DNA of 39,671 nucleotides from a virus (Duplodnaviria > Caudoviricetes): the IMG/VR virus record IMGVR_UViG_3300030372_003590, positions 1 to 39,671 of that record. One strand, given 5' to 3'. Below, piece by piece: positions 1 through 39,671 of the stretch. A program made the position numbers and the translations under genes. The notes beneath the pieces are model-generated. The model was not told the DNA's origin, did not search any database, and was given only the letters and a program-made list of their open reading frames with translations. The stretch's first letter is position 1, and the number at the start of each line of letters is the position of its first letter.

Positions 1-99
1 CTCCTCTCTTTTATAAAATTCTTTCATATCTTTGTGCGATTGCCATAAAAAGCATGTTGCGCCGATTAACATTATTGATAAAACTATCCAAAAAACCAT
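1..99 (-). CDS. Small membrane protein, truncated by window edge (MVFWIVLSIMLIGATCFLWQSHK...)
   Basis: Manually translated; SD-like GAGG upstream; complete paralog at 38528-38641. Confidence 0.65.
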   Translation of the reverse strand, partial: MVFWIVLSIMLIGATCFLWQSHKDMKEFYKREE

Positions 100-101
100 T
101 T

Positions 102-239
102 TTAAATTTCCTCTTTTTCTATAAATTTATAATCATTTAAATCTGTATCATATCCCAATAATTCTAATAGAAATTCCTTTGCATTTTCGATATCGTCGAA
201 TATTTCTCCCTCAAAACAGTCCTCAATAATTACAGTCAT
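102..239 (-). CDS. Small acidic hypothetical protein (45 aa, MTVIIEDCFEGEIFDDIEN...)
   Basis: Manually translated; frame conserved in copy B (38644-38781) with mostly silent changes. Confidence 0.75.
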   Translation of the reverse strand: MTVIIEDCFEGEIFDDIENAKEFLLELLGYDTDLNDYKFIEKEEI

Positions 240-244
240 TTTTC

Positions 245-700
245 TTAATCCCTTCCGTATAGATCGTCTTTGTAATGGCTCAGAAACTCGAAAAATTCGG
301 TTTCAAAATCATCATCAATAACTACTGTTTGTTCATCGTTACTAAGCAAATGATCGGCTAGTGCATCATTATCAATGTCTACATAATCATAGAATATAGT
401 TTCTGCCATTTTACAATCACGACTACAATTAACTAATTCTCCATTCATTTCTAAATCGTCGTGATCTTCATTTTCACATTTACTATAAATTCTTTCTTGC
501 TCAGAACGCATTGCCCCAATCAAATACTGCTCCAATTCGTGACTTCCATCCGTCCCGATTGCACCAATAAAAGCATCATTGAATGCATAAGAAACAAAAC
601 CGATAAAAAATTCTCTTTCTTTTGTGTCCATTTGCATATCAAGAAATCTGATGACTTCTTGTTTTTCTGCTTCGTACGCTTGTCCGTATTTATAAACCAT
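245..700 (-). CDS. Acidic early protein, allele A (151 aa)
   Basis: Start set to ATG 700 (SD GAGGAG); same N-terminus as 38787-39233. Confidence 0.85.
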   Translation of the reverse strand: MVYKYGQAYEAEKQEVIRFLDMQMDTKEREFFIGFVSYAFNDAFIGAIGTDGSHELEQYLIGAMRSEQERIYSKCENEDHDDLEMNGELVNCSRDCKMAETIFYDYVDIDNDALADHLLSNDEQTVVIDDDFETEFFEFLSHYKDDLYGRD

Positions 701-714
701 TTTTAAATCTCCTC

Positions 715-954
715 TTATTTTAACTGTGTTCTGTACTCGTTCGCTGCATGTTCTACAGTGACAGCAATCCACGCTAGCAATTCTTCGCACTTGCTACCAC
801 CTAAGCCTCTTAATAGATCCCACGTTTGACCGTCGAAAACTCTTTCTTCATCAGATCCGATCAGCTCTTCTTGTAATGTTTGAATAATAAAATCACCAAC
901 ATCACCAAGTTCACCAGAAAACTCAAAATCCTTATTCCAATTATTAACACTCAT
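715..954 (-). CDS. Acidic hypothetical protein specific to cassette copy A
   Basis: ORF track; SD AAGGA upstream; tight packing with neighbours. Confidence 0.75.
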   Translation of the reverse strand: MSVNNWNKDFEFSGELGDVGDFIIQTLQEELIGSDEERVFDGQTWDLLRGLGGSKCEELLAWIAVTVEHAANEYRTQLK

Positions 955-975
955 TTTCTCAATCCTTTCTTTATT

Positions 976-1034
976 CGTAGCGTGTTAGTGTTTGCTACGC
1001 GCAAGCCATCAAAGTGTTAACCTTGATCGCTCGC
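976..1034 (-). promoter_or_regulatory. Tandem RNA hairpins in the leader of the early cassette
   Basis: Minus strand GCGAGCGAUCAAGG/CUUUGAUGGCUUGC (two G-U pairs, one mismatch) followed by CGUAGC/GCUACG, just 5' of the RBS. Confidence 0.6.
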
Positions 1035-1046
1035 TCGTATGAAATA

Positions 1047-1184
1047 CTAATTTTCTATTATTTCTCTTTCTATTTCTCCAATCCATTCATAAGTGTTTAA
1101 TGTGTTTAGAGTTCTTATATCTAAATCAATTCCTTGATAGTCTTCATCTCTCCGTACACCTGCATTTTCTGATTTTTTAGACAT
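1047..1184 (-). CDS. Small hypothetical protein (45 aa, MSKKSENAGVRRDEDYQG...)
   Basis: Manual translation; ATG directly follows the upstream stop codon. Confidence 0.6.
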   Translation of the reverse strand: MSKKSENAGVRRDEDYQGIDLDIRTLNTLNTYEWIGEIEREIIEN

Positions 1185-1430
1185 TTACTTGATCTCTCTT
1201 TCCAAATTTTGAATAATTTCTTGATACGCAATCAATTGCTCTTGGTCTAATTGTGTAAATCTTGTTTTTATAATCCTCCTCATAGTTTTTAATAATTCTT
1301 TATGTGTCATGTGTTGAATCAAATCTATATGAAATTCCGTCTCGTTTTGCACTCCTACTTCTTGGCTATATTCGATATCAAAAATATCTTTTCTAATACT
1401 TGTTAATACTATGTTTTGTACTGTTTTCAT
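1185..1430 (-). CDS. Hypothetical early protein
   Basis: ORF track; purine-rich RBS. Confidence 0.75.
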   Translation of the reverse strand: MKTVQNIVLTSIRKDIFDIEYSQEVGVQNETEFHIDLIQHMTHKELLKTMRRIIKTRFTQLDQEQLIAYQEIIQNLEREIK

Positions 1431-1453
1431 TTTCTTCTCTTTTCTTGGTGTTT

Positions 1454-1858
1454 CTAAAATTTAGGGATATAACAAGCCTGACCGATTGTGTTATATACCG
1501 TATCTATTGGTTGATCAATTTCTTTAAGTTTTGATGCTTCATAGAGATAAATTTGCACTCCACGCGGATCGCGTTGAATGTAAAAATCAAAATGTGACTG
1601 TTTTTGTATGGACTCTATAATCGCAACTGCTCGACTAACTCCATCTTCTAAAAATTTAGTAAAATTTCCGAGCTCGTCGAATTGTGCATACTCTCCATCA
1701 TCACTTACTTGTATAGTTCCATTACATTCTGCAGTGAACCAAACATTAAGAATCTCATCAATTTCTGCTAATGTTTTATAATTGTCTCTTGTAATCTCAA
1801 ACCTTGATCTTGCTCTCTCTGCATCTTGGTCAAATCGTTCTAACTCTCTTGCGTTCAT
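1454..1858 (-). CDS. Conserved-type phage hypothetical protein (QRDPRG motif), first early gene
   Basis: Start moved to ATG 1858 because the promoter lies at 1921-1950; xDPRG motif seen in small phage proteins. Confidence 0.75.
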   Translation of the reverse strand: MNARELERFDQDAERARSRFEITRDNYKTLAEIDEILNVWFTAECNGTIQVSDDGEYAQFDELGNFTKFLEDGVSRAVAIIESIQKQSHFDFYIQRDPRGVQIYLYEASKLKEIDQPIDTVYNTIGQACYIPKF

Positions 1859-1920
1859 TGTCTTCTCTTTTCTTACTTGGTGACTGGCTTTGCTTGTTGC
1901 GTACCAGTGACCATGGATAA

Positions 1921-1950
1921 ATACTAACATTATAAAAAAAATAGATGCAA
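1921..1950 (-). promoter_or_regulatory. Sigma70-type early promoter TTGCAT-18-TAGTAT with TGn extension
   Basis: Motif spacing read directly; AT-rich upstream region. Confidence 0.55.
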
Positions 1951-2099
1951 ATAATTTGTACTATAAATTTCGCCAGTGTTTATAAGGGTTTTTGAAAATT
2001 CTTAAAAAAACTTTTCCTCATTATGTAAAGTAATTTTGAATATCAGATAAAAAAATCGAACAAACCACAAAGAATAATAGATTGATCTACTACATATAT

Positions 2100-2420
2100 A
2101 CGTATGAACAGATACAACTAATAAAGGCAGTAAATAAGGTAGTAAATAAGATTGATTGAATAGGCTATATATAGAGACATTGTAGAGCTGATTTGATTAG
2201 CTGATATTAGGTGTTGATGTGCGCATATATTAGGTGCATATATTAGCTGCTGTTTTTGGTGCTGATTTTGGTACTAAAATACCTACTTATTAGCTGGCTA
2301 GATACGCGCGTAGTTGACACATTATTGACCTAGTTACTTGACACATTATTTATTGTTGACATAACAGAGCCAAAAATACCACCAGAGCCACCACAAGAGC
2401 CATACAAGCCAAAAACCAAA
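2100..2420. repeat. Non-coding cluster of short direct repeats between the divergent arms (possible packaging/terminus region)
   Basis: AGTAAATAAG x2 (2129, 2141), GCATATATTAG x2 (2223, 2236), TTGACACATTATT x2 (2314, 2338), AGAGCC x3 (2366, 2384, 2396). Confidence 0.7.
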
Positions 2421-2589
2421 GGAATAAAAAGCTCTATGCTGACCCAGGATAGGCACACTGAGAACGCATACAATCGCTCTCATGCAATAATGTAGAGGGT
2501 AGGGGCGAAAAGGCGGCAAAAACACCGAATTGTTTGGAGGAGCAGTTAGCGATAAATACTCGTAAGCCGATATCATGTTATCCAAGAGC

Positions 2590-2618
2590 TTGACAAGATT
2601 GCTGTTGCGTCTGATAAT
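2590..2618 (+). promoter_or_regulatory. Promoter TTGACA-17-GATAAT for the packaging/structural arm; probably leaderless
   Basis: -10 box ends 8 nt before ATG 2627 and no SD is present. Confidence 0.65.
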
Positions 2619-2626
2619 CGACAACT

Positions 2627-3100
2627 ATGGACACAGAAATACAAGCATTAGTAGACCAGTTAGATCCAGAGCGTGATTATGGGGAGTTTAGCTACCATGA
2701 GATAGTAGATGGTTGTTTGGATGGGCGGTTTGTTATTAAACCTGGTGACCCTGTACCTGTTTTACGAAATAAAGGAAAATCGATGAAGGGTACTGGGCGT
2801 ACATTGGAGTTGGCAAAGCCGCGTGAACGTAAACATTTTGTAACACGATTTGAAGAATACGCGACAAATGATTTTGAAGTAGCGTATAATTCACTTATGG
2901 ATTTGGTAAAGAAGCGTGACGTTAAGGCTGTCATGTACTTTATGGATCGAGTAATGGGTAAGCCTAGAGAAACGAGGGATGTAGCGAGTTCAGAGATGAT
3001 GGCTACATTTATCGCATCTTTAGCTGGTACTCGAATGGCCCAAGTAGAGCAGCCAGAGCCGAAAGTGATTATTGATGCAACGGACTACCGAGAGGCCTGA
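2627..3100 (+). CDS. terS: Probable terminase small subunit
   Basis: Position upstream of terL; DVKAVMYFMDRVMGKP resembles the DUF5681/TerS-type C-terminal helix. Confidence 0.6.
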   Translation: MDTEIQALVDQLDPERDYGEFSYHEIVDGCLDGRFVIKPGDPVPVLRNKGKSMKGTGRTLELAKPRERKHFVTRFEEYATNDFEVAYNSLMDLVKKRDVKAVMYFMDRVMGKPRETRDVASSEMMATFIASLAGTRMAQVEQPEPKVIIDATDYREA

Positions 3101-3311
3101 TGGTATAGAAGGTATCGAACTGACGATACGGAAGTTACGTGCTGCGTTAGTCAAGACCCAATCGTGGGCAGAGGAAATGGAAATGGATGAATTTTTGGAC
3201 TCACCATTTGCTAGTCTAACAAAAGAAGCCAAGATTGCGTTTTGGGTAGGGCACGTACAGGGTATAGAAAATGCCCTTGTTATATTAGAAGAAGCTGCTG
3301 ATGATTCTTGA
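3072..3311 (+). CDS. Hypothetical protein
   Basis: Fills the terS-terL gap, overlapping both. Confidence 0.6.
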   Translation: MMQRTTERPDGIEGIELTIRKLRAALVKTQSWAEEMEMDEFLDSPFASLTKEAKIAFWVGHVQGIENALVILEEAADDS

Positions 3312-4668
3312 ATATCCTAGACCGTTAGTTTGGGATTGGTTACGCGACTTTGGAGACGAAGGGTATCAACCTTTCCCCTGGCAAGCTGAGCACATACATT
3401 CACGTTCTGAGAATAGAATCATAGCTGCATGTGGTCGTCGTGCAGGCAAGTCTACTGCTATTGTAGCTGAGGCATGGCGTGAATTGACACAACCGCCTGA
3501 CGTTGTAGCAGGCGTAGAGCATCAACCATTAGTCTATATTATTGCTCCTAACTATGAATTGACTATGCGTGTATGGGAACCATTTGTAAAATCCTGTATA
3601 TCTGACCCTATGAGTAGTAATCCTGCAATCTTATCTGAGTTAGTTTCTAGTTATAATAAAGAACGACGTTTAATTGAATTGAAAACAGGCGCACGTATAC
3701 AGGCTAAGTCTGCTGACAACGAAGTTTCATTACAGGGAGACAGAGTAACAGCAGCAATTATAGATGAAGCGCACGATGTCGCCGACAGTGCACGGAACGA
3801 GTTCATGCCAGCGTTGACAGATGCTAAAGGTCGTCTCATTGCGATTGGCGTACCACAAAGCAATAACTGGTTCAGGTCGTATTGGGAACGTGGACAATCT
3901 ACCCTCCAAGAAGATAACGATTATTATTCATTTTCTGTGCCTACTACTGCTAATCCAACTATTGATGCAAGCGTTGTCGAAGAAGCACGACTGGAGTATC
4001 CAGAAATTGAGTTTCGCCAACGATTTTTAGCTGAATGGGCCGAATCAGAAGGTAAAGTTTTCAAAAATGTTGATGACTGTTTCAATGGAAAACTACAATC
4101 ATGGCAAAAAGGTAAACACTATTTAATGGGTTTGGATGTCGCGAAGCAACACGACTATACAGTGGCGTATGTTATCGATATTAAAGACATGTCAATAGTG
4201 GCATCTGACAGATTCAATGGGCTGTCATATACAGCTTTGGGGCCTCGTATTGCTAGTCTGTACCAAGAGTACAAGTGCCAGACAATACACTTAGATGCGA
4301 CTGGGGTGGGTGAAGCTGTCAAGGATATTTTAGTAGATGAAGGGTGTCATATAACAAATTTTAAATTCACTACTCAATCCAAAGCACAATTAGTTTCTAC
4401 CTTAGTTGCAGAGGTTGAGCATAAAAGAGTACACTTCCCCTATGACGATGAGCAGTTGCGACGAGAGTTGAAACTGTTTGAAGGAAAAGTAATGGCAGGG
4501 GGTACTATTCACTACTCCGCCCCTCCAGGATACTTTGATGACTGCGTTATGGCAGCAGGTCTTACTGTGCTGCTTGCAAAACAACGCCAACCACGTAAAA
4601 TAAATACCAAGAAGTATTTAACATTTAACAATACAAACAAACGTAGATTCTTGACAGGTGTTGCATGA
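3301..4668 (+). CDS. terL: Terminase large subunit
   Basis: Walker A GRRAGKS, Walker B IIDEA, nuclease motifs GLDVAK..DYT and FDDCVMA. Confidence 0.95.
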   Translation: MILEYPRPLVWDWLRDFGDEGYQPFPWQAEHIHSRSENRIIAACGRRAGKSTAIVAEAWRELTQPPDVVAGVEHQPLVYIIAPNYELTMRVWEPFVKSCISDPMSSNPAILSELVSSYNKERRLIELKTGARIQAKSADNEVSLQGDRVTAAIIDEAHDVADSARNEFMPALTDAKGRLIAIGVPQSNNWFRSYWERGQSTLQEDNDYYSFSVPTTANPTIDASVVEEARLEYPEIEFRQRFLAEWAESEGKVFKNVDDCFNGKLQSWQKGKHYLMGLDVAKQHDYTVAYVIDIKDMSIVASDRFNGLSYTALGPRIASLYQEYKCQTIHLDATGVGEAVKDILVDEGCHITNFKFTTQSKAQLVSTLVAEVEHKRVHFPYDDEQLRRELKLFEGKVMAGGTIHYSAPPGYFDDCVMAAGLTVLLAKQRQPRKINTKKYLTFNNTNKRRFLTGVA

Positions 4669-6491
4669 ACGCAGATCAGGCATACAGGCGATTTGAATAT
4701 CTAAAGTCCACAGTTTATGGCAATCTTCTTAACGAATTTCAATTAGATGAAGATCTTATAAGTGGTGACTTTGCACGTACTATCATTCCAGATGAATGGA
4801 TGGACGAAGGATTAGACCCTACTGTACCTCCAACAGCATATAACGCAGTAACCAATGCAGCAGACCATATACTTGCTGCTCCACGTAACTTTGTACCTAT
4901 ACGACCAGTCAAAGATTCTGCAGAAGCTGCACGTGAACGAGCAGAAAATCAAAGACGATTCCATGATATGTGGTGGTCACGTGTATATGAAGATCAGGGT
5001 GCGCCATTAGAGCGTGGTAAAAAGAAACTTATTCGTGGGAAAATGGTACTTAAGAAAACAGTGCGCTTTGATTTGTTACCAGATATGCCAGAAGATCCTA
5101 CATCGGACGATAAAAGAAAGTTTAGTAGGGCATTACGGCGAATTGCACGGTCAAAATTTCTATGGAATCTAGATGTATGTCCTCCAGAAAATATTTTTGA
5201 AGATCCAGTAAACCCCTGGGATCCAGAATATGTATATGAAGAATACGAAATATTCGCCAGTGAAGTAGTCAAACGATACCCAAATCTTATGAGCGAGTAT
5301 GGGCATGGCGATCCTATGAGTAAATTGCCGTATGTAGAAATGTGGACTAAACCATATAAGGATGATCCTGGTAGCTATATGGTATGGATTGATGGCTCAA
5401 TAGTTCACGAAGCAGATAATCCCTATTCATGGGAGACACGATTTTCTGAAGAAGATAATCTTGATTACGATGGATATGTACCGTATGTCATTACTGATCC
5501 TGGTTTCGGAGATGTAGATGGCGATAATAAACCAGAAGATAGATACACATCAATTCTTCGCCCTATACGCTCTGTTCTTACTTCAGAAGCGCGTTTTTTG
5601 ACTGAAATGGAAGCATGGTTACGCATGTATGTGTTCCCTGCTCTAGTTACTGTCAATATGGATGAGCTAGAAGATGGTGAAAAAGAAATACGTTTAGGGC
5701 CAGGATCGCACGTAAACATTAGACCTGACCAAAGTTTAGACTTATTGCGCTGGGGTGAAGCCCCAATAACACTAATGCAAGGTTTGCAGCGTGTTAATAG
5801 CTATGCAGACGATGCTTCTAAGTTCGGCGCACTTGGTGGTACACCACAAGTAGGCGTAGATACAGCTACAGAATCTGAAATGATATTGCGGAATGCAGCA
5901 ACAAAACTTGCTGGCCCTATTTCTGCAATGCAACGCGCTTGTCAAAAAATAAACTCATGGATATTGATGGATATAGAACATATATTCTCAACGGAGGTGA
6001 CTCTTTATGGCTCTTTTGCGCATACTCCAAGCGAAACAACTTTACGCCCTTCGGATATTGATGGTTACTATTACACGAATGTAACGTTTGAAACTACAGA
6101 CGAGAATATGGTCAATGCGCGTAAGGCTAGACTATGGGCTGATCTATACAGAATCATGCCAGGTTTGTCAGAGCGTACAGCTATGGACAAGATGGGCATA
6201 GATGAACCAACAGGTGAGCAAGATGAACGTTCCGTTGAAGATATGATGCGTTCTCCACCAATGCAACAGGCACAAATGCTTATGGCATTAGCTGGTTTAG
6301 GTGAAGTTGGTGATATTGTACGGCAGGCTTATCAAGCTGAATTAGGCGGTGGACAACCTCAAGGGCCACAAACTATGGGTGATGAGCAGGCATTAACTAC
6401 AGTTGACCAGTTAGGTAATCCTTCTGAGCCTATAATTACTGAAGCCAGACAAAATGCACAAGTAGATCAAATACAAAGGCAGTATCAATAA
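4665..6491 (+). CDS. Portal (head-tail connector) protein
   Basis: 608 aa directly after terL; TATE motif; Q/P-rich C-terminus typical of podoviral portals. Confidence 0.8.
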   Translation: MNADQAYRRFEYLKSTVYGNLLNEFQLDEDLISGDFARTIIPDEWMDEGLDPTVPPTAYNAVTNAADHILAAPRNFVPIRPVKDSAEAARERAENQRRFHDMWWSRVYEDQGAPLERGKKKLIRGKMVLKKTVRFDLLPDMPEDPTSDDKRKFSRALRRIARSKFLWNLDVCPPENIFEDPVNPWDPEYVYEEYEIFASEVVKRYPNLMSEYGHGDPMSKLPYVEMWTKPYKDDPGSYMVWIDGSIVHEADNPYSWETRFSEEDNLDYDGYVPYVITDPGFGDVDGDNKPEDRYTSILRPIRSVLTSEARFLTEMEAWLRMYVFPALVTVNMDELEDGEKEIRLGPGSHVNIRPDQSLDLLRWGEAPITLMQGLQRVNSYADDASKFGALGGTPQVGVDTATESEMILRNAATKLAGPISAMQRACQKINSWILMDIEHIFSTEVTLYGSFAHTPSETTLRPSDIDGYYYTNVTFETTDENMVNARKARLWADLYRIMPGLSERTAMDKMGIDEPTGEQDERSVEDMMRSPPMQQAQMLMALAGLGEVGDIVRQAYQAELGGGQPQGPQTMGDEQALTTVDQLGNPSEPIITEARQNAQVDQIQRQYQ

Positions 6492-6760
6492 TGGCAGGTG
6501 AATTAAGTGAACGACTAGTACGCAGAGCAGCAAGAACGGCTGCGCGAGAAACAATGTTAATACGTTCTATCAATGAACGATTTGGTGTTGCAGCAGCAGC
6601 GGAAGCTCGTAATCGTGAATTTGAAAGAATTGCAAGACAATATGATATGTTGCCTCGAAATTTAAACTCGGATGGTTGGTCGCCATTCGTCAGCTCTACT
6701 TCACCTATAGTCAATCAAATTATCCAAGATTTGAGTGGAGGCGGTAACAATGCCAGTTAA
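6491..6760 (+). CDS. Hypothetical virion-associated protein
   Basis: TAATG coupling to the portal gene. Confidence 0.65.
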   Translation: MAGELSERLVRRAARTAARETMLIRSINERFGVAAAAEARNREFERIARQYDMLPRNLNSDGWSPFVSSTSPIVNQIIQDLSGGGNNAS

Positions 6761-9700
6761 TCTAAAGTCATTAGAGAAAACTAATCCGAATTTATATAGA
6801 GAGCTTAGAAGTTTTATGGTTCAGATGTTGGAGAAAGGTTATGAAACAGCTTCTTTAACAAAGCCTGCGATAAATGATGATGTCCTTCAATTATATTATG
6901 ATGGTATAGAGCAATTTAAAAATTTTACTGATGCTTTAGTTGATACATACGAGAGTAATATCGGTGCTCAAGATGTGGCATCACAGCAAAAGGTGTTGAA
7001 ACAGCTTAATGTTTTCGTAGAATTAATTGGTAACAAAAAAACAACTTTACACGATGATGTTTACCGATCTGAAAATCTAGAGCATAAAGAACTTCAAAGA
7101 AAAGCAGGTATTGCAGAAAATAACATTCAAGAATTATCAAGAGTAACAATAGTTGAAGGTAAATCAGTACCTCAAACTGCCAGAACAACAGCGGATAAAA
7201 CAAAAGAGGCAGCTAGATTCAAGGCGGAAGAATTTGCATTAACGCTATTTGGCTCAGAAGCTATAATTGAATTTTCTAACCCTGATAAAGTCAATCCAGA
7301 TAGTAAGTTTTCTGGTAGCAATTTTGATATTTTTGAATTATCGGTTAAGCCATTTGGAGATCCTAGCGATGAATCAGCATATTTTCATGTGGCTGTTCCA
7401 GTAGATGAAGATGGAGAAGTAAAAAAGGGACAATTACCACAATATGTAGATGATGGTGATGCTGAAGAAGTGCATAAAACATCTGCTACAATTACTACTG
7501 AAAATGCATCTGGTACAAAAATAAAAGTTCCAGTAACTTTTAAAAATGGCCAATATTATGCAAGAGTTGGTGCACCTGATGCAAATAATAATTTAACTAA
7601 TGTCATCGTCTTTCAAGAAAATTTTGATAAAAAACCTTCTAAGAGAAGGGAAATAAAAAATCTACTCTATGAAGGTAAGCCAGTTTGGACTGATGATGTA
7701 CATTATTATCCTGATGATACTTCAGATATTACACTAGATGAACGCTATCTATCTTCAGCTGAAAAAGCAATTAAAGTAACAGGTAGAAAAGGCTGGAACT
7801 CAATCACTGGAGCCTACGATGTTGATTTGTGGGAAAAAGATGGTAAATATTTTGATTCTGAAGATGCTACAATATCTGTCGATAAAAGTTCAACAAAGGC
7901 TATGGGGCCTGAAGGTTCAGAAAGTGGCATTGTTCCATTAGAAGGATTCACAACTGCTGCTGGAGGGCAATTATGGGTAGATAAAGATAATAATTATTTT
8001 TCTGATGCAGCTGGAACGAAAAGGTATGCACCAGAAGCAGCTATACCTACAACACCTGATTTAAAACTTATTGAGCGTGTCGATCCTATTACAGGGCGAA
8101 CCCACATTCTTCAAATTAACCAACGTACAGGTGAAATAGTAGGCTCAACTGATACAGGTTTATTAGATGCTGATTATCAATTACAAAAAGCTACTTCTGA
8201 TTTGAATGAAAAACAATTTCAACAAAATGTTTTAGAGTTTGGTGCATTGACAGCCCAGCGTGATTTTGAAAATCAACTAGCTGAAGATGAATTTAAGCTC
8301 AACAAAACATTAGGTTTTCAAGCTCAAGCATTAGATGAAGCTCAATTCAATGCAGAGCAACTTCAATTCAATGCAAGTATGGCTGAAAATGCTAGACAAT
8401 TTGATGAAGCAAATAGACTGCGAGCATTAGCACAGCAAGAAGAAGCTAGAGCTACGAATATTCAAGCTGGTTTCCAAATTACAGAAGCAAGGGCTAAGGC
8501 GTTAGATCAAGTAAGGGATATTCTAAGTAACCCAGCGGATTATCTTGCTAGAGGTTTCGCATTAGCAGGTCAAGATGCACCGTTTACACCTGTAACGCAA
8601 GCAGATTTAATCAATCAAGTATCAAACGAATACAATGCTTATACTGACTTTTTGAGCAGTATGGGGGCAGGTTTCAATGCAGATGATTATCTTTCAGGTC
8701 GGCAGCAAACAGGCAATCCTCTAAACGTAGTAAATCCAGATGATTTTTACGATGAAGGCGATGGAGACGGTGGAGGCGGTAACAACCAGCAAGCAAACAA
8801 AAACGCTTTTTTGATGAAACGCGCTGGACAAATTTCAAGAGGTGAAGAACCTACTGGCGGTATTCAAGCAGCAGATATTGAGTTTTTTTCGAAGTCTGGT
8901 TTTGTCGCACCAGGTATGCCAGGTGAAAGTCAAAATGTAAATACAGGATTTGTAGCTGATTTTTTAGGTAATAATCCGCAGTATATGACAAATAAAGATT
9001 TATACACTACTGGAGGTGCAGAATCTTTTATTCCAGGTGGCGTTTTTGACAGCTCTGATATCCGTACTTCAGGAACGGCAGGAGAAATAACTGAAGATAA
9101 TCCTTTAGGTCAAAGTGAACTGGATGCTTTAGCAAATTTGTCTGAAGCTAATATACAAACAGGGTTTGGCGGTGGTTTGACTGCTGAACAAATTGCAGCG
9201 TTTAGAAAAACAGGTCAGGTTCCTGCTGCTGAACATGGTGGTATGTTTGGTAATCCTGTTGTAGTTGGAGATTCTTCTAGCGGAAAAGAAAATCAAGAAT
9301 TAGTAATGAGCGCAGATGGTGCGCCAATGGTCGTACTACCTTTGACAAACCAGCAAATAGATATATTACAAGGCAAACGTAATAATAAAATGCCAAAAGC
9401 ACAAACTGGTGGAATGTTCGGTTCACAAGATTTTGTCGGCTTTGGTCAAAGAATGGGCAATATTGGTTTTGGCGGAACTATGTATAACCAGTTGCCGAGT
9501 GGAAATATCACGCAACAAGATATTATTGAAAGAGCTGAGCGTTTTGGTACTCCTAGAGTGTCGAGAGTTGCTCAAGGATTTATGCCCCAACCAATGCAGT
9601 TTGGATTTCCTTTGATGACACCAGGTCAATTAAATGCTTTGACTGGCGATGAGCGTGACGAATTACGCACAAGATTAGCTACTAGAAATGTATCACTAAG

Positions 9701-9770
9701 TGATGTAGAGCAAGCGGTAATGCAGCGATTTGGGCCAACTGGCACACGTCGTGGGCGTAGGAGATTTTAA
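6750..9770 (+). CDS. Large putative internal virion/ejection protein (~1006 aa)
   Basis: SD GGAGG then ATG 6750; Q/A-rich coiled-coil with QF repeats; Gly-rich C-terminus. Confidence 0.6.
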   Translation: MPVNLKSLEKTNPNLYRELRSFMVQMLEKGYETASLTKPAINDDVLQLYYDGIEQFKNFTDALVDTYESNIGAQDVASQQKVLKQLNVFVELIGNKKTTLHDDVYRSENLEHKELQRKAGIAENNIQELSRVTIVEGKSVPQTARTTADKTKEAARFKAEEFALTLFGSEAIIEFSNPDKVNPDSKFSGSNFDIFELSVKPFGDPSDESAYFHVAVPVDEDGEVKKGQLPQYVDDGDAEEVHKTSATITTENASGTKIKVPVTFKNGQYYARVGAPDANNNLTNVIVFQENFDKKPSKRREIKNLLYEGKPVWTDDVHYYPDDTSDITLDERYLSSAEKAIKVTGRKGWNSITGAYDVDLWEKDGKYFDSEDATISVDKSSTKAMGPEGSESGIVPLEGFTTAAGGQLWVDKDNNYFSDAAGTKRYAPEAAIPTTPDLKLIERVDPITGRTHILQINQRTGEIVGSTDTGLLDADYQLQKATSDLNEKQFQQNVLEFGALTAQRDFENQLAEDEFKLNKTLGFQAQALDEAQFNAEQLQFNASMAENARQFDEANRLRALAQQEEARATNIQAGFQITEARAKALDQVRDILSNPADYLARGFALAGQDAPFTPVTQADLINQVSNEYNAYTDFLSSMGAGFNADDYLSGRQQTGNPLNVVNPDDFYDEGDGDGGGGNNQQANKNAFLMKRAGQISRGEEPTGGIQAADIEFFSKSGFVAPGMPGESQNVNTGFVADFLGNNPQYMTNKDLYTTGGAESFIPGGVFDSSDIRTSGTAGEITEDNPLGQSELDALANLSEANIQTGFGGGLTAEQIAAFRKTGQVPAAEHGGMFGNPVVVGDSSSGKENQELVMSADGAPMVVLPLTNQQIDILQGKRNNKMPKAQTGGMFGSQDFVGFGQRMGNIGFGGTMYNQLPSGNITQQDIIERAERFGTPRVSRVAQGFMPQPMQFGFPLMTPGQLNALTGDERDELRTRLATRNVSLSDVEQAVMQRFGPTGTRRGRRRF

Positions 9771-12700
9771 TGGTTAGGCGAACGCCATCATCACGTGCAG
9801 GAGCACCATTGTCAGGTGTTGTAGATGTCTTACCTCAAAGATCAATGGGAAGAACAGTATTAAGGGGTGCTCCTAGACGATCTAATCCATTAGTAGGATT
9901 TTCTCCAAACTTTTTAGGACAGCAAAATCAAGCTAACATGCAATCGACAGAAGAAGAACAAAATAAACCATCAGGATTTTTAGGTGCATTAGGAGCATTG
10001 AGTCCATTACTGAGTGGTGAGGAATTTATTAATCTATTACCTGGTGATATGGGTACTGATATACGAAACAAATTAGAAGAAGTGCCTACTATTGGTGGGT
10101 TTTTAGGTGCTGCATTTGATGTAGGTACTTCTCCATTAACAATACTGACAGGTGGAATGGGTGGTGCTATTGGAGCATCAGCAGGTGGATTAGCTAGATT
10201 CGGTCTTGCTGGTCGCGCAGCAGCAGGGACGACGAAAGCATTGACAGCTCCTTTGATTATGAAAGGAAACCCTTTACAGCGTATTGCTGGCGAAACTGCT
10301 GTTCTTGCGAGCGCACAAGAAGGAACAGAAGCATTAGGTTTACCAGCTTGGACACAGCTTGCAGGTGTTGGAATTGGATTAAAAGGATTAGGGGCAGCTC
10401 AAAAGACTGGAGTAGGAAAAACATTATTTGGCGAGCCTGGTTCAGGAATTGGAACAAAAGCAGAACAATTAACTGAAGATATCGTAAAAAGAGGTGGAGG
10501 AGTAGACGAGTTAATTAAGAGATCAAATGAAAAGCTACAGTACCCAGAACAGCAGTTGACTGTTAAGTTTGTAGATGCCGATGATCTTGCGAATAAAACA
10601 ACTGTAGCGGAATTAGGTATAAATGCCCCTAAAGGATCATACTTGAAGGGTGTGCGATCAATGCTTGAAGGTTTAGCAGTACAGGGTGAAAGTCTGAGAT
10701 CTGGTACTAGAGGTCGTGCTAATTCTGCTGCTAGAGTCATCAATGAATATGCGAAAGAAACAAATAAAATAGGAAATAGAGTATTTGCTAATAAAGATGG
10801 CATTATTATAAAAGATAGAATAGACCCCACAAAACCTGCGTTTTTAGGAGATGTTTTAGAAAAACTTGATAAAGATATTGCTTATACAAAAGAAGTATTT
10901 GATCAAGTTGATGAAAAACTTTATCCAGAATTACTAAAATTAAAAACAACGTATGACGAACTGGCTATGGAGCGAACAGCGCACGGTATATCAATTAGAG
11001 ATCCGATAGATGAAAAAGCTCTGGATATAAACTTCATACCAAGATATGCAAAATATTCTGATATTGATGAATATGTATCTAAGGGAATCAAGTCATCGCG
11101 TAAATTTTTAGAATTGAAAGCCGAGCATCGAAGAAAGTATAAAACTTTTAGAGAAGGTGCTGAAAATCAATTATATGAAGATCCTATAGAAGCGTTGACG
11201 CATTATTCAGCAGATGCAGTTAGGGATGTTGTTGATCAGGAAATTGGTAATGCGCTTAGGCAATTTGCTGGCAGAGGTGATGCTGTTTTAGATAGGGGTA
11301 CAAGAACTTCTATTATGCAGGCAGTTGATGAGGCAGTTGCTATACAAAAATACAAACACAAAGGCCTTCCTAAAGTAAAAGCGCGTATTTTTGATGATTT
11401 GAGTGCAGCAGATCAAGCTAAATTTTTATTTGAAAATCCCCATTTTAAAAATTTTGTAAAAGTTGGAGGAGAATCAGTCACTTTTGAAAAGAAAGTTGCT
11501 GATGAAATAGCAGAGGCTTTTAAAAAACAAGAACCTAATATCATTCAACGTCTTGCTGAAAGAGTCAATGTTATAAACAGAATTGTAGTTCCTTTACGTT
11601 CTACATGGGATATGAGTGCTGGCTTAGTTACTAATGCTTCTGTTTTATACCAAACAGGAAAGCGAAGTCAAAAAGGTGCATTTGTAAGGAATATGTTCAG
11701 TGCTATTGCTGATATGAATTTTTACAAAGACAAAGGTAGAAATCGTGTAGATGATTTTTTAGATTCTCCTGAAGTAAGAGGTGGTAAAAAAGGTGATACA
11801 GAATATATAGGTGCAGGGAAATATGTAACTATTGTCAATCCTGATGAACCTTTTGCCATGAAAGAGTTTATGCCTGTTTTGTCTACAGCAGGAAGAAATT
11901 TAGTTAATCAAAGTTTTGCACAAGTTGGAAAAAAGAAAGCGCAAGGAGTTTTAGATACTTTTAATAGAAACTTTGCAATGATTGGTAACAGAAATAGAAT
12001 GACGCTATTTTACGATGCACAAGAAGTATATGAAGCATCGATACGGCGTGGATTAGAAGCAAAGAAAATTGAATTAGGAAAAGTAGCAGGCAATGAATTA
12101 GAAATTGCGGATGTCAATAAACTACTCAGCTCTAAGTCAGTGCTAGACGATACTGCCTTACGTGAAATAGGTCGTGCAGTAGATAGGGCTACTGGTATTG
12201 GTACGATGAAAGCAGGACAAGTTGAACGTGCTTTATTATTCGCTCCTAATTTTTATCGTTCAATGATTGAAACGATAGGCCAGTTAGCTTCTGAAGGTTC
12301 TATTGAAGGTGATTTAGCTCGAAAATATATAGCTAATATGGTTGAAGGTGGAGTTTTTTTGACGGCAGGCGTAGCTATGGTTCAAGGCAGAGATCCTCAA
12401 GAAGTTCTTTCTCTTATTGATGGAAAGGCTTTAGAAGATGGAGACTTACGTCTTAACCCAAATTTTGGAACTATGAGAATTGGTAATAGAGATGTTAATG
12501 TATGGGGGCCATACGACTCTTTATTGAGATTAAGTTCTGGAGTAGCAAAAGTTGCTTACTCTACTGGACAAGGCGATGGTCTTGATGCTTTGCAGGATTA
12601 TATAGTTTATGCTACCAGAACAAAAGGTTCACCTGCTGCAAGTTATCTTATGAATATGAAACAAGGTGAAACGTTTACAGGTAGGGATTTCAGTACAGTA

Positions 12701-13732
12701 GAAGGCCAGTTGCAACAATTTGTTCCTTTTTCTATGAGTACGGCATTTGAAGAAGGGGCTGATAAATATGCTGCTACAAATGATATTGTAGAAGGATTAA
12801 AAGCTGGTGGATTAGGTATGGGTCTTTCTGCTCTTGGTGCAAAAGAGAACCCTGTTACTCCTTTTGAGCAACTTGATAGAGCTGCGCGAGATAAAGACGA
12901 GTTTGGGAATAGGCCTTATTCAGAGCTAACAAGACAGGAAAGGGCAGTTATAGATGAAGAAAATCCTGAAGTTGTGGCCATGTATGAAGCTAGTAGAAGG
13001 TTCAATACATCGCCTGAAGGAAAGATGGCAAAATTCAGGACAGAAGAACTAGCAAAATTAAAAGATATGCAACAACAGGCGTTTGATCAGTTACAAGCTA
13101 CTGGAGATAGATATACTTTCAGAAAAACTATGGATAGTTTAGCTGCCAGGCAAGCTGAAGCTGCACGTACAGCAGAGTCTATTTTTGGAGTAGAGTATGA
13201 TTCTCCAGAAGCAGGGACTCCTGAAGCTGTTGTTCCTTTTTATTATGAAATTTTGAAAAACGCAAGGAACCCTTTAACAAATCAATTAGATTGGGATGCT
13301 GTTGATTCTGGAATAGCTAAATTAGAAGAAGATGTAAAAAATGGTCTTTTTGGCAACCCTGATAGAGCGCAGGAATTTTTAGATGAACGTGTAATTTTTA
13401 GAGGTAATCCAAATGTTGAATGGTATTACGCTAATAAAAATGTAATACAGGAAATTACTATGAAGGGTTTTAATTATTGGGATCAAAAAGATAGGGCGTT
13501 TTTAGAATTACAAGGAACTGTCGTGAGAGCAGCAGGGCGAAATATAAGTACCTATAATGGATTATTAGAAGAAATAAAAGAAGCTGCACTTAATAATGAT
13601 AAAGTACGTGCAAATAGATTGGGAAGAATATTAAATAGAATAGATAGGAAAACAGACAGATATAGAAAAGCAATGAGAAGATTCAGTCCTGATGTAGAAA
13701 AGGCATTAATGGAAAATGGATATTTGTCGTAA
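9770..13732 (+). CDS. Very large putative internal virion/DNA ejection protein (1320 aa)
   Basis: Gly/Ala hydrophobic N-terminal segments, long helical body, TFTG and QFVPFS motifs reminiscent of large polyvalent/ejection proteins. Confidence 0.6.
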   Translation: MVRRTPSSRAGAPLSGVVDVLPQRSMGRTVLRGAPRRSNPLVGFSPNFLGQQNQANMQSTEEEQNKPSGFLGALGALSPLLSGEEFINLLPGDMGTDIRNKLEEVPTIGGFLGAAFDVGTSPLTILTGGMGGAIGASAGGLARFGLAGRAAAGTTKALTAPLIMKGNPLQRIAGETAVLASAQEGTEALGLPAWTQLAGVGIGLKGLGAAQKTGVGKTLFGEPGSGIGTKAEQLTEDIVKRGGGVDELIKRSNEKLQYPEQQLTVKFVDADDLANKTTVAELGINAPKGSYLKGVRSMLEGLAVQGESLRSGTRGRANSAARVINEYAKETNKIGNRVFANKDGIIIKDRIDPTKPAFLGDVLEKLDKDIAYTKEVFDQVDEKLYPELLKLKTTYDELAMERTAHGISIRDPIDEKALDINFIPRYAKYSDIDEYVSKGIKSSRKFLELKAEHRRKYKTFREGAENQLYEDPIEALTHYSADAVRDVVDQEIGNALRQFAGRGDAVLDRGTRTSIMQAVDEAVAIQKYKHKGLPKVKARIFDDLSAADQAKFLFENPHFKNFVKVGGESVTFEKKVADEIAEAFKKQEPNIIQRLAERVNVINRIVVPLRSTWDMSAGLVTNASVLYQTGKRSQKGAFVRNMFSAIADMNFYKDKGRNRVDDFLDSPEVRGGKKGDTEYIGAGKYVTIVNPDEPFAMKEFMPVLSTAGRNLVNQSFAQVGKKKAQGVLDTFNRNFAMIGNRNRMTLFYDAQEVYEASIRRGLEAKKIELGKVAGNELEIADVNKLLSSKSVLDDTALREIGRAVDRATGIGTMKAGQVERALLFAPNFYRSMIETIGQLASEGSIEGDLARKYIANMVEGGVFLTAGVAMVQGRDPQEVLSLIDGKALEDGDLRLNPNFGTMRIGNRDVNVWGPYDSLLRLSSGVAKVAYSTGQGDGLDALQDYIVYATRTKGSPAASYLMNMKQGETFTGRDFSTVEGQLQQFVPFSMSTAFEEGADKYAATNDIVEGLKAGGLGMGLSALGAKENPVTPFEQLDRAARDKDEFGNRPYSELTRQERAVIDEENPEVVAMYEASRRFNTSPEGKMAKFRTEELAKLKDMQQQAFDQLQATGDRYTFRKTMDSLAARQAEAARTAESIFGVEYDSPEAGTPEAVVPFYYEILKNARNPLTNQLDWDAVDSGIAKLEEDVKNGLFGNPDRAQEFLDERVIFRGNPNVEWYYANKNVIQEITMKGFNYWDQKDRAFLELQGTVVRAAGRNISTYNGLLEEIKEAALNNDKVRANRLGRILNRIDRKTDRYRKAMRRFSPDVEKALMENGYLS

Positions 13733-13736
13733 CCTA

Positions 13737-13821
13737 TTGCTAAAAACATTATTAACTATAAAATATAGTAAAGCCCTCCCATTCGGCAGGGTGTAGTGAC
13801 TCGCAGTAATGCCAGTTGGAG
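13737..13821 (+). promoter_or_regulatory. Promoter (TTGCTA-16-TAAAAT) and structured leader of the scaffold gene
   Basis: Hairpins GCCCU..AGGGU (13773-13792) and GACU-C-GCA-GUAA-UGC-C-AGUU (13798-13817) abutting the SD GGAG. Confidence 0.5.
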
Positions 13822-13828
13822 ATAAATT

Positions 13829-14632
13829 ATGGTAAATGAAATTCTTGAACAAGAAACATCAGAGGCAGCGGAAGATGTCGAAATACCAACAGACGGTTTC
13901 GATCCTGCTGAGGCTTCCGAAGATGTTGTTGAAGATGAGGCTCAACCTGATATAGCTGAACTTGTCGAACGGCTTTCTCAGATTGAGGGCGCAGCTAAAG
14001 AATTGGATTCGTTGAAGCACGATGTTTCAAGTCAGCTTGGGCGTATTCAGCATTTCCAATCTACAGTTGACAAACTTTCTCAGAACGATGCCAGCACTGT
14101 TTTACAGTCTCGCATTGAACAACTTGAGGAAAGTAATAATGCTTTGCAGGAACTAATTGTAAGTTCTGATCTAATCGATGACGAAATGAAACTCGCTATG
14201 CGCGAAAATGCGTTAGATCGTCGATTAAAAGCACTTGAAAGTCCTGCATCAATTACTGACCAGCAAGGATCTCCTGAAGTAAATGACGCAACTACTGTAT
14301 TGTGGAATGAAGCAACAACAGAAGTAGTACGTCAGGCAAAAGACTTGGGTTATGACCCTGAAAATATACCAGCTTCCGTTTGGTCGGAAGGCGTTTCAAC
14401 AGGCTCACCAATTCGTGCCGTTCAGCATGTTCTCGACTGGACTCGACAGCAGTTAAATGAAACGGAGGCAGCCAGCAAAACAGCCGAAAGGAAACGTGCT
14501 GCTGGTAGCGGATCTGCAAGTCGAGCAGGTTCAACGCCGACGTTAGATGATCTTGTTCGTGCATACGGAGAAGGTCGCAACATTTCCGCTGATGACAAAC
14601 AGCGTGTAATGCAACATTTAGGAATAAGATAG
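13829..14632 (+). CDS. Capsid scaffolding protein
   Basis: Acidic N-terminus, coiled coil, low-complexity linker; immediately upstream of the capsid gene. Confidence 0.8.
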   Translation: MVNEILEQETSEAAEDVEIPTDGFDPAEASEDVVEDEAQPDIAELVERLSQIEGAAKELDSLKHDVSSQLGRIQHFQSTVDKLSQNDASTVLQSRIEQLEESNNALQELIVSSDLIDDEMKLAMRENALDRRLKALESPASITDQQGSPEVNDATTVLWNEATTEVVRQAKDLGYDPENIPASVWSEGVSTGSPIRAVQHVLDWTRQQLNETEAASKTAERKRAAGSGSASRAGSTPTLDDLVRAYGEGRNISADDKQRVMQHLGIR

Positions 14633-14641
14633 GAGCTTATA

Positions 14642-15541
14642 GTGGCTACCACAGGTAACACTACTACTACTAATCTGGCTGACAGCCTTCCTACAGTTAT
14701 AGCTGCTGCTAGAATTGTTCGTGAATATGAAGGAACAATGACTAGCGATGCTGTCGTAGACAAGGTTACTTTAGCCGAGAACAGTGGTACTGGATGGAAC
14801 GAGGTTCGTTTGGACAAGCTCACCGCAACAGGTGTAGCTGAAACTGCAACCCTTGACAATCCACAACAAATGTCAGACTCGCTATTGACCCTTACACCAA
14901 CAGTTACAGGTATTCAAACCATCGTAACTGACCGTGTATACCGTCGATTAGCAAGCAATGTATTGTCGCAAATTGGCCAATTAGGGCAAAATGCTATCCA
15001 ACGTAAGAAGGACAAAGATGGTCTAACACAATTAGATTCATTCTCAACTTCTCTCGGTGGAGCAGGATCTACCCTTACTGTTGGTCACATATCTGCTGGG
15101 CAAAGCCGAATATTCGGTAACACAACTGAGCCTGCACCTCCAGGTAATGTCTCAGTAGTATTGCACCCATTCCAGCTCAAGGACATTCAGGATCAATTAA
15201 CAGTAGGTATTACAACTACTGCTTCTAATGGTGCTGGTTCTGTAGACGGAATGACAGCAGACATGGTGCGAAACGGTTTTAGTGGAACATTGTTTAACGC
15301 AAATGTTTTCACTGACGGAAACATCTCAATCGACGGATCAGATGACGCTAAAGGCGGTATCTTTCACCAAAAGGCAATAGTCTTGGTAGAAGGTCATGCT
15401 CCAATGGCTGAAACACGTCGTAGACCAGATATTGGTGGTGGTGCAGACGAAGTATTCTTGTATGACGAATTTGTCTACGGTGAACGCCGTGACGAATGGG
15501 GATACGAATTACTTTCTGACGCAACCGCGCCAACATCATAG
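14642..15541 (+). CDS. Major capsid protein
   Basis: 299 aa after the scaffold; VLHPFQ, G-x-LFNANVF, ETRRRP and YGE-RR motifs of HK97-fold podoviral capsids. Confidence 0.85.
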   Translation: MATTGNTTTTNLADSLPTVIAAARIVREYEGTMTSDAVVDKVTLAENSGTGWNEVRLDKLTATGVAETATLDNPQQMSDSLLTLTPTVTGIQTIVTDRVYRRLASNVLSQIGQLGQNAIQRKKDKDGLTQLDSFSTSLGGAGSTLTVGHISAGQSRIFGNTTEPAPPGNVSVVLHPFQLKDIQDQLTVGITTTASNGAGSVDGMTADMVRNGFSGTLFNANVFTDGNISIDGSDDAKGGIFHQKAIVLVEGHAPMAETRRRPDIGGGADEVFLYDEFVYGERRDEWGYELLSDATAPTS

Positions 15542-15559
15542 TAGGGAAGGATATAAATT

Positions 15560-15997
15560 ATGGTAGCTGTAGCTAACGCAAAAGCTGAATCGTTTACATT
15601 CAACTCAATTGCTAATGGTGCAACCAAATCAGAGTTTTTCACTAACTCAAATAAAGTTCGTATTTTGAACATGACTGTTGTCAGTGAAGCTGCTATTGCA
15701 GCCCACGCTTCAAACGTGTACAAAGTCGAATTACTTACTGGGGCAACGGTAATTGGTAAAATTACTAATGACTCAGATGAGAGTACAACCACAGCCACAA
15801 CTGGTGTAGTGGGTATTGACTCAGCTTTGTATGCTGCTAAGACCACAAGGTCAATAGCATTTACACAAGCTGGTGCAAACTCAGATGGTGCATACGAGAA
15901 CGCTGCTGACGCAGTACTCGAAATAAAAGCGAGCAATGACACTGGTGGTACTATCACCGATGTTACTGTTCACGTTGAGTACACAGTAAGCGACTAA
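15560..15997 (+). CDS. Probable capsid decoration/minor capsid protein
   Basis: Beta-rich, T/A/S-rich; directly after the major capsid gene. Confidence 0.55.
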   Translation: MVAVANAKAESFTFNSIANGATKSEFFTNSNKVRILNMTVVSEAAIAAHASNVYKVELLTGATVIGKITNDSDESTTTATTGVVGIDSALYAAKTTRSIAFTQAGANSDGAYENAADAVLEIKASNDTGGTITDVTVHVEYTVSD

Positions 15998-15999
15998 GT

Positions 16000-16404
16000 A
16001 TGAACGAACTTGTCGTTGCTGCATCAATCGTCAAAAATGACGAACCAGCTTTGAGACTTGAAGAACTTAATGTTCAAGGGATCAAGGGGCAGGGGATGCA
16101 GCGACGGCAATTCATACATGTTATTAGGAATGATAAGCGAGCTATATGGTCGGAAGATCTAGGTGATGCTGATTCATTTCATGCCCCACCATTTGCTATA
16201 CCATCTTTGATGGAGCATACGGTAGGAGAGTTACGCGAGATTGCTGACCAGTTACGTGAAAGTAAACAGGGAGCAAATCGCATACAAGAATTGAGTGAAG
16301 CATCTACTATGTTGGAAGATGCTATTGAACAAGCTGAACAAAGAACGCTGGAGATGCGCCGTACTACAGTAAGTGGCCCATCTATCACCGTTGAAAGGCA
16401 TTAA
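16000..16404 (+). CDS. Hypothetical protein
   Basis: ORF track; operon packing. Confidence 0.7.
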   Translation: MNELVVAASIVKNDEPALRLEELNVQGIKGQGMQRRQFIHVIRNDKRAIWSEDLGDADSFHAPPFAIPSLMEHTVGELREIADQLRESKQGANRIQELSEASTMLEDAIEQAEQRTLEMRRTTVSGPSITVERH

Positions 16405-16405
16405 A

Positions 16406-16981
16406 ATGACTACTGACAATGTAATAGCTGAAGCAGCAGCAAATGCAATAGCAGAATCTGCAACTTCAGGAACGCTCGATAAAGTAATCGTCAATAATGA
16501 TGAATACTCTATGGAATATACTGGATCAACAAATGATGGTCGTGACGCTGATGAATTAGTAAGTGTCTGGTCATTACTTGATGGTACAGAAAGCAGGGTA
16601 TTGAAGCATAAACTAGGTGAAGTATTGCGTAAGCGTACTCTTACTGGCGCACAAGTATTCTGGGTTCCTGGTATGCCAGGTAAACCACCCAAAGCTGAAG
16701 CAGGATCTGAACTACTTTGTTTATTGCACCCTGACAACGCCGAACGAGAATGGTTAAATGACATTGGATTAGTAGCACAAACGTGTCGAAAAAGTAATTT
16801 ACGTTCTGAGTTTGACTTGCAAAATCACATGCTACATAGGCATCAACAAGAATTTAGCCTTATTGAAACAGCACGTGAACAAGAAGCAAGACAACAGCAA
16901 GACGAACTTGTTAGACTGCAAATTGAAGCAATGAGTGGTGTGGCAAAGTCTGAAACTAGCCCACCTCGTAAAAAAAGATAG
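16406..16981 (+). CDS. Hypothetical protein with possible C/H zinc site
   Basis: Start ATG 16406; CLLH..C..HMLHRH pattern. Confidence 0.7.
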   Translation: MTTDNVIAEAAANAIAESATSGTLDKVIVNNDEYSMEYTGSTNDGRDADELVSVWSLLDGTESRVLKHKLGEVLRKRTLTGAQVFWVPGMPGKPPKAEAGSELLCLLHPDNAEREWLNDIGLVAQTCRKSNLRSEFDLQNHMLHRHQQEFSLIETAREQEARQQQDELVRLQIEAMSGVAKSETSPPRKKR

Positions 16982-16990
16982 GAGTTGGTT

Positions 16991-17293
16991 ATGGCTGGAT
17001 CACCAGGAATAATTAACACACCAGCACATACCGCTGTAACGGTAGGTAGTAGTAGTACGGCTGTACTTTCTGCTAGTGAAACTGCTTCCTATAGATTAAT
17101 GGTAAATGATTCTGATGAAGTTATTTATATCAATCTAGGTGGAACAGCAGCAGCAAACACAGGCATTAGATTGAACGCTTCAGGGGGTTCATACGAAATG
17201 TCAGTAGCAGGTGGCAACTGGTTCAATGGAGCCATAACTGCTATTTGTGCATCTGGTTCAAAGAAATTATTAGTCACACAAGGTAGCGCATAA
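16991..17293 (+). CDS. Small beta-rich virion protein
   Basis: SD AGGAG; ND..IYI.LG...GIRL pattern common in small phage structural proteins. Confidence 0.65.
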   Translation: MAGSPGIINTPAHTAVTVGSSSTAVLSASETASYRLMVNDSDEVIYINLGGTAAANTGIRLNASGGSYEMSVAGGNWFNGAITAICASGSKKLLVTQGSA

Positions 17294-18612
17294 TGGCAAT
17301 AACTGGGCAAAATTTATTAACAGGTTTATCCCAGTTTATAGGGGATGATTACGATAATGTAACTTCCGCAACAAGTACAGATGGTACGACTGTGGTCAAA
17401 AATCATCTTAGTGCATTTGGGGAAGATTATTTTCGTGATTACTATGTGCGTATAACTCAATCTGGTACTAATCAGTATCATATACGCAGAGTAAAATCAT
17501 TTGCTTCAGCATCAGGAACACTTACTGTAGACCCTGCATTTCCTGCCGTACCTCAAGATGGTGATGCTTTTGAATTACATAAGTATGAACCATCAAGAAA
17601 GTTTACTGCATTAGATGAAGGTCGTTTACGTGCGTACCCTCAAATAGCAAAACTTACGTTTGACGAAACACTTACAGGCGACGGATACAGTAAAGAATTT
17701 GATATACCGTCTACTATTAGAAAGGGGCCTGTCTTTGCCTTTATCGAATACCCCCTCGGAACCCACGACGGATGGAATTTTATCTCAGATCCAGACTTCG
17801 ATTCCACGTCTAATTGGGCAGCTTCGTCGGTTACTGCGAGTATAGTAACTGAAGAAAGCTCCAATAAACTTATACCTAAATACGACAATAGCTGCACAAA
17901 GCTAGTAGTAGCTGCATCAACAGCAGGTACATACTCCCAAGTAGTAGCAAATATGAATAATAGTATTACTGCAGCAGGTGCAGCAGGTCAGAAGATGACG
18001 TTTGCTGCATGGATATACAGTCGCGTTGCAAGTAAAATTAGAATACAACTTATAGATGACAGCGGTACTACCAGTAGTGATTATCATGGTGGTGCTGGCT
18101 GGGAATTACTAACAGTAGAAAAGAATATAGTAGGAAATAGTTCATCGCTTTTAACAGCACGAATAGAAGTTGCAAATAACAGTACAACCTTTACAGGATT
18201 TATTGATCGCGGATGGCTTTACTTCGGTGATGCTGGTCGTGTACGATCCATCTATCCAATCGAAGCTAACGCTAGAGTACGTCGTGACGATACTACTCAA
18301 CGAATAATGTTTGACAATGTTCCGCAAGCTCGTCGTCAGATTCGGTTGGTAGGTAGAAGTCCTTTATCTGCATTGGGCACTACTAGAGCTTCGCAAGCTA
18401 CCAATACTATGGAAGTAGATGAAGCATCTTCTATGATTCTATATTCACACGCTGCACAAGTATTATTTGAACGAGAAGGTATGTACTCAGATATACCTGA
18501 AGAAGTTAGTGCTAAACTTTCAATTATTCAAAGTAGGGCCAACGACTACGAAGTGAAGTGGCCATTTAGAATGTTGGCAGGAAGTAAGATACAAGGGCCA
18601 TTTAAAGTATGA
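17293..18612 (+). CDS. Tail adaptor (tubular protein A-like) with inserted carbohydrate-binding-like domain
   Basis: Position; internal segment NFISDPDF..TFAAWI..WELLT resembles CBM4/9 jelly rolls. Confidence 0.55.
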   Translation: MAITGQNLLTGLSQFIGDDYDNVTSATSTDGTTVVKNHLSAFGEDYFRDYYVRITQSGTNQYHIRRVKSFASASGTLTVDPAFPAVPQDGDAFELHKYEPSRKFTALDEGRLRAYPQIAKLTFDETLTGDGYSKEFDIPSTIRKGPVFAFIEYPLGTHDGWNFISDPDFDSTSNWAASSVTASIVTEESSNKLIPKYDNSCTKLVVAASTAGTYSQVVANMNNSITAAGAAGQKMTFAAWIYSRVASKIRIQLIDDSGTTSSDYHGGAGWELLTVEKNIVGNSSSLLTARIEVANNSTTFTGFIDRGWLYFGDAGRVRSIYPIEANARVRRDDTTQRIMFDNVPQARRQIRLVGRSPLSALGTTRASQATNTMEVDEASSMILYSHAAQVLFEREGMYSDIPEEVSAKLSIIQSRANDYEVKWPFRMLAGSKIQGPFKV

Positions 18613-20552
18613 CGACAACACGTTCACGTGATAGCAGCGGTTATGATGTGTACCTTGAATACGATGATGTTAAGGTAGGCTTTCGGCTTGCTCAGTCAGA
18701 AATGGGTTTAGCCTGGTCACGTGGCTTACAGCCAATGCTTGCAGAAGAACAACGTACATCAGGTACATTCGACTACCAGCAAGTACCAGCAGAAGTAGAT
18801 GTACCATTAGGTTTTGATAACTGGGCTGGTGGCTGTGGTGTAGATGAGCTATCTACTCTTACTTCTACAACCGTAGGATATAATTATTCACAATATATAG
18901 ATGCTTCTTACGGTGACAGATTATACCTTAGTCCAGCTTTTAATCAGCTTTATAAAACTGCTGCTAGTTCTACAACTATTGACGCTGCACCTACATTTAT
19001 GGCAGAAAATTCACTAGGTACGTATGTATGCGCTGGTAGATACTTATATAAGTACGACACAAGTAATGACCAATTCGATGAAGTAGATGATTTAGGTTCA
19101 GGTAATGCTTTTACTGGCCCTGTACGTGAGTTCAACGGCAAATTATATGCTCCAGCAGGAGATGATGTTGACTACGAAGTATCTTCAGATGGCACTACAT
19201 GGGCTGCATCAGCAGCTACAGATGACAATGCAGTGTTCTTTACAGCAAGAGGACGTACATCTACTACTCCCCAATTCTGGAAAATAGATAGCTCAGGTAA
19301 TATAAAGTCTGCTACTGCTCCAGATGGTAGCGGTAGTACATGGTCTGCTGCTGTACCAGTAGGGCATACTTCTGAAACAGTAAATGGTTTACTTACAGCA
19401 GATGACAAAGTATGGATATTCAAAAAAGAAGGTGTTTGGTTTTTTGACGGTACAAATGTCAATGATTTTTGGACTGGTGGCCGTCAAATGCTACGCGACA
19501 GTAATGGGAAGAATCCGTTGCTATGGGTAGATGGTTTTATTTATGTACCATACGGCGATAGATTGATGCAGATTGATCCGCAGAATGAAACATTTACCTT
19601 ACTTTACCCTACTAATGGGATGCTGGGTAATACTGAATTGAATGGTGCTATTACAGCTATAGCAGGAGATGCAGACTGGATATATTTGGCGCAGAAAAAC
19701 GCAAGTGGGAATACATATCTCATAAAAATAAACCCATACAAAACCGTACATACATGGAATTACCAGGGTTCTAACGATTGTAATGCGTTACTTGTTACTG
19801 GAGCAGGTGCTATAGCAGATAGTAACCCATCTGTTTTAGCTGGATACGGCAGTACAATAGGCAGTTATATCAATCCACGCGCAGGTATGCGCCCTCAAGA
19901 TGACGAAAACTACTTATATACAACCAATACTGGTCTTATCGTAGGGCCTAGACTGAATGTAGGGGCTAAGTTATTCAAAAAGTTTTTAAGCGCAGGTCGT
20001 GTATTAGGAGCGAGTATGACTGCTGCTGCTACTGCGGTGCTACGATATGAAATAGACGAGGCTTCTCCTGAAACAATAGTTACTGCGGATAACGATGGCG
20101 AATCTTTTGCTGTATTTACTAACGAAGTTGAGTTCAACCAGATTAGATATAACATGCAAATGACTACTGGTTCTGAAAGTCAAAGCCCTATAGTAAATTC
20201 AGTAGTTCTTAATACTATTTTGAACCCTCCGCGAAGAAAGAGTTGGACATTCTCAGTCACAGTGAATAGTGGGGTTATATTGTCAGGTGGCGGTAGAGCT
20301 AGTATGTCTGGCAATTACTTGGAATCATTCTTGTTTGGCGGTGTCCAGAAAAGAGTGACCCTTTACGACAGGCGTGGCGATAGAACGTATGTGGGGCGAA
20401 TTATTAATGTCAATGGGCGTATAATGCAGCCTATGTCTGATGGCGATTTAGAGGTATTTGACGTGATGTTTTATGAGATTGCAGACACTACATCAGGCGA
20501 TGTGGCAATTTACAATAGAGATGCTTATAATGTAGGCAAGGTATACGCATAG
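18609..20552 (+). CDS. Tail nozzle (tubular protein B-like, beta-propeller)
   Basis: 647 aa, beta-rich with Asp-box-like SSDGTTW; VWIFKKEG motif. Confidence 0.65.
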   Translation: MTTTRSRDSSGYDVYLEYDDVKVGFRLAQSEMGLAWSRGLQPMLAEEQRTSGTFDYQQVPAEVDVPLGFDNWAGGCGVDELSTLTSTTVGYNYSQYIDASYGDRLYLSPAFNQLYKTAASSTTIDAAPTFMAENSLGTYVCAGRYLYKYDTSNDQFDEVDDLGSGNAFTGPVREFNGKLYAPAGDDVDYEVSSDGTTWAASAATDDNAVFFTARGRTSTTPQFWKIDSSGNIKSATAPDGSGSTWSAAVPVGHTSETVNGLLTADDKVWIFKKEGVWFFDGTNVNDFWTGGRQMLRDSNGKNPLLWVDGFIYVPYGDRLMQIDPQNETFTLLYPTNGMLGNTELNGAITAIAGDADWIYLAQKNASGNTYLIKINPYKTVHTWNYQGSNDCNALLVTGAGAIADSNPSVLAGYGSTIGSYINPRAGMRPQDDENYLYTTNTGLIVGPRLNVGAKLFKKFLSAGRVLGASMTAAATAVLRYEIDEASPETIVTADNDGESFAVFTNEVEFNQIRYNMQMTTGSESQSPIVNSVVLNTILNPPRRKSWTFSVTVNSGVILSGGGRASMSGNYLESFLFGGVQKRVTLYDRRGDRTYVGRIINVNGRIMQPMSDGDLEVFDVMFYEIADTTSGDVAIYNRDAYNVGKVYA

Positions 20553-20561
20553 GCGGTAATT

Positions 20562-20987
20562 ATGGCTTTATCAAGTGTATCAGCAGGTAACGAAGTACAA
20601 GCTGCTAACATAAATCAGTTCAAAGAACACTTAGAAGGTGGGGCTGGTAAGACTGTTACCTATCTTCTACGAACAACTACAGGTGCAGACTTTACAGTAG
20701 TACTTGGCGGTAATAGTACAAGTAGAAAGCTCACAGTTAAAGATTCAGACAACAGTGAGATATTCAAGATTGATGCTGACGGTAATGTAACAGTAGGTGG
20801 CAGTTTAACTGTAGGTACATTGACTGCACCTGGAGCATCTAGCCCTTCACAAACAGGAGCAGGGCAGATGGTATATAACACTAGCAGCAACAAACTAACA
20901 GTTGGTAACGGTAGCAGTAGAGATGTTGTATCTACTGGAACACAACAAAGCGTACTTGGTATAGCAGTATTGCAGAGATTTAGATAG
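20562..20987 (+). CDS. Tail fiber protein (N-terminal anchor-like)
   Basis: SAGNEVQAANIN start motif; GQMVYNTSSNKL.VGNG fiber motif. Confidence 0.65.
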   Translation: MALSSVSAGNEVQAANINQFKEHLEGGAGKTVTYLLRTTTGADFTVVLGGNSTSRKLTVKDSDNSEIFKIDADGNVTVGGSLTVGTLTAPGASSPSQTGAGQMVYNTSSNKLTVGNGSSRDVVSTGTQQSVLGIAVLQRFR

Positions 20988-20996
20988 GAAGAACAC

Positions 20997-21830
20997 ATGA
21001 GTAATATATTCAATCCGTCAGGCGGTACTACTACTGTAACTGATCTAAGTGGAAATAACTGGAAAGCACTATATACAAATGGGTCAGGAACCGTCACTGA
21101 GTTAGCATTGGGAGCAGACGGTACTACTTTAGTAGGCAACGGCACTAGCTCAGCTCCTACATTTGGTAATCTGACTGACCTTAAAGGCGGTAACGACAAG
21201 GTACTTTTCACTAATAGCTCAGGGGTATTAACTGAGCTTGCGATTGGAGCCAGCGGTACATACTTAAAGTCTGCTGGTACTACGTCTAATCCTACTTGGG
21301 CTGCTGCTGGTGGTAACTGGGCAGAAGTAGCTAAAGGTGCTACATCATCTGGATCTGCAACAACATTTAACATTACATCTTTGTCTAATTATCGAGCATT
21401 ACGTGGATGGTTTACGTTCCCCTCGTTGGCTAGTGGAACAGGTGCAGTAAACTGGACAGTCAATGGACTTACAGGAAACTACTATAAAGTTACACACCAA
21501 AGATACACTGGTACTACTGCCTCTATTAGTGGTATGTGGACTGGAACTGCTGGTGGTTCTTCGTTTAACGGATCACAAGCCTATGTAATGTTTGATATAT
21601 ATTTTCTTGCACAAGGTTATGAAACTACAAACAGAGCAACAATCTATGGAGTATTTAATCTATACAATCCAATAGGTACAGGTACGAGAGATATGACACA
21701 GTGGGTATATGATGAACCTTTAACTTCTGATACTGGACTTACAGCTTTAAATATATATAGCGGTGCTTCTACTGTACATACTAGCACTGGCTATAACTCA
21801 TATTACGTTGAAGGTTACACACAAAGCTAG
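20997..21830 (+). CDS. Tail fiber/receptor-binding protein
   Basis: Two 45-aa repeats, then a beta-sandwich-like C-terminal domain. Confidence 0.7.
   Translation: MSNIFNPSGGTTTVTDLSGNNWKALYTNGSGTVTELALGADGTTLVGNGTSSAPTFGNLTDLKGGNDKVLFTNSSGVLTELAIGASGTYLKSAGTTSNPTWAAAGGNWAEVAKGATSSGSATTFNITSLSNYRALRGWFTFPSLASGTGAVNWTVNGLTGNYYKVTHQRYTGTTASISGMWTGTAGGSSFNGSQAYVMFDIYFLAQGYETTNRATIYGVFNLYNPIGTGTRDMTQWVYDEPLTSDTGLTALNIYSGASTVHTSTGYNSYYVEGYTQS
21039..21308 (+). repeat. Two tandem 45-aa fiber repeats (TDL.G.N.K.L.TN.SG..TELA.GA.GT.L...GT.S.PT)
   Basis: Visible in the translation. Confidence 0.85.
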
Positions 21831-21836
21831 GAGATT

Positions 21837-22187
21837 ATGATGGCTATTAAATACCGAGAACATATAGATACAGATGGTGTACATCGTGAATGGACTAATG
21901 AAAATGGTGTAGTCCAACGTGAATTGATGGAGCCATCTGACGCATTTATTGCAAGTAACGTACCTACATGGGAGCAGTTTCAAGTACGTTCTATACGTAA
22001 TGCGTACCTTGCTGCTACCGACTGGTGTCTTTTACCTGATAGTCCATTGACAAGTGATCAGCAAAGCGAAGCAACACAGTATCGTCAACAGCTACGAGAT
22101 CTTCCTGAAAACTACACAGACGTTTATGAAGTAACCGCTGCATTGGATAATCTAAAACCTGAAAACACACTAAGTTTTCTAAAGTAA
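21837..22187 (+). CDS. Tail fiber assembly chaperone
   Basis: RN..L..TDW..LPDSPL...YRQQLRDLP signature. Confidence 0.9.
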   Translation: MMAIKYREHIDTDGVHREWTNENGVVQRELMEPSDAFIASNVPTWEQFQVRSIRNAYLAATDWCLLPDSPLTSDQQSEATQYRQQLRDLPENYTDVYEVTAALDNLKPENTLSFLK

Positions 22188-22202
22188 AGATAGGAGTCAG
22201 AG

Positions 22203-22580
22203 ATGGCTGCACAAGATACATTTGAAATTATGAAACTCTCTGGCTCTACAGATGGCAGAGGGATTAGCGTTACTGCTACTTCCAGTGCTGGTACTACAAT
22301 CCACACTGGTAGCTCAACAGCAGCACACTACGACACAATAAACTTATATGCTACGAACATTGATACATCTGCTATCAAGTTGACTATCGAATGGGGTGGT
22401 ACAACAGCAGCAGGTGATCATATCGAAGTAACAATACCCCCTGAATCTGGACTAGTGAAGGTAGTAGAAGGTGGACTTATCAAAGGTAATGCTTCCGCAG
22501 CCTTGATAGTCAAAGCCTTTGCTGGAACAACAGCTAAGATAGCAATCTACGGCGATGTGATTCGAGCGAGTACTTCCTAG
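22203..22580 (+). CDS. Small virion/tail protein
   Basis: LSGSTDGRGISV..GTTIHTG..LTIEWGG pattern familiar from environmental phage tail clusters. Confidence 0.7.
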   Translation: MAAQDTFEIMKLSGSTDGRGISVTATSSAGTTIHTGSSTAAHYDTINLYATNIDTSAIKLTIEWGGTTAAGDHIEVTIPPESGLVKVVEGGLIKGNASAALIVKAFAGTTAKIAIYGDVIRASTS

Positions 22581-23218
22581 TGGCATATGTTAAAGCAGAT
22601 ATGCGTAGCCCTATGGTTACTCAACCTCTCTCTGATGCCTCTAATATGGGCAATGGATGGGAAGGCTGGGATCTTATTGCCAGAGCAACTATGACTTCTG
22701 CTGCTGCCCAATTTAGCTTTACTAATATTGGAAATTTCGATGCTACGCCTGCTGATAATATCTATACTCATATGCGTATCATGGGATACTTCAAGAACGA
22801 CTCTACTGAAGGTGATATAACACTGGACTGGACTGGTGGAGCTGGCTCTAATGTAAATTTTGCAATCGACACAGTTACACATAACTCTGGCACTGGAGGT
22901 GGATATTGGTCTGGTAACTATACTACATCTGGTTCAGCACAAAGAGTTGGTCACATGTATTCTAGTGATAGCTGTCTAATAGATGTCATTCACTCTGGTC
23001 AACATGGGCTAACAAACGAGTTTTATTATAATATGTTTACTGGATATGCGAGTGTAAATAATGACAATACTGTTTATGCTCAATGGTACGGCGGTAAGCT
23101 ATATCACGGTGCTACTGCACAAAACATGTCCTCTTTATTAATAACTTGTACAGGTGGAAGTTTTGCAGTTGGATCTACAGTTGCCATACTTGGTAATAGG
23201 TATGGGTATGGTGACTAA
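22580..23218 (+). CDS. Tail-associated receptor-binding-like paralog
   Basis: WDLIA..FSFTNI..Y.HMRI N-terminal motif and GS.VAILG C-terminus. Confidence 0.65.
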   Translation: MAYVKADMRSPMVTQPLSDASNMGNGWEGWDLIARATMTSAAAQFSFTNIGNFDATPADNIYTHMRIMGYFKNDSTEGDITLDWTGGAGSNVNFAIDTVTHNSGTGGGYWSGNYTTSGSAQRVGHMYSSDSCLIDVIHSGQHGLTNEFYYNMFTGYASVNNDNTVYAQWYGGKLYHGATAQNMSSLLITCTGGSFAVGSTVAILGNRYGYGD

Positions 23219-23769
23219 TGGGATACTCACAACTAGGTGCAATATCAAAACCGTTAGCACATAAAGTAACTGCATGGGAACTTATTAGTGCAGTGCGTGT
23301 AGATTCTGGAACGCCAAATAAGCCATCTGAAATTGCAGTAAATGTTCAAGGTTATACTTTTGTCTACTGTCAGTGGTATATACAAAACGGTGACGGTTCT
23401 ACAGTGCAAATGCAAGTAAATTTGAATACTACTGGCACTACTAGTAACCATGAGTGGACTCAAATGTATGGAGTTGATGACAGTGCTAAACAAACTGGCA
23501 GTGGTTCTACTCTAGATATAATAAAAGGTGTGTTACCTACAGATGGATGGGGAGCTACAGGCTATTTCTTATATGCGAAACCTTTAGGTAGTAGCGAAGG
23601 ACATCTTATTGGATTTTCTGGTGGTGACTATGGAGATACTGACAATTATTTATACCCTACATTAACAGCAGGAATCTTCGATAATCTTTCACAACCTATG
23701 ACGGTAGTACGGTTTGCAAATGCAAATAACTTCGATAACTTTAGTGCACAGTTATGGGGGGTACGCTAA
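23218..23769 (+). CDS. Tail-associated receptor-binding-like paralog
   Basis: WELIS N-terminal motif; QLWGVR C-terminus. Confidence 0.65.
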   Translation: MGYSQLGAISKPLAHKVTAWELISAVRVDSGTPNKPSEIAVNVQGYTFVYCQWYIQNGDGSTVQMQVNLNTTGTTSNHEWTQMYGVDDSAKQTGSGSTLDIIKGVLPTDGWGATGYFLYAKPLGSSEGHLIGFSGGDYGDTDNYLYPTLTAGIFDNLSQPMTVVRFANANNFDNFSAQLWGVR

Positions 23770-24323
23770 TGCTTAGTGGAAACATGCGTGTCCTTGCAAG
23801 AGTTGCTGGAGGTGGATCATCTGTAAACTTCAATTCATCTAACATGAATGGCTGTACTGTTTTCTGTATTCAATATACTTATTACGCAGGTGGAAGTATT
23901 ACTGGTGGTACACAAAATTGTTATGTCAGTTTAAATGGAGAAGCTGGATCTGGATCAGATTATAAGTCAGGACACCACGTATTTAATTATGATGCTCAGA
24001 GTAGTGTAGTAGGGGCATCTGCTACTAACTTATGGTGGAATGTTAATGAAAACAACAGCTTTTACATATTAGCAGCAGCTACAGGTCAACCTGATGCAAG
24101 CGATGGTGTAAGCGGTGAGCTGTGGGTAAAAAGTAATAAGCGAGATTCTTCATGGGCTATGATATATAACCGTCTTATTAACTGGGGAAACCAAAACAAA
24201 CTAAATTCATTGTCATCAGTATGTGCAACCAGTGCAGTGACTGGTCAAATTACATCTATAGAGTTCACAGCAAGTTCAGGAGTTATGATTATGTTAGCAA
24301 CATTATGGGGAGGAGCAGACTAA
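23769..24323 (+). CDS. Tail-associated receptor-binding-like paralog
   Basis: TAATG-coupled start; ITSIEF..TLWGG C-terminus. Confidence 0.65.
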   Translation: MLSGNMRVLARVAGGGSSVNFNSSNMNGCTVFCIQYTYYAGGSITGGTQNCYVSLNGEAGSGSDYKSGHHVFNYDAQSSVVGASATNLWWNVNENNSFYILAAATGQPDASDGVSGELWVKSNKRDSSWAMIYNRLINWGNQNKLNSLSSVCATSAVTGQITSIEFTASSGVMIMLATLWGGAD

Positions 24324-24757
24324 TGGGTGACATAGTGCTTTGGAATCAAAGTGGTGGCTGGGAACAGATGGATGGAGCACAAGGACTTACTCGTCCCTCT
24401 AAATGGTTCGATGCTCAACGAGCATTTCAATATAACAACTACCAAGTAGAACAATATGCTAATCAGATTGTAGATACTACTCAATTTATTTCACAGAAAC
24501 GTGCAGAGATTGGTGGCTTACGTGCAGGTATAGAAGCTAAAGACTTCACTGAAGCAGATGTTGCTGATGATATTGTTAGGTTGAATGATAATATAAAAGT
24601 CTTACAGGATAATCTCGAACAACAAAAGAAAGATTTGAAGCAGTGTGAAGATGATGTTCCATTATTGGAAGCAGCATTACTAGAAGCAACAGACGAATAC
24701 GAAAAAGTTAAAGGAGATGAAGATGCACTTAAAACTTGGATTGAGTCAAACCAATAG
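24323..24757 (+). CDS. Coiled-coil hypothetical protein
   Basis: TAATG-coupled start at 24323; heptad-rich acidic C-terminal half. Confidence 0.7.
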   Translation: MGDIVLWNQSGGWEQMDGAQGLTRPSKWFDAQRAFQYNNYQVEQYANQIVDTTQFISQKRAEIGGLRAGIEAKDFTEADVADDIVRLNDNIKVLQDNLEQQKKDLKQCEDDVPLLEAALLEATDEYEKVKGDEDALKTWIESNQ

Positions 24758-24806
24758 ACGCTTCAACTGTCCTTGCGATGGCTGTTGTGATACTTGTACT
24801 TGTTGA
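24723..24806 (+). CDS. Cys-rich micropeptide MHLKLGLSQTNRRFNCPCDGCCDTCTC (27 aa)
   Basis: Manual translation; AAGGAG 6 nt upstream; fills the 24758-24820 gap. Confidence 0.5.
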   Translation: MHLKLGLSQTNRRFNCPCDGCCDTCTC

Positions 24807-24820
24807 ATGGAAGGTAGATC

Positions 24821-25057
24821 ATGTCCGATCCCATTCTCACAGACATAGATCGACGTTTAGAAAGAATAGAGAACGGCATCTTCGGCAATGGTCGCGAAGG
24901 ATTAATTCAAGCCGTAGCACGTTTAGATGAAAGAGTCACAGACTCTGAGGAACACATTGAACAGATTGAAAAATCTCACAGCACATGGGCAGGTAGATTG
25001 TACTCAATGGCACTTACAGCAGGGATGTTAGTATATGGTTTTTGGGATCAAAGATAA
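24821..25057 (+). CDS. Holin/anti-holin-like membrane protein
   Basis: GNGREGL motif, coiled coil and C-terminal transmembrane helix; upstream of the endolysin. Confidence 0.6.
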   Translation: MSDPILTDIDRRLERIENGIFGNGREGLIQAVARLDERVTDSEEHIEQIEKSHSTWAGRLYSMALTAGMLVYGFWDQR

Positions 25058-25066
25058 GGATTCGAC

Positions 25067-25732
25067 ATGGCAGCAACTAATTGGATGCCTGATTGTAGAC
25101 GTGTTCCTACTGGGGCTTATGGTGGCTACGGTAGCATTGAAGCTGACACGGTGGTGTGTCATAGCATTGAGGGCTGGCGTACAACTATGGATCAGTGGGC
25201 GAGCGAAAAAGAAGTAGTCCACCAAGCTAGTTATCACTTCGTAATAGACAAAGATGGAACTATTACCCAGTATGTACCAGTAAACCAAGCAGCGTGGCAC
25301 GCAGGGCGTGTAGACGCTACAACAAATCCTTCCGTTGGTGTGCCGTGGACTGGCTATCGTGGAGTCAATCCTAATTCACATACTATAGGCATTGGTGCTG
25401 AAGGATTTAGTGGTAAGAACTGGACACTGGCACAACACAATAGCTGTATAGCAATACTCAAGTGGCTTACTGAACAGCACAATATAATTATCCATGAAGA
25501 AAATCTAATAGGGCATTGTGATATTAGTCCTATGACACGACCTGATGATCCTGGTGATAACTGGGATAAAGAACTTTTACTTGGTGCAGCAAAAGAAAAA
25601 GTTGTACCTGAGCCTATAAAGAAAGGAGACTTTGCAGCTTGGACTAATGCTTGGTTGAGCAGTCCATCAACCCCAATCCGCTATGAAGGCGGATATGAAA
25701 TACATCAAATACAAATTCCGAGGAGAAAGTAA
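25067..25732 (+). CDS. Endolysin, N-acetylmuramoyl-L-alanine amidase (Amidase_2)
   Basis: VVCHS, SYHFVIDKDG, AWHAG, N..TIGI, IGH..I...DPG motifs. Confidence 0.92.
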   Translation: MAATNWMPDCRRVPTGAYGGYGSIEADTVVCHSIEGWRTTMDQWASEKEVVHQASYHFVIDKDGTITQYVPVNQAAWHAGRVDATTNPSVGVPWTGYRGVNPNSHTIGIGAEGFSGKNWTLAQHNSCIAILKWLTEQHNIIIHEENLIGHCDISPMTRPDDPGDNWDKELLLGAAKEKVVPEPIKKGDFAAWTNAWLSSPSTPIRYEGGYEIHQIQIPRRK

Positions 25733-25917
25733 TGCCACGAACGTTGCATAAAGGTTTGCGCGATTTAATAATAATTGCAGTATCTGCTGCTCTAATATCT
25801 TTAGCTGAAAATGCAGGTGACTTTGGTATACCTGCAGCATCTGCACCTATTGTTAGTGCTGGTGCATTAGCTATCTACAGGATGATTAGAGACAAGGCAA
25901 ACAACAGTGGATCTTGA
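25732..25917 (+). CDS. Probable holin (two transmembrane helices)
   Basis: 61 aa with two hydrophobic helices, right after the amidase. Confidence 0.6.
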   Translation: MPRTLHKGLRDLIIIAVSAALISLAENAGDFGIPAASAPIVSAGALAIYRMIRDKANNSGS

Positions 25918-26239
25918 GGCATTAGACGATAAATTAGCAACAGCACAACGACTACTCTACGCAGCAGAAACACGTGGAGCAAACGATCAATACCCAGAGT
26001 TTAAAGTAGTACGAGAATTACTGATGCCTGTACGTTTACAAATGCACCAGGATACAGTATCCGCTATGAGTGCAGTATCAGAAAAACCTGTGGTATCATC
26101 TAAACTAGACATAATGAGCCAAGCTGTACAGCAGGGGTACACTGGTGAGTTTTGTGATCAGTGTTTTGGTGTGAGAATGATAAAGACAGGTACTTGCAGC
26201 ACATGTCAGGAATGTGGGGTAACGACAGGCTGTAGTTAA
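25907..26239 (+). CDS. Protein with class II RNR (NrdJ)-type C-terminal zinc ribbon
   Basis: GYTGEFCDQC...GTCSTCQECGVTTGCS matches the NrdJ C-terminal pattern GYTG..C..C....GTC..C..CG.TTGCS as recalled. Confidence 0.75.
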   Translation: MDLEALDDKLATAQRLLYAAETRGANDQYPEFKVVRELLMPVRLQMHQDTVSAMSAVSEKPVVSSKLDIMSQAVQQGYTGEFCDQCFGVRMIKTGTCSTCQECGVTTGCS

Positions 26240-26260
26240 TATAGAGATGAGGCCCCCCAA

Positions 26261-27145
26261 ATGGAACTATCGTCAGTTGAGCATCTAACCAATAAGCCTC
26301 TGCCGTGGAAAGAAACTTTAATTATCCCTATTGGCGATATACAGCTCCAGCAACAGCGCGATGTTGTAGATCTGGAACGCCTCAAAGAAGTTGTAGCATA
26401 CGGAGTAAAGAATAATGCGTGGTTTATTGGGATGGGTGACTTCATCGATATGGAATCACCGTCGAATCGTAAGAAACTTAGGGAGTCTGGTTTTTACGAT
26501 AGTGTTGTTGATGCGATTGATGCAAAAGCAGAAGAACTCGAAGAAGAACTTCAAAAAATCTTAAAACCTACTGTTGGTAAATGGCTTGGACTGCTTGAAG
26601 GTCATCACTTTCACATACATCAAGACGGTACAACTACCGACCAGCGGATGGCTAGCTTTCTTAAGGCTCCATTCTTAGGTACGTGTGCTTATATTAACCT
26701 TACATTCAAACCAAACAATAAATCTCACGGAAGGCCTAAAGTTCTTATATGGGCGCATCATGGTCGAAGTGGGGGTAAACTACTATCCAGTCCATTGAAC
26801 CAGCTAGAGCACGTTGTGAGAGGCTTTGACGCGGATATCTATTTGTTAGGTCATCACCATAAAGCAGTAGCAGGTAAACTTGCACGTATGTATGCACAGT
26901 TTAACACTACAGTTGGCTACCTCAAGAACAAAGAAATGATTATTGCATGTACTGGGTCGTTCCTAAAGGGATTTGTTGAAGGTGTAAAGAGAGATGGCAG
27001 GCCAGGTGGATTATACCCTGAAGCTGCAATGATGAACCCATTGGCTCTTGGTGTTATCAAACTATGGATACGCCCAACGTATAAGAAATTGTTAGGTCAA
27101 GAGCGAGGCGGTGTGCCTACTATTGAGATGAACGTTGAGGTATAA
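26261..27145 (+). CDS. Calcineurin-like metallophosphoesterase
   Basis: IGDIQ, GMGDFID, EGHH, AHHG, LGHHH motifs. Confidence 0.85.
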   Translation: MELSSVEHLTNKPLPWKETLIIPIGDIQLQQQRDVVDLERLKEVVAYGVKNNAWFIGMGDFIDMESPSNRKKLRESGFYDSVVDAIDAKAEELEEELQKILKPTVGKWLGLLEGHHFHIHQDGTTTDQRMASFLKAPFLGTCAYINLTFKPNNKSHGRPKVLIWAHHGRSGGKLLSSPLNQLEHVVRGFDADIYLLGHHHKAVAGKLARMYAQFNTTVGYLKNKEMIIACTGSFLKGFVEGVKRDGRPGGLYPEAAMMNPLALGVIKLWIRPTYKKLLGQERGGVPTIEMNVEV

Positions 27146-27171
27146 TAAATTTATGGAAACAACGTTTTTAT

Positions 27172-28203
27172 ATGAGATATATCGGATCAAAAAATAATTT
27201 ACTAAACACGATTGACTTATTCATTAGAAAAAATATCGAATCAACAGAGGCGATGTCAATGTTTGATGCCTTTTCTGGAACAGGTTCCGTTGGTTCTTAT
27301 TTTAAAGATAGTTTCCAAATATATTCTAATGATAATTTATACTTTTCTTATTTGATTCAGAAAATTTTAATTGAAATGAATGACTACCCTTCATTTTACG
27401 GACTAAAAAAAATTGGAATTAATAACCCTTTTAATTTCTTGAATAACTCTAATGAAAAGTTATCTGGACATGTTTTTAACAGTTATTCAGATGGTGGCAT
27501 TTCGGAAAGAAGATACCTTAGTGCAGAAAATGGGCAAAAAATTGATTATATACTATTTCAAATTAATGAGTGGTTGGATCAAAAGGTAATCTCTTTAGTT
27601 GAGAAAGATTACATTTTGGGTTCTCTTGTTTATCACATTCCAAGTTTTTCAAATATTGGTGGCACATACAGTACATTCCTAAAACATTGGGATAAGAGAG
27701 CTTTAAAGAAATTTGAGTTTCATGGATTGCCTATTACAAATAATTCTAAAAGCAATCAATCTTTTTGCAATGACATTAATGAGGTTATAAATCAAATTGA
27801 TGCAGATATCTTGTACCTAGATCCTCCCTATAATCAGAGACAATATGCTCCGAATTATCACATGCTGGAATCTATAGCACAAGAAGACTTTAGTGAACTT
27901 AGAGGTAAGACAGGATTAAGAAACTATAGCAATCAAAAATCTGATTTCTGCGTAAAGAGTAAGGTAGGAGATGCTTTAGAAAAAGTCTTAGTCAATTCTA
28001 AAAGCAAGCACATTATTTTAAGCTATAGCTCAGATGGATTATTAAAATATGAGGAGATTGAAACTATTTTTAATAAAGTTGTATTGGAAGATACTTTTAA
28101 TTTTCAAAAAATACCATATAGAAAATTCAAAAGAATCAAAGGGCTTGATAAAGAAACTCTATATGAATACTTATTTTATGGTAGGCGTCAGAATAAACGT
28201 TAA
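27172..28203 (+). CDS. DNA adenine methyltransferase, D12 class, resembling the M.FokI N-terminal domain
   Basis: RYIGSK, DAFSGTGSV, SNDNLYFS, LKHWDKRAL, YLDPPYN motifs; visibly AT-rich. Confidence 0.9.
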   Translation: MRYIGSKNNLLNTIDLFIRKNIESTEAMSMFDAFSGTGSVGSYFKDSFQIYSNDNLYFSYLIQKILIEMNDYPSFYGLKKIGINNPFNFLNNSNEKLSGHVFNSYSDGGISERRYLSAENGQKIDYILFQINEWLDQKVISLVEKDYILGSLVYHIPSFSNIGGTYSTFLKHWDKRALKKFEFHGLPITNNSKSNQSFCNDINEVINQIDADILYLDPPYNQRQYAPNYHMLESIAQEDFSELRGKTGLRNYSNQKSDFCVKSKVGDALEKVLVNSKSKHIILSYSSDGLLKYEEIETIFNKVVLEDTFNFQKIPYRKFKRIKGLDKETLYEYLFYGRRQNKR

Positions 28204-28262
28204 GGTATAATGGAATTGGTGAAAAAATTTGCCTTTCATTTTAATCCTATTTAGGGGTATTT

Positions 28263-28466
28263 ATGGTTTGGGCTAGGAATGACTTTGATAAAATCTTTAG
28301 CAAGAAGCTCAATCGCGTTGATGAAGAAATTGATTGGGATGAAGAAGATTACGACTTTGATATTTTGTTTACACCAGACGAAGAACTGCCTGATAATGTC
28401 GTACCTGTAGAAGTATTTATGACAAAGCAAATACTAAAGATGTTAGGAGATAATGATGTTAGGTAA
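28263..28466 (+). CDS. Small acidic hypothetical protein
   Basis: ORF track; SD AGGGG. Confidence 0.65.
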   Translation: MVWARNDFDKIFSKKLNRVDEEIDWDEEDYDFDILFTPDEELPDNVVPVEVFMTKQILKMLGDNDVR

Positions 28467-28503
28467 GAAATCAAGAAAGCCGAGTAAAAAACGTGGCTAC
28501 TAA
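28453..28503 (+). CDS. Basic micropeptide MMLGKKSRKPSKKRGY
   Basis: Manual translation; AGGAG upstream. Confidence 0.4.
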   Translation: MMLGKKSRKPSKKRGY

Positions 28504-28672
28504 AAAGTCAATGAAAGTTGGAGGGGGTGGTCGTTTCTCCAAACTAGCAGGACAACTCAAGCGTAAAGGCGTGCGAGACCCTAAAGCTCTAGCTGCTAGT
28601 ATTGGTCGCAAGAAGTATGGTAAGGCTAAATTTCAAAAGATGGCTGCTGCTGGAAAGCGCAGAAAGAAATAG
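28493..28672 (+). CDS. Small basic protein (59 aa, GGGGRF..L...KGVRDP.ALAASIGRKKYG)
   Basis: Manual translation from GTG; motif recognised from environmental phage small proteins. Confidence 0.8.
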   Translation: MATKKSMKVGGGGRFSKLAGQLKRKGVRDPKALAASIGRKKYGKAKFQKMAAAGKRRKK

Positions 28673-29110
28673 TTATCCGTCAATGACATAGCCATATTCG
28701 GCTATAAGAACAGCTTCTGCTATACCGTCATCTGATATTTTAGTAATCTCGCTATCCAAAGATGGATAATGTTCAAGGGCTAGATCAATAGATTCTTGTT
28801 TGTTTTTAGACAAACCGTAGTATTTTTTCCATTCTTGTGGTCGAACAGTGTGCGTTTCTAATTCCAAAGCTGCACCTATACCCTCGAACAGACCCATACA
28901 TCGCACTAAAGATGCTGGCCTGGTTACTTTTTCTATAACTAATACATCAGGTAACAGGTCAAAGATGATATCCATTATTGATGGCAAGTCATAGCCGTGT
29001 CTGCCTGTGCCATCCATAGGCATACGGAATACTATAGGGGCTGTGTCTTTATCGTGGTGTACAAATGCCATTCCGCCGTACACACCAGGATCAACCCCTA
29101 ATATCATCAT
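28673..29110 (-). CDS. RuvC-like Holliday junction resolvase
   Basis: ILGVDPG, VIEK, PQEWKK, DGIAEA motifs. Confidence 0.85.
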   Translation of the reverse strand: MMILGVDPGVYGGMAFVHHDKDTAPIVFRMPMDGTGRHGYDLPSIMDIIFDLLPDVLVIEKVTRPASLVRCMGLFEGIGAALELETHTVRPQEWKKYYGLSKNKQESIDLALEHYPSLDSEITKISDDGIAEAVLIAEYGYVIDG

Positions 29111-29113
29111 GGT

Positions 29114-29311
29114 TTACAACTCCCTCTGTATTTCCTGATTCAACTCAATGATTTTTCTATTGATATCTTTGACTTCTTTCCCAATCGAATCGTTGTGGAA
29201 AGTTGTGATTAGATGTTGCATAGTTTCCAAAACGAAAGTCATTGTCACAAAAGTATTCACGATTTCTTTTACTGTTTTTCTGCTCATAGAAACTTGATCT
29301 TCTTCGCTCAT
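29114..29311 (-). CDS. Hypothetical protein
   Basis: ORF track; ATGA overlap with upstream gene. Confidence 0.65.
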   Translation of the reverse strand: MSEEDQVSMSRKTVKEIVNTFVTMTFVLETMQHLITTFHNDSIGKEVKDINRKIIELNQEIQREL

Positions 29312-29697
29312 GGTTTACAACTCCACGGTCTCCAGCTTCTTCCAGCTTCTAAGTAAATAATGTAAGCTGCAGTTAAATTCTCCGCGCCATTATATAAATT
29401 GAAGGTATTATGTAATCTTGGGTGGTAATCTTTCCTCACCTGCATGTAGCCCAAAGCCAACTGATTGTCGCCTGTAGCATACCAGCGCAAACTTGACTCG
29501 CAAAATGCAACTGACTCTACTTTGTGATACATGTAGCTTGGCCAGGGGCTATTTAAGTACGCTTCTTGGAACAAAATGTACCGTTCTTGCATGTATTCTG
29601 GCATGTCTGAACGTGCCTCAGCATTACTTTGCGGAAAAAACGCCCATACGAGGCTTACAATGGCTATGAGCAAAAAAAGAGGGATACTGCGCTTCAC
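29308..29697 (-). CDS. Secreted lysozyme-like lytic transglycosylase
   Basis: CES catalytic motif, GYMQV, N..AA..IY, W.PWSC; GTG 29697 gives a signal peptide MKRSIPLFLLIAIVSLVWAFF..AEA. Start uncertain. Confidence 0.75.
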   Translation of the reverse strand: MKRSIPLFLLIAIVSLVWAFFPQSNAEARSDMPEYMQERYILFQEAYLNSPWPSYMYHKVESVAFCESSLRWYATGDNQLALGYMQVRKDYHPRLHNTFNLYNGAENLTAAYIIYLEAGRSWRPWSCKP

Positions 29698-29812
29698 AGG
29701 AGGACGAAACGCAATACCCCAGTTAGGCGACGCTGTTAAGGAGAAAGGACAAATCCTTACAGGTCTTTTTGAGAGGTCGAATAGAGGGAAAGAGAAATAA
29801 CCACCTATTCTT
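29672..29812 (-). ncRNA. Putative three-hairpin small RNA/leader with anti-SD-like loops ending in a terminator-like stem
   Basis: Stems 29779-29810, 29729-29765 and 29681-29720 with pyrimidine-rich loops; last stem of 15 bp with three G-U pairs followed by a U tract. Confidence 0.6.
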
Positions 29813-29817
29813 TTTTT

Positions 29818-29846
29818 AGAGTATGTAATAATATTTTTCATGTCAA
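29818..29846 (-). promoter_or_regulatory. Promoter TTGACA-17-TACTCT
   Basis: Near-consensus sigma70 promoter immediately upstream of the hairpin RNA. Confidence 0.7.
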
Positions 29847-30707
29847 CTACTCCTTTACCTTAGATGCTTTATATTGTGAGCAAAATGGTTGTACTGAACA
29901 GTACGATTCACAACGCACATCTTCACCTGGTCGTTCAACTACTGTATTACCCTTCTTGTTAGACCTCATCCATGCTTGCGCGTCTTGCATAGAATCCAGT
30001 AATCGAAATGCTGACTTCCTTCCATTGCCCATAACTGCAAATTTTGTAGGTCGTGTCCATTTATCTTCTTGGGTGCAGAATGGTAGCTGTTCTTTTGCCT
30101 GTTCGTGCATCTGAATACGACTACGCAAAAATTCTTCTACTCGTTCATCAGTCCACATGCGTATCTTATATTCAACGACTTGCGATGCTGGATAGTTTTG
30201 TTCATTGAGTGCTTTTGTTTTACTCCAGTCTCGTAAAATAAAAACGGCTGCAACATGCTCAACTTCCCAACCTTCCTGACGACCGAGCCAGCCGTATATA
30301 TTTAATTGTTGTTCTCTCTCGATTCTCACGCCATTTATAATCTCCCACACTGACGCGGTTTTAAGGTCATATATGGTCTTTGTTTGCCTGTCAAATACGT
30401 CTGCTTGCCCTGAAATAGTAGTGCCATCTAGCTCTGCAAACATTCTATGTTCACTTACTAGCGTTTCTCCACCATCTTCTTCGATGGCAGATTCAACTAC
30501 TTTATGGGTGGCACTACCTAGTAATGACCATATCCTGTCTGAAGCATCTTCTTCTATTTGATCTCGAAACTTACGACGTAGTGCGACTATTCTAGGTGGG
30601 TCTAGTAACTCTGTTGCTGAGTAGTCTGCTTGTGAGTCATGCGACTTGCCCCAGTATTCAATGCTTTGCACTAAAAACTTAGGCAAATTCTCTTTATTTG
30701 TAATCAA
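29847..30707 (-). CDS. PD-(D/E)XK RecB/Cas4-like exonuclease
   Basis: SATEL, LGSATH, ISGQAD, YDLKT, QLNIY motifs and C-terminal C...C.....C cluster. Confidence 0.85.
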   Translation of the reverse strand: MITNKENLPKFLVQSIEYWGKSHDSQADYSATELLDPPRIVALRRKFRDQIEEDASDRIWSLLGSATHKVVESAIEEDGGETLVSEHRMFAELDGTTISGQADVFDRQTKTIYDLKTASVWEIINGVRIEREQQLNIYGWLGRQEGWEVEHVAAVFILRDWSKTKALNEQNYPASQVVEYKIRMWTDERVEEFLRSRIQMHEQAKEQLPFCTQEDKWTRPTKFAVMGNGRKSAFRLLDSMQDAQAWMRSNKKGNTVVERPGEDVRCESYCSVQPFCSQYKASKVKE

Positions 30708-30708
30708 T

Positions 30709-31056
30709 TCATTCTCCTTTTATCAACCAACCTTGTTCTTCTGCCCAGATGCTATGCTCACTAACGTAGCTATTGCAGCTAAAGCAACACGGAACGAGAT
30801 TTTTCTCCTGGTGCGCCTTTATTATTCCACCGCCCCTAGCCCTTGTCAATCGTTCATGTACTGATTGAACGAAGTGCGTACAGTCAGGTGATTGTATAGC
30901 GCATGGTTTCCTCCCATTCCCTACCGCTTGTTTAACATACGGAACACGGACTTCTTTATAAAACTTAGCCATTTTTTTACTACGAGCATTTAACCTAGAT
31001 CTTTTCATAGGTTTACTGCTACGTTTCATAGGGCTACGCTTCATTTCAAACTCCAC
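30709..31056 (-). CDS. HNH-like zinc-binding nuclease
   Basis: MKRSP basic repeats, C......C, HE..R.RGG, NL..CC..CN. Confidence 0.7.
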   Translation of the reverse strand: MEFEMKRSPMKRSSKPMKRSRLNARSKKMAKFYKEVRVPYVKQAVGNGRKPCAIQSPDCTHFVQSVHERLTRARGGGIIKAHQEKNLVPCCFSCNSYVSEHSIWAEEQGWLIKGE

Positions 31057-31298
31057 TCCCTACTAGCACCGTTCTTGTACTGCCCAGATAGAGACATTTT
31101 AGATTCCATCTTATAGGTATCTTCAAACTGTCTGCCTATAGGGTGTGACTTTGTGTAGCCACAATGCTTACATTTTCCTAGAATCTTTCGATATCTTTTT
31201 CTCGATGGAACATGGTAGTTATTTTTAGTCCATCGTTCATGAGCTTCTTCATGAGTTTCTAAAACCAGGTGATGTGGAGGGCATGTTTTTTCAGTCAT
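31041..31298 (-). CDS. Small zinc-ribbon protein
   Basis: CPPHH...GKCKHCG motif. Confidence 0.7.
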   Translation of the reverse strand: MTEKTCPPHHLVLETHEEAHERWTKNNYHVPSRKRYRKILGKCKHCGYTKSHPIGRQFEDTYKMESKMSLSGQYKNGASREWSLK

Positions 31299-31309
31299 AT
31301 TCTATCCTT

Positions 31310-31470
31310 TATACTTGATTCAACAGTTGCGCAAGTGTACGCAAGTGTCGAGATAATTTTCTGTATACCTTAAAACCTTAGTGCTGACGTGGGGGGTTGA
31401 CAAGTGTGTTACGCTTGAAAACGCGAAGCGACAAGCCTTAAGCGATCAGGAGCAAGCGTTGGGGGGCGAT
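31310..31470. repeat. Intergenic hexamer repeats (CAAGTG/CAAGCG variants), candidate replication origin
   Basis: GCAAGTGT x2 (31331, 31341), CAAGTG 31401, AAGC(G/C) copies 31425-31458; downstream of the helicase gene. Confidence 0.45.
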
Positions 31471-31475
31471 CTGTT

Positions 31476-32777
31476 CTAAATATCATCTTCTCCCCTAACG
31501 GAATATCTCTTGTTTCTGCCATCTTGTTCACTTGAAAGAAGTAGGGATGAGGATAGTTTTCTACTAGCCCAAGATTCACTTCTATCAAAATGTTCTGCAA
31601 ACTGCATAGACGTAACTGATCCTTCATGCCATATATAGTTTAACTGATCCTTCGTTAGTTCGCTTTGAGTCTGTTTCTTCTCCTCTACTTCTTCTGGTTC
31701 TGGAAACTCTGATGGATCTATATGATAAAGCCCTCTAATCTCTGCTGATTCTTCACCTTCTGAAGTTGTTTTTGTCTCGAAAACCCATCTATACGCTAAT
31801 GGTGCGCTGATATTGAAATCATTTGACTTGGTAAGCGTCAGTTTTTGAAACATAACATCACCTTCTGATACTCCATCTAAGCGAAATACTGAATCACTGG
31901 CTGCATCTTGTAAGACAGATCCAAACACGGTCTTGTTGTGTGCCTGACCAGGTTGGGATTTACTGGTATGCGCAATGGCTAACCAACTTATACCAAATGA
32001 ATTTAAAGTGTCCATCGTTTTGTTGACTTGCACATCGTCAATCAATGATGCCCCACTCCTCGAAAGGGAATCCAAGATAACAACTTTTATATCTTCCTTT
32101 TCAATAATTGTCTTGATAGAGCTTGCCATAGAGGGCAATGTCTTACCGCGCCCATGTAAAAACATAAGCGATCTATTGAATGGCAGTCCAAGTGCCTTGT
32201 TAACCATGAGTAACCTTCTGCGTAATGACCTCTCAGAGCGTTCCAAATTGATGTATAAAACGTTGGCTTGCCTATTGGGTACGATTACTCCTTTTTTACC
32301 TGAATCAATACTGACGGCTAACAGGAGAGAGAACCAACTTTTCCCTGTACCAGGTGAGGCAAAAAGAATTGTTCCACTTTCACCACCCAGTACAAAAGGC
32401 TTAGCAATAAAATCAATAGGATCGTATTCCACTGGCTCAGTTCTAGTCACCTCTACTGCATTAGACCAGTTATCGTATGCCTGATCGCAGAAGGTTAGCA
32501 TGTCATCTTCTGCTGTATCTTCTGTGTAATCTGGTTTCTCTAATGGCAATTTTGTAAACTTTTTGTGTGCCGAACGTATCAGTCTTGTTCTTGTTTCTCT
32601 TTTGCCAAATGCTAGATCGTCAAAATCTAATGTATGGTTGTCAAACAAAATTGATACTTTCGCGTATTGATGACTCCTTTCTATTCTAATGTTGGTGGCT
32701 AGGAACCGTATGTAGTGTTTTCCCATTTGCCTTCTTGCAATTACTCTTGTCTCGTCAGCCCACCACTCTAGTGCCAT
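31476..32777 (-). CDS. RecA-fold AAA_25 (RSF1010 RepA-like) helicase with C-terminal winged HTH
   Basis: ASPGTGKS, VLYINLE, VILDSL, IAHTSK, FGS motifs; terminal HTH-like segment; start set to ATG 32777 by SD. Confidence 0.85.
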   Translation of the reverse strand: MALEWWADETRVIARRQMGKHYIRFLATNIRIERSHQYAKVSILFDNHTLDFDDLAFGKRETRTRLIRSAHKKFTKLPLEKPDYTEDTAEDDMLTFCDQAYDNWSNAVEVTRTEPVEYDPIDFIAKPFVLGGESGTILFASPGTGKSWFSLLLAVSIDSGKKGVIVPNRQANVLYINLERSERSLRRRLLMVNKALGLPFNRSLMFLHGRGKTLPSMASSIKTIIEKEDIKVVILDSLSRSGASLIDDVQVNKTMDTLNSFGISWLAIAHTSKSQPGQAHNKTVFGSVLQDAASDSVFRLDGVSEGDVMFQKLTLTKSNDFNISAPLAYRWVFETKTTSEGEESAEIRGLYHIDPSEFPEPEEVEEKKQTQSELTKDQLNYIWHEGSVTSMQFAEHFDRSESWASRKLSSSLLLSSEQDGRNKRYSVRGEDDI

Positions 32778-33006
32778 TCTTTCTTTCCCTCCTTTTAGCT
32801 GGTTGTGCATTATACTTCTGCTCAAAATATTCTCTGTCATTCATTGGGGGTAATGATTCTACACTAATTTCACAATCATGGTAGGTTCCGTCACTGGCGT
32901 GGAACTTCTTTAACCCTGAACGAAACCTCTCAATGGTTATTTCTTCTTCACATATCGAACAGATTTGTATTGGAATATTTAAATACTTTGCATAATGTCT
33001 GGTCAT
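32755..33006 (-). CDS. Small zinc-binding hypothetical protein
   Basis: CSIC...DGTYHDC motif. Confidence 0.65.
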   Translation of the reverse strand: MTRHYAKYLNIPIQICSICEEEITIERFRSGLKKFHASDGTYHDCEISVESLPPMNDREYFEQKYNAQPAKRRERKNGTRVVG

Positions 33007-33350
33007 CGCATCGTACTGCCTAATTCACTCGAAAAGCTAGTTTGCACCAATTTTCCTGAATTTAGACCTTCTGTAAGCGACGTATGAGCGTTTTTTCCCT
33101 CGTCACTATACTTAGGTATTGCCAATTCTTCGGTTGGTAAGGAGTAATGTACAAGACTATTACCTGATGGTTGCTTTACAAGTGTGCGTACTAGTTTTCC
33201 TTCTTCTGCTAATCTTCTTGCCGTTCTATCTGCTGAAGTGCCTAGCCAGCCCCACGGCGTTTGTCTCTTTTGAAGATCGTAACTTGGTACTGATTCTGGG
33301 TGTCGCGCCTCTACGACATTCAATACAATTTTCTTTTGTGTGAATTTCAT
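33003..33350 (-). CDS. Winged-helix-like DNA-binding protein
   Basis: Strong SD AAGGAGG before ATG 33350; SADRTARRLAEEGKL helix plus wing. Confidence 0.65.
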   Translation of the reverse strand: MKFTQKKIVLNVVEARHPESVPSYDLQKRQTPWGWLGTSADRTARRLAEEGKLVRTLVKQPSGNSLVHYSLPTEELAIPKYSDEGKNAHTSLTEGLNSGKLVQTSFSSELGSTMR

Positions 33351-33369
33351 TGTCTCCTCCTTGTATAAA

Positions 33370-33410
33370 CACCTTGCCATGAGCACTCCCCAGCTACCCA
33401 TGACAAGGTG
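33370..33410 (-). promoter_or_regulatory. 12-bp intergenic hairpin upstream of an RBS
   Basis: CACCUUGUCAUG/CAUGGCAAGGUG, fully paired on the minus strand using one G-U. Confidence 0.6.
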
Positions 33411-33430
33411 GTATGTAAAAACCTTAACTG

Positions 33431-34474
33431 CTACTCAAGTTCAAACTTTGTGATTTGCCCTTGATTGTGAATAAAAGAAAGATCCTCCCTTGAGAGAGGG
33501 TTCTCTTTTAAATTCGCCTGAAGTGCGTCAAGGTAAGAACGAGTTACTTTTAGATTACCTTTTGATTCTAAATCTAATGCCGTTGGTTTGCTTTTTACAG
33601 TCATGTTTCTTGCTAGTAATTTTGTTCCTTTCTTATACGCCTCCCATGCAATTTGAATCCATGTAATAAGCTCCTTGTCATCGATAGTAGAACCTCCCTT
33701 AGATCTACTTTCTCTGCGCTCACTAAGAGTTTTTACGATATGAAGTCGAAGCTGTATCGATGGATCGTCATCACCGTGTTTGTTCGGTGCACTTCCGTGT
33801 ATAAAATTGCTCCAAAACCGATTAGACAAATCATAATCTTCTCTGTCGTGTACCATTTTCATAACAGATAGAGCATGTTTTTTTACACCTGTGCCTATAT
33901 TTTTAACTGCCCTATCTGCAATTTCTATATAAGGTTGGCAGATATAATCTTCACCCATTTCTACCCAGAGTGCATTTGCTTCTGCGCCTGTGAATCCCAG
34001 CCCTTTTTCCAAAGAATAAACTACTTTGGATTGTTGAAGTTTCCAAATCAACTGCATAATACTAGCAGAAAGACTAGGTTTTAAGGCTCCTGAATCTTTC
34101 AATATGTCTGCTGGTTTCCTTGTTTTTCCTTGATCGTAATAAGGATACAAATCTTCTGGCATGTTTCTGTATACGTGCCAAAGTAACATTCTTCCTGTTC
34201 GTATTATTGCTGCCATTCGATGCTGCCCATTTTGTAAAGTTCCATCTTTCCCAAAACGAATAGGATCTGCAATAACTGATGCATAAGAATCCGTTTCAAT
34301 GTCTCTCACATACTTATCTACTGCAACATCAGAACGCCTACGATTAGTTAGCCTTTGATTTGCAAGATATTCTTGCGCCTGTTCCGAAGTAATTGTTTCT
34401 AAGTACAGTGCTGCACCGTCTAAAACTGTTCCTGTTTTTTTATATTTGTACAATAGCGTTGATTGTTCTTTCAT
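33431..34474 (-). CDS. ParB/Srx-like N-terminal domain protein
   Basis: NR..S..V.KY..D, PI.F..DG.L.NGQHR..A motif. Confidence 0.75.
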   Translation of the reverse strand: MKEQSTLLYKYKKTGTVLDGAALYLETITSEQAQEYLANQRLTNRRRSDVAVDKYVRDIETDSYASVIADPIRFGKDGTLQNGQHRMAAIIRTGRMLLWHVYRNMPEDLYPYYDQGKTRKPADILKDSGALKPSLSASIMQLIWKLQQSKVVYSLEKGLGFTGAEANALWVEMGEDYICQPYIEIADRAVKNIGTGVKKHALSVMKMVHDREDYDLSNRFWSNFIHGSAPNKHGDDDPSIQLRLHIVKTLSERRESRSKGGSTIDDKELITWIQIAWEAYKKGTKLLARNMTVKSKPTALDLESKGNLKVTRSYLDALQANLKENPLSREDLSFIHNQGQITKFELE

Positions 34475-34487
34475 GTTCTAGTCCTCC

Positions 34488-34916
34488 TTAGACTACTATC
34501 TCTCTATCTGTCAATGCTTTTGATCTCCAAACTGAATGATTTTTCTCTGTTCCATTCAGATCTTTAGGGCAATAAAATTTTGCTGGTACTTTTGTCTCAA
34601 CACCATCAATGATTTCCACATCATATTCTTGGTATTGAGGGATAGTCTCGCGTAATTCTACTTCTGTATGTTCTGGACAATACAGTGTTACCCCATAGGT
34701 AGACTTAAAAGATCCCTGTTCTTGCGTAGCAGTAGGTCTTTGTGTCTGTGCTTGTGGCTTTGTTGTTGATACTTCACCGAATAGTCCTATCGTACCGTCA
34801 ATGTGCGAAGGTACAATCGATAAATCATCTACAATAATACGCCACTTTATGTTATGCCCTCTATACTCCCTTTCTATTTCAACTTCCCATTGCTTATCTT
34901 GTCTTTCATCGACCAT
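34488..34916 (-). CDS. Hypothetical protein with CPEH/CP..H zinc motif
   Basis: Start at ATG 34916 after GAAAGGA. Confidence 0.7.
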   Translation of the reverse strand: MVDERQDKQWEVEIEREYRGHNIKWRIIVDDLSIVPSHIDGTIGLFGEVSTTKPQAQTQRPTATQEQGSFKSTYGVTLYCPEHTEVELRETIPQYQEYDVEIIDGVETKVPAKFYCPKDLNGTEKNHSVWRSKALTDREIVV

Positions 34917-34966
34917 TTTGAATCCTTTCATTATGGCTTCATTTATCAAACGAGATTTACCAGAAA

Positions 34967-35323
34967 TCAGTTTACTTGTGCTAAGTTTGCTAGTATTTGT
35001 AATTCTGATAACCCTATTTTTATTCCGTCATTCAGCAATTCTATATTCTTGGTTGCATCGTTGACGGATCTACGATGTTCCAAAGACTCTTTGAACATAA
35101 CCTGATATTCCTCGTTGTCATCAAGCAATAACAGTAGTTCATTGTCACGGTCAGATTGATTCCTCCCATCTGTCTTTATCTTTGCACGAATAAGACTGCA
35201 TTTATATTCACAATCCTTCGCCATTGCTAATTCCTCATAAAGAAATTCTTTAGCTTGATCGCGTTGGAATATTAGATCTTGTACTGTGTTGGACACTTCA
35301 TCGTGTCGTTCCAGTAAGTCCAC
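34967..35323 (-). CDS. Coiled-coil hypothetical protein
   Basis: ORF track; GRN..DRD motif; TAGTG coupling. Confidence 0.7.
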   Translation of the reverse strand: MDLLERHDEVSNTVQDLIFQRDQAKEFLYEELAMAKDCEYKCSLIRAKIKTDGRNQSDRDNELLLLLDDNEEYQVMFKESLEHRRSVNDATKNIELLNDGIKIGLSELQILANLAQVN

Positions 35324-35595
35324 TACTCCTCCTCGATAAGAATAAGGTTATGAGGTTCTTTACTGACCGTAATAAACGAATCTGAAACCTGATATCTTAC
35401 TCTGCCAAAACTTCTATTGACTCCAACAATCTCTACTAATGAGCGTAGCTCTAAAGGACGGTCTTTACCGTCTTGCCCTTTAGGTAGCTTGCCATTCTGT
35501 AAAAAGTGACTATGAGTAGCCCCAATAGCGTAGGCTTTTTTACCTACATGCTTTCGAGCATCTTCTAAATCAGAAATTTCTATAACTGTCTCCAT
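35323..35595 (-). CDS. Hypothetical SH3-like protein
   Basis: ORF track; SFGRVRYQV motif; SD GAAAGGG. Confidence 0.7.
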   Translation of the reverse strand: METVIEISDLEDARKHVGKKAYAIGATHSHFLQNGKLPKGQDGKDRPLELRSLVEIVGVNRSFGRVRYQVSDSFITVSKEPHNLILIEEE

Positions 35596-35618
35596 ATTTT
35601 CCCTTTCTGTGTGTGGTT

Positions 35619-35647
35619 ATAGTACACTAATTATACATTGTAATCAA
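35619..35647 (-). promoter_or_regulatory. Promoter TTGATT-17-TACTAT
   Basis: Motif spacing in an intergenic gap. Confidence 0.5.
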
Positions 35648-35914
35648 TCATTTAGCTATTCGATATGTAGATATAGGTGCATTTCTATGTCTCCCTTCTT
35701 TCATTCTTGTTAGTTCTCGGCGCATGTCATCAATTAAATCGTACATTAATACACGATGTTTTATTGTCTCGGTACTTGGTTCTACGTAATCAAGTTCCCT
35801 TGCTATGAGATCTAGGTAAAACTCTACCTTTCTGTCCTCTAAATCTTTTGATACTTGTTCTGGATAATCATCCCAAAAACGTTCCCAATACTGTTCACTA
35901 TGAATATCACTCAT
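35648..35914 (-). CDS. Hypothetical protein (MSDIHSEQYWERFW...)
   Basis: Start reassigned to ATG 35914 after AAGGAG. Confidence 0.7.
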   Translation of the reverse strand: MSDIHSEQYWERFWDDYPEQVSKDLEDRKVEFYLDLIARELDYVEPSTETIKHRVLMYDLIDDMRRELTRMKEGRHRNAPISTYRIAK

Positions 35915-36006
35915 AATATTTCTCCTTTCATTATCACGATTCCAAGTGTCAAACCAGCAGCAATGCCAGTCGCTAATCCCAAGACGTAACAAACAACCTC
36001 CATCAT
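35911..36006 (-). CDS. Single-TM micropeptide MMEVVCYVLGLATGIAAGLTLGIVIMKGEIL
   Basis: Manual translation; SD GAGGAGG; ATGA overlap with the next gene. Confidence 0.65.
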   Translation of the reverse strand: MMEVVCYVLGLATGIAAGLTLGIVIMKGEIL

Positions 36007-36014
36007 TCCCTCCT

Positions 36015-36323
36015 CTAATATTGTAACGACCAGTCCACAAGATCTATAATTACTGTTGGTTCACCCCCTCCTGAATATTGGTCTTCCATGTTTGGCACTA
36101 AAGATATCCCTGAGCCTGTTGGAGAATTGTGGCTGCCAGTATTCTCTATCAAATAATCTAGGATTATTCTTACGGCATACTCCTCATCGTCTTGCCGTTT
36201 CATTACAGTTACAGTTTGCATTGCCTCACGGCTAATGTCTGGCAAAGTAAAACCGTGACTATGCGTATAGAAATATAAAGAACCATTACTCGTCTTTACC
36301 TCAGCCATTCTTCGATCACCCAT
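36015..36323 (-). CDS. Conserved-type phage hypothetical protein
   Basis: MGDR..LYFYTH..G motif. Confidence 0.75.
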   Translation of the reverse strand: MGDRRMAEVKTSNGSLYFYTHSHGFTLPDISREAMQTVTVMKRQDDEEYAVRIILDYLIENTGSHNSPTGSGISLVPNMEDQYSGGGEPTVIIDLVDWSLQY

Positions 36324-36346
36324 TATTTAACTTCCCTTCTTTTCAA

Positions 36347-36712
36347 TCATTGCTTATGTTCAACGCTTTCAAGGCTACTAGCCCTGAGTGAATTATCCCT
36401 CTCCAAGAGTAGGAAGTTATTTTTCGTCAAACTCTCAATGTGCCACCAAAAGCGAACCGCTTCAGAGACGTCAATTTTAAGGGGCTTATTATTTTGCATA
36501 CAGCCTTCAATGTTTTCTTTAATACCCACCTTGTTCTTGCAGTAACCATAGGTATTTTCTTTATCGTAATAGTTGAACATTCCTTCCCATTTCTCCAAAT
36601 TCTCATCGAGTAAATTTGGGTCATCATTATTGCTCAAAGCCTCATAACAATTAGGACATTCAATCAACATTTTCATTGTATAAACATCATGCAAACTAGC
36701 TTTTTGTATCAC
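36347..36712 (-). CDS. Zinc-binding hypothetical protein (CPNC)
   Basis: Start moved to GTG 36712 because the track start overlaps the -10 box. Confidence 0.6.
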   Translation of the reverse strand: MIQKASLHDVYTMKMLIECPNCYEALSNNDDPNLLDENLEKWEGMFNYYDKENTYGYCKNKVGIKENIEGCMQNNKPLKIDVSEAVRFWWHIESLTKNNFLLLERDNSLRASSLESVEHKQ

Positions 36713-36758
36713 TACAATACCTTTCTCATTAGCTGACCTCTCTGTCAACCTTGTATTC

Positions 36759-36788
36759 ACTATAACATAATACCTTATACCTTGTCAA
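36759..36788 (-). promoter_or_regulatory. Promoter TTGACA-18-TATAGT with TGn extension
   Basis: Near consensus; A-tract upstream. Confidence 0.7.
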
Positions 36789-36838
36789 GGGGGTAAATCA
36801 ATTTATTTTATTTTTTTTCTGACGTTATGTAAACTAAA

Positions 36839-37045
36839 CTAGAACATTTGTTCTAAAAACTTAGTTTTGCAATTTTCGTGAATATAAAATGTCACTTTCA
36901 CATCTGATAATTTTAATTGCCCCTCAATCAAATTATTCTCTTTTTTACAAACCACACAAGATTTATGCCCCTCGATTACAATCTTTCTTCTCTTATTAAT
37001 AAAGATGCTATCTAGCTTATTCAAACCAATTTCAGCTGACCGCAT
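36839..37045 (-). CDS. Small zinc-finger hypothetical protein
   Basis: CVVC...HENC motif. Confidence 0.6.
   Translation of the reverse strand: MRSAEIGLNKLDSIFINKRRKIVIEGHKSCVVCKKENNLIEGQLKLSDVKVTFYIHENCKTKFLEQMF
36840..36855. promoter_or_regulatory. LexA-like operator TAGAAC-ATTT-GTTCTA
   Basis: Palindrome matching GAAC-N4-GTTC; ~50 bp upstream of a -35 box; overlaps a stop codon. Confidence 0.5.
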
Positions 37046-37755
37046 GACAATCTTTCTTGTGCAATTTCTATATAATCTTTTGATATTTCTGAGCCTATAT
37101 ATTTTCGATTAAGATTTTGACAAGCAACAGCAGTAGAGCCAGATCCCATGAATGGATCGTAAACTATTTGATTTTCTTCAGTAAAATTTGTAAGAATTTT
37201 TTCCACTAAAGAAACAGGAAAGCTTGCTTTGTGTTTGCTTTTCTTTTCTGATCCTAGTTCCCATAAATTATCTAAAGTTCCGCGTTCAAATTTTGGATTT
37301 GAGAACATGCGACTAATCGCATCATTTTTATCAAAAACTAATATAAATTCATATCTACTATTCATAACTCCTTTTTGCATTGCTGGTTGCGCTTTTAGTT
37401 TATCCCAAACAATCATTTCTTTAAGGTATTCTGAAAACTCGCCTATCATTTTAAATAATGATCGCTTGCTACCAGTAACTAATTGAATGTTATAAAACAC
37501 TAATGGCGATACTCGTAAAAGTTCCCTTAAAACTGATGAATGAAATTCATTGTATTTTTCAATAGGAATATTATCTTTAAATTCATTGTCGTATTTTGTG
37601 CTAAATTCTTTGACAATTTGTCTAGATGTATATTCACCATTTCTAATACGAAGATTCATGTTATAAGGTGGAGAAGTAATAACTAAATCCACCGTATTAT
37701 CCTCCATGCGCTTTAATGTATCTATGCATGATTCATTGTAAATAGTATTAGCCAT
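37021..37755 (-). CDS. DNA N4-cytosine/N6-adenine methyltransferase (beta class)
   Basis: DLVITSPPY, H.ASFP, DPFMGSGST, IGSEIS motifs. Confidence 0.93.
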   Translation of the reverse strand: MANTIYNESCIDTLKRMEDNTVDLVITSPPYNMNLRIRNGEYTSRQIVKEFSTKYDNEFKDNIPIEKYNEFHSSVLRELLRVSPLVFYNIQLVTGSKRSLFKMIGEFSEYLKEMIVWDKLKAQPAMQKGVMNSRYEFILVFDKNDAISRMFSNPKFERGTLDNLWELGSEKKSKHKASFPVSLVEKILTNFTEENQIVYDPFMGSGSTAVACQNLNRKYIGSEISKDYIEIAQERLSCGQLKLV

Positions 37756-37758
37756 TTT

Positions 37759-37956
37759 CTATCCTCCTTTTGATAATTCTGCTGTTCCTACTTTATTGCC
37801 ATTACTATCTCTCAAATACATATCACTTTCTTCTATATCCATTTCAACATCAAAATCTACTAATCGAAGTGCTTGTTTTAAAATCCTTTCTACTTCAAAA
37901 AGCGGATCATCTGCAAAAGAATCATTATCCAAGTCAATATTAATATTCAAATTCAT
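37759..37956 (-). CDS. Small acidic conserved-type phage protein
   Basis: DNDSF..EV.RIL..LRDSNGNKVG motif. Confidence 0.8.
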   Translation of the reverse strand: MNLNINIDLDNDSFADDPLFEVERILKQALRLVDFDVEMDIEESDMYLRDSNGNKVGTAELSKGG

Positions 37957-38171
37957 ATCTGAAACTCTACTCCCTTAAGAATGTCCCTAACCCTCTCTCT
38001 ATCGACGCTATCACCACCAGCCCAAGTGTCATAATTTCTTTTATATTCATCTGTTGCTTGTATGATTCTTTCGCGTGTTAATCCCTCGATTGGATAAAGC
38101 CCATTTTCAGAATCATAGAAATCAAACATACATTTTATAAAAAATTCGAGTTCATCTTTTGCTAATTCCAT
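37953..38171 (-). CDS. Small hypothetical protein
   Basis: GGDSVDRERVRDI motif; SD present. Confidence 0.75.
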   Translation of the reverse strand: MELAKDELEFFIKCMFDFYDSENGLYPIEGLTRERIIQATDEYKRNYDTWAGGDSVDRERVRDILKGVEFQI

Positions 38172-38187
38172 TTTTAGATCCTCTCTC

Positions 38188-38406
38188 CTAAAATGTTAAC
38201 TTTTCTTCAGAAACTTTTACCGCGTCGACGCCCTCTAACCATTTATTAATATGTTTAGATGTTGTGACGGAATAAAACTGATCACTTCTCACATATCCGA
38301 TTTCTGGTAAGTATCCTGCTACTGGTGTTTCATAGCTGAAAAAAATTACCGTTCCATCTTCATGATCAATTTGTGTTTGATTACTTCCAATTACTTTAAC
38401 TTTCAT
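38188..38406 (-). CDS. Small conserved-type phage protein
   Basis: FSYETPVA...YSVTTSKHINKWL motif. Confidence 0.8.
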   Translation of the reverse strand: MKVKVIGSNQTQIDHEDGTVIFFSYETPVAGYLPEIGYVRSDQFYSVTTSKHINKWLEGVDAVKVSEEKLTF

Positions 38407-38475
38407 TTTCTTAACCTCTCTTTTAAAAATCCTATTATTACCTATAACATACTATTTATCATTTGTCAAGCATAA

Positions 38476-38504
38476 AGATTATTTTTATTCTAACTTCATG
38501 TCAA
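38476..38504 (-). promoter_or_regulatory. Promoter TTGACA-17-TAATCT (a second TTGACA at 38464-38469)
   Basis: Motif spacing in an AT-rich gap. Confidence 0.6.
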
Positions 38505-38506
38505 CA

Positions 38507-38520
38507 AGAACAAATGTTCT
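38507..38520. promoter_or_regulatory. LexA-like operator AGAAC-AAAT-GTTCT
   Basis: Palindrome 2 bp from a -35 box; exact reverse complement of 36841-36854. Confidence 0.6.
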
Positions 38521-38527
38521 ATTTTAC

Positions 38528-38641
38528 CTAACGCTGTTTTTCCTCCTCTCTTTTATAAAATTCTTTGATATCTTTGTGCGATTGCCATAAAAAGCATGTC
38601 GCGCCGATTAACATTATTGATAAAACTATCCAAAAAACCAT
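38528..38641 (-). CDS. Small membrane protein (37 aa)
   Basis: Manual translation MVFWIVLSIMLIGATCFLWQSHKDIKEFYKREEEKQR. Confidence 0.7.
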   Translation of the reverse strand: MVFWIVLSIMLIGATCFLWQSHKDIKEFYKREEEKQR

Positions 38642-38643
38642 TT

Positions 38644-38781
38644 TTAAATTTCCTCTTTTTCTATAAATTTATAATCATTTAAATCTGTATCGTATCCTAA
38701 TAATTCTAATAAAAACTCCTTTGCATTTTCGATATCGTCGAATATTTCGCCCTCAAAACAGTCCTCAATAATTACACTCAT
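38644..38781 (-). CDS. Small acidic protein (45 aa), paralog of 102-239
   Basis: Frame conserved between copies. Confidence 0.75.
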   Translation of the reverse strand: MSVIIEDCFEGEIFDDIENAKEFLLELLGYDTDLNDYKFIEKEEI

Positions 38782-38786
38782 TTTTC

Positions 38787-39233
38787 TTAATCCCTCCCGT
38801 ATAGGTCATCTTTATAATGTTCTAAAAATGATTGATACTCGGCTTCAAAATCATCATCAATAACTACTGTTTCTCCATCGAGCAAATGATCTGCTAGTTC
38901 GTCATTGTCAATTTTTGCATATTTAAACCTTATCCCTAAGGCATAAGCGCAATCACAATCGATTAACTCATCTTCGCCAGCAGAAAATAATTGATCGTGA
39001 TCTTTATCCTCACATAAACTGTATGCTTCATCTTGCCAAATTTGCATATCTGCGATTAAAAACTGTTCTATTTCGTGGCTATCCGTACCGACTGCGATCG
39101 TGCATGGATCGTTGAGTCCAAATCTTACAAATCCGATAAAAAATTCCCTCTCTTTTGTGTCCATTTGCATATCAAGAAATCTGATAACTTCTTGTTTTTC
39201 TGCTTCGTACGCTTGCCCGTATTTATAAACCAT
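38787..39233 (-). CDS. Acidic early protein, allele B (148 aa)
   Basis: SD AAGGAG; paralog of 245-700. Confidence 0.85.
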   Translation of the reverse strand: MVYKYGQAYEAEKQEVIRFLDMQMDTKEREFFIGFVRFGLNDPCTIAVGTDSHEIEQFLIADMQIWQDEAYSLCEDKDHDQLFSAGEDELIDCDCAYALGIRFKYAKIDNDELADHLLDGETVVIDDDFEAEYQSFLEHYKDDLYGRD

Positions 39234-39252
39234 TTTCTAACTCTCCTTAGTA

Positions 39253-39328
39253 CTTGGCTATCTCGTCAGGTGATGCAAGCCAAAATGCACCACTACAAGC
39301 GACCCTATAAAGGGTCGCAGGTTTCGAC
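39253..39328 (-). ncRNA. Type II hammerhead ribozyme with pseudoknot
   Basis: GUC-GAAA-C[stem III GCGACCCU/AGGGUCGC]-GUA-[stem I GUGGUGCA/UGCAUCAC]-CUGACGA-GAU; loop I UUUGGCU pairs with the 3' AGCCAAG. Confidence 0.92.
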
Positions 39329-39607
39329 TTATTTTAAGATGCTTTTTTGATTGACGGATTTATAGCCCTTGACCTTTATTTGTGCCAGCTTCACCGCCCC
39401 ACCTGCTACTTGATTCCATTCGACGAAGTGCGGAACAGATTTCGTTAACTCGTTCTCTAGGTAAACTCGTAAATCTTCCGAGGTGAACTCTTCTACCTCG
39501 TCAATTTCACCAGCTGAAACGATGTAAACATGTTCCACTTTTACCATGAAAGTATTAGGAACTTTTGTACCATCTTCTAAAATTACATCTCCATAATTCA
39601 TAATCAA
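39329..39607 (-). CDS. Hypothetical protein specific to cassette copy B
   Basis: ORF track; ATG likely at 39601 after AGAGAGG. Confidence 0.75.
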   Translation of the reverse strand: MIMNYGDVILEDGTKVPNTFMVKVEHVYIVSAGEIDEVEEFTSEDLRVYLENELTKSVPHFVEWNQVAGGAVKLAQIKVKGYKSVNQKSILK

Positions 39608-39671
39608 TTCCTCTCTTTATTCGTAGCGTGTTAGTGTTTGCTACGCGCAAGCCATCAAAGTGTTAACCTTG

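Follow-up and report, generated by a model that had tools for sequence, protein, structure and literature searches.

The stretch of DNA analyzed here (the window) is the whole of a 39.7-kb virus record, 39,671 bases, found in marine metagenomes and encoding a terminase, an endolysin, a resolvase, a primase-like protein, and a methyltransferase. None of the samples listed as containing it is an RNA sample, a result that says nothing about expression. Its replication region contains a 27-nt inverted repeat (29633-29659 / 33072-33098; 89% complementary, 3.4 kb apart). Beside the packaging module lie small minus-strand genes, for which no PHROG or Pfam family was found. The two ends of the window, 1-1025 and 38543-39671, match at both extremities and differ in the middle, where each carries its own version, termed A and B, respectively, of a swappable gene. 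The features of this region are as follows.

701-954, minus strand: version A, a 79-aa gene unrelated to the 90-aa gene, plus a 14-nt junction without ribozyme
958-1049, minus strand: folded intergenic element upstream of the swappable gene in both versions, cut off in B at 39609-39671
38787-39233, minus strand: 148-aa acidic gene, first of the predicted 3' product; no Pfam or PHROG family
39234-39252, minus strand: Shine-Dalgarno (SD) sequence AAGGAG and spacer, the likely downstream exchange border of a module
39253-39328, minus strand: type II hammerhead ribozyme motif (whole, 76 nt), from sequence, folding, descriptor scan, covariation, and a model built without kin
39329-39601, minus strand: 90-aa gene, version B, with the ribozyme behind its stop; seven homolog clusters at 76-91%, representing more than 130 contig records
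39351-39368, minus strand: coding stretch of the 90-aa gene able to pair with the ribozyme core and tail; a possible inhibitory fold and a weak lead

The 90-aa protein has no Pfam, PHROG, or Atlas family. Neither it nor the 148-aa protein has relatives in viral contigs, the species genomes, from which near-identical records may be absent, contain no relative of the 90-aa protein and no prophage with its gene, and GenBank phages gave short chance matches only. A promoter scan ahead of the operon found no consensus site; we infer that the operon is early from its position and from the ArdC-type first gene of kin operons. A metagenome scan for the 90-aa gene returned five loci, one of which (L129; 29% identity over residues 13-76, no motif) was removed as spurious. 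Of the remaining four, L125 is the same phage, while L126-L128 have a different backbone and another gene downstream of the ribozyme.

Several observations bear on the relationship between versions A and B. In sequencing run X1, possibly the source sample, one contig passes from 39236 to 39609 via 259 other letters, forming an assembly bubble in which depth falls from 14.4 and 15 on the flanks to 5.1 on the B branch and to 6.3 and 5.4 on the A branches, with the limit that contig depth is not copy number. Independently, version B in L125 runs into the flanking sequence that lies ahead of A in the window (959-2669, 99.8%). These branch and flank depths and the L125 junction make it most likely that A and B are alternative alleles at a single locus in a mixed population, and on the same two grounds a cassette duplicated in tandem was rejected as the main reading. 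An earlier note on this DNA had described the ribozyme as present in only one cassette version and the equivalent junction in A (701-714) as 14 nt without a ribozyme; both statements are correct, with the amendment that the versions are most likely alleles rather than two copies per genome. The contigs of run X2 contain the A junction plus the start of the B gene; those of X3 contain the A gene start plus B-type pieces of the downstream gene, unbridged; and those of X6 contain a third sequence at both borders of the slot. All three leave 39284-39547 uncovered, a gap that carries no weight. Taken with X1, these contig patterns indicate that the slot is variable in the population.

The apparent diverged terminal repeat of the record is likely an assembly path across both alleles, in which case the true genome is ∼1 kb shorter than 39,671 bases. 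The acidic-gene alleles (245-700 and 38787-39233) have common ends and a divergent middle (66% identity), and their homologs mix segments, which suggests intragenic recombination.

The motif that separates the 90-aa and 148-aa genes in allele B is arranged along the minus strand as listed.

39331-39329, minus strand: stop codon TAA of the upstream 90-aa gene, from sequence
39328-39326, minus strand: stem II 5' strand GUC, partner GAU at 39262-39260
39325-39322, minus strand: core GAAA, from sequence
39321, minus strand: C15.2, from sequence
39295-39325, minus strand: GAAA core with the A15.1-U16.1 and C-G pairs and the stem III hairpin, from folding and covariation
39318-39311 / 39306-39299, minus strand: stem III, GCGACCCU / AGGGUCGC, 8 bp plus a 2x2 CU/UU internal loop
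39296-39294, minus strand: NUH triplet GUA, predicted cut between 39294 and 39293 (descriptor scan)
39293-39286 / 39277-39270, minus strand: stem I, 8 bp, 4 of 8 pairs covarying
39285-39278, minus strand: loop I, UUUUGGCU, from sequence; pairs with the 3' tail
39269-39263, minus strand: catalytic core CUGACGA, invariant in six of six aligned kin
39262-39260, minus strand: stem II 3' strand GAU, from sequence
39259-39253, minus strand: 3' tail AGCCAAG, pseudoknot with loop I, seven possible pairs; 3 of 6 counted covary

All bases of the hammerhead core (C3 U4 G5 A6 N7 G8 A9 and G12 A13 A14 A15.1) are present at 39328-39253, GUA is an NUH triplet, and A15.1-U16.1 and 15.2-16.2 (C-G) are paired in all five distinct rows of the kin alignment described below. 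Three helices surround this core. Stems I and III are predicted by folding; stem II is weak in nested folding and paired in all rows, with 100% of the GUC/GAU cells paired across the five distinct kin. The order of elements, GUC-GAAA-III-GUA-I-CUGACGA-GAU, with stems I and III closed by loops and stem II open, is that of a type II hammerhead, and the loop I/3'-tail pseudoknot has at least the four pairs by which the type is recognized (Perreault 2011). The earlier note had placed a complete type II core, an 8-bp stem I, and a 7-bp loop I/tail pseudoknot on this strand, ending just before the SD of 38787-39233, and each lies where it was claimed, the SD and spacer occupying 39234-39252. Its placement of the motif on the base after the upstream stop also stands, whereas its start for the upstream gene (TTG, 39607) does not: the start is most likely the ATG at 39601, as MNYG opens seven of seven homologs.

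A descriptor scan of both strands of the window gave one type II hammerhead match, with the predicted cut at 39294/39293, the same site that had been proposed before. Among 200 dinucleotide shuffles, none matched the strict descriptor (stem I of at least 8, stem II of at least 3 pairs), and the loose descriptor matched a mean of 0.24 times per shuffle. The folding z score for stems I and III together is -4.17, with 0 of 200 shuffles equally stable. Neither the descriptor nor the model scans found a second hammerhead in the window.

To place the motif among others, its core pattern was run over a quarter of IMG/VR, giving 121 stretches (∼500 estimated in all) and 138 distinct matches, 131 of which fold as type II hammerheads. 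An upstream stop lies no more than 10 nt away in 106 of these 131 scan motifs (no more than 1 nt in 71), against 6.8% of random positions, so the striking placement of the window ribozyme is the rule among phage hammerheads. An SD and start follow within 40 nt in 98 of 131, a pseudoknot of at least five pairs is possible in 71, with 19.5 expected, and the triplet is GUC in 101 and GUA in 28. After clustering (n = 50), the corresponding counts are 35 for a stop within 10 nt, 23 for a stop within 1 nt, 37 for SD and start, and 30 for the pseudoknot. One IMG/VR contig (L063:1492-3894) carries six type II hammerheads, ∼400-530 nt apart, one between each gene.

Rfam does not recognize the motif as a member of its hammerhead families. 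No hammerhead was returned from the whole window at the gathering score or from 38400-39671 (∼1.3 kb) at E ≤ 10, and RF02276 had no match over the whole record. In a scan of 111 nt, RF02276 (Hammerhead_II) was the best family, at 17.7 bits and E 0.14 with stems misaligned, which is below its gathering cut-off of 37 bits. The earlier note had named the lack of a match to hammerhead covariance models as grounds for rejection, and as far as Rfam goes there is no match above cut-off. The close kin motifs in L126-L128 are likewise missed by RF02276; neighboring motifs in L126 and L127 pass it, with 48.9 and 42.8 bits. We consider the Rfam miss to be outweighed, because a hammerhead is supported both by covariation and by a model from which close kin were excluded. 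This model, R2, was built from 31 of the 131 scan motifs, all unrelated phage hammerheads, and scores the window motif at 25.9 bits (E ∼2e-4) as the sole window match at E ≤ 1, and the kin motifs at 32-42 bits; the test is partly circular, because the training set was chosen by a pattern from the window's own core. Rfam thus overlooks this hammerhead subfamily, which Dataset S1 of Perreault 2011 could already contain.

The covariation set comprises six copies, five of them distinct, with the pseudoknot written in. The core is invariant in all six, and 90.9% of cells pair, compared with 32-41% in slid controls. Both partners change in 4 of 8 pairs of stem I, in 3 of 6 of the pseudoknot, and in two of stem III, so the covariation among related phages that had been suggested as a check is present in all three elements; the covarying rows form two sequence types, so these changes may represent few events. 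In L126, and also in the second copies of L126 and L128, all bases of the stem III internal loop pair. An invariant core together with compensated stems and pseudoknot indicates that selection acts on the RNA fold.

These data also bear on whether the motif might be no ribozyme at all, instead being a terminator-like or chance pair of hairpins. Its score below the Rfam cut-off is in keeping with such a reading, as is the UUGU that follows the stem III hairpin. However, no intrinsic terminator (a GC-rich hairpin followed by a U run) is found on the minus strand in 36500-39671, L126 has AA where the window has UU, every core base is present and invariant, and the pseudoknot covaries. We therefore regard a non-ribozyme as highly improbable. 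The motif is real and very likely an active ribozyme, cleavage being a prediction, and its assignment as a type II hammerhead with a loop I/tail pseudoknot is supported by sequence, covariation, and the 31-motif model.

The ribozyme begins at +1 after the stop of the 90-aa gene in four of four homolog loci (L125-L128), which bears out the proposal that it travels with its upstream gene. Between the window and L126, the stretch of gene plus ribozyme is 90.9% identical over 395 nt, compared with 75.6% over 303 nt for the terminase gene, and homology of the module to its kin begins and ends at the ribosome-binding site (RBS) spacers; together these point to recent exchange of the module. With the association seen at all four loci, three of them on another backbone, it is likely that gene, ribozyme, and RBS are transferred together as a single module. 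The ribozyme is not confined to the 90-aa gene, since near-identical copies also follow an unrelated 63-aa gene in L126 and L128. The ribozyme thus appears to be inherited with the gene that precedes it rather than with the gene that follows.

The analyzed stretches of L126, L127, and L128 contain four, three, and three motifs, respectively. In L126:2392-3868 (four hammerheads) and L127:1962-3352 (three), the operon begins with an ArdC-type gene and ends with a terminator-like hairpin, and gene order is shuffled between the two arrays. A variant in which positions 10.1 and 11.1 are both U and stem II is displaced, missed by Rfam, occurs on the plus strand at L126:2912-2986, L127:2482-2556, and L128:22-96, and at L126:3555-3590 a stop codon is followed by GTCGAAA only, resembling the stump of a deleted ribozyme. 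The copies at L127:3271-3352 and L128:381-460 follow the 90-aa gene, yet their stem I and tail match the copy after the 63-aa gene, and they look recombined.

G001, the closest near-complete relative (96% terminase identity, 97% complete), has neither the 90-aa gene nor the motif. No hammerhead was found in the stretches analyzed from 15 terminase relatives, the four closest of which end before the small-gene operon, or in five whole records, a search in which only G001 is more than 90% complete and which had no positive control. A kin-specific ribozyme pattern matched 0 stretches in viral contigs.

The distribution and mosaic structure of these copies would fit a neutral cut, with the motif a hitch-hiker or a shared sequence for recombinational shuffling of early genes. 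Allele A and G001 do without the motif, and the L127 and L128 copies look recombined: in the L127 ribozyme a 5' half resembling that of the window is fused to the flank found downstream of the second copy, and the L128 ribozyme behind the 90-aa gene has the stem I type of the copy after the 63-aa gene. We judge this improbable. The invariant core and the compensated stems and pseudoknot argue for selection on the fold, and the module borders sit at the RBS spacers, outside the ribozyme, which argues against shuffling at the ribozyme itself.

The slot before the 90-aa gene, where L126 and L128 have a hammerhead, is occupied in the window by the folded element at 958-1049. This element (folding z = -5.41) forms a long hairpin with 1x1 loops and has an alternative second hairpin of near-equal energy, with UAACAC in both loops. 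It is complete in L125, and X6 has one changed base at its loop edge. An Rfam scan of the element gave no match, and pattern searches gave 0 matches, then four with only the 18-mer, the rest of the fold being absent. Twister, pistol, hatchet, twister-sister, and HDV ribozymes were compared with the element by eye, using their consensus models, and did not fit. The element may serve as a site for RNase III or for protein binding, or it may be a cleaving RNA of an undescribed type.

Nested folding of the hammerhead region prefers structures that block the core, with P(stem II) of 0.00-0.02 in the window when the pseudoknot is omitted, as these programs do. In a 171-nt context the minimum free energy is 10 kcal/mol below that of the fold constrained to be active, with the pseudoknot uncounted (its duplex is worth -7.7). 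These core-blocking folds weigh against a simple model of constitutive cleavage. A rival reading is a translation-gated ribozyme, in which the last codons of the 90-aa gene (39351-39368) would pair with core and tail in naked RNA, and cutting would need the passage of a ribosome and then its departure. The anti-core duplex has -14.3 kcal/mol, a value that random coding segments reach in 0.8% of cases and synonymous versions in 2.3%; L127 retains the pairing against a different tail (1.6% and 0.2%) and L126 does so in part (2.4% and 7.4%). Gating would account for the lasting association of gene and ribozyme, and the 71 scan motifs beginning within 1 nt of a stop count in its favor. However, the pairing is absent in L128 (66% and 49%), it was found after viewing a fold, its three positive cases share ancestry, and pseudoknots lie outside the folding model. 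Among the scan motifs, 6 of 106 reach p ≤ 0.05 (median p 0.49), as do 5 of 38 cluster representatives (median p 0.44). With no clear excess in unrelated motifs, the idea that upstream sequence generally pairs with the core was rejected. We consider gating by translation rather unlikely for the window ribozyme, and the composite idea of a portable gene-ribozyme-RBS module that is gated in this way and swapped in and out of one slot within one population is equally doubtful.

We favor, as the probable reading, a ribozyme that cuts the polycistron between the 90-aa and 148-aa genes and forms with its gene and RBS a portable, accessory boundary. It is accessory in that allele A and the closest near-complete relative do without it. 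In the proposed mechanism, the transcribed tail would pair with loop I, bringing stems I and II to dock, and the 2'-OH of A39294 would attack the next phosphate, as expected from established hammerhead chemistry. The upstream mRNA would then end in the stem III hairpin (-16.6 kcal/mol by folding) and a 2',3'-cyclic phosphate, and the downstream mRNA would have a 5'-OH carried by the stem I hairpin, leaving 60 nt ahead of the AUG and the SD open. Folding indicates that loop I can still pair with the tail on the downstream product. The SD is predicted to be open, with equal accessibility, before and after cleavage, so no gain in translation is predicted and the likely gain lies in mRNA ends and decay. 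The cut would separate the decay and translation of the two halves, the module acting as a portable boundary whatever gene follows, and its likely job would be to split the polycistron into separately capped mRNAs. Exchange would likely take place at the short RBS sequences bordering the module.

The direction of any effect of the new 5' end is a separate matter. RNases E, J, and Y favor 5'-monophosphate ends (PMC10939160), RNase E is also able to cut without one (PMC2948425), and cleavage of glmS leads to degradation (PMC6765202); the sign of the 5'-OH effect thus depends on the host. An active ribozyme could lower expression, either because the 5'-OH product decays fast, as with glmS in Bacillus, or because downstream translation is uncoupled, and allele B would then yield less of the 148-aa and following proteins. 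For this outcome, which we hold to be unlikely, glmS cleavage followed by degradation (PMC6765202) is a precedent. The predicted 3' product, with an 8-bp hairpin at its start, a possible pseudoknot, and a strong open SD, argues against fast decay, and the L126 operon, with its four motifs, would pay a high price if every cut eliminated the message downstream of it.

The locus bears on why hammerheads sit between phage genes, since it offers a natural allele pair, with and without ribozyme, before the same downstream gene. It falls short of a controlled experiment, since the upstream gene also differs and phage and host are uncultured; the pair can thus guide reporter tests rather than settle the purpose of the hammerhead.

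In phage T7, RNase III cuts the early polycistron between small genes at folded sites just before the SD. The window motif likewise lies between small genes and just before an SD; the T7 cuts are made by a host enzyme that leaves a 5'-phosphate and a 3'-OH, whereas a hammerhead is protein-free and leaves a 5'-OH and a cyclic phosphate. The theta (HDV-like) ribozymes of gut phages (PMC10879173) are also small self-cleaving RNAs in phage genomes, but they have another fold and act in tRNA processing, while the window motif lies between protein genes.

The closest known relatives are the type II hammerheads with a loop I/tail pseudoknot, defined by Perreault 2011 (PMC3088659). In that paper, hammerhead clusters flank variable prophage genes, such arrays are shown to self-cleave both in vitro and in E. 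coli, activity is seen for 14 of the 18 consensus hammerheads that were assayed, and processing into gene-length mRNAs is proposed for the arrays. Elsewhere, bacterial ribozymes are reported to cluster near certain genes (PMC5737381), and the roles of bacterial hammerheads are called “largely elusive” and their purpose undefined, with polycistron processing only suggested (PMC6765202). The window motif shares with the type II hammerheads of RF02276 and Perreault 2011 their permutation, the CUGAnGA/GAAA/NUH core, a short stem II, and a pseudoknot of at least four pairs, as well as a position between phage genes, clustering in kin, and variable neighboring genes. It has the triplet GUA in place of the commoner GUC, and, unlike RF02276, an unbroken 8-bp stem I and a long stem III, which that model misaligns. 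L126 and L127, with four and three motifs, resemble the ardA-adjacent prophage clusters of Agrobacterium tumefaciens and Legionella described there (PMC3088659); unlike those clusters, the kin operons start with an ArdC-type gene, and the operon of the window has no identified ard gene. Unlike the systems of Perreault 2011, the window motif occurs once, and alleles within one phage population differ in whether they carry it. In the literature covered, mainly non-subscription, nothing was found on alleles that differ by the presence of a ribozyme, or on gating by translation, in phages. The RNA type, its architecture, and its intergenic setting are already known, and what this locus adds to them is the allele pair and the gene-ribozyme-RBS module.
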